Origin: Epiperipatus broadwayi
Taxonomy: Eukaryota; Animalia; Onychophora
Assembly (NCBI GenBank): GCA_028023455.1
Contig: JAQFVV010000006.1
Location: 11,966,001-12,030,000 of the forward strand
Direction of reading: 5' to 3'
Length of the DNA: 64,000 nucleotides
The translations under genes were made by a program, and so were the position numbers. The notes beneath the pieces were generated by a model. That model saw only the letters and a list, made by a program, of their open reading frames with translations, was not told where the DNA came from and ran no database searches. This document shows, piece after piece, positions 1 through 64,000 of this stretch. The first letter of the stretch is position 1; each line of letters opens with the position of its first letter.

Positions 1-2070
1 GTCAGCTGCTTGCCTGGAACAGTTCTACACAGATGGAAGACCAACTATGGACCAACATTATACATGGGTTATACTTTTTCCTGATGATGCTGATCCCTAA
101 AACCAAACTTACCAGGGAACCCAAGCTTCCTGAAGAATCCACTATATATATGTTGATGTATCTAAAGGCAGAGAAGAACAGATAAAAATATATACAGCTG
201 TGGTGAGTAAAGTTATATATGATAATGAAATTTTAAATAATTTCTTTAGTAAAATTACATTTTGAAAGTGATGCATGAATTTGTACTTTTTATGTTTATG
301 TGGGTGTATAGTTAAATAGGGCTGTCTGGATGCTCCGAAGTATAGGATCGGCACTGTCTAGACCTAGATGTTGAGCTCCCAGAGTAGTCCAGCAGTGAAT
401 ATATATAGTCCTCATGAATAGACCTCATTTATACCCCTAAGTCTCACAGAAATGAGCAGGGTTGGCTCAATGCCTTTTTTATGATACTACTCTTTGAGGA
501 TGATCTGTCTAGGTACTTAGAAGGGGCAGTGCTTAAAAATGAGGTATTTTCTCATGATGTTGTGGAGCATTGGGTACTTGATAGTCCATGCTTGGCTATC
601 TACTTATCATGGCATGGGGAGTGCTGTTCATGTATTCACTTTTCCTACCTCACCTTGCCTACTTCATCAGCATTATTAACTCATTAAGCAGAAAGATGTC
701 TTAAAATTTATATTTTTTTTTATTCTATAAAACGATATTAGTTTAAAATCGTTTATTAAAGAAGAAAAAACTGTTTAAAGTTATATTTATAATTTAGAAG
801 AAAAAAAAAGTACAAACAAAGTTATAATTAATAGTCAAGAAAAAGATTTCCAAAAATCTTTTAGACTAGGAAAAAGAAAGACATTTTAAATCAATTAACT
901 GTCAAAAATTTGATAGTTCTTATTTTAAAGAAAAAGAGTATATTCAGCAAAGTTATTAAATTGCGAAAATAATCTTTCATAATTTTATTGTAGATAAATT
1001 AATGTTTTGCACGTCTGTGCAAATTATATATACGTGTTTCAGTAAACCTAGTATATAAAATATATTTCATTTAACTGAAACTTCAATCATTTATTGTATT
1101 TTATATAATTTAAGATTTTGATAATTATTTTGTAATAAGTCAAATATGTTTAGAAAATTCATGCACATGCACATATGTGTGCGTATATATGTTAATTGTA
1201 TTGTAAATAACAATGTGTGTCAGATAGACACTTATATGTAAATGTTTGATCATTTTTTAAAATTAAATGTAAATTCAAACATGTTTATTTTGTATCAAGC
1301 CACATGCCTGTGTGCTGAATGGGTTTTAAGTAAACCTAATTTATTAATCATGTAAATCAATGTAAAAATTTTAGTGTGTATATAATTATGTATACTTTTC
1401 AAAATCAGAATCCTATAAGACCTTAAATATCATTTATTTTATTGTTATTAATAAACTTATTTAATTGTTAAAAATTGTTTCCATCATCTCTTGGTCACAT
1501 ACATTAATAGAGCTTGTGTTCTCTGAGCTAGATTCATGCACGGGATGAATATATAAATGGAGATGTGTATTCAGTGCTTTTGGGGCATCCAGCGATGATC
1601 AATTATCATTCTGGTTGGTGCAAAAGAGAATACTCTTTAAAGCACATGCACTATTATCTTTTATTTTACTTTAGTCTTATTAAAAGTTAAGTTATAGTTG
1701 GCCAGTATATTAATGGTACTTAAGTTGCCAGAGCATTGATGATGATCAGCATGTTTTAATGTCCCAGCATTATTGTTTGATTCTTATGTATTCTAATGGA
1801 TGAGCACTTAGTTTATGCCTCCGAATTAATGGTTAAATAATTGCCTAAGCTGAAAAAGGCTCAATAGTTAGCCTGGTCTATAGCCTGGTCTACAGAAGAC
1901 CCATTTCCATTCCAGTCACAAGGTTGACTGTTGATTTATATTTTTTATTGTTCACTTCCAGCCATGAGATGGACTGTTGATTTATTGTACTGATTTATTT
2001 TATTACCATCAATGATGATGATGAATGATGATTTATTTTGATTATTACTTATACTTTATGATAATGCTTA

Positions 2071-2172
2071 GTCAAGCACTGTTAGCCGAGAGGTCATTGC
2101 AGCTGCCTTGCAAGCAAGTAGTTGGTTGCAGACAGTTGTGGGTTCACCTCCCAGCCGATGCTATGACATATG
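2071..2172 (+). mobile_element. tRNA-derived SINE, family A
   Basis: A-box-like TTAGCCGAGAGG, anticodon-arm-like CTGC-CTTGCAA-GCA and B-box-like GGGTTCACCTCCC. Homologous to 6681-6775, 25618-25717 and 33588-33682. Confidence 0.7.
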
Positions 2173-2539
2173 GGAAAAAAAAATGTTTCAGCATTCATTT
2201 TTCACGATCATAATAATTCATGTATTTATGGTTGTAACATTAATTACAATAATATTAAAATGTCGTAAATTGAAAAAATAACAAGAAAAGGAAAATATGC
2301 TAATATACAAATACAAACATGACTTAATTAACAGGCAGGCAACAAACATTAATTTCACAGAATTGTGGGAAGGTTAGCCATTTAAAGTGTTAGTTGACAA
2401 AGACTACGAGAATAGTTGAAAGTGCTCCTAAGTGAATAAAATTTTTAAAACATATCTGATTACTGTATTTATAAATATTCAATTATTTAATTATGCATAT
2501 ATATGTGTATGGTTAGGTATTAATTGTATATGTTTAAAT

Positions 2540-2590
2540 ATTGTAGCTCTGATGATGACTGCAGGGCAGTAGATATAATTAATCAATGCA
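2540..2590 (+). ncRNA. Degenerate hammerhead-like motif (family 3)
   Basis: CTGATGA-T-GACTG-CAGGG-CAGTA-GATA resembles the motif at 59852. GAAA is mutated to GATA. Confidence 0.35.
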
Positions 2591-2922
2591 AATAAGGAAG
2601 AAGTGGAAAGAAATTTTAATACTGCAATAAAAATTAAAAGATGGCAGATTAATGCAACATTTGTCTGAAAGTTTGTGCTGAGGGTATTTTAATTGTAATT
2701 ATGTATTAGACTATTTCCACTATCTAATATTAATTGTTAAAGGTTTTTAGGAAAAATTAAGCTTAAACTTTTCAAATACATTCAATTGCTAGTAAAATCA
2801 CACAGATTGGTATATAATGCAACATGTCAAGTGGTATTTATTTTCCTCTCTTCTTCTAGCAAGGGAATAAAACTTGGGGACTCTAGATTCGTTAATATTG
2901 AGTTTAAAGCAATGCTCTAACC

Positions 2923-3416
2923 CAGTGGTCTTCAACCTTTTCACACCTGCGGACCGGTAAAAATAAGGATAAGGTTTCGCAGACCGGCAGAAGTCTTTAG
3001 ATAAATTTTCTTAAAGATAAGCATAATGGTTATAACGGATCAAAACAACAATGTTAAATATATAAGATAAAGTTATATATATATATATGGAGTTTATATA
3101 ATAAAAAAACTTTTTTTTAATTTTTTTTAGAAAAGTAATAAAAAATTTAATCCCCCCCCCCCCCATAAACATCTGTGATAACTAGAAAAACAAATTAATT
3201 TATGAACGATTGATTAGATTTTGTTTTCGTTTTGTTTTCTTTTTTTTTTTTAATTGGGTAAAAATGAGATGAAAAAATAAATAAAAATTGGCTATATTAA
3301 TTAAAAGTTTAAACTATTATTATTTGTAATAACTTTACTGCCTGTCTAACATGCGAACCTGCAGAAAAGTTCCGTGGACCGGTGCTGGTCCGCGGACCAA
3401 GGGTTGAAGAACACTG
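2923..3416. mobile_element. Non-autonomous hAT (Charlie-like) MITE, 494 bp
   Basis: Terminal inverted repeats CAGTGGTCTTCAACC / GGTTGAAGAACACTG. Exact 8-bp TSD CTCTAACC at 2915-2922 and 3417-3424. Confidence 0.9.
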
Positions 3417-4695
3417 CTCTAACCAAATAGACTATTCTGTCAAAGACACCTGTTAGTAGAAATTTCATACCCTCAGGTGGGATGTAGCACCACATACTAT
3501 GGGGAAACCAAGGCCATTGTCCAAAATAGAGCTGCTCAGCGCATGTATACATATAGAAGAGCAAAAAAGAATAATGATAACTTCTCAATATTTTTCGAAC
3601 ATGAGAAGCAGGCCAGTCATGTGTTCAAACCCTGCAACCCCAAAATAGTGTGCTCTGAAGCCAATGATTGTAAAAGAAAGATCAAGGGGGCGTATTTTAT
3701 TATCAATGATAACAATGCGATCAATAGACGCGACACGTGCTTTGCTATTTCAAGAAAATGGACAAATTAGTTTACATACGCATTTGCATACATTATTATT
3801 TAGTAATATTACAGCAATGGTTTATAACCTATTTTGGCCATGAATATGAGGGAAAACTTCGAAAGTACCAGGCCTAGATTAATTTAATTTAATTGTTTTT
3901 GTTACTACTGATAGCTTCTTCTTCAGCGTGTTAAAGTGTTTATATATACTATATTTTTCTATGAACATCCACTTGTAGTATAAAGAACAGGGTTTAATAG
4001 TGTGGTTTCCAAACATTATAAATTATCCCAGTTAGACTAACAAGTAAACAACCCCATAAGTTAATAATGTGATAATCCATAATGTTTGGAAACCACTCAT
4101 TCATTTTACAATTTAAGAAAAAACGTGGAGAAATCAGGAGATTCCTCATAGATAAATAAGCACATGGAGTTTCTACTGACTGCTGCTTTTGACAAAATAA
4201 TCTAGATGGTTAGAGCATTGCCTTAAATTGAATATTCACAAATGCAAAGGTCATAGGTTCAAATCATTGGGGTTGATTACTTGACACCCTAATGTGGTAA
4301 TTCATAATGTTTGTAAATAACTCTGTTAACCTTGCCCTTTAAATAAAAAGTGAAAAAATCAAAACTAATCCTCGTAGATTAAGTATATGATCCCAGATTT
4401 AATTCCCTTATTAGTGTTGTCAATGATTAGGCCAAGAACAGTTGAAGAAGAGAGAATACTACTATTTAGAAACCTATTATATATTATCCTATGTGCTATT
4501 ACTAACAACTATATGTATTTAGAAATTTGAAATCAAATTCGAATTTTTCCAAAAACATTTAACAATTAATATGAGATGGTGGTAATTATTAATCCAACAT
4601 ATTAATGGACAATTTATGGTTGATGGATTATCTTTTTACCTTTTTTAAAAATCTTCAGAAAGGATGATTCATGCTCATTTATAAATTCTGCTTTT

Positions 4696-5324
4696 ATAGG
4701 AGGATTTGAACCCAGACTTTCAAGCTTTCCTCAGCTATTCAATCTATCTCATACAACCAATACATATGACCACAAGCGTGAAAAAGATAAATGATTTCCA
4801 ATTTATGTATTTCATGCTCAATCAGCACTTACCAGCCAGTCCAAATCATCATTTCCCATATATATAAAATCAATGCTTTGTTTATATTAATATAGCAAAT
4901 CTTCAAATTTTAATTGACAGGCTTCACTCTGAACCATCCTTCATCTCTTCAGCCATCCATATCATTGAAAATCTGATGATGGTACACCCAAATCCCTTGA
5001 TGATGCCAATATTATTGTCTTGCCCATATTGACTTTGAGTCACGCATGTCCATTGAAGGTTGAAGAATTGCTATCTTTATAAAACTGATCACTGATTATA
5101 TATATGTGTGGGAGATAATGATCTGGACCAATTGATGAGAGCTGGTTCAGCATGAAATACATATATTGGAAATAATTTACCTTTTTCACGTGTGTATGGA
5201 TGGTCATGTGTATCAGTTGTATGAGATATATTGGATAGATAAGAATAGCTTGAAATTCTAAGTTTAAATCCCCTATAATTACATCTTAACTCCTGGGATA
5301 TAAAGCATATCTGTATTTAAAGAT
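4696..5324. mobile_element. HHR family 2 element, two inverted arms, both ribozymes decayed
   Basis: Antisense arm about 4696-5070 and sense arm about 5080-5324 match 26265-26579 and 54640-55020. Probable 16-bp TSD tataaattctgctttt (4680) / tataaatgccgctttt (5325), with 2 mismatches. Confidence 0.65.
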
Positions 5325-6680
5325 TATAAATGCCGCTTTTGTTGATTACGAATTTTATAGTAATAAAATAATATAAAAAATAAAGCAGCCATTTTAATAA
5401 ATAGCCATTGCAGGGCAAAGACCTTTCAAACAATCTGTCATAGAGAATCATCAATGAAGAAGAAGACGGTATTCACAAAACTTGCCAATTGCCGGGTAGA
5501 AAAGATTTGACTGATTTTTGAATTTTATTTACTCTCTGTTTAAGGATAGCTAGACACCCATTTATTAACCTGTAATGGATTTTTTTTTAGATCAGTTGTG
5601 AGTCAAATACTGGATAAAACAATTATTAACTTTTTGAATATAATTTGGATTTGAACACCAGATTGTAAGGGTGGCCGGAGGACTCGCTACCTCTGCAGTA
5701 CGAGACCCTTCAAATTATAATAATAAACAATGCTAATTTAATTAACATGTTAATATATACTATTAAACACAATACTTTAATAAATACAATACATATTTTC
5801 AGATCTAATTTTAGATATGTTTAATATAAACAAAATAATATAATATGGTCAGACATTTGTTATATATTTCCCTTCAATATATAGAAATTCAAGAGAAAAA
5901 TATTGCAAAAGTCAAGTTAAAATCGGTATTTCCAAGAAAACAAATCTCTATTGATTTATATTAATAAAAAAACGTAAAAGGAAATAACTTTTAATAGCAG
6001 ATGGATATTAAATGTTTATATGAACGACTAAATGCGCACTCAGTAATATCCCCCGCTACGTGAACCGGTCAATGCAGTTCCTTATTGATAGAATGACGTT
6101 TATAATAACAGGATGATATTAATGAGTTCCGATTACATCTCAGGAAGAAATAAGAAACTGAAACCTCTTTACAGTAATTAGAGAGATGGAAAACTATCTT
6201 AAGACTAAAATAAGGTCAAGATTATTTTAGTATTAAGATATTAAAAATATATTAATTAACGAATATAATAACAGAAAAGAAAAATCTTTTGTTAGCATTG
6301 AACTATAATTGATAAGAGGCCAAAAAGGTGATAAATGAAAATAAAAACAAACACTGTAAAAAAGACCTTTTATCTCCGTAAATGGCCTTCGTAATTTAAC
6401 GTTAACACACTTTCTAACAAGTCTTCGATCTGATTCGAATTCAGGTTGAGTAAACTTAATAATTTTTTCGACTGATTTAGATTTTTTTTTTTCAGGTAGC
6501 CAGTCAAACCAACTTAGTTAAGTACCGAATGTTGGTCAGTAAATGAGTATCGAACTAGTTTTAGCCCAAGAGTAAAAAAGGATAGACAAACTCAAATTTA
6601 CAATTGGCATCTTTACGAATACTATATTTTTGTTTCTATGAGTGGATTAGCCATTTAAGTGCTACAAACATTTTTTCCCC

Positions 6681-6775
6681 ACGTGTCATAGCCATCGGCC
6701 GGGAAGCGAACCCGCTAACCCGGAACAACTGCTTGTAAGGCAGCTGTGCTGACCTCTCGACCACCAACGCTTGAC
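6681..6775 (-). mobile_element. tRNA-derived SINE, family A (tRNA-Val-like arm), with TSD
   Basis: Minus strand has TGGTCGAGAGG (A box), CTGC-CTTACAA-GCAG and GGGTTCGCTTCCC (B box). 17-bp TSD aagtgctacaaacattt at 6657-6673 and 6777-6793. Confidence 0.8.
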
Positions 6776-7254
6776 AAAGTGCTACAAACATTTAAACTTT
6801 TATCATCACATAAATTTCTTTATTTGTTTTCACCATCTATAGCGTCATCTATTTGTAAACTTGAATAAATAACGTGAATTAATGCACTTAACTCATCCCC
6901 ATAGGTTATTTGACATATTCAATTTTTGTTAGGGCCGATCTTCTTTATAAAAAGGCCCAAGTATAAATCAGAGGCCCCCAAAATTTTTCAATTAAAAATA
7001 TTTAGATAGGAATCCCAATATCAGACAAATAATTTATAATTTTTTTATCTGTAAAATTATTCAGACATATTTTAAATATTTTTATTATATTTCCATAACG
7101 TTTTAAAAACGTGACTATTTTTATTGTTATTTGATAGATAACAGAAAGACATTTTCCCCACAATTTATTTTTATATTTAACATTATTCAATCTTAACATA
7201 TTATATAACCTTGCATGGTTTAGTACAGTGAGACTTTGGAGCTTAGGATCATCA

Positions 7255-7920
7255 GCTCAACTCCAGCCCTTAGGTTAACTCCAACCCTCAGAGCAGTCCT
7301 CACATCAACTCCAGTCTTCAAATCAACTCCAGTCCTCAGATCATTTCCAATCTTCAAATAAATTCCAGTCTTCAGATTAACTCCAGTCCTCAGATCAACT
7401 CCAGTCCTCAGATCAAGTCCAGTCCTCACATCAACTACAGTCTTCAGATCAACTCTAGTCCTCAGATCACTTCCAATCCTCAGATAAATTCCAGTCCTCA
7501 GATTAACTCCAGTCCTCAGATCAAGTCCAGTTCTCACATCAACACCAGTCTTCAGATCAACTCTAGTCCTCAGATCACTTCCAATCCTCAGATAAATTCC
7601 AGTCCTCAGATTAACTCCAGTCCTCAGATCAACTCCAGTCCTCAGATCAAGTCCAGTCCTCCATCAACTCCAGTCTTCAGATCAACTCTGATCCAGATCA
7701 TTGCCAATCCTCAGATAAATTCCAGTCCTCAGATCAATTCCAATCCTCAGATCAACTCCAGTCCTCAGATCAATTCATCACCAGATCAATTCCAGTCCTC
7801 AGATCAACTACTATTCTGACATCAACTCCAGTTCTCAGATCAACTCCAGTCCTCAGATCAACTACTATTCTCACATCAACTGCAGTTCTCAGATCAACTT
7901 CAGTCCTCAGATCAATTCCA
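7255..7920 (+). repeat. 18-bp minisatellite (GTCCTCAGATCAACTCCA)n with 6-7-unit higher-order period, inside a SINE
   Basis: About 37 units. The variant unit gatca(t/c)ttccaatc recurs at 7339, 7465, 7573 and 7696. Flanks 7205-7255 and 7920-7975 resemble SINE family C. Confidence 0.9.
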
Positions 7921-9247
7921 GTTCAGGAACATTCAGAATTGAGCCTTCTTATGAACTCTTAAGCAATAAAACCATAATTGACTTATACATTGTAGAGCCT
8001 TGATAATTTCTAATATGGTAAAATTTTATAAAAGAATGTTCAACATTTTTTAAAAGTATCACAGCAATATGAAAGAAAAATTGTTATTTCTATTAATGCA
8101 TTTGGAAAAAGTTCATTATTAATGTAATGTAATATCTTCAGAACATAGTTTACATCTTAATAATTTTTATTTGTCATTCATTAGACTAGAAATTAACTAC
8201 TTAATGAATAATAATATACTTTGGAAATATTATAATTTACATCTTTTTCCCTCACCATTCCTTTTTACAATAATGTATTTTGAATAAGATTTTCCTTTAC
8301 ATTGTTTTACAAAAAAATTACAAAATCTCTAATAATTTTTCTAATTCTTTGTTTGCTAATATTTTTACATGTCTAATTAATTTAAGATAATTTTATGTAT
8401 GCTTTTGAATATTTTTTAATTTGCATATTAACATACCCATTAAGTGAAATTAAACTCTTTAGTCAGAAAAACTGTGCAATCTTCATTTAAGATCAATTTG
8501 TATGGCTATTTTCAGTGACATTTTACTCTTTTTTAAAAAAAACAAAATCACATATTATTGAATGTGGATTTTTTAATTTTAAAAAATTTGAAGAGTTCAA
8601 TATTTTCAAATAGACTGTAAAGTCAAGATATTTTAATTTAGTCTTCATGTATATGATAAATTTAGTTCCTTGCAATCAGTTTCTATACTGTGTTAGATTC
8701 CTTTAAGAAAATTTTTGGAATAACAAAAACCTTGATTTCTTTTTTACAAAGTTTATTAAAGATTCATAGTTATTTTTATACAATAATTATATAATAATTA
8801 TTAAAAAACAAAAGTACACATGATTATACTTTTATTTTATACTTATATGTTTTACTTTCATTTTATACACACACACACACATATATATATATATTACTTT
8901 TCTAAATAGAATAACACTAGTAAAGAAAAATACTCTAATATGAGGATTATGCTTTGTGAAATTGATCATTAACTTTATTACAGATATGGTGGTAGGATCT
9001 TTTGAGATATTCTAAAAGTTATAAATGATTTTTAATATTTTAAAGCAGAATTTTATATATTTATCAGTTATTTACATTTATTTGTTTACATTTTATAGAT
9101 AAAATTCAATCAGGGAAGGTTTCTCTAGTCGCTCGCTTGACTGTTTTCTTGACCATTGTTAAATATGAGACAATGTCATTATTCACATTATGCACTCTGT
9201 TTATTATTATTTTTTCAATATATCCAAAGTTCAAGTATATTTTTTTA

Positions 9248-9715
9248 GAACAGGCAAAACTCACTATATATATATTGACATACACAGCGATCTAGAGTAA
9301 TCAATGGATGCCAGAAGGCTTGTGCATAAAATCCCCATCTAGTGCCTACTCATCCAATATCCCTAGACTAGTTTCTGGCTTATGGCCTTCATCAGTGAGG
9401 AGTCTTGGATCTGAGAGCACTGCACCTAGATCTTAGGATCTAATGCAACCCTCCAGCAACCACCTTTTATCTCCATTTAACTACAAAATTATGAGTCTTA
9501 AACTGAAAACACCTTAATGTTTTCAATCTAAGCCCATTAGCTTATATAGTCAAATGGGTCTGAACCCAGTTCAGTACCCATACACTTTGGTGTCTTTGGT
9601 TTTTTGGTATCCATTGATTACTCTAGCTTGCTGTATGTGGCAATATATATAGTGAGTTTTGCCTGTTTTAACAACAGTTATACACAAGCATAAGAGGTGG
9701 TGGTCATGTGATGTT
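9248..9715. mobile_element. HHR family 1 (retrozyme-like) insertion, two inverted arms
   Basis: Antisense arm about 9248-9605 carries an HHR on the minus strand at about 9360-9401. Sense arm about 9606-9715 ends at gtcatgtgatg. 12-bp TSD tatattttttta at 9236-9247 and 9716-9727. Confidence 0.85.
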
Positions 9716-10879
9716 TATATTTTTTTAAAATGTTTTTTTGTTTGTAAATGTATATTTCTAATCAACTCTGATTTATTGAATTCTAATATATAATAATGGT
9801 TTGATGTTAAAAACAAATGTTAAATGATTACAAAGTGTGCCCAGAGAGAACAATTAGATGCCAAACTGCAAGAGGATTAAAGACAGCAGTTTGAATATTT
9901 CAGATTGTTTTCGACAAAGTCTGATTAGGATCAAGGTAAGAATATTTATTACACTTTGCATAAGATGAAGTTAAGAGTTCCTGTGGAAGAATTTAGGGCA
10001 ATTTTTTAATATTTTAATTGACAATATTATTATTGCTATCACATTTTATCTATTCACATAACTTGGAATAAAAAGAATAAATTTATGAATTTTTATCCTA
10101 CTATAATATCAACTATTATAATTTTGTGCAACTAATACTCACTAGATGGCAGTGCTATATTTAACTCCCTAAAGTACCGCATATTATTCTTTTTCAGTGA
10201 GGAATACATCTCCAATAGCATTTTTTAATACTATCCAAAATGATACCCGAGGCCACAAAAGTACCCTAAAAGTTTAAACCCAAACTAATTTACTTATATT
10301 GCTATATAGATCTGACATAGGAATGCCTATATAGTGTAGTGATTTCAATTTCATACAAATCATAGCAAACTTTGATCCTATGTCAAAGATGGTATATACT
10401 TAAATTACAAATCATATGACTTATTTTGACATTTACAGTAGAATAGAAATTCATTCTTATTATAATAGTCAAGAGACACCTGTTATAAATGCAATCATTA
10501 TTTTTTTTGCCAAGACTCAGGTTGTGCTATAAAGGAAAGGTTATGCTGCAGGTGCATGGTTCCATGCTGCATTGGCATGACTAATATTTTGATACATTCT
10601 CTCAAGAATTGATAGACTTTGTCAAAACCAAAGAAAGAAAAAATTAAAATATTAATGAACAAAAAATATTGACCAGTTAAGCTTGTGCAAAACTATACTA
10701 TGCTTTAATGACATTTCTATAAATTTTAATTTTTTTTGCATTTGTTTTTAATAAATATTACTATGTTCATAGCATATAATTTTGATGCCTGGGGAGAAAA
10801 AGAGACTGAACTATGTTATAATGTTAAATCTATCAAACATCACATGACATCTGCTGACATGCTACATAGTGTAAGCTTT

Positions 10880-11030
10880 AATAATCAATGGATGCCAGAT
10901 GGTTATGCCTAATAAATTATTATCCACAGCTATCCAATATCCCCAGAATAGTTTCTAGCATAAAGCTTTCAACAGCAAGGAATTTTGGACTTTGGAGCAG
11001 TGCACTGGAATCTTTTGGATACATAGCTAC
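10880..11030 (-). mobile_element. Degenerate HHR family 1 fragment
   Basis: aatcaatggatgccaga...atccaatatccccagaatagtttctagc matches the family consensus. The core is decayed. Confidence 0.6.
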
Positions 11031-11224
11031 TGAAGTAGTTTCAAATCTATATAATTATAATCGAATTTGATTGAAAAGATGAACATGTTTTTCTACTGAG
11101 AATAATAACTTGATAGAAAAACAAAGAGGTTAAAGATCAAAAGTTGAGTAAAATGCATTAGAATCAAAAGATTCAGATACATTGTTCTAAGATCCAAAGC
11201 TCTTCACCAATAAAAATCATAAAC

Positions 11225-11800
11225 ACAAAGGATGGACTCTCCACCCAGTAGTGCTACTCAGTGCAAGCCAATTTAGCCTTTGTGTGAAAAGTTTGTGTAA
11301 GCATAAAGAATGGTGATCATATGATGCTTGTTGGTTTAATGTCAATCCTGCTCAATAGGATTATGGTAATTGTGGTTATTAAAGAACCAAAGACACCAAA
11401 AAGTATGGGTGTTGAACTGAGTTGATCTCTATGATTATATAAGCTAATAAGCTTGAAGTGAAACCATTATTGTGTTAATAAGGTAAAAGGTGGCTGTTGG
11501 AAAATTTCATTAGATCCTAAGATCTAGGTGTTATTGCTATCAGATTCAAGATTCCTACGATCTAGGTGAATTGCTCTCACATCCAAGGTTCCTCACTGAT
11601 GAAAGCCACAAGATAGAAACTGGTTTGAGGATATTGGATGAGTTGGCACTAGATAGGGATTTTATGCTCAAACCTAACCTTCCTGTATCTATTGATTACT
11701 TTAGCTTGCACTGAGTGGTGCTACTGTATGGAGAGTTTAGCCTTGGTATAGCAGCTTGTGTAAGCATAAAGAATGGTTATCATGTGATGTTTGGTGGTTT
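11225..11800. mobile_element. HHR family 1B insertion nested in an older HHR copy
   Basis: 16-bp TSD aataaaaatcataaac at 11209-11224 and 11801-11816. HHR on + at 11590-11631: TCCTCA-CTGATGA-AAGCCACAAGATA-GAAAC-TG-GTT-TGAGGA. Confidence 0.85.
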
Positions 11801-12379
11801 AATAAAAATCATAAACTAGTCTGTGGATATTAGATAGGGCAGTACTAGTTGAAGATTTATTAACCACTTCCATCTCATATTTATTGATTAATAAAAATTA
11901 CACTAGGTGGCGTAAATGTAGTGAGAAAAAATAAAAAGTTTAGATGTTCTGAACTAAGATTGAATGTAGAGATGTGCAGTCCAGAATAATTATTTAAAAT
12001 TCTTATGTCATTTATATACTTTAATTTTTGAGATTCTTTTAATTCGCAAATTTTTAATACTATTTTCATTAATATATACTATAAACAATTTATTAGAATA
12101 ATGCAATATTTGTATTCTTTATTTTCTGATTTTATGAGTATGGAGAAATTATGTGAAAATATACAAACACAACACTTAAACTATTATGTGGTACTTGATT
12201 TAATTATAACTGTCTATAAATAATATCAATGAATTTGCAACACTCTAGAAGAATTTATTGATGTGAGTTGTAGGTCACTGTTCAGTTAAGTGTACAAATA
12301 CTTAACCTACCTTCAATGCAAAATGGAATCATCCACAACTTCTACTAGTTTGCAGGCTTCAAGTATACTAAGAAACTAA

Positions 12380-12900
12380 TTTAGCAGAATCTTGGCCTCT
12401 CCAATAAAAATTAAGAAATGGAACTACCACCAAAGAAAGTGATCTAATTACAAGACAGAATGGGAATTAGTTGTCCTACTAGAATTTGTACCTAACCAAT
12501 ATAGGCTATGGATTCAGGACAATAGCCATCCATGTGTTCAGATTGTACTGTGAATCATGCTATCTCACTAGCTTGATGAATGCTCAATGTATGATTTGTT
12601 TCAATTGATATCGCTGTATATGCGTTTGATTACCCATGTTGGCATAGAAACAATTATTTTGGAATAGTAGTCTTATAAATATGTGGATATCAGACTGCCA
12701 TGTAAAAGTGGATTCTATATATATTCTTTGTAATTGGTTTGTTTATTGATTGCTTTGTTCCTAATTGGATAATGGGATTGGTTAAAGAGGTTTTTCCTTT
12801 CAATTTATCTTTTCCAGCTTTATAGTTGACCAAAGATCCATTTGTTGAACTCAATCATTACACTTTTATTTTCTAGTTCACTGAAATTAGACTTAGAAAA
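12380..12900 (+). mobile_element. Possible 3' remnant of an I/Nimb-like LINE
   Basis: Broken reading QYRLWIQDNSHPCVQIVL*IMLSH*LDECSMYD resembles a C-terminal CCHC knuckle. Heavily decayed. Confidence 0.25.
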
Positions 12901-14454
12901 GCCATTGTAAATATTTTTGTGTAGAATAAAATTTTGTATTAATAGAGAAATTGACAATTAGGAAAGAGAAGCAACCAGATCTAAAGATTTTAAAAATATG
13001 AATTAGAAGAACAAAAAGGTATGTTAGTAGAATAAGATAACAGTGATCTAGTCATTGGTTGAAGGGTCATGGCTATTAAAAGCATGAAATAAAAAAAGAG
13101 TTAAACTTTAAGCAGGGAAGAAAGTCTTTTAACGTTTAGGTCCTTTATTCTATCACTGCACACAATTGGATAAGATGTTAACATAGACGTATTAAAAATA
13201 AATAAATGTGAAATGATTATTTAATGAATATGATTGGAAAAAAGAGAATAGGATTGAACACACACTTTGAGACAGAAAATTAGATTGTTGTAAAAGACTG
13301 TGAAGAATAAAAGAAAGAGCAATAGAAGAAGAATAAAGATAATCAACGATATTTAAAAATAGTAGTTATGAGTATTTGAGAAAAAGAGCAAGAAACAGAA
13401 ATGCTTGAAAAAAGAAGATTGATGGGAGAGACCTGTCTTGTGACAGATAATTAATAATTATGCAGGTAAATAAGTAAAATAGTCTTTAAATGGTCCACTT
13501 CTGAGAAAAATTCTCTACAAACACCCCTCAAGAAGAAACAACGAAGGAGAAAATATTCACGAGGCCTTTCAGTTCCAGATTATAAGGATTTGAGCGATTT
13601 TTATCTTTGCCTTGCTTTCTGGGTAAAATATGCTCATTTACTCATCATTATTAGATGGTTTTCTGGATCGTCTACGTGGCTGGCTGCTAGAAAAAAACAT
13701 ATTTGATATTGAATTTCATTAGACCCTAATTTGAACCCAGGTCATAGACATGGTAGACAAATGATACAGCTATGAATATATGTACATTAAACTTCCTTTT
13801 TCTGAAATATATAATACTTATATACACACGTGTGGACTTGTTTTTTAACTTGCTTTTAAAAAGATAATCGCAATTAAAAAAAGAAAAAAGGAAAAACATT
13901 GAAACATTTAAATCTTTTGTACTTTTTATAAAAATAATTAAATTTTTCTTAATTATTTTAGAACTTAAAAATATTTTAAATCGATTTCTTATTAAATATT
14001 TAAGCTCAAATATTTCTTAATTAAAAAAAAAGTTATTAATATTAATGCAAAAAGCATTATAATATTAATTTGTAAATTATTTTTCCTTAATTACAAAAGG
14101 AAAACAATTAAAGCGAAAAACGTAAGCAAGGCAATTTCGTTAGCAAGAAGACTCCAGTAACGTATTAAGATGTTTCTAAAGAAATGCATACGTGATTAAA
14201 ATTGACTTAAATCTGTCAGCGTAAACCGGCTGAAATCTTGAAAGCCTGGTGAATTAATTTATTTTGAACAAATATTTATAAAACTATAATACAAATAGCA
14301 ATCCGATATAATACAAAACTGGAATCCAATATCTTACAGTTTAGAAGAAAGCTACATAAACAATATAATGTTTAGCTAATAAATAGCATAAATTCTTATA
14401 AACAGATTGTGTAAACTTTCTTATTATTAAATACTTATATATACAAAGAATTAT

Positions 14455-14700
14455 GGGAATATATATGTTGGGTGTGCCAAGGAGGAGTTTAAAGAGAAAT
14501 ACTTAGGTGGGAAAAAACACAAACATCATTGAAAAAATTGAGATATTTGAAATGGATCTGGGCTGAACAAGAGATAACAAAAGATGGTAACTAAAATCTT
14601 AAACCGGATTTTTAAATATTGTAAAACACCTAGAAAGAGACCACGTGTGAAATGGATGGACAAGAAAGTTTGTTGTCATAATGTGGAGAAAATCTCATTC
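14455..14700 (+). mobile_element. RTE LINE 3' fragment
   Basis: Encodes CKTPRKRPRVKWMD, matching 25380-25430. Confidence 0.75.
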
Positions 14701-14904
14701 AACAATGGATTGATTAAAAGTGATATATTAAATACAATATTTATAGGCTTTGTGATGTTGTTGTGACACATCAGTTCGAATATGGAGCAAGTAATCTTGG
14801 AAGGCGTTACATTTCAATCAGGCTTAGGATTTTTATTTCAAATAGCTGATCCACAGCAATTCAGTCAACCATCTAATATTGGTTGTTGTGTGGGTATTTA
14901 TTTC

Positions 14905-15470
14905 ATCATCATTTTCAATCATTATAAATCCACTGCAGGATGAAGATTTCTAACAAGTTCAGTTCATTTTCTTTAATCTCTCTTCTCCACATTACTCCCA
15001 TACACTTTCTTATTTGACCCATCCATCGCACATGTGGCCTTTTCTGGGTCTTTTACAATCTCTTGGAATTCAGTTTAAGATTTCAATTGTCCATCTATTA
15101 TCGTCTTTTCTGGCAATATGTCCAGCCCAACTTCACTTGTCTCTTAATTATTTCAATGATATCAGTAACACCTGTTTGTTCTTTTACCCTGTTTTTGATC
15201 TCTTCTTTTTAGTTGTAATATGCATCTCTCCATACTTCTTTGACTGGTCTGAACTCTTTGTATTGCTCTTTTGTTAAGTGTCCAAGTCTCAAATCTATAA
15301 GTAAGAACTGGTAAAACACATTTACTAAAAACCTTTTCCAACCACATAGGTATATCTCTTTTTAAGTTATCTCTACCAAAAGCACTACAAACATGTTTAA
15401 TTCTATGATTCATATTGCTCATTATGTTCCATCTTAGTAATAATCTACCCAAGGTATTTGTATTATTAAA
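14905..15470 (-). mobile_element. RTE LINE 3' fragment
   Basis: Minus ORF SAFGR...KCVLPVLTYRFETWTLNKRAIQRVQTSQRSMERC; ends in a (GAT)n-like tail. Confidence 0.85.
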
Positions 15471-16225
15471 TAGAAGATAAAGCAATAGAGAGAAAAATGC
15501 TCAAACTCTCAGTAATTGGCAAGCCTAGTAAGCAATGGCTTTTCTTTCTTCTAATAAGATATGTTTGAAGATGTCTTTACAACCTGGTCATTTTATTTCT
15601 TTTATATATATATAATGTTTTCCTGATAATAAGACCCAGTTTTATGCTAAGTTTTGCTCTAAAAGACATTGAAGAGTTTATTTTCAGGAATATCTTATTT
15701 TTAATGTACAAAAATTTATATTTATTCAAGTACTTCTTCTTTTTACAGAAAGCTGTAAGACTCTTACCCCAAGACCCCTCTACAATTTCTTTTATATTCA
15801 TCAGAATAGCTCTTTCTTTTTGCACTCATCTTATCTGGTGATCAGAATATTATTCAGTTTAAATTTACCATTAAATCAAGTGTTAATTGAAAACCTGCAA
15901 GACAGGATTCGTAACAAAAATAATTACAGTTAAGAATAGTTTATTTACACAAAAGCAATAAAAAAATGCAAACACAAAAATCCAGGAAATGTTTCTGTAT
16001 TTCACACATGCTTATTAAGTACACCCGTTGTAACTTAGGTGTATTGAATTATGATGATAAATCATTTCCAGAATCTTAATAAAATACTTTAGAAATAAAA
16101 AAAATGTTTAAGAAATCAAACTAATTTTTCTTTTGTCTTCAATATTTAAAAGCTATCACAATGAAACCTACAACTGAATCAAGCATTTTAAATCTAAATA
16201 TTGAATATATATATAAATGCTGGCC

Positions 16226-16357
16226 TTGAGTTGGTATTTTGGATCTAGTGTCTGAATATCTTAGTGTCTCACTGAGGAGAGCCATTAACTCGAAACGCGT
16301 TTGGAGAAGGTGATATTTCTAGATAATATAAAGCTTGTTTAGAGCTATTAGGATGCT
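16226..16357 (+). ncRNA. Canonical minimal type I hammerhead ribozyme (family 4); core 16266-16307
   Basis: TCTCA-CTGAGGA-GAG(CCATTAA)CTC-GAAAC-GC-GTT-TGGAGA, with palindromic stem III ACGCGT. Flanks resemble 55994-56165. Confidence 0.75.
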
Positions 16358-16854
16358 CATTTTTTTACTTTTGTAACAAGCTTATTAAGTCATGTGATAT
16401 ATGACACAATTTCCTTACTATAATAAGTACCTAAAATATAAAAATGATGTTACAAATTATTCAATATATTGACTTCTTTATACAGGTAGAATGACATTTG
16501 TCGAAAATTGTCGATATAAAAATACAAAAGAACCATATAATTTGTATTAGCATTTATTTAAAGCATTAATGTCAATAATATTGTTTATTTATACATTCAT
16601 TACTTTATAATTCAATGTGTCCAACCATCTATGTGACTGATCATCTCAACTAGGGCTTACATTTGGGGAGGGATTATAAGTATTCTGAAAAATTATGCTA
16701 TGCCCTATTTTTTGGTTAGGTCTTATTATCGGTGAAACACAGCAATGCAAGAATTACTTAACCAATATAAATGTTTGTTTTCACATTGAATCTTTAATTG
16801 TAAAATTTGTCAACATCAAACAAGTTAGATTCATAGCCTAAGGTTTATTTTTTT

Positions 16855-17095
16855 GTCATCATCATTGTCAACCATTATCAATTCACTGCAGAATGAAGGT
16901 CACTGCAAGTTCAATCCATATTCTTCAATCTCTAGCCTCTCTTCTCCTCATCATCCATCCACACGTTCTTATTTTATCCATCCATCTCAAATGTGGTCTC
17001 TTTCTGGGTCTTTTACAATCTCTTGGAATCCAGTTTAAGATTTCAATTGTCCATCTATTATCATTTCTTCTAGCAATATTTCCAACCCAACTCCA
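16855..17095 (-). mobile_element. RTE LINE 3' fragment
   Basis: Reverse complement of the 25310-25545 RTE end. Confidence 0.8.
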
Positions 17096-17453
17096 CAAGA
17101 TAAAAAATTAAATCATAATGATATGCTTTTGAAGATGTACCTCCTCCATATGAGATCAAGACTGCACCCTATTATTTTTATCTCACTAATCTAAGATATT
17201 AAAAGATCTTTATAGCTAATAATAGTTCAATAAACATGTAGTGACCAAGACTGCATGGTTACATGGGTTGGTTATAAGCTGGTCACTTGTTTAAAAAAAC
17301 ACATACCTGTTTATGACATGATAAACTTCTCAAAGTTTGCCTGATGGCACTCAACACCTGATTATAATATACCAGATGGCCTAAGCAACCAGGAATCAAG
17401 TAGTAAAAAAGTCATTTTGCTCTCTATCTTTCCTATTTAATATTCCTCAAGAA

Positions 17454-17454
<1 letters not shown>

Positions 17455-17491
<37 letters not shown>
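17455..17491. repeat. (TA)n microsatellite
   Basis: Perfect TA run. Confidence 0.95.
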
Positions 17492-17494
<3 letters not shown>

Positions 17495-18159
17495 AATGGG
17501 CAGCAATTTTACAACAAACACAACATTGAACTTATACTGAGGGGTACAAACTATCATGTAAGAATTACTATAAGTTAGGGATTTTGTCCCACTATCATTC
17601 TCTAGTTGGGAACCATTATGTTTAAAGCAGAACCTAAAATTCAAAGAATAGGATTTAAATCCATTCATTTGGTTCAATTTCATAAATATAATAAATTTAT
17701 CTATCTTGATCATTCCTTATTAATAATTCCTATCTATCCTGAACTTTATGTATACCTTTTTCCATAGCCCACAGCAAATACTTAAATATTACATTGCTAG
17801 GTTGGTATTTGCACAAGTCTCCCATTACTTTTTAGGCCTTGATAGAAATGAACTAAAATATTTAAAGAGATTCAGGAGAATTTTAATAATAAAATTAAAA
17901 AGGATCTAATAATAAAGAAAGATGATTATACTGATATATAAATTCAAGCTTAAGATTTCACCATAATTAAATAAAATTATGTTATGTTTTATGAGATTCA
18001 GAGATCTATGAATTTAATTGAAACTATTTTATTTATTTTTAAATCATTTGAGTATATGTTTAGCAAATCTACTTTAACATAATTATCTGTCCACATCATG
18101 TGTGTCAAACTAAATGACATGAAAAACATTATATTCAGGTTTGGAAAATAAATGATACT

Positions 18160-18530
18160 TCATCATCATAATCATTTTTGACTATTATTGATACCCTGCA
18201 GGATGAAGGTCCTTCCAAATCTAATCCACTTTCTCTGATCTCTATCCTCTCTGCAGCACATCAGCCAACTTTCTTATTTTATCCACTAATTTCACATGTG
18301 ATCTTTTTCCAGGTCTTTTACAATATTTTGGGATTCAATTTATGATTTCAACTCTATTGACCTATTATCATATCTTCTAGAAATATATCTAGCTCAACTC
18401 CTTTTCAGTCTTTTAACTTTTTCAATGATGTTAGTGACATGTTGTTGTGTCACCCATGTATTTCATTTTCATGCTACTCCTAACACAATCTTTCCATTTC
18501 TTCATTGAGTAGTCTGAAGTCTCTGTATGA
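18160..18530 (-). mobile_element. RTE LINE 3' fragment
   Basis: Decayed reverse complement of 25180-25545. Confidence 0.7.
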
Positions 18531-19639
18531 ACAAGTATTTAGGCAAAAAACATTTTTTAAAAAAAAAAAAAAAAAATAATTAAAATTTTAATTTATGCAA
18601 TAAAAGGTATTTTATTTATACAACACAATATTTTATTTATTAAGCTCATAAAACATTTACAGATGTGGAGCAATTCACATTAACTTAAAAGAAGTTAGTT
18701 TTTCTCTGCATGGCTAGTACCAAAATAAGATTATTTATAATATATAGCTACAGGTCTGATTATAACACCCACAGGTTATATTATTTATTATGGAGGCAGG
18801 TATATGCAGGTTACAGGCAATTGCTTAAAACTCATTCTAATGTGTAATGGATGGAATCTCAGTAATATGATATTACAGGGTATTTAATAACACTGCTGCC
18901 ACTTTCAGATTATTTTCATTCTCTTTTAGGTATCTATAACACTATTTTTTCCAGGTATGTATTTGTTTGATGATAGACACTGGAACTAAATTAAATATTG
19001 ATTTGTTAGTTCAAAAAAAACTTGAAGAGGTCAGTATTTTACAAAGAATTACAAATGAAATGATAACATTGCTGATTGATAGATTCTTTCAGAGAATAAT
19101 TACTAGATTTCTTGTAGCCTCTTTTTCTATTGTTGTTAGAAATGAGTAAAAATTGCATATTTTCTATAATTTCAAAATAAATCACATGACCTCCTGAGAA
19201 AGTAACGTGATTACTTTTTTTAAAAATTACATTTATGATCAAGCATTAATTTTGTCACATAGTTATTATTTCTTATTCTTGCATAAGCTATCAAAATAAT
19301 AGCAATTGTCTTTATACAGAAGTGCCCCTCAGGGCAAGCAATAGTAGTCAATATAAGCCTTGCAAGCTGTACAAATAATAGATACCAGAAGGCATTTATT
19401 TATTATTATAGTTTGCATTTGGAGGCACTATGTTATGGAGAGAGTTGATCTTACATTAATTATATCCAAAAAACAATCAATTGAATGCAATGCCACAAAA
19501 ATAGGTTGTACTTTAGTTCAGGTTAGACTAGTTGGCCAATTAAAAGTCACAACCTCAAAAATTCATAAACTTACACAAAACAGTCAATAATAACACTCTT
19601 ACTAATGGATTTGAGAATTACTTAACAAAAGAACAACAA

Positions 19640-19975
19640 AGAAATTTCAGACCACTTGGTGAAAGATGGAGAGATGTATGTTAAGAACAATAAGAGATCA
19701 AAAACAAAATACATAGGTAGAACAAACAGGTTTACTGACATTATTGAAAGAATTAAGATTCTCAAATGGACTTGGGATGGACATATTGCTAGAAGTTTTA
19801 TAATAATAGATGGACATTTGAAAACTTAAATGGAATTATTGTAAAAGACCTAGAAAAAAACACTTGTGAAAAGGATGAAATAAGAAAGTTTGCTGGTATA
19901 ATGTGAAAAAGAGAGGGTAGAGATCACAAAAGTGGATTAAACTTAGTGAATTGATAATGATTGAAAATGATGTTA
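19640..19975 (+). mobile_element. RTE LINE 3' fragment
   Basis: Reads KWTWDGHIAR-like; matches 25190-25530. Confidence 0.7.
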
Positions 19976-19989
19976 GCAATTTAAAAAAA

Positions 19990-20100
19990 GGCATGTGGGT
20001 TTATTGCTCAGCAGCTCATTGAAAGTTTGAACACCAGACCTGAGAGAGCCAGATATCTCAATCATAAGTCAAGCAATCTACCAACTGCGCTAAACTACTT
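19990..20100 (-). mobile_element. tRNA-derived SINE, family C
   Basis: Minus strand has TAGCGCAGTTGG (A box) and the tail ctggtgttcaaactt...gagcaataaac, shared with 53320-53405, 39170-39310, 38780-39155 and 5645-5710. Confidence 0.55.
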
Positions 20101-21959
20101 GTTATCGATGATTAAAGTTTTCAAATGCTGTTCACTTCATCTTAATTTATTAAAATTTAAAATTTGTGGGATATTGTTTACATAAACGTAAGTGCTGGCC
20201 TGAATTTTTTTTTTTTAAAAAAAATTTGTTTAAAACTCTAGATGTGTTTAAATCAAATTTTTTAGGAAGCATTTTTTTTTTGAAATGTGAAAAGTCAGAG
20301 TAGAAAGTAGTTTCTTGTCACTTTAGAAGGGTTAAACACTTAAAAGACTATTGAAATCTCAAACCAGCTTAAAACTTTCCTATTAAAAAATCAAATCCAA
20401 CTTAATAACAAATTCAAGAAGTTAAATATAGATTCACTTTTTGGCCTGCATTTTCTCTTCAACAGTTTATGAATTTAAAGAAATATGAATGGTTTAAAGA
20501 TATTTTTAAATGATAAGTTTAAAGAAATCAATAAGACTTCAAAAGGTACTTTTTATTGATAGGAGCAAGACGGCGAGAAAAGAGCAGTAATAACACTGTT
20601 AAAGAACTGCAGTATTTAGAAAAAATTGCTTCTTTTTGAAAGAAAACTAATTTTGCAAAATTAGCTTCTTTAAAAAATAAAAAGACATTTTTATAACTAA
20701 ATAATAAAAAAACAAGTCAAATTAACAAATCATGAGATCACTCATATATAAATACTTGATTTTCAAATTGATAAAAATAAAAAATAATCGAAGATCTAGT
20801 TGTTCATAAGATCATGTGACATTCTTGGAACAAGACACAATAACCTCAATCCAGTTATCATTACTCTCGTTTCCATTTCTCTACCATTACGTAAAACTCC
20901 TCAGGGCTTTCAAATTAATTATGAATATGCTTAAAAAATAATGGCTATACAAAAAAAATCAATAAGTTAAGGCAGTTTAATTTATTTTATTTTTTTACCA
21001 AAATAATATTAATAATAATTTTAGTATCATTTTTTAATCCAAGTTTCTTGAAAATATTTGCATTTTTCAGAGCTGGGCCAAACAATTTTTCATTGTTTCA
21101 GTTGAACCGGAACAGCTCTGCCTCTTAAAGTTATCAGAAAGGTTTTTAATGCATATATAGAAATCTTCAGAACGTAAAGATGTTGTATTTGCCTGCCATG
21201 TCTACAACCAGGGGTTGAATCTAGGCCAAATAAATTTCTTTCCAAGAGGCTGAGGAATTTTGGTCTCAGGTAGCTGCTTATAACCAATCTAAACTAACCA
21301 TCTAACATTGGTCAGAAATGGGTTTCTAAATATTCTTAACTTAAAGAATAAATAATGTATAAAAACGTTGCCTTCCCTCCATTATACCTCTATGGTGGGG
21401 GGGGGGTATTAAAGATGGCTGTTTATTGATTTACCTATTTACAGTTTATATGGAGCAGAAGCATGGAAAATTAGAATAAGTGAGGGGGAAAATTGAGGCT
21501 TTAGGGATGTGAATTTGGGGGAAAAATGAAAAGAACTAGGAAAAGTAATATGAGAATTATAGAGAAATTGTATTGATCTTGTGCTTGTAAAAGCAGAAAA
21601 ATTATGAAAATTATATTGGAAAGAACTGAAAAAGATATTGGAAAAAAAATAAGTAAATGAAAAAAAAATGAATGAAGATCTGAATAGAGCAGAAGACAGA
21701 AAAGTATGAGGAATCTAAGTGGTAATTACATTTGAATAGATAAATGACGATCACCTAAAAACTGATTCAGGAAACCATTATAAGCTTTTGAGTCACTAAG
21801 CTACTCTTGTATTACTGATAATTAAGTATTATGACTTGACTGGAATCTTTTTGCCAATAAACTTTTTAGAATTATAAAACCTATTTTTAAAAAAGTTAAT
21901 ATATTCTAAGCCATACATATTGTATAGGGTAATGGCAGATTGATAAGCTAAAAATAAAA

Positions 21960-22500
21960 TTTTTTAGATCAAAGCTCAAATTTTTACTTCTCATATTCAA
22001 ATATTACATGACCACCTAAGCAACTAATCATTCAATCGCATTGCTTTAGTGGGTCAATAAAGTAATAAACTTATGAAGTAAAAATACTTATTTCAAAGTT
22101 GAACCCATCCCTTTTGATGCTCAAATGTCACATGACCACACAAGCATCTAATTAATCATTCAATTATATTGCTCTGTGCAGTAAGTGCGTTAATGGAGTA
22201 ATAAATTTTTGAGGCAAAATATTTATATCAAAGGTGAACCCATCCCTTTTGATGCTCAAATGTCACATGACCACCCAAGCAACTAATCATTCAGTTAAAT
22301 TGCTCTGTGCAGTAAGCGCGTTAATAGGATAATAGACTTGTGATGTAGTTCAAATGTCACATAACCCCCAAACAACTAATCATTCAATTATATTTGCTCT
22401 GTGCAATAAGGGTTAATAAGGTAAACTTGTGAGGTAAATATACTTGTATCAAAGTTGAATCTTTTCATTTTGACTCAAAAGTTGCAACTGTTCATTAAAT
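21960..22500. repeat. Diverged tandem repeat, about 4 units of 95-135 bp
   Basis: tcaaatgtcacatgaccac...aactaatcattca recurs at about 21997, 22121, 22256 and 22351. Confidence 0.85.
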
Positions 22501-24429
22501 TATATTTCCCTAAGCAATAATAGAGTAATGATATCATGAACTAAAGATTGATTTGACCAAAGCTTATCCTATTGCTCCTGGTATTAATTTTTCTAAAATC
22601 GCTATTTAATTATATTAACCAGTGCAAATAAGTGCTATAATAGTCGTGGATTCATGGCCCACTCATCGTTTAATGATTATTATTATATAATAAAATTGAC
22701 AACATAATTTACTTTAACTCTATGCTGTAGATACAATTATATAACAATATTAATTGCAAAACGTAAATCACACAGTAATTTCGTTCTCCATATTAGCATT
22801 TAATCTAAGTTTAAATTAAAATGCAACAACCTTCTGACAGCGATACCAAATGATACAGACTACTTCATGTTTAATCCAAATTTTCCAACTACGACCTTTT
22901 TTTAATTTATCACTTTAATCAGGGACAATTTACGGCAATGGAAGGGTTTAGAGACTTAAGCTTTATTTAAAATTATAATAGCGTTTGAGAGTGGAAAAGA
23001 TCAGGCAAATACTATTAGAAAAAATGTTAGATTAATTTACATATTAAAACAAAATAAAAAACTACACTAAAAACACTTTTCCGTCCATCTGAGAATCATT
23101 TATTTAATATGCATTCTGATTAGAATATTATTAAGATATTTAAGAAGAGGTAATGATTGATAACATAAAAAGAGAGAGGAGGATTTGACTAATATATTAA
23201 ATGTAATCATAAAATTTTAATTACAACGTCTTTCCTCAACTAAGATAATAAAAAAGTTTTAAAGATAAAGCGGGGGAGGGGAATTAAACAAAACATTTTT
23301 CTTGATGAACAGAAAATATATATATAGCGTAATAAGAGTGTTGTGTGCTTCAAATGTTGGGGGGGGGGCTCCCTATGTATACAATCTGGGTTCAAATATG
23401 AGCCTAGTAAAACTTTTAGAACTTTTTGGATTTTCATCAGTTTAGATTTATTTTTCTTTCAAGTAATCAGTTTGTAGATAAACCAGCAAGCTATTCAATA
23501 TTGATCAGTCAATGGCTCTTCAGTTATTTTTTGTAGTCTGATGACAAAATTTAAACATAAAAAACCAGTGACAATTGGCAAGCCAAGCTAAGCTATTAAC
23601 ATTTTTTTAAAATTCTGTTCCTTTATAAAAGAAAAGACGGAGGGAGGGGACTATTGAGGAGGACAATGCCCAGCAGGGGTTTATTTGAAAACTAATATTC
23701 ATAATATAACAAAAATAGTTTTAAAATTGACAATTTATCAAAAATTATTATTACGTTTAACATTAATAAAAATGGTTATCTAATTGCAAATATGATTTGT
23801 TTATTTATTATAGTCTTTCAATTTTATATTCCAGATTAAAACTGTATTAAGCTAATAGTGTTTTAACACCCTCTTTTTTTTTAAAAAAAAATATGAATAG
23901 TATAAATTACAAAACATTTTTCATTGTGATAATTTGTGATTTAAATCCATTGAAATATTCAATTTTTATTATTGAAACTTTATCTTGAATACTTATCATT
24001 ATTCAAAACCGTATCGTATTATCATAATGATAAATTACGTGTTAGTTTTCAAATATTCTAATTAGCATAATTTAAATTTATTTTATAATCTAAAATTTGT
24101 AATCAAATTCCTTCATATGAACTGGACAATTAAGTTGAATGTAATCACGTGATCGTCAATTATGTGTATAAAACTAATTAGATTTTTTATTATATATTAA
24201 GATTAATTGCTCAACAATTTAGCATATATATATGTAACCAAAAAAGTAAACCGGCTTTTAAATAAACCATTGTGGAATAAAGGTCCCCTGAAAAAGCCCA
24301 ACATAGAGGAACGGTGAAGTGTAACTCAGCAGGCTGGTGGCTGGCACATGATGAGAGTTTTAATGAAATTTCAATATTTTCATCCATAGAAAAGTACTTA
24401 TTATAAATATGTGGAATTTTATAAGAGTA

Positions 24430-25545
24430 TTTATTTGTTTTTCAGATACATACTAGAGAAATGAGGAGATATTAGTTTGGATTTGTAGATTATGAAAATG
24501 CATTTGATTCTATAAACATTTCTTCAGTGATTAAAACATTGAATCATTGATTCAGGATATTGTCATATTTTAAAGAATATTTATAAAAATGCAATAGCAA
24601 CAATTATATTACATAATGATACTAGAAAAGTCAACATTGAGATGGGTGTAAGACAGGGTGACTCCATATCTCCAAAACTTTTTACAGCAGTGCAGCAAGA
24701 AGTATTTTGTGGATTAAAATGGGGAAGCTAAAGGAGTGAAAGTAAATGGAGATTATTTAAGTCATTTAGATTTTGCAGATGATGTAGTTGTTTTTGAAAA
24801 TAATGCTTTAGAGTTGCAGGAAATGTTGCAAGAGTTATCAGATGAAAGTAGGAAAGTAGGACTAAAGATAAATGTTAAAAAGACTAAAGTAATGTTTCAT
24901 GGATTTTCTCCAAAATATGAAAATAAAGATTGATTATGATGACTTAAAAGAAATTAACAGTTACAAATACCTTGGTCATATTATTAATACAGATAGAAAC
25001 ATAATGGATGAAATTAATCATAGAATTAAACTTGATTGGAGTGCTTTTGGTAGAAATAACTTGATACTAAAAGGAAATATGCCTACATGTTTGAAAAGTA
25101 AGATGTTTAATAAATGTGTTTTACCAGTTCTTACTTATGGATCTGAGACTTAGACACTTAATAGAAGAGCAATACAGAGACTTCAGACCACTCAAAGAAG
25201 TATGGAGAGATGCATGTTGGGAGTAACAAGAAGAGATCAAAAACACAATATATGGGTAAGAGAACAAACAGGTATTACTGATCTCATTGAAAAAATTAAA
25301 AGACTGAAGTGGAGTTGGGCTGGACATATTGCTAGAAGAGATGATAATAGAAGGACAATTGAAATCTTAAACTGGATTCCAAGAGATTGTAAAAGACCCA
25401 GAAAGAGACCACATGTGAGATGGATGGATGAAATAAGAAAGTGTGCAGAGGTGATGTAAAGAAGAGATGCTAGAGATCAGAGTGGATGGATTGAACTTGG
25501 AGAGACCTTCATCCTGCGGTGGATTGATAATGGTTGTTGATGATG
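24430..25545 (+). mobile_element. RTE-clade LINE reverse transcriptase, 5'-truncated and frameshifted
   Basis: RQGDSISPKLF, LSHLDFADDVVVF, YKYLGH, KCVLPVLTYGSET and KWSWAGHIARRDDNR across three frames; (GAT)n-like 3' tail. Confidence 0.92.
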
Positions 25546-25617
25546 AGGTAAAATTTTATTGAATAAATACATTTTAAACCATTTGAAAAATTATCACATA
25601 AAAATATAAAATAATTG

Positions 25618-25717
25618 TTAAGCATTGTTAGCTGAGAGGTCATTGCAGCCGCCTTGCAAGCAAGTAGTTGGTTGCAGACAGTTGTGGGTTCGCGTCCCGG
25701 CTGATGCTATGACATAT
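25618..25717 (+). mobile_element. tRNA-derived SINE, family A
   Basis: Near-identical to 2071-2172; B box GGGTTCGCGTCCC. Confidence 0.7.
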
Positions 25718-26264
25718 GAAAATATATATATATATAAAGTAATTTATTTTGAAATTAATGTTTATTGCATTTAATTTTTGCTACTGCCATTGATAATTAT
25801 TTCATGTAAATATTATGTAAATATATTTTAATGACCAATCTTTCTATTAGTAAAGGGGACATCTAGAAAAATGGAGAGAGTTAGTAAATAAAAAAAATTA
25901 TTCGGTATTCAATACATCAAAAATCAAAACTGAATTACAATAAATATATTTTAATTATCAAACTTTCTAATAATGATGGTTAGGCAGCTAGAGAAATGGA
26001 TAGAATTAGTGTGGGAAATTTTTTATTAGGTATTGAATACATCAAAAATCAAAAATGGAATTTAAATAATAGAACATTAAAAAATTTCTGATTAGAATAT
26101 ATCTTTCTTATATATAAATTATAAATATAGTTTAATAATCAAACTTCATTATATTCTTTTATTTATATTATTATTCTACTGTGTGCAAAACCATGGATCG
26201 ACTTTGCTTGTGATAGTAAAATAAGTGTAATGTAGTTGAGAGAATATTTACTTACATGAAATAA

Positions 26265-26579
26265 ATATAGGGATTTGAAATCAGACTTTCAATTACCCAC
26301 CAGCTATCCATACTATCTCATACAACTGATCTTAATATAAACTGAGCACTGATTATATATATATGTGGGAGATGATAATCTGGACCAACTGATGAGTGCT
26401 GGTTTAGCATGAAATACGTATATTGGTGATTATTTATCTTTTCTACATGTATGTGGTCACGTGTATCAGTTGTATGAGATAGTGTGGATAGATGGTGGGT
26501 GCTTAAAAGTCTGAGTTCAAATCCCCTATATTTACAATTAAAGCTCCAGGTCTGTGAAGAGTGCTTGGTTTTCAAATAT
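26265..26579. mobile_element. HHR family 2 element with inverted arms, tail and TSD
   Basis: Short antisense arm 26265-26331 is the reverse complement of about 26465-26531. A ~48-nt tail follows. 13-bp TSD ttacatgaaataa at 26252-26264 and 26580-26592. Confidence 0.85.
26384..26427 (+). ncRNA. Type I hammerhead ribozyme, family 2
   Basis: ACCAA-CTGATGA-GTGCT(GGTTT)AGCAT-GAAA-TACGTA-TA-TTGGT. Stem I is 5 bp, stem II is 5 bp with a G-U at the base, stem III is the palindrome ATACGTAT, and the predicted cleavage is after AUA (26422). Confidence 0.8.
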
Positions 26580-27425
26580 TTACATGAAATAAGTATTACA
26601 TGAAATAAATAATACACGATCACGGTTTTAAAAATGTGTTACAATAGCTATTTTTACCTGCTATTGATAACTCGTGCATTATTATTTCATGTAATCATTA
26701 TTTAAATATATTATAGTTATCAACTACATTCAATTCATTTAATCTATTAACACGAGCAAAGCCATGAGTACAGCTAGTACTTATATAAGGTTATTCATCG
26801 AATAAGCATGTCTGAATATATTACTAAGATAGATCCCCGAAGAATCTTTTTGAAATGAACTTGTGAATAACGTCCATCTTTTGTTTGCAATTTCATTTAA
26901 AAGATTTCTTGGGAATTTTTGTTTGTGAATTATCTGTCATATATTCAAACTTGTTTGTTTTATAAATAGGTTTATATTCTTAGCATTACATATTTAATAA
27001 TCCATAAAGGTTTTACATGCTCATTAAAGACATACAAATATTTATATATTTAAAAAATGTATTTAGCAGACAACAACAACTGAAAAAAAAGGCGGGAAAA
27101 ATGTCGATTGTCTGCCATCTCTTCTGCAGAATGCTAAAAATAATTAAAAGTTAAAAAAACAAAAAAACAATCATGTTAATAAAAAAACAACAACTCTAAA
27201 TCAGGAGCCAATGTAATTTACTTTAATTGTAAATTTTGTTTTAAATTTTCTAACATAAATAAAATTTTACAGAAATAATATATTTTTATCTTTCGGAAAA
27301 AAATTAAAATGTTTGACTTTTTCTTTAGTCATTTTTCCCCAATAAAAAATCTCTATAGCAATATTTCCCCATCTTTTCTCATTTTGGAATAATGAATCTT
27401 TTATGTCTGGCAACATAAAATTATA

Positions 27426-27573
27426 CAGAGGCTAAACTCCCCTTACAATAGCACCACTCACTGCAAGCCAGAGTAATCAATGGATGCGTGGCGCTGCAGT
27501 ATGGAGAGTTTAGCGTCTGTGTAAATAGCTTGTGTAAGCATAAAGAATGGTGATCATGTGATGTTTAGTGGTT
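27426..27573. mobile_element. Minimal HHR family 1B insertion (termini only, no ribozyme)
   Basis: Two short inverted arms, a 54-nt tail, and 15-bp TSD caacataaaa(t/g)tata at 27411 and 27574. Confidence 0.75.
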
Positions 27574-27924
27574 CAACATAAAAGTATATATTATAAATAA
27601 GTTGAACTTTATAAGAGTAATTATTTATTTTACAGAGTGTTAGAAAACAAACAGACAGAAATAATAAATTCAAGACATGCATCAAAACATGCTTAAATAG
27701 AGGTACCAAAATTGAGTAATCAATCCAAACATGCAAATGAATAAATATCTAACCATCCATATCAACATATAGACAAAACCAGAAATCATTTTGTCTTGTA
27801 AATACAATATTTTATTCCAGAACAAGGATTTCATATTTAATCCTGGAAATTACCATTAGTATTTTCCTTTTCATATATCAACACCAGTCCCTAACAAACT
27901 ATTTGTAAAATAAATGATGATAAC

Positions 27925-28390
27925 ATTCCAAGCTTACCAGTATAAGGAATCTCCAAATCTGTTGTCAAAGCAACCTCATGAAGATTGCCATGACAACAAT
28001 TTAAACATTCCAGGTGTTGATAGGCTTGGACTATTATCATGTGATTTAAATTTGTTGAACCATCTATATTTATGTAAAATCAAATTGTCTATGTATATAA
28101 TAATTAAATTTAGGGGGGTTTGGCTATTTATTAATTAATTTGATTTCAAAATAGGTTATATTTACTTGTTTGATTGGTATACTTAAACTTTTTTGAAATT
28201 AAAAAAATTCAATCTGATACAATTAAAGTATCAAGTTGTCTACATTAATATCTTAATTCAGAATAAAAGTGAAATTCATCTTTTATTCAGAGAAGTTGCC
28301 TTGACAACAGATTGAAGATTCCTGGTGATGATGAGCTAGGCTTACTATCATGTGATTCACATTTGTTGACTTTTATGTAAATCAAGTTTT
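27925..28390. repeat. Diverged ~110-bp direct duplication
   Basis: gaagattgccatgacaac...ctattatcatgtgatt...tttatgtaaaatcaa (about 27980-28085) versus gaagttgccttgacaac...tttatgtaaatcaa (about 28292-28386). Confidence 0.7.
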
Positions 28391-28760
28391 TTATGTAAAT
28401 AATAATATTTGTAAATATATATGTTCAAATGCATTTTTCAATAATTTAAATTATTTTTTCTCTCTCTTTTGAATAACATTTCTGATTTAAATATTATAGA
28501 CACCATATTGATATATGGGGAGCTTCATGTTAATTTTTACAATTACCTGATGAGATTTCTACTCCAGAATGAAATACTGTATAACAATGAAACAATTGTT
28601 GGTTTTTTCCCTGAATATTGAGATGGGTAATTATCAATTAATTCATTTACATAGTTTAAGAAAACAGTTGTATTACATTCCATTTATTTAAATTTCAGTA
28701 AAGTTTTTGTTATTTCTGCTGATCTTTGACAATTAAATCTGTATTTGTTTGTTAATTCTC

Positions 28761-28848
28761 CTGCATTTCAGCATTTTGTCAGTGCCCTCTAGTGGCAATT
28801 TGAATTCTGCATTTCAGCATTTTGTTAGTGCCCTCTAGTGGCAATTTG
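28761..28848. promoter_or_regulatory. 46-bp tandem duplication, each unit with a CTCF-like motif
   Basis: ctgcatttcagcattttgt(c/t)agtgccctctagtggcaatttga occurs twice. AGTGCCCTCTAGTGGCA matches the CTCF consensus. Confidence 0.45.
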
Positions 28849-29884
28849 AGTTAATAGTTCAACATTTTAATCTTAGTATTAAAACATTTGTTCAATATTA
28901 AGAAAGTAATAAATCAACCAATTTATAGAAATATAAGTTTAAAAAAAAACACTAAAAAATTATATTTGAGCTTTCCAAATATAAAAAAATGATAATAATA
29001 TAAAATACATAATGAGAACGTACTTTTTTCTTATTGGCTGATTAGAGTAATGCTATTGCAAAAAATAAATTAATGAAAACTTTGTTGAATGAATTCCATT
29101 TTTTAAATGTGAATGAATAATTATAAAGACATCACAAAACTATGGAATTCTGATATAAAATTTAAAATTGCATTTATTTTTATTAAATTATTACCAAAAT
29201 TCAATACTAGAGTATTTGACAGAACTTAATGGTCATAACTATCATAGCTTTCTTTTTGTCACAACTTCAATTTTCTTAACTTGTATTTTCAAAAATGAAA
29301 CATATTTTAAAAAAAATCTAAGTTTAAAAATGAAAAGAATATACATTTTTAATAATTAGTATATAAATATTTTTGTAATAATAATTATAAATATTTAAAA
29401 AAAATTGTGAAATAACACAAGTATTTAGCCCTTCACAAAAACAATGAAAAGGAAGTTTAAAAAGTCATTCATATGCTCAAATTCAAAAAATCTACCTATT
29501 AGTGATCACCTAAACTCATGGTGGCTCATTTGTAGATTTTCTCTTGGGATTATTCTGTGAACTAGTGACATCTTAAAATTTTTTAAATTAATAAATACTT
29601 ACTTTATTTCCAAATTTTGCCATCAAATGAACTTAAAATTGGCAAAACAATGGTAAATATAATCACAAAAGAATAATTCAAACCCAAAGCAAAGTATCAA
29701 CATAACAATACTCCATGAAGCATTAATTATAACTGTCAGTAAATTAAGTGCAACACATATGGAGATAAAAAAATAGAAATGATTTTTAATTAATAAAAGT
29801 GAAAATCCTGAAAAATATTACCAATTATTCATTACCAGTTATTTGAAATTATAAAGCAGTATGTAACTGGCTTATACTGAATGT

Positions 29885-30130
29885 TTCATGTATGTAAATA
29901 GAGGTATTTAAACTCAGGATTTTTCTGTCAGTTTATCCTCCACTCTATCTCATGCAACCAATATACATGTCTGTACACATGTAAAAAATATGCATGCTCT
30001 CAAATTTACATTTTTTGTGCAAAACCAGCATTCATCAGTTGGACCAGATCATAATCTCCCACATGTATATGTAATCAGTGCTTGGTTTATATTAAGAGAG
30101 CAATTTCTGAGTTCAAATCCCTCTACTATC
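29885..30130. mobile_element. HHR family 2 element, decayed
   Basis: Antisense arm contains ccagcattcatcagttggaccagatc; a short sense end ctgagttcaaatccc follows. Confidence 0.65.
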
Positions 30131-33100
30131 AGTTATTTAGAAACAAATTTAAAGAAAAAATCATCCAATATTTTGTTAAAAACATTTATGGGTTTTACAT
30201 TTCAATGTGAATTATTAATAGGAGAAAAAAGAAAGATCACAATTATCTTTTTTTAAAAATAAATTAGTGGCACTGGGAAAAGTAAATGTATTTTTTAATC
30301 CATAATTGCTCTTTATTTCTCATTTGTTGTGTTATTTAATGCTTCAATTGATGAAAACATTTACATTGTCCCCCTGGTGGCAATATTTGTAATCATTCAA
30401 CACTTGATTTTAATATTAAATTTTTATCCTATATTAAAATGTAATAAATTGGACTTGATTTGTTGGAAATGTATGACTACAAGTGAAAAACATCCTAAAA
30501 ATCATATTTGAACTTTTCAAATATAGAAAATTAATAAAAATAATACATGATTACATATAATAAAAATCAAATAATGTTCATGTGCCAACAACACATAATA
30601 TGATTTTAGCATATACACTGCTAATTTACTAGCAAATTCTTCTAATCTCCCTACTTTTATTTTGTTTGGTATGAATTAGGATCATATGATATATTGTTGG
30701 TCAATTATATGGTTTTGTACCAATTCTGGGTAAAGAATAAAGGTACCCAAGGTTATAAAAAATTACATCACCATAATATATAAAAACTGAATTGATTTCA
30801 GATTTATATAACTTTGCAAGCTTGGATTGAATACAACAAAAAGTAAAAAAAAAGACTTCTAGAGGAAAGCTGTATTAGACCCAAATAATCCAAATGTCAG
30901 GTTCAAAAAACCACCAAAGCTCTTCATTGATGAAAGGAATAAATGGAACATTTGCATAGGACAGCATTGGTTAAGGGTTTATTAACACTACTATCTAACA
31001 TTTAATTACTAAAATGTACACTAGGTGGCATAAAAATAGGGAAAATAGAGATATTTGTTAATCAAAGAAAGGATCGAATCAATAATCTCATTAAAAAGGA
31101 TATTTAAAAAATGTTCAATTTATATTTCATTTCTTTGACAGAGCAAATAAAAAAAATGTGTTTGATGCTGTGCATATTTTCCAAACTTCTTTGATATGCG
31201 TCCATTTCAATTCATTGATGAAAATAATTCCACAGCTATGATTTCATTATGGTATCATCTGGATTATTTAAAAAACTGGCATTAAAACATTTTAGATAGT
31301 AGTTTGACTATCAGAAATATTTCAAATTGTGATTTTTGTTAGCAATCTTTGATTCAGTTATATTATGGCTTAAATTTAAGGTCAATTTAGCAACAAGTGA
31401 ATCTCCCAGCATTGAAATAAATTATTTATATAGTGACCAGTAGACAGGAAAATGATAGACTTTAGTTGTGAAATGTACTATTTTACAGTAGTGTACAGAT
31501 TAAAACTGATTTTATCACAAGTTGTCAGCTGTCTTCTCACTCAAAAAAAGACCTGTCCCCTGTTTCATTCTCCACTTTTTTTTATATAACATGATTATAG
31601 TTTCAATAAAACCAGATGATTAAAACATAATTTGGTAAAACATTCCAATAAGCTATGAACAAAAGAGATAATTACAATTACCATACAGATTTTAACTTGT
31701 GAGCTATTTTTAATCCAATTATATGAATTGGAACAAAATTCAAAATTCTAGTTGTCTATAATAAAAAATTGAGTAAATTCCTTTTGGAGATTAATGTAAT
31801 TTATAATTAATTACAATTTAGTTTAGATCATGTTTAAAATTTAATAGATTGATAAAATGTATACTTCTGAATTAAAATTTTGTTTTATAAAGTTTCTATT
31901 AATTAAATATTCATTTGGTTTTAGACAGAACTTTATTCAAGGAAACACATATCTACATATATTTCAGTTTAAAGGAATATATATATACATACAGATATTT
32001 TAGATTAAAAGTAAAAAAAAAAACAATACAAAACTAATCAAAGAATACTACAATAAGTATTTTCAATAGCATTCAGTGAATTACACTATTATTAAAAACA
32101 GAATAAAATAGAATAATAGAAAATACATCTATTATTAAAAATCGAATAAATATTGAAATATTTTATGATTGCAGTACTTTTTCCCCATCTCCCCTATAAA
32201 TATATTTGACACCAATAAATCATTATTTTTATTAATTTACTATTTCTAAAAAATATATATGAGGTACTTACGTATTAGACCTGCTGTGAAATATCATATA
32301 CATATTAGTCCAGCTATACCTTTCTAACCTTGTGATCTTGTGAAATAACATCTGCACATGAACTCCTGAGAAACTTTATTAATTTTGAATAAATAATGAC
32401 AAGTAACCTTATTTATTACAAAATGATGACCTATAACTGTTTTTAGGGGTAATAAACAAATGCAGATTTACGTTTTGAAGTGAATAGAGTTATTTGCAAA
32501 AATGATAAGGATTAACATTATTTCATACAAAATGGCAACCTTTAACTCTATTTACTAGAAATAAACAAACGTGTTTTTACATTTGGAAGTGAAGAGTTAT
32601 TTGCAAAAATGATGAAAACTAACCTTATTTTATACAAAATGATACTTACAATTTTATTTATTAGAAAAAAACGAACACGTATTTACATTTTTTTTGCAAG
32701 AAATGATGTTGCAACAATTAAACTTTCAGAAATATACATTTATTATGATAAAAAAAAAAAAAGCAAAAGATTGTTTCTTATAACTACTGGTATGGACTAA
32801 AGTTTTTTATGAGCTGCAAAATGCAAACGAAAGTATAGCTATGATATATATGAAAATGTTTGTATTCCAGCAGCTCGCAAATCGTCACTTTTGTAGAATT
32901 TTGTGTTTTTCTCAAGATAACATGCTACACACACAAACTTCTCACAGATAGTTATTACGGTCTACAACCATTTTTTTAAAAGTAATGAACTGTATTGTCC
33001 TTGATAGTGTGCAGTTCCAAATTTTAATCATTTTATCGAATAAAAAATCATTCAAAAACATTAACTCAGCAGGAATTAAAGCTGGACAGTAAATCACATA

Positions 33101-33587
33101 TTACTTTGATCAGATGATCCATTAGTCTTTCCAGCATTCTTTTATGACATCACAGCATACCTTAAATTGTAAAATTGACAGTGAAGCCAAAATTTTGAGT
33201 AACAACGTTCTCCTGATTAGAAAATTATCTAATATTCATATAAAAAAATAATTATTTACCTTTTTAGGACATTATAAATGTCTTTAATTTGGTCGTTATT
33301 TAAACATTTGTTAGTGCCATCAACTTTCATCACAGCAGGTCTAATATATAAGTACCATATATGATTTACACGTACACACACTGCTATGAAACTATAGATT
33401 TCAGTATATATTTATAATGAGTAAATATTTTTTAAATACAAGTTATGAAAATTTGGTTGATTATAGTAATGAAGTTGCTACTATGTCACATTGAAGCACT
33501 GGTTGAGAGTGCAGTTTCGACACAAGAACCTTTATTTCGACATAAGAACCTTTAGCTCTTGGGTCCCACTTTTTATTTTTATTTTTT

Positions 33588-33682
33588 CATGTGTCATAGC
33601 AGCAGCTGGGAAACGAACCCGCCAACCTGGGACAACTACTTGTAAGGCAGCTGTGCTAACCACTCGACCACCAACGCTTGAC
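33588..33682 (-). mobile_element. tRNA-derived SINE, family A
   Basis: Highly similar to 6681-6775. Confidence 0.75.
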
Positions 33683-35974
33683 TGGATTCCACATGCATGG
33701 TGCATGGAAAAACAATCCCCTCCCCTATTTTCTGGTGCAGTAGGTAGAGTGCCCTTCCCCCCAGCAATAAACCATTAGAATTTTTAAAAAACAAAAACAC
33801 TAAATCAAAACACTTTTTGGAACTTAGAAGTGTTACTTTCTTTACTTTAAAATTAATCTTATAAATCTGTATTAAAAAAGTTTACAAGTAAAAAATGCTA
33901 TTAATTTTATAATTTCTACAATCCAATCTATCTTAAAATAGTTTTTAACATGTTACATTTTCCTTTTAATAAAAATACAAGCAGAACAATTTTAAATTGT
34001 CAATATTAAAAAAAAAATCATTTCTTTTTTGTAAATGAACAAAAGTGCAATATAATAAAATATTTTCTCTTCTCTTTTCTAAATGTCAAACTTTCTAATA
34101 TTTAGAAATGACTTGCTTTGTTTCATATATAAAATTAAACCGCAAAGACATACTCAAACAATCAAACCTGTAATTTGTCTATCATTAATACAGCTTATAA
34201 TTTATTTATCTTTTCATCTCAAGCAATCATTTTTATTTGTATTGCTTCAAATTCTGTATCGACTTCTATATTTTTATAGTCACTAAGTCCTTAAGGTAAC
34301 AAAAGAGTTATATTAAAACCTTTCAAAAATATGTCTTACATCACTAACTTGCTAAGAAAGGCTGTTTTTTGAAGATCATCGCAATGTATATATATATCAT
34401 TCTAATAAAAGAGAGAGGAAAGAGAATTGGCCAGTGGAGATGTAATATTATCATTAGCCATAATATTGTGTATTTGTGACCTAATAGCAGTGAGCAAACA
34501 ATATTTTGATTTCAAGGAGAATGAAATAAGAAATTTGGGAAGTAAAAGAAAATGTCTAAAAATTTTCATAAAATAGATAAGTTTAAAATTAAAAGTAGAT
34601 AAGTTTAAAATTAAAAGTAAGAATACTTTATGGCTGTTTCAGTATATGGCATTAAAATTGCATAATAATACTATTCACAGAAAAATCAAATAAAAAGGCT
34701 TAAATTAAGAACAATTTTTAATAAGGTTGCTCATATAAAGCAACATTTTGCTTTAGCGCCATCTAGACTAAGCTTAATTATTTAGTGAGTGTTAGATAGT
34801 ACTAGAGTAAATAGTTTTTCTTGTTTGTGTAAAATTGAATAATATAAAAGATCAATTGATAATAAAATTTCTTCATCATAGAACATTTTTAAATGTTCAT
34901 CATCATCATCAACCATTATCAATCCACAGCAGGATGAAGGTTTCTCCAAGTTCAATCCATCTTCCTATCTTTAGCTTCTCTTCTCCACATCACCCCTTCA
35001 CACTTTTTTAAATGTTACTGCAAGAGATATATAGTGTAATGGTGTCCATCAGCCGTAGACATGGCTAAGAGTTTGATTTAAGGCTAGGTATTATATGAAA
35101 ACAACTTTCAGGTCACAATAAGTAGCTGATCCATAGCTAATCTAAGTAGCTCCATGATAGTGATCAACAAACAGGAAATTGGCTACTATTAATTTAAGAA
35201 GTATAAATTCCAGTTCAATCTAGTTGGGTCTGGTGGTACCAATATGCCGATTGTTAAATCATGACAAATAAGAACATAATACATTTCAGGCATCACCAGT
35301 GGTAGAGGAAATTCTATGATTCTATGGATTCAGAAATTATGGTTAAAGCCTTTAAGAATGGCATGCATATATATGGAAATAAACTAATCTCTAAAAATAT
35401 ACTGAAATAAAATATAGGCTAACATGAACTCTTCTAACATTAAATTTTCTAGCAGTTCTAGCGCTCTCAGAAGAATGAATTAAGCATCCAGAAAAAAGTC
35501 AATCTCCTTCCTAATACTGCTAAGATTTTAATTAGTAGTTATTATACTTTAACGCTTTTATGATCTGACATTTTCTATTGTTTCACCTGGTGAGAGTTTT
35601 TGAAATTTCTTAATCTTTTGCACTTTCATTGAAATTTCTTAATTTTTTGCACTTTCATATAAAATCTTAATTTTATACTCAGACTCAATAAATTGGATTT
35701 GATGTATTTTTAATTTAATTTTATAAATAAATAATATTCTAAAAAGTCATATTTGACTTTTTAAGTAAGTACAATGTACCCATAAACATCATCTACTAAC
35801 TTAATGTAAACATTTTTTTTATGATGATGGTATTTTAGTTGTGTTTTTATAATGGACTGTTTTTATCATCTAATATTAAATATTGAATAACTTGAGAAAA
35901 ATTTGACTTTATTTAAGTTTTCCAATTACCTTCAGCTGTTAGTAGTAGCATAGGTTAGTATATGCACAATGCTT

Positions 35975-36130
35975 CAAGAGGTATTATTCTCCTTTCTTTT
36001 TCAAGTGTTGCTGGACTGACCAGTGGCAGTACGAGCATGGGAATCAAATCTGGACCCTTAGATTCTTGAATAATGTATTTTAAAGTAATGCATTAACCAA
36101 CTGAGCCATCCTGCCAAAGGCAGCAATCAG
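35975..36130 (-). mobile_element. tRNA-derived SINE, family B
   Basis: Minus strand has TGGCTCAGTTGG (A box) and AGATTTGATTCC (B-box-like). Homologous to 55130-55265 and to the split copy at 36300-36365 plus 37904-37995. Confidence 0.6.
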
Positions 36131-36365
36131 TAGAAATTTTTCAGTAGACATTTCATTACTTATTTATGAGATTCCTCCTGTTCACACGATAATGGCAAAG
36201 AACACTATAAATCAACATAGTGTCACTATGCAGAATGTATGGTAACCATTAATCAATCTTTCTCTTAAAAATGTTGTAGAAACCTCATACATAAGTATAC
36301 AAAATTTCTACTAATGGTTGTCTTTGGCAGGATGGATTGTTGGTTAGAGAGTTATCTTAAAATTC

Positions 36366-37903
36366 AATATTGCATGATCACCATTTCTTATGTTGCTTAT
36401 AACTGTTATTAAAATGGGGAAAACTCTCTACACCTATTGCCACTCAATCCATGCCAGAATAATCAATGGATGCCAGAAGGCTTGTGCATAAAATCACCAC
36501 ATTTAGTGCCTACTCATTCAATATTCACAGACTAGTTTCTGGCTTGTGGCCTTCGTCAGTGAGGAGCCTTGGATCTAAGAGCACTGCGCCTAGATCTTAT
36601 GATCTAATACAACTCTCCAGAAGCCATCTTTTATCTCTATTTAACTACAAAACCATGAGTCTTAAATTGGAAAATATCGAAATATTTTCAATCCAAGCTC
36701 ATTAGCTTATATAGTCATGTAGGTCTGAACTGCAGTACCCATACATTTTGGTGACTTTGGTTCTTTAATAAGCATGGCCACCACTATTCGGCTAGGAGGA
36801 TTGGTTTTAAGCCAATAAACATCACATAATCACCATTTCTTATGCTTGCTTATAATGGTTATTGCAACAGGCAAGCTCTCTATACGTATTGCCACTCACT
36901 GTAAGACAGAGTAATCAATGGATGCCAGAAGGCTTGTGCATAAAATACCATCTAGTGCCTACTCATCCAATATCCCCTGACTAGTTTCTGGCTTGTGGTC
37001 TTCATCAGTGAGGAGCCTTGGATCTGAGAACACTGCACCTAGATCTTAGAATCTAATGCAACTCTCCAGCAGCCACCTTTTATCTCTACTTAACTACAAA
37101 ACCATGAGTCTTAAATTGAAAACACCATAATATTTTCAATTCAAGCTCATTAGCTTATATAGTCATATATATCTGACTCAATTCAGTATCCATACATTTT
37201 GGTGACTTTGGTTCTTTAATAACTGTAGCCACCACTATCCTATTAGGCAGGATTGGTTTTAAGCCAATAAACATTACATGATCACCATTTCTTATGCTTG
37301 CTTATAACTGTTATTTGGCAAAACTCTCTATAATTATTGCCACTCAGTGCAAGCCAGAATAATCAATGAAATTCCAGAAGGCTTGTGCATAAAGTCCCTA
37401 TCTAGTGCCCATTCATCCAATATCCTCAGACTAGTTTCTGGCTTGTGGCCTTCATCAGTGAAGGGTCTTAGATCTAAAAGCACTGCACCTAGATCTTAGG
37501 ATCTAATGCAGCCCTCCAACAGCTACCTTTTATTTCTACTTAACTACAAAACCATGAGTCTTAAAGTCACCAAAATGTGTGGGTACTGAACTGAGTTCAG
37601 ACCTATATGACTATATGAGCTAATGAGCTTGGATTAGAAATATTAATGTTTTTCTATTTAAGACCCATGGTTTTGAAGTTGAGATAAATAGTGGATGCTG
37701 GAGGGTTGCATTAAATTCTAAGATTTAGGTGCAGTGCTCTCAGATTCAAGGCTCCTCATGGATGAAGGCCACAAGCCAGCAACTAGTCTGGGGATATTGG
37801 ATGAGTAGGCATTAGATGGAGATTTTATGCACAAGCCTTTTGGAATCCATTGATTACTCTGGCTTGCACCGAGGGGCAATACATATAGTGAGTTTTGCCT
37901 GCT
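36366..37903. mobile_element. HHR family 1 tandem array (2.6 monomers, ~452-bp period) plus an inverted arm
   Basis: The unit anchor recurs at 36376, 36828 and 37280. Minus-strand HHRs have GUC sites at 36530, 36979 and 37429. The inverted arm 37565-37903 has a decayed HHR. 9-bp TSD ttaaaattc at 36357 and 37904. Confidence 0.9.
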
Positions 37904-38299
37904 TTAAAATTCCTTATTCAAGAACCTAAGGGTCCAGGTTTGATTTTAATGCTAGTAATGTGACAACACCAAAAAGAAAGAGAAGAGAATAATTACCATT
38001 CAAAATGTGCATATACTAATTTATCTGCTATTACTAACACTTGAATGTAACTGGAAAATTTAAATAAAGTTAAATTTTTCTAAAGACCTTCAATACCTAA
38101 TATTAGATGGTAGAAATAATCCAATATATAACACAACTAATGTAAACTTTTCAAAAAAAATGATCAAATTATTTTTTTAAAAAATGTGAGTGAATGAAAA
38201 CAAATTTATGATAAATCTATCAAATTCTGCTTTAAAATCTGATATTTACTTTCTAATTATTAGAAAATTTGAAAAAATTCTAACATGTTAATATTAACA

Positions 38300-38630
38300 G
38301 GTGACGATGTTAGGAATAACAAGAAGGGATCAAAAACAAAATGCATGGGTATGAGAACAAACAGGTATTGCTGACATCATTGAAATAATACTCTGAAGTG
38401 TAATTGGGCTGGACATATTGCTAAAAGAGATGATAATAGATGGCCAGTTGAAATCTTAGATTTCAAGAGATTGTAAAAGACTTAGAAAGAGACCACATGT
38501 GATGTGTATGAATAAAATAAAGAAGTGTGCTGGGATAATGTGGAGAAGAGAGGTTAGATATCAGGAAAAATGGACAAACTTGGTTATCTTTATCCTGTAG
38601 TGGATTGATAATGGGTGAAAATGAGGATGA
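38300..38630 (+). mobile_element. RTE LINE 3' fragment
   Basis: gggctggacatattgctaaaagagatgataataga matches the RTE WAGHIARRDDNR region. Confidence 0.75.
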
Positions 38631-39648
38631 TAATGCCGATTCTTTGGGAGTCTAACTTTGTGAATTGCTATAACAACATATTCACATGTGGTTTGTTTGG
38701 TCAATAGATTTATATTTTCGTCTTACACAATTGTCAATAAACAAAATTTTGTATTAGTATAATTGCCCTGTCAGGTTTAATGCAATTGTAGAGTATCAGC
38801 CTTTGTAGAATGAGGTCCTTGGACTGATTCCAGTTCCTGCTCTTCCAATGCTTAAATGTCTTATGAAATCCAAGCAGTCATGGCATTTGATTATTTATAT
38901 ATTTTGTATTGAATAGTTTATTGCTATGGAGTTCACAAAGAGCAAGAAGTAACAAAATTGGGCCATGATGTACAAAGCTAAGCATAGAGTTTGTCTCTTT
39001 ACACCTAAATACCCATGCAGGGCATAAATAAGTTAATAGTTTATTGCCCTGGAGTTTGTAATAAACGTGAGCCCCAGTAGTGGCAGAGCAGAGCCATAAT
39101 CCATGGGCTTCAATCTCAGATCCTGCAGCTCTTCTACTGTACCAAACTATGCGCAGCTATTTATCAATAAGCAGTTTTTAGCACAGCTGCAGAATAACCA
39201 ACTTAGAATTGGGAGGTCCCAGGATGGATTCTGTCACTCGCAGGTGTGGTGCTTAAATTTCTTACGAATTTCCAAGCAGTAACCCTTTTTCTTTGTTAAT
39301 AAGTAAGACTAAAACTTTCTCAAAGGGTTTTTATTTATAAAAGCACATTTTTTTCCGATGTTGGTTTGATTCTATTTTAAATTAAAATGAAGTAATAATT
39401 AAATCATTTATAGATTAAAAAAAAATAAAGATCATATAATAGACTATAAATAATACTGTTTTCAAATAATATAAACTAAAGTTTAATGCCATTACTTTAA
39501 ATAAGCAGATGGATAGAATTATAAGTAGATTAAAGATAAACAGAGCAAAACTCTCCATACAGTATTGCCACCTGTGCTAAACAGAGTAATCAATGGATGC
39601 CAGAAGGCTTGTGCATAAAATCCCTATCTAATGCCTACTCATCCAATA

Positions 39649-39690
39649 TCCCCAGACTAGTTTCTGGCTTGTGGCCTTCGTCAGTGAGGA
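39649..39690 (-). ncRNA. Type I hammerhead ribozyme, family 1
   Basis: Minus strand: TCCTCA-CTGACGA-A-GGC(CACAA)GCC-A-GAAAC-TA-GTC-TGGGGA. Stem I is extended by ATCCAA/TTGGAT. Confidence 0.8.
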
Positions 39691-40104
39691 GCTTTGGATC
39701 TGAGAGCACTGCATCTAGATCTTAGGATCTAATGCAACCCTCTAGCAACCACCTTTTATCTCTACTTAACTACTAAACTATGAGAATGAAATTGAAAACA
39801 CATAAAATATTTTCAATCTAAGCTCAATAGCTTAAACAGTCATATGGGTCTGAACTCAGTTCAGCACCCATATATTTTGGTGTCTTTGGCTCTTTTACAA
39901 CCATAGCCACCACTATCCTATTAGGCAGGATTGGTGTTAAACCATTAAGCATCACATGATCACATTTCCTATACTAGCACATTAATTGTTGATAAACAGA
40001 GCAAAACTCTCCATACAGTATTGCCACCTGTGCTAAACAGAGTAATCAATGGATGCCAGAAGGCTTGTGCATAAAATCCCTATCTAATGCCTACTCATCC
40101 AATA

Positions 40105-40146
40105 TCCCCAGACTAGTTTCTGGCTTGTGGCCTTCGTCAGTGAGGA
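40105..40146 (-). ncRNA. Type I hammerhead ribozyme, family 1
   Basis: Identical to 39649-39690, exactly 456 bp away. Confidence 0.8.
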
Positions 40147-40287
40147 GCTTTGGATCTGAGAGCACTGCATCTAGATCTTAGGATCTAATGCAACCCTCTA
40201 GCAACCACCTTTTATCTCTACTTAACTACTAAACTATGAGAATGAAATTGAAAACACATAAAATATTTTCAATCTAAGCTCAATAGC

Positions 40288-40329
40288 TCCTCACTGACGA
40301 AGGCCACAAGCCAGAAACTAGTCTGGAGA
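40288..40329 (+). ncRNA. Type I hammerhead ribozyme, family 1
   Basis: TCCTCA-CTGACGA-AGGCCACAAGCCA-GAAAC-TA-GTC-TGGAGA; the 5' extension of stem I is truncated at the arm junction. Confidence 0.75.
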
Positions 40330-40743
40330 TATTGGATGAGTAGGCATTAGATAGGGATTTTATGCACAAGCCTTCTGGCATCCATTGATTACTCTGTTTA
40401 GCACAGGTGGCAATACTGTATGGAGAGTTTTGCTCTGTTTATCAACAATTAATGTGCTAGTATAGGAAATGTGATCATGTGATGCTTAATGGTTTAACAC
40501 CAATCCTGCCTAATAGGATAGTGGTGGCTATGGTTGTAAAAGAGCCAAAGACACCAAAATATATGGGTGCTGAACTGAGTTCAGACCCATATGACTGTTT
40601 AAGCTATTGAGCTTAGATTGAAAATATTTTATGTGTTTTCAATTTCATTCTCATAGTTTAGTAGTTAAGTAGAGATAAAAGGTGGTTGCTAGAGGGTTGC
40701 ATTAGATCCTAAGATCTAGATGCAGTGCTCTCAGATCCAAAGC

Positions 40744-40785
40744 TCCTCACTGACGAAGGCCACAAGCCAGAAACTAGTCTGGGGA
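40744..40785 (+). ncRNA. Type I hammerhead ribozyme, family 1
   Basis: TCCTCA-CTGACGA-AGGCCACAAGCCA-GAAAC-TA-GTC-TGGGGA, 456 bp from the previous copy. Confidence 0.8.
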
Positions 40786-40963
40786 TATTGGATGAGTAGG
40801 CATTAGATAGGGATTTTATGCACAAGCCTTCTGGCATCCATTGATTACTCTGTTTAGCACAGGTGGCAATACTGTATGGAGAGTTTTGCTCTGTTTATCA
40901 ACAATTAATGTGCTAGTATAGGAAATGTGATCATGTGATGCTTAATGGTTTTAGATTAAAGAT

Positions 40964-41810
40964 GAGCAGATTGATAGATAGACTGACAGAAAAACAGAGA
41001 GATAGAATGCAGATAGAAAAATAGATAGATAGACATATAATCAGAAAGAGGCATATGGAAATAAGCAGATAGAGATCAAGTAGATAGATAGGTAAACAAC
41101 ATACTAATAAATAAATGAAGGTAGATAAATATATAGATAACTTATAGATAAATAAGTAGATAAAGGTAGATTGATAGACATATATAGACAAAGAGATAGA
41201 TAAATAGACTGATAAAGAGGAAAGCAGAGAATTGAAAAATAAATGGATAGACAAGTAATAAAAAAAAAAGACACTGATAAACAGGAAATCATACATATAT
41301 ATAGACAACATATAAATAGATAGATATATAGTTAACATATATATATATATAGACAGATAAAAATATAGATAGACAACATACATACATACATACATACATA
41401 CATACAGATAAAAATATAGATAGTCAGATAAATGGATAAGTAGATGGATAAATACAGATAAAACTAAGAAATAAAAGACAGATGGAAAGAGAGATAGATT
41501 TAAATAAAAATAAACAGAAACACAGTAAGATAGATAAATAAATAGTTAGGCATACAAACCGATAGATAGATATACATACAAGTAGATATGTAGATAGACA
41601 ATCAGATAGATGAGGAGATAGATGGATAAATATGATATATAGATAGATAAATAGACAGGCAAATAGAAGACAAGTAGATGGAAAGCCAGATAGATAAAGA
41701 AAATTGGAGACAAACAGATAAATAGACAAATAAATAGATGCACAAATCGACAGACATATACATATACACAGACAGAGACAAAAAATAAATAGATGGAATG
41801 GATATATAAG
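40964..41810. repeat. Degenerate (TAGA)n/(CATA)n low-complexity tract
   Basis: GATA/TAGA-rich throughout, with perfect (CATA)n near 41378-41404. It explains the YLSI-rich minus-strand ORFs. Confidence 0.9.
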
Positions 41811-42935
41811 TAGATTCGAAATATTAGAGGTTTTCAGCTAGAATTCATGGGTTATATCTGGCCTTGGTATATTTATTCATACATCACAAATATAGATTTT
41901 TAAAAACAAAACTTTTCTATTAAAAGAAAAGCCAAAAAACTTCGTATTAAAAACAATATTTTGCCATTCATTTTAACGTTTGAATTTATTTAATGTATTT
42001 ACTTATACTTTATGTTAGAAATGATAAATATTTTTTTTGAGAAATCATTTGCTTTTATTTAATTTAAAAATTGATTAAAATGAGAATCTATGAAGCTTGT
42101 AGAAAATGTGGGGATAATATATATATGAACAATCTGAGTCACCGATAATTTCATTATCCATTATATAGCTCGCTGTCAAAAAGTTTGATGGTCCTTGCTA
42201 GAAAAATCTCTAATCTCGGTACTGTAAGAGTTAAACTTTGATAAGATATTTTTTCTGTAATTAAACAGCGAGTTTGCTGTTTCAAACAATAACGGCTACT
42301 AACTTTGGACAGTACGGTATTCATCCATTTTGAGAACTCGGTCTAAAAACTTCCTTCCATGAGGTCAACTCTTTATTATTAAAAGTTATTAGACCTCCAC
42401 CCAGCAAGAGAAGATGACTACCTGATCATTACAAACAGAGAGCTTTAGTTTCATACTGAAAGACTAAGAATTCTTAAAAGTACTGAATGTTTTTCAAACT
42501 TACAGTTGTTGTAACAAAGAGGTCAAAAGAGTTGGTTTCACTCAAATGAACTTTACTGCAAATAGAATTTTCAAATGATATTATATTTCATTTTTTTTTC
42601 TTCTCCTGCTTTTTGATTTAATTTAAAATGACGGATAACTTTCTTCTGAGGTTTTGTAAATGTCTGAAATTCAGATGTATTTTAAAAAATTTGGACATTT
42701 ATTAATAGGAAAAGTGTAACTATATCTATATAATGAATAAGCTTTGCTTATTTATATATAGTTGTAAATAAGATCTAGAATTGTTTAATTCTTTATGTGG
42801 GTCGTGTTTATTGGTAGATTAATAGTTTAAACACCACACATATGCGCGATTGATAGAGAACGTATTTGCAGTACCAAAACTAATTCCATTTGCTATATTT
42901 AAAAGCAAACTAATTTCCTTTTGTTACTAATTGTA

Positions 42936-43516
42936 AAAATATTAAAATCAACACGTTTGCTATTGTTTTAACTGAGACAATTTAAAATAATATCATATAA
43001 TTTGAAATAATATCCAAGCACTTTCGACACATGTATTCTTATAAAGGCAATTATACTAAAGAACATACTCAATAAGATATTTAAGAAAACTAGTGTGAAT
43101 ACCAGAAAGAACTAATCGGAAAACTAGTCTGTTTAGCATTAATTGTATATTGTGATCTTTTAATATAAATACGATTCCTGAATTTTACTTTTCCTATCAT
43201 GCGACTCATACATTAAAATATCAAACCTTTGGGAAATACAAATATGACCAAATATGACAGGAAACGTATTAATTAAGGAATCGTATTTAATTAAAAGATC
43301 ATAATATTCAATTAATGCTAAACAGACTAGTTTTCCGATTAGTTGTTTCTGGTCTTCACCATAGTTTTCTTAAATATTTTATTGAGTATGTTCTTTAGTA
43401 TAGTTTCCCTGATAAGAACATGTAAGTATTGTGCTTGGATAGTATTTGAAATTATATAGTATTATTTTAAATTGTCTCTGCTAAACAACAAGAGGCCTTT
43501 TGATTTTAATATTTTT
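42936..43516. mobile_element. Foldback/MITE-like long inverted repeat
   Basis: Arms about 42936-43179 and 43276-43516, for example ctaatcggaaaactagtctgtttagcattaattg / caattaatgctaaacagactagttttccgattag; spacer about 96 bp. Confidence 0.7.
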
Positions 43517-44049
43517 ATATTTAAAAGTAAAAAGCGGATTAGCAATCTGGTATGAATATTAGATATTCAAAGCCTATAATGGGTGTACCGGAAATATATA
43601 TATATATAGTATGAAAGAAATAGTCCAAGTCTTTAGATTAGACTACTTATGATCTTAAAAGTTTATATATAATAGGAACTATGCCATAAATCTGCAAATC
43701 CGATTGGTTCCGATTAATTCTAAGGAGGATTTACTTATTACATATGATATATAATGTATATGTTTGGGTGTTGAAAATTTCAATGAACATTAGTGTTTGA
43801 AAGGGATTCTATATAATATACTTATATTTAGTATATGATTTTTTTAGTTTAATTATTGATAACATATAAAGGAATTTGTAGAGATTGCAATCAGGAGATA
43901 GATTTGGTAATAGTTTTATTAAATTTGTCACTTCAACTAATATAATCATAAATTTAATGGTCATTAAATTATGAGGGTTATGCCTTGTTATTGTTCATCA
44001 TTACACTGGTCAGTGACCATTAAATTTTATTTATGAAACAGATGAACAT

Positions 44050-45050
44050 AATGACCATGGGTAGTTCTGAATCTGTTGATAGTCGTCCAATAATATATTT
44101 AGCATGATCACATCCAACTTTTACTATTGAATTTTCAAACATAAATTTATTTAAAACTCCTCATAAGAAATACATTCTTTGTATTATAAATTTTGTATTA
44201 CAGATTCATGATGGATCATCCAGAAAGGATATCTTGATTTTGAAATGAGTCTTAGATGGTTAAACTACACTTTAAGTTATTGGCAAGACTGATCTACTAA
44301 CAGCTTTTTATACATTTTCTGCAAGATGACTTCTCTTCTGATATCTAATGCAGGAATATGTAAAAAAATAGAAACCAACTACAAAGAAGTAGACTTGAGT
44401 GTAATGATAATATTTCTTATGGTAATATTTAATAGAATATCCAGAAATAATCCAGAAACTTTTTCCTCAAACAGTGGCATAGTATTCAGCAGTGAAATAA
44501 TTGCTAGGGCTAATAAAGGTGCCCAAAAAGTTCTGGCATTACAGTCCTACCTAGTGCCAGACAGCTTTCGAAGGGCATTATTTTTAGCAATTATTTTAGA
44601 TTTTATAAATAAATGCCAAACATAAGTTCGATTAAGATTTAAGGTTACTTCTAAGTAGCATAGAATAAAATTTTTCCAGTCTATTTTGCAAAAGATTATA
44701 ATCAGATTATGAGATGTTTTCCTGTTGTTCAGAAAAAAATTGATTATATGATTGTTATTGGATGATGAAGTTTAAAAAAATGTACAAACTTTTCATACCC
44801 TTATGAAGAGTCTTTCAGTTTCTGAAAAAGATTTATTTTGCAAAATCAAAGGGTTATTCTGTAAAATTTTGTATCTGCTGTGATTCATTTAGTATGATTT
44901 GAATTTTGTTATTGGAAAGCATTTTGTCAAGAAAATTGTTTCCGGGCATTTATAGACTTCTAAAAACTTCTAGCATTTTTAAGAAAAATTGTAATTATTC
45001 TTACATGTGATCAACTGGTGACATACCTTGCATCTGGAAAAAGATAGCTA
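44050..45050 (-). mobile_element. Decayed non-LTR retrotransposon RT/thumb region (not the RTE family above)
   Basis: Minus strand reads YLEVTLNLNRTYVWHL...KNNALRKLSGT...AEYYATV...HIPALDIRREVILQKMYKKL, resembling the YLGVTLDR..RNN.LRKL.GTTWG..AEY.APVW pattern. Confidence 0.7.
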
Positions 45051-45814
45051 AGAAGCTACTCATCTAGCTAGGACTACTTTCAGGAAGATTTAACTTCCTA
45101 AACTAGAAAATTTGGAACTAAAATGGGGAGCCAGTAACAGGGTTAACTAGAGTCTTTGGCTCCCTCTAGTGGACTGAGTCCCTCTAGTGGACTCAAACTT
45201 CTAGAAGACTATTTTTCCAAATAGATCCCAAACAGGTTAGATCAATAAAAGTAGCACCAGTTTTTATTTGGATTTTTTTGAATGTAAGTTGTTAGCTTCT
45301 TGCTGGCTTGAAACCAGCCTGCTCTGTTGGTGAATAGACCTCAACTATTGGCAAAATTTTTGGTAATATGATTCTTTCAAATAGACTATAGCATACATAA
45401 TATTGGGTGCCAATATTTTGGACCAGTGCAGTCTTTATTTGATTTGAACATTGCTATAGTTCACTTTTATGCCAAATTTTTAGAATAGTTTTTATAATGT
45501 TATAATTTGGCCAAACATGCTTTGATATTAATTCCTAAATTTTTTAGAAACTCTGAAACTATGCTAATTTCTGTTTGGACTTTTTAAGACAGTCAAAGAA
45601 AACTTCAAGTTCACCACCATCTACTATTTTTGTCAGAGGAATATTGTGAAAAAAAACATGGAAATACAATTAAAACATGTGACTTTGTTATTTGCATATT
45701 CTAACTCCAAAATAAAAGAACAAAGATGAAAAACAAAAATAAAAAGTTAAAAATCAAAAAGTAAAAAAGTAGAAATAATATATATAAAAAATGTTTTTAT
45801 TCATGAGTTGATCC

Positions 45815-46120
45815 ACATCATCATTTCCCACCCACACAATCAGTGCTTAGGATATGACAATTCAATGGTATCAATGGCTGAAAAATTAGAGGGTAGAATA
45901 GATTGAAGCTTATCCATTAAAAACTGAGCACCGATTATATATATATGTGATAGATGATGATCTAGACCAACTTATGAATGCTGATTCAGCATGAGATATT
46001 TATATTGGAGATCATTTATCTTTTTCAGTTGTGTGTGGTCATGTCAATGGTTATATAAGATGGAGTGGATAACTGAAGGAATATTGAAAGCCTGTGTTCA
46101 AATCACCTTTAATTATATCT
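45815..46120. mobile_element. HHR family 2 element, decayed
   Basis: ctgagcaccgattatatatatatgtgatagatgatgatctagaccaacttatgaatgctgattcagcatg, preceded by a short inverted arm. Confidence 0.6.
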
Positions 46121-49100
46121 TAAAGTTCAGTATTTACAATATACTAGTATTGATTTATTAAAATCCAAAAAACAGTTTTTTCTTCTACCACAATTTTAGA
46201 TTTTATATGTACCTTGTAATAAAAGCAAGGGGCATTCAGATATTAATTAATTATTGATTGAATTAATTAATTTTTGACTGCTTCACACTTATTTTGAATT
46301 ATATATAAGAATCAAAATTCTGGTTGAAGACAAAAAATATGTTTTGGTTTTTAGTACATTAGTTTTAAAATTAAATAAAAATTTGTTTCTTATATAATAT
46401 TTTATGTATGTATTATTTTTCTACTTTTTAACTATTTCACAATTTTTGTAACTATTTATGTACAAATCAAAAAAAGAGCAATCTAAATAATGTTGCCATT
46501 TTTCTAATATTTGAAATAAAATTCATGCATATTTACTGTCTCATGTGTTGTCTTTTTTCTTTCTTCTCAGTTCAAGATTAACCATTATTACTTATCAGAA
46601 AATAATAAATTTGACTTCATTTAATAGATATTTTTGTTTAGTACTGAAATAAAGTGTAAATATTCACATTTTATTTCTGAAAATATTAAAAAAAAAGAAT
46701 TTTCCCCATCTTTTTAAAATTTGAATGACTATTTATGTCTTTCTCTTAAATCGAATGAATCCTACTTTAAAAGTCTAAAAAATATTTACTGTAATAGTCC
46801 ATTGTTTTCATACTCATTATAATAATTCACTGATTACATAGGAAACTGAGCCTGTAAATAGCTCTAGGGTGTATTTGAATTTTTCAAAAATATAACATTC
46901 TATTTTTAAAAATAATGTATTTCCATTCAAAATAAATTATTATTAATTTATATTATTGATTTTTAATAGTTATTGTACAATTATTGCACAAAAATAATTT
47001 TGAATTGTAATAATTTCATAAATAAACATGTTTATGATTGCTCAAACTGTTTTGTCCAAAAAAATTGTGATATCAAAAATACAAAAGTATACTTGTCAAT
47101 GTGGAGGTAAAGCTGGCTAAAACCATCTTATTACTTAAAAACATGTGAAAAGTCAGATTAACCGAATGGAGAGTTAAAAATCATTTTATTGTTTAAGATT
47201 TCATTCTTTATTTTTCTCTTTTTCTATTTTAATTAAATATAAATGCTTTTTAATAAATTAGTCATAGAATTCAATAAAAGCATATTTTAAAAATATACTG
47301 CCATCTTACTGAATCAATATTAATGCAGTTTGAAATTTGGCATGATATCATTGTTAAGATGGGAAACTCTGAAATATTGCATTGCCATCAATACCTAATA
47401 AGTATACAAAATTTGAGGGAAATATGTATGATAGAAGTATGTTAAAAATCATTTACAAGATTTGACCCAAATAACCAAGCAAACAAATAAAAGCATTTAA
47501 ATATTTCATTGTCCTTTCCAGTTTAGATATACACATACATGTAATTCAGTAAATCAATCAATAAATATCTCACTTTTTCTTTTCAAAATTGACCCACACA
47601 CTCATTTTCTTAATAATTCTGCTCTTTTACTGTATGATTCAAATTTTTTTCCATATCCATAAATGCATTGTAGTATTATACATTTCTTTTCTTTCTTCAT
47701 GCAGTTTCATTCAGTTGAAGTAAAAATCACTGGGCAAAGGAATAGACCTTGAAAATAGCCATAGGACATGATCAAACTATCCATATGTGAAATGAATAGA
47801 TGAAATAAGGAAGTTGTTAATATAATGTAAATAGAAATGATACTGGATTAAACATGGAGAGATCTTCATTTTGCAATAGATCATTAATGGTTGAAAATGA
47901 CTGTGATGATATAGGAATGTGGAACAATTTTTGGTTCATAAATAAAACAAGATTTTTTTAAAAAAAAAACTTAAGATTATTTATTTATATAAATAATTTA
48001 GAATGTATCATGTAGTGAAATTTACAGCATGGCTATAAATATAAATTTAATTATTTGTTACAATAAATAAAATTATGACAATATTTTTGACATATTGATT
48101 ATAAACATATAAACAGTTTAAAAATATGGATTTATTATACAATTTACTAAAATATACAGCATTATCATCATTTTAAACCATTATTGATCCACATTACACC
48201 AGAAAAACTTTATTTTATCCTTTCATCTCATGCATGGTATCTTTCAAGCTCTTCATATTATCATCTCTTTCTAGAAATATGTTGATAATTTATTTTGGTC
48301 TTTTAATTCTTCTAAATTATGTTAATAACTGTTTTTTGTCTCACCTATGTATTTCATTTTCGCAATCTTATTCCTAACATATACTTCTCATACTTTGTTG
48401 AGTGGTCTAAAGTTGCTGTATTATCTTTCTATTAGATATCCGAGTCTCTAATCTATAAATAAAAACTGATAAAAGATGTCTATTAAAAATATTTTCCTTC
48501 AAACCTATAAGGATATTTCCTTTTAATTTTAAGTTATTTCTGCCAAAAACACTTCATTCAAATTTAACTTTATAAATAATTTCTTTCATTGTTTTTATCT
48601 ATATTACTCATCTAAGATATTTATAATTGTTAACTTCTAATTCTTAATTATTAGCTTTGCTTTAATTTTCTATAAATATTCTATTGAACATTATTTTAGT
48701 CTTACTTTATTACTTTCATATGATGACTTTTGCAACATTTCCCAAAGCTTGGAAGAATTATTTGCAAAAACAACTACATCATTTTTAAAATCTTGTTGAC
48801 TTAAATAATTTAATTTTATTTCTTAGTTTCCAATTTTAGTCCACTAAATACTTATTTGCAAAACAGCTGTAAAAGGTATTGGAATTATTCTCTCATACAC
48901 CCTTCTTGATGTTAACCTTCTTGTTATCATTGCATACTCTTATCACTAGTATTGGGTTTTGATATTCTTCAGTATATGACACTATCCTGGGTCTACATCT
49001 TGATGATCTAAAGTTTTAATTACCATGGAAACACTTATAGAATCAAACAACTTCATAATCTAAAAATCCAAAGCATAACTGCAACTCATATCCATTGGTC

Positions 49101-49567
49101 TCTTTCTATATTTTCTCTCAATATATGAATATAATCCACTGTGCTAAAACCACTTTTAAATCCAGCTTATTCTTTTGGTTGCTTAAAATCCAAAGTCTGA
49201 CTATATGAAATGTAATTATATTGGTAAAGGTTTTGTTTAGAATTGATAGAAGATTTTTAGGTCCATATTTCTGTTATCTTTTTATTACCTTTTTCAAATT
49301 TTAATATTACTACCAAATTCTTCTAATTATCTGATACATCATTTGTCATTTAGACATATGGCCTACAGCATTGCCAACAATTTTTCTATCTTTTTTATTA
49401 TTCCCTTTAAAATATCAATAATAATGCCATCATTTCTTGAAGTATTTTCCTTCTTCTTAGGTTTGATTGCAAATCTTCTCTCTTCATTTAACCTGCTTGG
49501 CATTTTAGAAGATGTTGCAATTGTATGGAATCCCTTGTTTTCTTGTTTTTATTTACTACATACTTTT

Positions 49568-50132
49568 AAAACAGCCAAAACTCTCCATACAGTATTGCCA
49601 CTCAGTGCAAGCCAGAGTAATCAATGGATGACAGAAGGCTTGTGCATAAAATCCCCATCTAGTGCCTACTCATCCAATATCTCCTGACTAGTTTCTGGCT
49701 TGTGGCCTTCATCAGTGAGGAGCCTTGGATCTGAGAGCACTACATCTAGATCTTAGGATTTAATGCAACCCTCCAGCATCCACCATTTATCTCAACTACA
49801 AAACCATGAGTCTTAAATAGAAAAACACTAATATTTCCAATCCAAGTTCATTAGCTCATATAGTCATATAGGTCTGAACTCAGTTCAGTGCCTATACATT
49901 TTGGTGCCTTTGGTTTTTTATTAACCATAGTCACCACTATCATATTAGGCAGGATTGGTTTTAAGCCAATAAACATCACATGATCACCATTTGTTATGCT
50001 TGCTTATAACTGTTATTAAAACAGGTGAACCTCTCCATATAGTATTGCCACTCAGTGCAAGTCAGAGTGGCAATAGTATATGGAGAGTTTTGCATATTTT
50101 ACTAGCATAAGAAATGGTGATCATGTGATGTT
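49568..50132. mobile_element. HHR family 1 insertion inside the RTE
   Basis: Full antisense monomer with a minus-strand HHR at about 49681-49721, plus a short sense arm joined through GAGT microhomology. 11-bp TSD tacatactttt at 49557 and 50133. Confidence 0.88.
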
Positions 50133-50480
50133 TACATACTTTTTTATAAAACTCTTCCATAAATTTCATGATGTCAAATAGTTCCATCTTTTCTTCTTAT
50201 TACTGAAACAATTTTCCTTCCAATATGAGAATGTTGTTTTATACTTTTGATATCTTCTATAGCATTCCTTGCTAGTTTACAATTATATATTTTTTATATC
50301 ATCATTAATTATTTTTCATGCCAATTTATAAACCTTAATATTCCATTCTGCCTAATAGTTTCTTTTTTAAACTAATCTTATCACTTCTTTTCTTTATATA
50401 TTGTTCTGTAGAGAAAGTTTACTGGTAAATTGCTGCTTTTTTGTAATAACTGTTTTGTTTTTTGCAACTTTAAACTGTTT

Positions 50481-50953
50481 TAAACCATCAAACATCATAT
50501 GATCATCATTCTTTATGCTTACACAAGCTGTTTTTCATAAAGGCAAAACCCTCCATACAGTAGCGCCCCCCAGTGCAAGTCAAAGCAATCGATGGATGCA
50601 GGAAGGTTTGTGCATAAAATCCCTATCTAGTGCATACTCATCCAATATCCTCAGGCCAGTTTCTAGCTTGTGAATTTCATCAATGAGGAACCATGGATCT
50701 GAAAGGAATGCATCTAGATCTTAGGATCTATGACAATCCTCTAGCAGCCACCTTTTACTTTTTTAGGTAACTATAGCTTTTGAGTCCAAAATGAAAACAC
50801 AATAATGTTTTCAAGCCAAGCTAATTAGTTTGTATAATTGTGTAGATCTGAATTCAGTTCAGCATCCATACTTTTTGGTGTTTTTGGTAGTTTAATAACG
50901 ACATTAACCATAATTCTATTGGGCAGGATTGATATTAAACCATCAAACATCAC
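50481..50953 (-). mobile_element. HHR family 1B single monomer with terminal redundancy
   Basis: taaaccatcaaacatca occurs at 50481 and 50936 (455-bp period). The HHR core near 50648-50690 is decayed. Confidence 0.75.
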
Positions 50954-52149
50954 AGATTTCAATCAAATATGAAACACTGTTAAAGTTTATTATTTAAAAC
51001 AATGGAATATTTATGATGGTTAGGATTTGTTTTGCATGAATATGTGTCTTACATCTCATTAATCGATAACTATATTTCGTATTGAATTTAATAAGAACAT
51101 TACAATCTTAAAATACATATTATCTGATAGTCATAATCCAATTTTGCTACAAGTTTATTTAGATGTTTCTATGTCCATTTCCATTTAGAATTTTTCTTAA
51201 AAAAATTATAATATACAGTTTTTCTTTCTCGGCATACTCCACAATTCCATATCCCTCATTTCTTTCACCATATCCAAATTTACCCAGGTCACTTTTATCA
51301 GTTACTAATTCTAGCATTAAAATTTCCCACGATAATTTTAAAATATTTGGTCTGATCAAAAGTAATTTGTGCATCCATATAAAAAATTTCAACTTGTCAT
51401 TACAAATATATTGGGACATAATCTTGAATTATCTGCATTAGGTATCTCCTTATGAGAAAATTCATTGAAAATTACTTTAGTCATTTTGATATTTATCTTA
51501 TCATACTTTCTTACTTTCATCTGAACATGACTTTTATAAATATACAAAAATGTACTTAGAATGAATTGTAATCCAAAAAAGAATGTGAGATTAAAGAACA
51601 GAGGTGTGTATATTTATTTTGATTTCATCATGAGATGAGAGGATATATAAAGTCTCAATTGAAATATTAAATATGGTTAGTGTTTTAGTGTGGAAATGAG
51701 TGGCTAAGCATGCCACAACTCATAAATAAATTTAGCAGCAAGCAAAATTCCAAATTACGGATCATCTAGATGTAGCCATGGAATCAGGAAAGCTTGGTAA
51801 TATTTCTAAAAGCTGAATTTGTTTTGATAATAGCAACATTAAAAATATTTGCCACATAACAGTAGACATCATAATATGGGACAGATTCTGATAGGTTATA
51901 CCATATCTGATCTTTAATGGATTGGTCTCCACATGTTTGCATGATATAAGACAAACATTTATCAAGGAAAAATCATTCATAAAAATAGAAACCATAAAGA
52001 ATTGAACTTCAAGAAACAAATATTCAGCAAAATTGCAATTCTACAAAGTTCATCTAAAACTCATACTCTAGAATCATAGATGAAAACATTTAAATTAATT
52101 TATTCCTTATCTTTTCTTTTATTAAATTTAATTATATGTAAGTATATAG

Positions 52150-52440
52150 GTGAGAGAAGAAACAGAGATTACTGACATCAGTGAAAGAATTGATGGACTG
52201 AAGTGGAGTTGGGCTGGACATATTGCTAGAAGAGAAGATAAAAGAGGGACAGTTGAAATCTTAAACAAGATTTCAAAAAATTGTAAAAGTCCTACAAAAA
52301 GACCACATGTGAGATGGATGAATGAAGTAAGAAAGTGTGTTGGGGTGATGTGAAAAAGAGACACTAGAGATAGATCGATTGAACTTGGAGAAAACTTCAT
52401 TCTGCATGGGATCGATAATGGTTAAAATGATGATGATGAT
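52150..52440 (+). mobile_element. RTE LINE 3' fragment
   Basis: ORF LKWSWAGHIARREDKR...KRPHVRWMNEVRKC; (GAT)n tail. Confidence 0.85.
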
Positions 52441-53254
52441 CTCTTATTTCGTTTATGTTTTTAATTGTTTGATATTTAGTCTTCTTCTCTTTCTAATACT
52501 CATTCATATTTATCAGAACCATGAATTTGCACTTTATTCTGGAGAGAAAAAAGAAAGCTTGATTTGCCATTACCCATAATTCACTTCATTACTTGTTTAC
52601 CTATAGCGAAAGTCACTGTATCAGTAGATATAGCCTTTGACACAATATAATAATTTTACATGTACAGATTTTGACCCAAGATATATCAACAAAGAAATGA
52701 AGGATACCTTAAAAAATTTAATAATGATTGTATTTTACTTTTAAAACTAATAAGATGTCAACGGATTATTAATTATTTAGCTTGGGAAATGCTTGTTTGT
52801 TTGTATCCAAAGTTTTATTTAATATTTCATTAAATTAATTATTTAACTAATTTAAAAGCTTTTCTTGATTCTATTTACTATTTGAGATATATAAGAGTCA
52901 CAAATAAGAGTTGTCGTTAGATATTAAGCAAATGATAATTAACTTAAATATTCAACAAAGGTTGCATTATGGAAAATATGTGAAAATGAGGTTGAACATG
53001 CAGTAGAATGTGTTATTTATGTGCTGTCTTGGAGAAAGTGGATTAATCCTGTATAGATAAGTGATGATGATAATCAATGATTTTTGTACATTACCCAAGT
53101 GGAATTGGTGGTTTTATAATGGCACATGATGTTAAATTTTTGACTACGCTTTTGCACAATGAATGTTGTTTTTTAATCATAATTACTAATTTATTGATAC
53201 CATGTGTGGTTTGGTGTAATTCATAGAATGACTGACTTGGGATTGGAGCCCGTG

Positions 53255-53405
53255 CATGAGTTATCATAGTTGGAAAAGTGACCAATTTGGGGATCAGAGA
53301 TCCTGCACAGTTTGGCATAGTTAGTAGAGTAACCAACTTGGAATCAGAGATCCCAGGATCGAATCTGGTGTTCAAACTTCTTATGAACTCCTGAACAATA
53401 AAGCC
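53255..53405 (+). mobile_element. tRNA-derived SINE, family C, with a duplicated head segment
   Basis: tggcatagttagtagag (A-box-like), ggatcgaatct (B-box-like) and tail ttcaaacttcttatgaactcctgaacaataaagcc. Confidence 0.5.
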
Positions 53406-53406
53406 A

Positions 53407-53806
53407 AAAACTCTCCAGACAGTAGTGACACTCAGTGCAAGCTAGAGTAATCAATGGATGCAAAAAGGTTTGTGCATAAAATCCCTATCTAGTGACTACT
53501 CATCCAATATCCCCAGATTAGTTTTTAGCTTATGGCTTTCATCAGTGAGGAGCATTGGATCTGAGAGGATAAGTCTTAAAATATATAGGTGTGGTGCTCT
53601 CAGATCCAAGGCTCCTCACTAATGAAAGCCAAAAGCTAGAAACTAGTCTGGGATATTGGATGAGTAGGCACTAGATAGGGATTTTATGCACAACGCTTCT
53701 TCGATTCATTGATTATTCTGGCTTGCACTGAGTGGCGCTACTGTGTGGAGAGTTTTTGCATCTGTTTTAACAGTTTGAGCAAGACTAAGAAAGGGTGATC
53801 ATGTGA
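53407..53806. mobile_element. HHR family 1B insertion, two inverted arms
   Basis: 15-bp TSD tgaacaataaagcca at 53392-53406 and 53807-53821. Both HHR cores carry point mutations. About 20 nt of filler lies at the junction. Confidence 0.85.
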
Positions 53807-54639
53807 TGAACAATAAAGCCATTAGTATTTTTAAAATTTATTTATTGATGAACTATAAAAATATTGTCAGGCATGATAAAAATATTATATATTATATCTG
53901 ATATAATTAATAATTTTTAAGAGTCATTAGTGACTAAGTCAGTTGTATTTATTTATATATAATTTAATCTGAAAATGTTAAAGCTTTTTTCAAAATAAAA
54001 ATATTTCAGGTTTTGTGAGTCAAAATAATGTAGTAAAATTAAGGATACCCATATCCTTAGATTCTTAATTCTTAATTTTACTAAATTATTTTAGTTTACA
54101 AATAGCTCACAGCAGAGAAAAGGGCTTCTTCAGCAGTCATTAATAAAAGGATAAGGAAGTATTTGTCAGGCTTGCCAGCTAGGGTGGGCTTGAATAGTAT
54201 TCCATTTTTTAAATACCTTTCACCTAAAAACATCTGCATATTTATTTAACAACCAACGATTACTTGTTAGAAGAATTGTTTATGGGCTAACTATAAGCGT
54301 AAAAAATCCTAAGCCTTTTGAAAATATTTTTATTTGACCTGAACACCCAAGCCATAGACGCAGTAGACAAATAAGCTGTTTATGCACTATAAGACCTTTT
54401 CTGGTACAAGATATATCAATTATAATTATATGGGTTCGAACCCAGACTTTCAAGCTCCCTTTTGTCATCCACTCCATCTTAAAAGTATGTATAATATACT
54501 TGTATTTAAATATCAATTATAATCTGTAAATATATTTTATATTTTTTTACATTTAATTCTTATGATTAAATTTAAAAACAAAAGGAAAGAAAAATTAAAA
54601 TGTAAGAAATATAGGTACAGTATGATTATGTCCTGTACA

Positions 54640-55020
54640 TGAGGGGTCAGATTGATTTTAGGTCAACATGGGTGTGATGAGAATCTCGGCCTCAGGGTGG
54701 CCTTTAAGCATTCCACCATCAGTTTTTCAATTGGATGGACAGTTGAAGAGCTGGAGTGCGGAGTGGATTGAAGCCTGTCCATTAAAGTATGAAGATTGGC
54801 TATCCTAATATATATCTGAGCACTTATTGCATATATGTGTAGAGATGATAATCTGGACCAACTGATGATTGCTGGTTTAGCATGAAATCTATTATTGGTG
54901 ATTATTTATCTTTTCAACATATATGTGTTCAAGTGCATCAGTGTTATGAGGTAGAGTGGTGAGCGGTGGGTTGTGTGAAAGTCAGTGCTCATATACCCTA
55001 TATATTAATTCTATCCTGTG
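54640..55020 (+). mobile_element. HHR family 2 element
   Basis: ACCAA-CTGATGA-TTGCTGGTTTAGCAT-GAAA-TCTATTA-TTGGT near 54857-54900. The upstream ~200 bp match the reverse complement of 4900-5060. Confidence 0.65.
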
Positions 55021-55129
55021 AATTTTTTTCCAATAGGTAAAGTGACTGATAATAAATTATAAGTTGGACTATTTCCATCATCTAATATTAATTGTTAAAT
55101 ATCTTTATAAAAATAAAAACAGAGTTTTC

Positions 55130-55345
55130 AATGGTATTATTCTCCACTCTTTTTCAAGTACCTCCTGACCTGACCAGTGACAGTAGTAGCATGGGAATTG
55201 AACCTGGACTGTCGGATTCATGAGTATTGAATTTAAGATGACACTCTAATTAATTAAGCTATTCTGTCATTTATCAATTGAAAGGTTCAATGTTGAGGCC
55301 CATGCTAGTATTGTCATTACTAAGGCCAGCAATACCTGAATATGA
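55130..55345. mobile_element. SINE family B, two inverted arms
   Basis: 55135-55260 matches 35985-36120; 55280-55340 is its reverse complement. Confidence 0.5.
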
Positions 55346-55389
55346 GAGAATAAGCTAACCTGTGTACTATTACTTTTATACCTCCTTCT

Positions 55390-56655
55390 AAAAGAAGCAG
55401 ATGAAGAATACTTTTTTTTGGCAAAGTTATATACCAAATGTCCAAATGGTAAAGATGTATCAGATGATTGGAAGAATGAAATATTAATATTTAAAAAAGG
55501 TGATAAAAATATTAAAAATTACAGACTTATCAGTCTTTTATGAGTTCTACACAAAATTTTTACCAAGATAATTACAACTCTTCTAGAGCAAACTTCAGAT
55601 TTTAATCAAACAAAAGAACAAGCTGGATTTAAAAATTGTTTTAGTACAGTGGATCATATCCAAGTATTGAAAGAAGTTAGAAAAGAACTGATGAATATGA
55701 GTTGCCTTTATGCTTTGGATTTGTAGTTTATGGAAGGCATTTTTGCAAATAATGCTTTAGAGTTTGAGGAAATGCTGCAAGAGTTATCAGGTGAAAGTAA
55801 AAAAGTAGTACTAAGGATAAAAGTTAAAAAGACTAAAGTAATGTTCAATGGCTATTCTTAAAAAAAAAAAGAAACAAAGATTGATAAGTTAAAAAAAGTT
55901 AACTACTACAAATAACTTGGTCAGATTGAAATTAAAATTGGTTGGAGTCTTTTGGTAGAAATAACTTAATATTAAAAGGATATATATATATGCTTGAGTT
56001 GGTTTTTTAGATCTAATGTCCCAACTCCTCACTGAAGAGACCCATAGGTCGAAACCGGTCTGGGGATGGGGACAATCCAAGATAAAAATGATTTGAATGC
56101 CTTCTCTTGTAGTAGCATTTATCATAAATAAAAAAAAAAGCTTGTTTAGAGCTATTAGCATGCTCTTAATTTTATATATATATATATGCACTTGAAAAGG
56201 AAGGTTTTAAATAAATGTGTTTTATTAGTACTTACGTATGGATCTGTGACTCTGTGACTCGAAACATAATAGAAGAGCAATAAAAAGACTTCAGATTACT
56301 CATCAAAGTATGGAAAGATGCATATTAGGAGTAACAAGAAGAGATCAAAAACAAAATACATGCATGAGAGAACAAATAGATATTACTGACATTATTGAAA
56401 GAATTAAAAAGACTGAAGTGGAGTTGGGTTGGATAAATTGCTAGAAAAGATGATAATAGATAAAGAGTTGAAATCTTAAATTGGAATATAAAAGGTAAAA
56501 GACCTAGAAATAGATCACATGTGAGATGGATGGATGAAATAAGGCAGTGTACTGGTGTGATGTAGAGAAGAAACTAGAGCTCAAAGAAGATGGATTAAAC
56601 TTAGAGAGACTTTCATCCTGTAGTGGACTGATAATGATTTAAAATGATGATGATA
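55390..56655 (+). mobile_element. Decayed RTE LINE interrupted by an HHR element
   Basis: KKGDK..IKNYRLISL, EQAGF and DHIQV, then a 3' region matching 25080-25545. Confidence 0.8.
55994..56170 (+). ncRNA. Family 4 element with a canonical minimal type I hammerhead ribozyme (core 56026-56066)
   Basis: GTCCC-AAC-TCCTCA-CTGAAGA-GAC(CCATAG)GTC-GAAAC-CG-GTC-TGGGGA-TG-GGGAC. Flanked by duplicated tatatatatatgc. Confidence 0.85.
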
Positions 56656-58154
56656 ATATGTTATTACTGATACTTGAATGTATATAAAAAGTTTATTTCT
56701 TTGAATATCTAACTCCTCGCTTCTTATTTGGAAGATCCGAATGAGAACTTTGTCTAAATTGATAACTTTTTATTTTTACAATTAAATCTTTTTTTCCACA
56801 TCATATATTGATAACCTTTACATCATTTATTACAACTTTAAGCTTTCAACTGAGAGAGATTTGAACTTTGCAAAATAGGAAAATAAATGACTAAACTGAA
56901 TTCTTAGCTATAACAATAGCGCCTTGCCTATTGGAAGTACTTTTGTCTATTCAAAATGTTAAAATAAAGTGTGAATAATAATTAATATTATATGCTGGAA
57001 ATAGTCCAACAAATAATAAGTTAATAAACACCATCATCACACACAGACAAAAACTTGCTAATATTTTCAAAGTCCCTCTTTAAAAGAGTGACTTAGAAGC
57101 AATAAAGAGTTCGGCAGTAATTCCAATCCGAAATGATTATCTTGTTTATTTTTTAGCCATAGATAAAAGCAGAAATATATATACAAGTGAATATTACAAA
57201 ATTTCATTTACAGAGGTGCTTATTAAAAGAGCCATATTAACCACCGAGCTGAACCACAAAGGAATAAAAAATAAAATAATTATTTGTACTTAAAAGATAA
57301 ATAAATTTTTTGCTAAGAAATTGTATCTTGACTGCACCCGAAAAAAATATATAAATCTAAATATTCAGGAAGAGGGATAGTTGTTGCTTCAATTTTTACC
57401 TTATATTACTAATATTTGTTCTTGATTAATTTATCTTTCACCAATCTTCTATCTTTGAACATAATAATTAAATTGATTTGGAAATAAAAGAGTTGATTGT
57501 TTAATCGAATGAATCATTACAGATTTTTTTATTTACGTAATCTGAGATAAATAATTAGAAAATACACTTAACTCAAACTAAATGTTCATAGTGGAGGATA
57601 AAGATGTCAATATTTTGAGACCAATTAATAACATTTCGAGATTCTAAGCAACGCAAACCCTCAGCTCGGACTTGTATACATAAGTAAATCAATAAAAAAA
57701 GTGGATATTAAATTGACACAATCTATCCTAAACAAAGAAAAATACTAGATTCAAGACATCTGAACTATCTGGCAGATGTTTGCTATTTAGTTCGGTATAT
57801 TGATTTATTCAACATCCTGTTGCTATAGTGATTAACTTTGATTTTCTACGAAATTAAATCAACTATTTTCTTAAAAATACAAAAATGGGTTGTAATTCAA
57901 AACTATGATTATGATTTAGAATTGTATTTTTTAATCTAATTATTCTTGTTGAATTTTAGAATGATTTTATTGTATTTTTAAAAACTAAAATAAAAATTAG
58001 TTTAAAAAGCATTCGGCTCCATTTATTGTTGGTGAATTTTGATATTTAAATGTATGCCATGAATATTTATTTATTCTTTACATAATATATAATAAATAAC
58101 TAAAAAAATTATCTCCGCTTTTCTCCTGAACGGTTACTCTAAAGTTAATCACTA

Positions 58155-58195
58155 TTTCCAGACTGGTTTCTAGTTTTGTCTTGGTCAGTGAAGAC
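58155..58195 (-). ncRNA. Degenerate hammerhead-like motif
   Basis: Minus strand: TCTTCA-CTGACCA-AGACAAAACTA-GAAAC-CA-GTC-TGGAAA. G8 is mutated. Confidence 0.35.
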
Positions 58196-58559
58196 TAGAA
58201 TTCAAAGATGAAACCAAACACATGCATCTAGAAACAACCTTTACTCCTTTACATTATATAAAAGGCTTAAGATTTTAAACCCAGGCTAACTTATTTGCAT
58301 AGCTGTTGATCTGACCCTAGATTTGTTTCTATATATTTCAGAGACTTACATTGTTTTATTGTAACTATAAGTTGTTTATTATTTGGATTGAAAAAATGGG
58401 ATATAATATTACATGATCTGGTGTCTGTTGATTATTCAACCTTACAGAATACTCCAAGCTATGGCAAAGATAACTGTTTAAAAAACATAAAAAGATCATG
58501 TGATATTCTACCAGCATATTGCTTCACTAGCAAGTAATTTTAGACGCCAGATGGCAGTA

Positions 58560-59201
58560 CTTCCCTAAGGTGGGATGATTGTGTTAGGAGAATTGTTGAG
58601 TGTTATAGTGGTAAGGAATGGGATAAAAGAATAGAAGCATTAATAAAAAATAGGGAGTTGGAGAGATGGAGAAGTAGTATGGAGGGTAAGAAGAGTTTAA
58701 ATATATATAGAAGTAAACGGAATATTGGAAGCGAGTTAATTTATAATAATAGTAAGGAAAGTAGTTTATTGTTTAAGGCTCGAACGGGATCTTTAGCAAC
58801 GAGAGAATATACATGTAAATGGAAAACTATGGGTGATTTAGCGTGCAAATTGTGTAAGGAAGGTATAGAAAATATTAGGCATCTGTTGATTGAATGTAAA
58901 TGCTTGAAAGCAGAAAGGGTACAGATAATGAAGTTATGGGAGAATAGGTATGAATAAAAGTGACTATACAGAAAGTGAGTTATTAGTTTTTATGCCGGGT
59001 TTGCGAAAAGATAAGGGGGATTTAGATTTAAAGGCCATAGAGTTGACAAAGATTATGTTGTGGAAATGGGATGGGGCAGAATATGGAAAGACTTAGAGTG
59101 GGGAATGGAAAATAAAGTGGCTAACAGGTTTATCTGGGCTTAGTTGCTGAGATATTCTTGACTTTGTTTAAGGAGAAGCCAAATACATCACATCACATCA
59201 T
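58560..59201 (+). mobile_element. 3' end of a LINE with a C-terminal CCHC knuckle and (CATCA)n tail
   Basis: ORF 58658-58957 reads YNNSKESSLLFKARTGSL...CKLCKEGIENIRHLLIEC; tail acatcacatcacatca at about 59185-59200. Confidence 0.75.
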
Positions 59202-59204
59202 TCA

Positions 59205-59395
59205 AAATTCCTAGACTAGTTTCAAGCTTATGGCTTTTATTATTGAGGTACTTTGGATCTTGGAATTGTGCATCTGAACCATTAGTGTCTAATGCATGTT
59301 CCTTCTAGCTGCCATCATTTACCTCTCTTTTATACAATCCAATGTGTCTCATTGATGATAGCCATCGATTTGAAACTAGTCCAGGGATATTGAAA
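59205..59395. mobile_element. Degenerate HHR family 1 fragments
   Basis: cctagactagtttcaagcttatggctttt...ttggatct, and the opposite-orientation gaaactagtccagggatattg. Confidence 0.5.
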
Positions 59396-59611
59396 GAACA
59401 GTACAGGTTATGTATTATTAAATACTATCATCTGGCATCAAAGCAGAATGGAGATGGTCAAAAGTATGCTGTGAGAACAAAATATGTAAGCTGAAGTCAT
59501 GTTATAATACCATGCAATATTTTTATCATGTGATATTGTTATTCTCATAGGATATTATAGATTTAAATATGGATGCAATTAGATGGAATTGTATTAAGAT
59601 AGGGTATAGAA

Positions 59612-59953
59612 AGTATATTCTCTTATTCTTCTTCACTTTCTTTGCATATCTTCATATAATCATATATATAGCTTATAACACTCTATTCATATACACATTA
59701 AATGCAACAAATTTTCTTCAAAACTTTTTATTTTCTTACAGTTTCGACTGTCCAGCAGTCTTCATCAGAGCTCTATCTCCTTCACTGCCTTAATTAAACT
59801 TTAAAGTTTAATTAAGGCAAGCTTAATTAAGGCAGTGAAGGAGATAGAGCTCTGATGAAGACTGCTGGACAGTAGAAACTGTAAGAAAGTAAAGAAGTTT
59901 TGAAGAAAATTTGTTGCATTTAACATGTGTATGAATAGAGTGTTATAAGCAAT
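59612..59953. mobile_element. Palindromic Penelope pLTR-like insertion with HHR-like cores (family 3)
   Basis: Arms about 59667-59800 and 59822-59953, with a ~55-nt left tail. 15-bp TSD agatagggtatagaa at 59597 and 59954. Core CTGATGA-A-GACTG(CTGGA)CAGT(C/A)-GAAAC in both arms. Confidence 0.8.
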
Positions 59954-61589
59954 AGATAGGGTATAGAATGACAGTAATATTTAAAGATCACCATACTTCT
60001 GTAAATAGTTTTATAGTAGAATATTTACTCTGCTTTTAAGCAGAAAATTTGGCATATGTATAATAGTTCCTCAAGATAGTTGTTTTTGATACCAAGACCT
60101 TTTTCTTGGATATCTGAAACTGGATAATAGTTAACCATACAAATGTCTTTAACATAAATACACACCCACAATATAATCATCAATAAAAATGATTTACAAT
60201 AAGCAGAATAATGTGGTTTGGATATGCTTAAAACTTCTATTCTACCACATGTTCTTGAACCATATGCATACAAAGACATCAAAAAATATGTCCCTAAGAT
60301 ATACTTGGATTAACAAGGATTATATCTGACTTAGAAATGACATGATAATTTGTAACCTAATAAATGATCAGTGTTAGTCATTAAAGTATTCATCTGAAGT
60401 ATATGCTGCCAAAGGTGTGAGTGTAGAAAGTTTGACACTTTTTTGAACAGATTGTAGTAATTTTATATTGATAAAGATGATGAAGATACGGAAGATGCTA
60501 TGTGGATAGAGTGAAGATTTGCTGGTTCATCCATAAATGCATATTGGTGATTATTTTTCCTCTTTAAGATACCCTTAGTTATAATATATGGTGGAATAGA
60601 AATGTATGGAAAATATAGAAAGGTGGAATTGGATTACAGATATCAAATAGTTATGATTAATAATAAAAAAATGAATTATCATTAACTGTATTTAAAGTTT
60701 ATATATCTAGATTATGAATATGATAATTTTTAATCTAAGTAAGGAGTAACAATAATCATTAGTGCATTTATCTGAAGTGGACAGTGTCAAAGTTACGACT
60801 ACATGAAGATTGACAAAGATGATCTTATGATATACAAATGGAACGGAAATAAATCTAAAAGAAAAAGACAGAGAGAAATTACATGACTAAACAAAATGTT
60901 TTACTGAAAGTTGATCCATAATGACTTATATACAGATGGAAGAGAATGTGGAATTAAATTAAAAAAAACAAACGAATTTTTAAATTTGAATTCATAAATA
61001 CTTTTTCAAATTATGGAAATACTAGATGGTCATTTCATGGATATGGGAAGGGGCAAGCTACTTTACATGTAAAAGAAGAATTTAACCTAAAATGGTAAAG
61101 ATGGTTTTCAGGTTTGATTAAAAAATCAATTATACTAATGAATTATTTTAAATTAATGACTGTATTAAACAGACATCAAAGCTTTAATATTTCCATTGTT
61201 TAGTTTGGTGGCAAATTTTGTAATCCTTCAACAATTGGATTTTTGTATTAACCCTTTATTCTATACTAGAATTCAATAAATTGGGACTAGATTTGTTTGA
61301 AATCTAAGTTTACAAATGAGAATCAGCCTATCAAGTCATATTTTAACTTTGCAAATTTTTGAAAAAAAACCCCAATAAAGTTAATAGGTAATGAGACCAA
61401 TTAACTTTTTTCTGATTGGATAATGAAAATAAAAGCCAGCCAAGCCGGTGATAACAGAAAATCAGCAAAAATTATCACTGACTAAATTTTAAGACATGAA
61501 TGAAGTAATATGAAGCCATCAAAAATCTGTCATATTGTGTTGTAAAATTTAAAATTGCATGTTACAATTTTTTAAAATATCTTAAAAAT

Positions 61590-61930
61590 TCCATACTAAA
61601 ACATCGCATGATCACCATTTCCTATGCTTACTCAGTCTATTAAAACAATAACAACACTTCCCATACAGGTGGACTACTCGTTTGCAAGCCATAATGATAA
61701 TGGATGCTAGAAGGTTTGTGGAAAAAGTCCCTATCGACCTAGTATTTCCAGACTAGTTTTAGCTGATGGCTTTTCAGTGAAAAACCTTGTACCTGAGAGC
61801 ATTGCCCCTAAACTTTAGATCTAACATACCCAACCTTATACCTTAATGTTTTCATTTTGGCCCAAGAGTTTTATAGTTACCTAAAAAGTAAAAGATAGCT
61901 GCTGCTTGGGTTGCATTACATCCAAATATG
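61590..61930 (-). mobile_element. Degenerate HHR family 1B monomer
   Basis: catgatcaccatttcctatgc...aatggatgctagaaggtttgtg...ccagactagttttagct matches the family consensus. Confidence 0.6.
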
Positions 61931-62330
61931 TGTTGATAACTGTATAATTCTATAGCTAAACAGTACTTTTCTGAAAACACACACACACATACATAGCTAA
62001 ACAGTACTTTTCTGAAAACACACACACATTTGACATGGGTTCTTTTTAAGTTTATATGCACACTATAAATTAACATTATAATATAAACAAATTTTTAAAA
62101 AATAATAAAGTTATCAATAATAAATTGTGGGAGCACATTACGTATATATTTACAATGTGTGTATTTTTCTTTCCAATCATATTTATTAGAAGTAAATAAA
62201 AAACATTGTACTGCACTATGTTTTTATTTCTTTACAATAAAGTGAACATTAAAAATATTAGACTATTGAGTTTCTGAAGCTATTGGTATATCAAAATAAC
62301 ACAGCATCACAAACGTTTGTTCTGGACGAT

Positions 62331-62800
62331 AAACAATTAATAAGTAATTCAAAAGATAAAACCTGATTTTTTAATAAAAATTGCATCATTTATAAATGGA
62401 GATGTAAGCATGGCAATGGATATACAGAGGAATCAAGATGTACACTGGAGGAAAGAACGAAAGAGCACTTGCTGTTATTAAGAAGGATTCAAAAAATGAA
62501 ACAAAATCGTAATGGAAATGATAATGTTTCAGCATCATTTTTTATGACCATAATAGATTATGCAGATATGGTTTTAATTTGAATTATAATAATGTAAAAA
62601 TATTGCAAATTGAAAGAAACAACAATAAAAGAAAAATATGAGAAGCCAATGTAAATTTATAAATATAAGAAAGACTTAATAAATAGACAAGCTGCAAATG
62701 TAAAAATTACGAAATTGTGGGAAGGTTAGCTTTTGAAAGTGTTAGTTGACAAAGAGTACGAAGATAGTTGAAAGTGCTCCTAAGTAGATAAAAGTTTTTT
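62331..62800 (+). mobile_element. Penelope-like GIY-YIG endonuclease remnant
   Basis: Reads LISNSKDKT*FFNKNCIIYKWRCKHGNGYTEESRCTLEERTKEHL, then IYKYKKDLINRQAANVKITKLWE. This matches the PLE pattern KDK..K..VIY.I.C.CG..YIGET.R.L..R..EH..EA.YI....NR..W. Confidence 0.7.
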
Positions 62801-62908
62801 AAAGTTGTACTTTACATATATTTGGATACGTATTTATTAATATTCAATTACAAGATTACGTATATAACTTTGAAGAAATACAGACATTGAATAAGTATAT
62901 ATATATAT

Positions 62909-63436
62909 TGTTCACTAGAGGGGGCTTATCACTAGCTCCAATCAAGCTTTAATTTATAAGTGCTGAAAGAAAAATAATTCAAAATCTTTATCGGAATGTC
63001 CTTATCCCCAGACCAATTGGCTTTGAGCTTATGGCTCATCTCAGTAGAGTGCTAGTACTCCAGATGTTAGATCCAAAATACTAACCCAAAAGTCACCACT
63101 TATATAATATGTTACTATCAATTGGAAAACATGAACTTTTCAGACATGTAAAAATGTATTCAAATCCAGCCTTACAAACCAGATAGCTATATGGGAAGCA
63201 CTGACTTTTGAGTTGGATCTTTTGGATTTAGTGTCTAGAGTCCTAGTTCCCCACTGATATGAGCCATAAGCTCAAAATCAATTGGTCTAGAGATAAGGAC
63301 ATTCTGATAGAGATTTTGAATTCTTTTTCTTTCGGCACTTATAAATTAAAGCTTGACTGAAGCAAGCGGTAATCTCCCTCTAGTGAACATTTTAATACAA
63401 GCTTAAAAGCAAGTTACACAATTTTGTGTCTTGGTT

Positions 63437-63437
<1 letters not shown>
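62909..63437. mobile_element. Family 4 inverted-arm element with two decayed HHRs, inserted in (TA)n
   Basis: Arms about 62909-63110 and 63196-63389, with a ~48-nt right tail. Cores read CTGA(G/T)AT-GAGC(CATAA)GCTC-AAA(G/A)-(C/T)CAATTGG-TC. Confidence 0.7.
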
Positions 63438-63471
<34 letters not shown>

Positions 63472-63520
63472 TATATAAATCTATAAAAACAATTTGATAT
63501 ATATATATATATATATATAT
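63438..63520. repeat. (TA)n microsatellites
   Basis: Two TA runs separated by about 30 bp. Confidence 0.9.
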
Positions 63521-64000
63521 AATCAAATTGTTTTTCTATAGAAACAGCAGAGGTTGTGTTATGGCCTCTCTATTTCTTTTGATAGCTTTTAAATCCATAC
63601 TGACTTCAGAAGCTATATGATCTCTTGCATTTGCAGTTATTCAGATTCTCAGCTAAATACTTCACGAGAAATTTAATTTTCCAATATAGTATAGGAAAAT
63701 TTACAGAAACATTTTATTGGTTCCTTTTTTTCTTTCCCTAATAATTGTAGTGTAGAAGTATTAGTTTTGTCTGAACTGCAATGTTTCTTAACAACTCAAA
63801 GGGTAGTTTTCCAGCTGAAGTCCACTCAGATTGTGTATAAAATCAAATGCCATGAGCCTACTTGCCCATCTGTCTACTGTGGGGAATCTCAGCCCAATCT
63901 ATCAATGTACATTGCAAAACACACCTATCTCTATAATAAGGCAAAAACAAGCAATAAATCTTTTTCAAACACGTTACCTCAACTGGACCCACTTTCATTG

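Follow-up and report, generated by a model that had tools for sequence, protein, structure and literature searches.

An insertion of 1,414 bp (positions 39538–40951) in the 64,000-nt stretch of Epiperipatus broadwayi DNA analysed here (contig JAQFVV010000006.1, positions 11,966,001–12,030,000; hereafter the window) is best explained as a non-autonomous, non-coding retrozyme of the metazoan non-LTR kind whose integration was carried out by a Penelope-like element (PLE) enzyme, a reading to which we assign a probability of roughly 0.8. The involvement of PLE machinery is inferred from the head-to-head arms of the insertion, its one-sided tail and a 12-bp target duplication. The element does not represent a new kind; it is a clean new addition to an established class. 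Animal retrozymes were described in 2020 (Cervera and de la Pena, PMC7229834), and a 2026 preprint (Li, Clavereau and Pollet, 10.64898/2026.07.22.740005) argues from their distribution and from pLTR phylogeny that they are derivatives of PLEs, and calls for work on the mechanism by which they are mobilised. Insertion footprints are not analysed in PMC7229834 or in the accessible parts of that preprint, and our literature search found no paper naming retrozyme together with head-to-head.

The insertion is flanked by a perfect 12-bp target-site duplication (TSD), TAGATTAAAGAT, with copies at 39526–39537 and 40952–40963; the last 3 nt of the left copy (GAT) may alternatively be element sequence, by way of an ATC microhomology. 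Between these copies lie two inverted arms, a minus arm of 751 nt or 1.65 units (39538–40288, minus strand) and a plus arm of 663 nt or 1.45 units (40289–40951, plus strand), the latter starting at 40273 if the junction overlap is counted. Over 627 nt the two arms show 99% complementarity; they are arranged head to head, with their hammerhead-sense 3′ ends at the outer boundaries and their 5′ ends meeting centrally. At the inner junction (40273–40288), where the 5′ end of the minus arm lies at unit position 279, the arms overlap by 16 nt in an inverted microhomology, which matches the minus arm exactly, agrees at 12 of 16 positions with the sequence native to the region upstream of the plus-arm hammerhead, and includes the palindrome AGCT. 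The 3′ end of the minus arm, facing outward at 39538, is the short end, at unit position 117–120 past the predicted cleavage site, and the 3′ end of the plus arm, facing outward at 40951, is the long end, at unit position 172 past that site. The resulting “tail” (40897–40951, plus strand) reaches ~52–55 nt past the site of the short end and is present in the plus arm only. Neither end of the insertion falls at a ribozyme cleavage site. When the assembly was searched with both flanks for an empty-site allele, only the self match was returned. The right flank is a GATA-rich repeat, and the window as a whole has a G+C content of 29% within a genome of 5.6 Gb.

A complete unit, measured from cleavage site to cleavage site (40324–40779, plus strand), is 456 nt long with 39% G+C. 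The units are non-coding, the longest open frame in a dimer being 61 codons, and blastx against the 782-aa PLE protein described below gave no match below E = 1. The insertion consists of such repeated units with a type I hammerhead, and has no LTR, PBS or PPT. Across the four partial units a single base differs (G/A at unit position 4, in helix I of the first plus copy), the only further mismatches being four within the junction overlap. This one difference among four unit copies, together with the perfect TSD, indicates that the insertion is very recent.

Within the insertion the 30-nt motif CTGACGAAGGCCACAAGCCAGAAACTAGTC occurs four times, twice on each strand. The plus-strand copies lie at 40294–40323 and 40750–40779, with GTC starting at 40321 and 40777, and the minus-strand copies at 39655–39684 and 40111–40140, with the triplets at 39655 and 40111; copies on the same strand are spaced by exactly 456 nt. 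Extended to their helices, the two minus-strand hammerhead motifs cover 39641–39699, where helices Ib and Ia, the core and helices II and III were recognised and cleavage is predicted 3′ of the C at 39655, and 40097–40155, with cleavage predicted 3′ of the C at 40111. The first plus-strand motif (40288–40329; predicted cleavage between 40323 and 40324) carries junction sequence in place of the native 5′ strand of helix Ib, and its helix Ia (UGGAGA) contains a C.A mismatch. The second is complete (40735–40793; predicted cleavage between 40779 and 40780) and reads AUCCAA-AGC-UCCUCA-CUGACGA-A-GGC-CACAA-GCC-A-GAAA-CUAG-UC / UGGGGA-UA-UUGGAU. A loose hammerhead pattern matched 24 times in the window against 5.5 expected, while the exact 30-nt core, with N7 as C or U, matched 38,024 times in the genome against 0 for a reversed control. 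On both counts the motif is not a product of chance.

The first-pass annotation had described a young element without an ORF, composed of tandem monomers, bearing four near-identical motifs (two per strand, 456 nt apart) inside a perfect 12-bp TSD, and had placed it among metazoan non-LTR retrozymes. All four motifs were located at the triplets listed above, the TSD was recovered at both flanks, and the lack of an ORF and the youth of the element are borne out by the frame lengths, the blastx result and the near-identity of the four units outside the junction. The class assignment likewise agrees with PMC7229834, in that units of ~456 nt, a minimal dimer-type type I hammerhead and dispersed copies were found. 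As for the tandem monomers, the 456-nt repeat units hold but the single array does not, since the units are divided between two inverted head-to-head arms; that annotation had counted two motifs per strand without interpreting the PLE-type layout and its one-sided tail. The ~456-nt linear or circular RNA proposed in that annotation is at present a prediction. Like metazoan non-LTR retrozymes, the element is built of units without an ORF, each a few hundred nt long and bearing a single type I hammerhead; it further has multi-unit copies of low G+C, TSDs longer than 4 bp, a rod-like predicted fold and a PLE-rich host genome. Unlike the long tandem arrays of those retrozymes, its copies, which are known here from DNA alone, are short dispersed insertions with two inverted arms.

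All positions of the conserved hammerhead core (C3 U4 G5 A6 N7 G8 A9 / G12 A13 A14 / A15.1–U16.1 / H17) were found to be occupied as expected, and the core CUGA(C/U)GA ... GAA-A ... U-C is kept in the four copies, in diverged subfamilies and in the 38,024 exact copies. Helix I is open and comprises 6 bp (Ia), a 3x2 internal loop and then 5–6 bp (Ib), and helix II has three Watson–Crick pairs. Helix III is a perfect 6-nt palindrome, ACUAGU, which with only two central nucleotides can form no hairpin, implying that the motif would act as a dimer. Judged by these features, the motif belongs to the dimer type of type I hammerheads. A palindromic helix III and action as a dimer are known for the hammerheads of newt, Schistosoma, axolotl and PLEs (PMC4209133, PMC7229834). 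With newt satellite 2, Schistosoma Sm-alpha and PLE hammerheads the present motif shares its core (CUGANGA...GAAA...UH), a helix I of 6 bp, a short helix II and a palindromic helix III for which two copies are needed (PMC4209133, PMC7229834); it differs from them in the 6-nt helix III palindrome without a possible hairpin, in an extra unpaired A between C11.1 and G12, and in going undetected by Rfam models.

The base of stem II is the part of the motif that departs from the canonical form. Stem II (GGC/GCC) is flanked by one unpaired A on each side, and G10.1–C11.1 does not directly abut A9 and G12; taken together, the two unpaired As may be viewed as an A.A pair in the position where G10.1–C11.1 would ordinarily adjoin the core. 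PLE hammerheads characteristically have an unpaired nucleotide between A9 and 10.1 (PMC4209133), and the present motif resembles them in having one after A9. For the extra A between C11.1 and G12, by contrast with that after A9, no tested precedent was found in the literature, and this counts against the best explanation. The closest precedent for the stem II base is the active U.U variant of axolotl, HHR_Amex2, likewise a high-copy retrozyme hammerhead with a mismatch at this position, whose cleavage is weak in monomeric form and efficient in dimeric form (PMC7229834); the mismatch is U.U in axolotl and A.A here, where it is known from sequence alone.

The first-pass annotation had called the motif a type I hammerhead and had proposed a search with Rfam hammerhead models as a check. 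The type I call is upheld as regards the full core, the helices and their covariation, and needs amendment at the stem II junction, with its unpaired A on each side. The proposed check, by contrast, came out negative despite the structural and covariation support for the motif: the Rfam hammerhead models (Hammerhead_1, HH9 and others) gave no match at the gathering score across the whole window, and none at E ≤ 10 for the insertion region or for a 66-nt slice, a result that counts against the preferred reading. The sole Rfam match, to MIR7533, was rejected as a microRNA, as it reflects the long inverted repeat. A sister hammerhead family, which scores 32–40 bits in Rfam, was located at window positions 56014–56083 and at loci L032–L034. 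Helix Ia is the same in the two families, while helices Ib (GUCCC/GGGAC), II (GACC/GGUC) and III (ACCGGU) of the sister family differ in a compensating manner. In an alignment of 11 sequences, which represent essentially two families and few independent events, 90.7% of cells pair and six pairs change on both sides, whereas in slid controls at most 49% of cells pair and at most one pair changes on both sides. Between these two families, covariation supports an open helix I and a total of three helices surrounding the core.

The sole common core variant lies at the free position N7 (C or U), and a C-to-U change seen in runs from other organisms preserves a G.U pair in helix II. Among diverged copies, conservation of the hammerhead did not exceed that of the neighbouring 60–120 nt, a profile which is little informative either way, given neutral decay of the copies and an excess of 3′ parts among them. 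When two hammerhead segments were folded together with RNAcofold, a swap of helix I was preferred and the helix III dimer was not predicted; this result was given no weight, since nearest-neighbour energies do not model the hammerhead core.

The same layout recurs across the genome. Mapping of the unit onto 30 loci identified 19 complete head-to-head insertions on other contigs, and in every one the minus arm lies to the left and the plus arm to the right. Each of the 19 has one short outer end (…GCTCTGTTTA(TC)) and one long outer end (…CATGTGAT or …GCTTAATGGTTT(AA)), the latter lying 40–55 nt further out; in the numbering of the unit-to-locus mapping, these ends fall at unit positions ~169–178 and ~211–227 in 19 of 19 cases. 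Relative to the ribozyme cleavage site, the 3′ ends are fixed at ~117–120 nt and ~160–174 nt past it. Clear TSDs of 10–17 bp were found for 18 of the 19 insertions, and no two of these share a target sequence. Within the window, three older insertions belonging to related subfamilies (36373–37898, 49569–50134 and 53407–53808) have the same layout, and across these and the 19 insertions on other contigs TSD length ranges from 9 to 17 bp. On contig C1, all ten adjacent pairs of cores on opposite strands run minus then plus, never the reverse. With target sites oriented by the side of the tail, an A was found at −2 of the TSD in 16 of 18 cases and a T at +2 in 15 of 18, a symmetric context that is only suggestive of the nick sites, as the TSD edges are slightly ambiguous through microhomology.

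Inner junctions, on the other hand, vary, as do arm lengths, which range from 0.4 to 3.6 units per arm among copies (on the fixed ends, see above). The junctions are often near-symmetric or located at inverted microhomology, and the 16-nt inverted microhomology junction recurs in ~9 independent loci. Units within one insertion are 93.8–99.6% identical and those of different insertions 96.1% identical, values beside which the copy at 39538–40951 is among the youngest; subfamilies are 75–85% identical overall. The family is thus dispersed and high-copy, with TSDs of variable length. Four runs, from four organisms and four studies, yielded thousands of short contigs of the family at 90–99% identity and without insertion flanks; these are contigs of uncertain kind, none on record as RNA, which show presence and carry no information on ends or strand. 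No transcript, cleavage product or circle was seen in them, which counts against the preferred reading. The family is therefore common to related organisms and older than the insertion at 39538–40951.

Autonomous PLEs are present in the same genome as the retrozyme. One extremely abundant autonomous family, with ~217,000 first-look candidates, has an ORF of up to 782 aa that contains the Pfam domain RVT_1, and PLE fragments lie within the window at 3447–3761 and 63827–63967. Copies of this family end 150–169 nt or 188 nt past the stop codon, corresponding to 59–78 nt or 97 nt past their own hammerhead cleavage site. All seven head-to-head PLE insertions examined have one long and one short arm, together with TSDs of 13–19 bp or microsatellite targets. 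The retrozyme itself shows the PLE footprint, with an inverted 5′-truncated copy, 3′ ends facing outward, a tail at one end and TSDs of variable length. It resembles PLE insertions further in its AT-rich or microsatellite targets and in having two internal start sites downstream of the hammerhead, which lie 117–174 nt past the cleavage site here and 59–97 nt past it in the PLE of the same genome; the tail is 40–55 nt here and 30–40 bp in published PLEs (PMC8557442, PMC3846280, PMC11167929). Unlike PLEs, it lacks an RT/GIY-YIG ORF, and similarity to the PLE family read here was not detectable. A search for a parent PLE, by blastn of the unit against 30 PLE loci and blastx against the 782-aa protein, found no similarity, nor did the 3′ part of the unit resemble the pLTR of that one PLE family. 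The hammerhead of the autonomous family is of the A3–U8 type, unlike that of the retrozyme; this difference, the unlike distances from cleavage site to ends and the lack of sequence similarity all weigh against the preferred reading. Local folding at the two start sites of the retrozyme and the PLE revealed no shared or significant structure.

These footprints can be set beside published work on PLEs. In vitro, both DNA strands are cleaved and then extended by purified PLE protein, which initiates reverse transcription at two neighbouring sites within the RNA, the distance between them matching the length of the tail (PMC11167929). One-sided tails have been described in several studies of PLE insertions (PMC8557442, PMC3846280, PMC11167929), the tail often being at one end only with an inverted 5′-truncated copy alongside (PMC8557442, PMC3846280). 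In the mechanism we propose, the PLE GIY-YIG endonuclease would nick both target strands ~10–17 bp apart, and each nicked 3′ end would prime reverse transcription that starts inside the RNA and not at its end. The two antisense cDNAs would then be joined where pairing is possible, or one of them would snap back, and repair would leave a head-to-head repeat with a tail on one side and a TSD. Every arm crosses at least one cleavage site, so a linear cleaved monomer would not have served as template; an uncleaved multimeric transcript would, or a circular monomer undergoing rolling-circle copying. Multimeric transcripts are presumably cut by the hammerhead into 456-nt units, and ligation of these could give rod-like circles. 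The predicted fold of the unit at 40324–40779 is a branched rod with a minimum free energy of −155.3 kcal/mol (z = −8.1), and none of 100 shuffled sequences was as stable; folds of this kind are reported for circles of retrozymes.

Three other routes by which such copies could have spread were weighed against integration by a PLE enzyme. Spread of a satellite or minisatellite at the DNA level, by unequal crossover or segmental duplication and with no RNA intermediate, would suit tandem units at high copy number; it is contradicted by a footprint in which copies are dispersed over thousands of separate loci, each with its own TSD, and in which 3′ ends are fixed while the 5′ junction and the number of units per arm vary, and we regard it as close to negligible. 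A foldback-type or MITE-like DNA transposon, with the inverted arms as terminal inverted repeats, is also exceedingly unlikely. The near-complete complementarity of the arms (99% over 627 nt) and the match of the region to a long-hairpin miRNA model are what such an element could produce, but its termini would not be expected to be unequal, short against long, in every copy, nor its TSDs to vary from 9 to 17 bp, nor its inner junction and arm lengths to differ from copy to copy; moreover, RT-encoding PLE copies share the layout, and neither precise excision footprints nor a transposase-encoding relative with the same termini was seen. Mobilisation as a SINE-like element by a LINE in place of a PLE is very unlikely too, even though the original description of non-LTR retrozymes called them no more than non-LTR elements whose TSDs exceed 4 bp (PMC7229834): the insertions have no A-rich or microsatellite 3′ tail, and head-to-head double arms with a one-sided tail are not LINE features (PMC8557442, PMC11167929).

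A different alternative accepts that the element is mobilised by a PLE and concerns only its ribozyme, which might be a catalytically dead relic that hitch-hikes with the element, no monomeric or circular RNA being made. We consider this possible but somewhat doubtful. The lack of an Rfam match and the non-canonical base of stem II would both be explained, and the arms always read through cleavage sites; in addition, minimal PLE hammerheads cleave poorly in vitro (PMC4209133), and PLE insertion in vitro proceeds without hammerhead cleavage (PMC11167929), which is therefore dispensable there. A relic would not, however, be expected to keep all its catalytic core bases in 38,024 copies and in subfamilies only 75–85% identical, to confine its common variation to N7 or to wobble-compatible changes, or to differ from a sister family by compensatory changes in helices I, II and III, and in axolotl a U.U mismatch at the equivalent position does not prevent cleavage (PMC7229834).

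Under the preferred reading of a retrozyme integrated by a PLE enzyme, the ends, tail and junctions of the young insertions reproduce the in vitro behaviour of purified PLE protein. A broader proposal, which we put forward tentatively and consider less probable than not to hold in full, is that the rule of one short and one long end (19 of 19 insertions on other contigs, the copy at 39538–40951, the three older copies in the window and seven of seven PLE insertions), taken with the symmetry of the sequence around the nicks (A at −2, T at +2), may constitute direct genomic evidence of ordered, two-ended PLE integration of animal retrozymes, in which the two DNA ends use different internal RNA start sites; and that the hammerhead present in some 38,000 copies, whose stem II has an unpaired A to either side, may be an active core variant, dependent on a dimer or on protein, that current models miss. 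Standard searches with covariance models miss this hammerhead variant, which is very abundant. The copy at 39538–40951 is valuable mainly as a textbook example of a phenomenon that is common in this genome, and the presence of one short and one long end in each insertion is a rule that any model of PLE integration must explain.

Besides the young insertion of the 456-nt unit, the window holds three older complete insertions of related subfamilies (36373-37898, 49569-50134 and 53407-53808), each consisting of a minus arm followed by a plus arm, together with fragments of such subfamilies at 9294-9717, 10882-11810, 27422-27578 and 50477-50954, all at 75-90% identity to the unit. In all three complete older copies one outer end was short and the other long, and their target-site duplications (TSDs) measured ~9, 11 and 15 bp. 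The retrozyme-like superfamily alone takes up several kb of the 64-kb window. A sister hammerhead family was found on the plus strand at 56014-56083, with a canonical G10.1-C11.1 pair, a helix III of ACCGGU and a helix Ia in common with the 456-nt-unit family; with Rfam Hammerhead_HH9 this copy gave a score of 32 bits, which falls short of the gathering threshold, and relatives elsewhere in the genome reached 35-40 bits against Hammerhead_1.

An Rfam MIR7533 match within the young insertion (40068-40366; 109 bits, short of the 230-bit gathering score) arises from the insertion's own inverted arms and does not represent a microRNA gene. To its right, the insertion is flanked by ~850 nt of GATA-rich repeat (40968-41815), which has matches of ~70% identity on many contigs, and a 154-aa minus-strand ORF in this low-complexity sequence (40931-41395) is probably spurious.

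The window also carries traces of Penelope-like elements (PLEs). C-terminal fragments of PLE ORFs lie at 3447-3761 (plus strand; 57% identity over 105 aa to the 782-aa PLE of the same genome) and 63827-63967, the former followed by a hammerhead-like motif (~3838-3875) of the A3-U8 type, in which AUGAAUA replaces CUGANGA. At 59737-59768 (minus) and 59852-59883 (plus) lie two minimal hammerhead motifs of the PLE type, with the pattern CUGAUGA-A-GACUG...CAGUC-GAAAC; they face each other head-to-head, here too in the order minus then plus.

Unequal 3' ends, one long and the other short, were likewise seen in all seven examined head-to-head insertions of the autonomous PLE family (loci L043, L048, L049, L051, L055, L061 and L063), two of which were located in (TAA)n/(TTA)n microsatellites. 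For the retrozyme-like elements, target sites were compared across 18 insertions among loci L003-L030, each oriented by the side bearing the tail, the extra sequence of the long-end arm. An A was present two bases upstream of the TSD in 16/18 and a T two bases downstream in 15/18. This symmetric preference suggests that the two strands are nicked in a shared sequence context.
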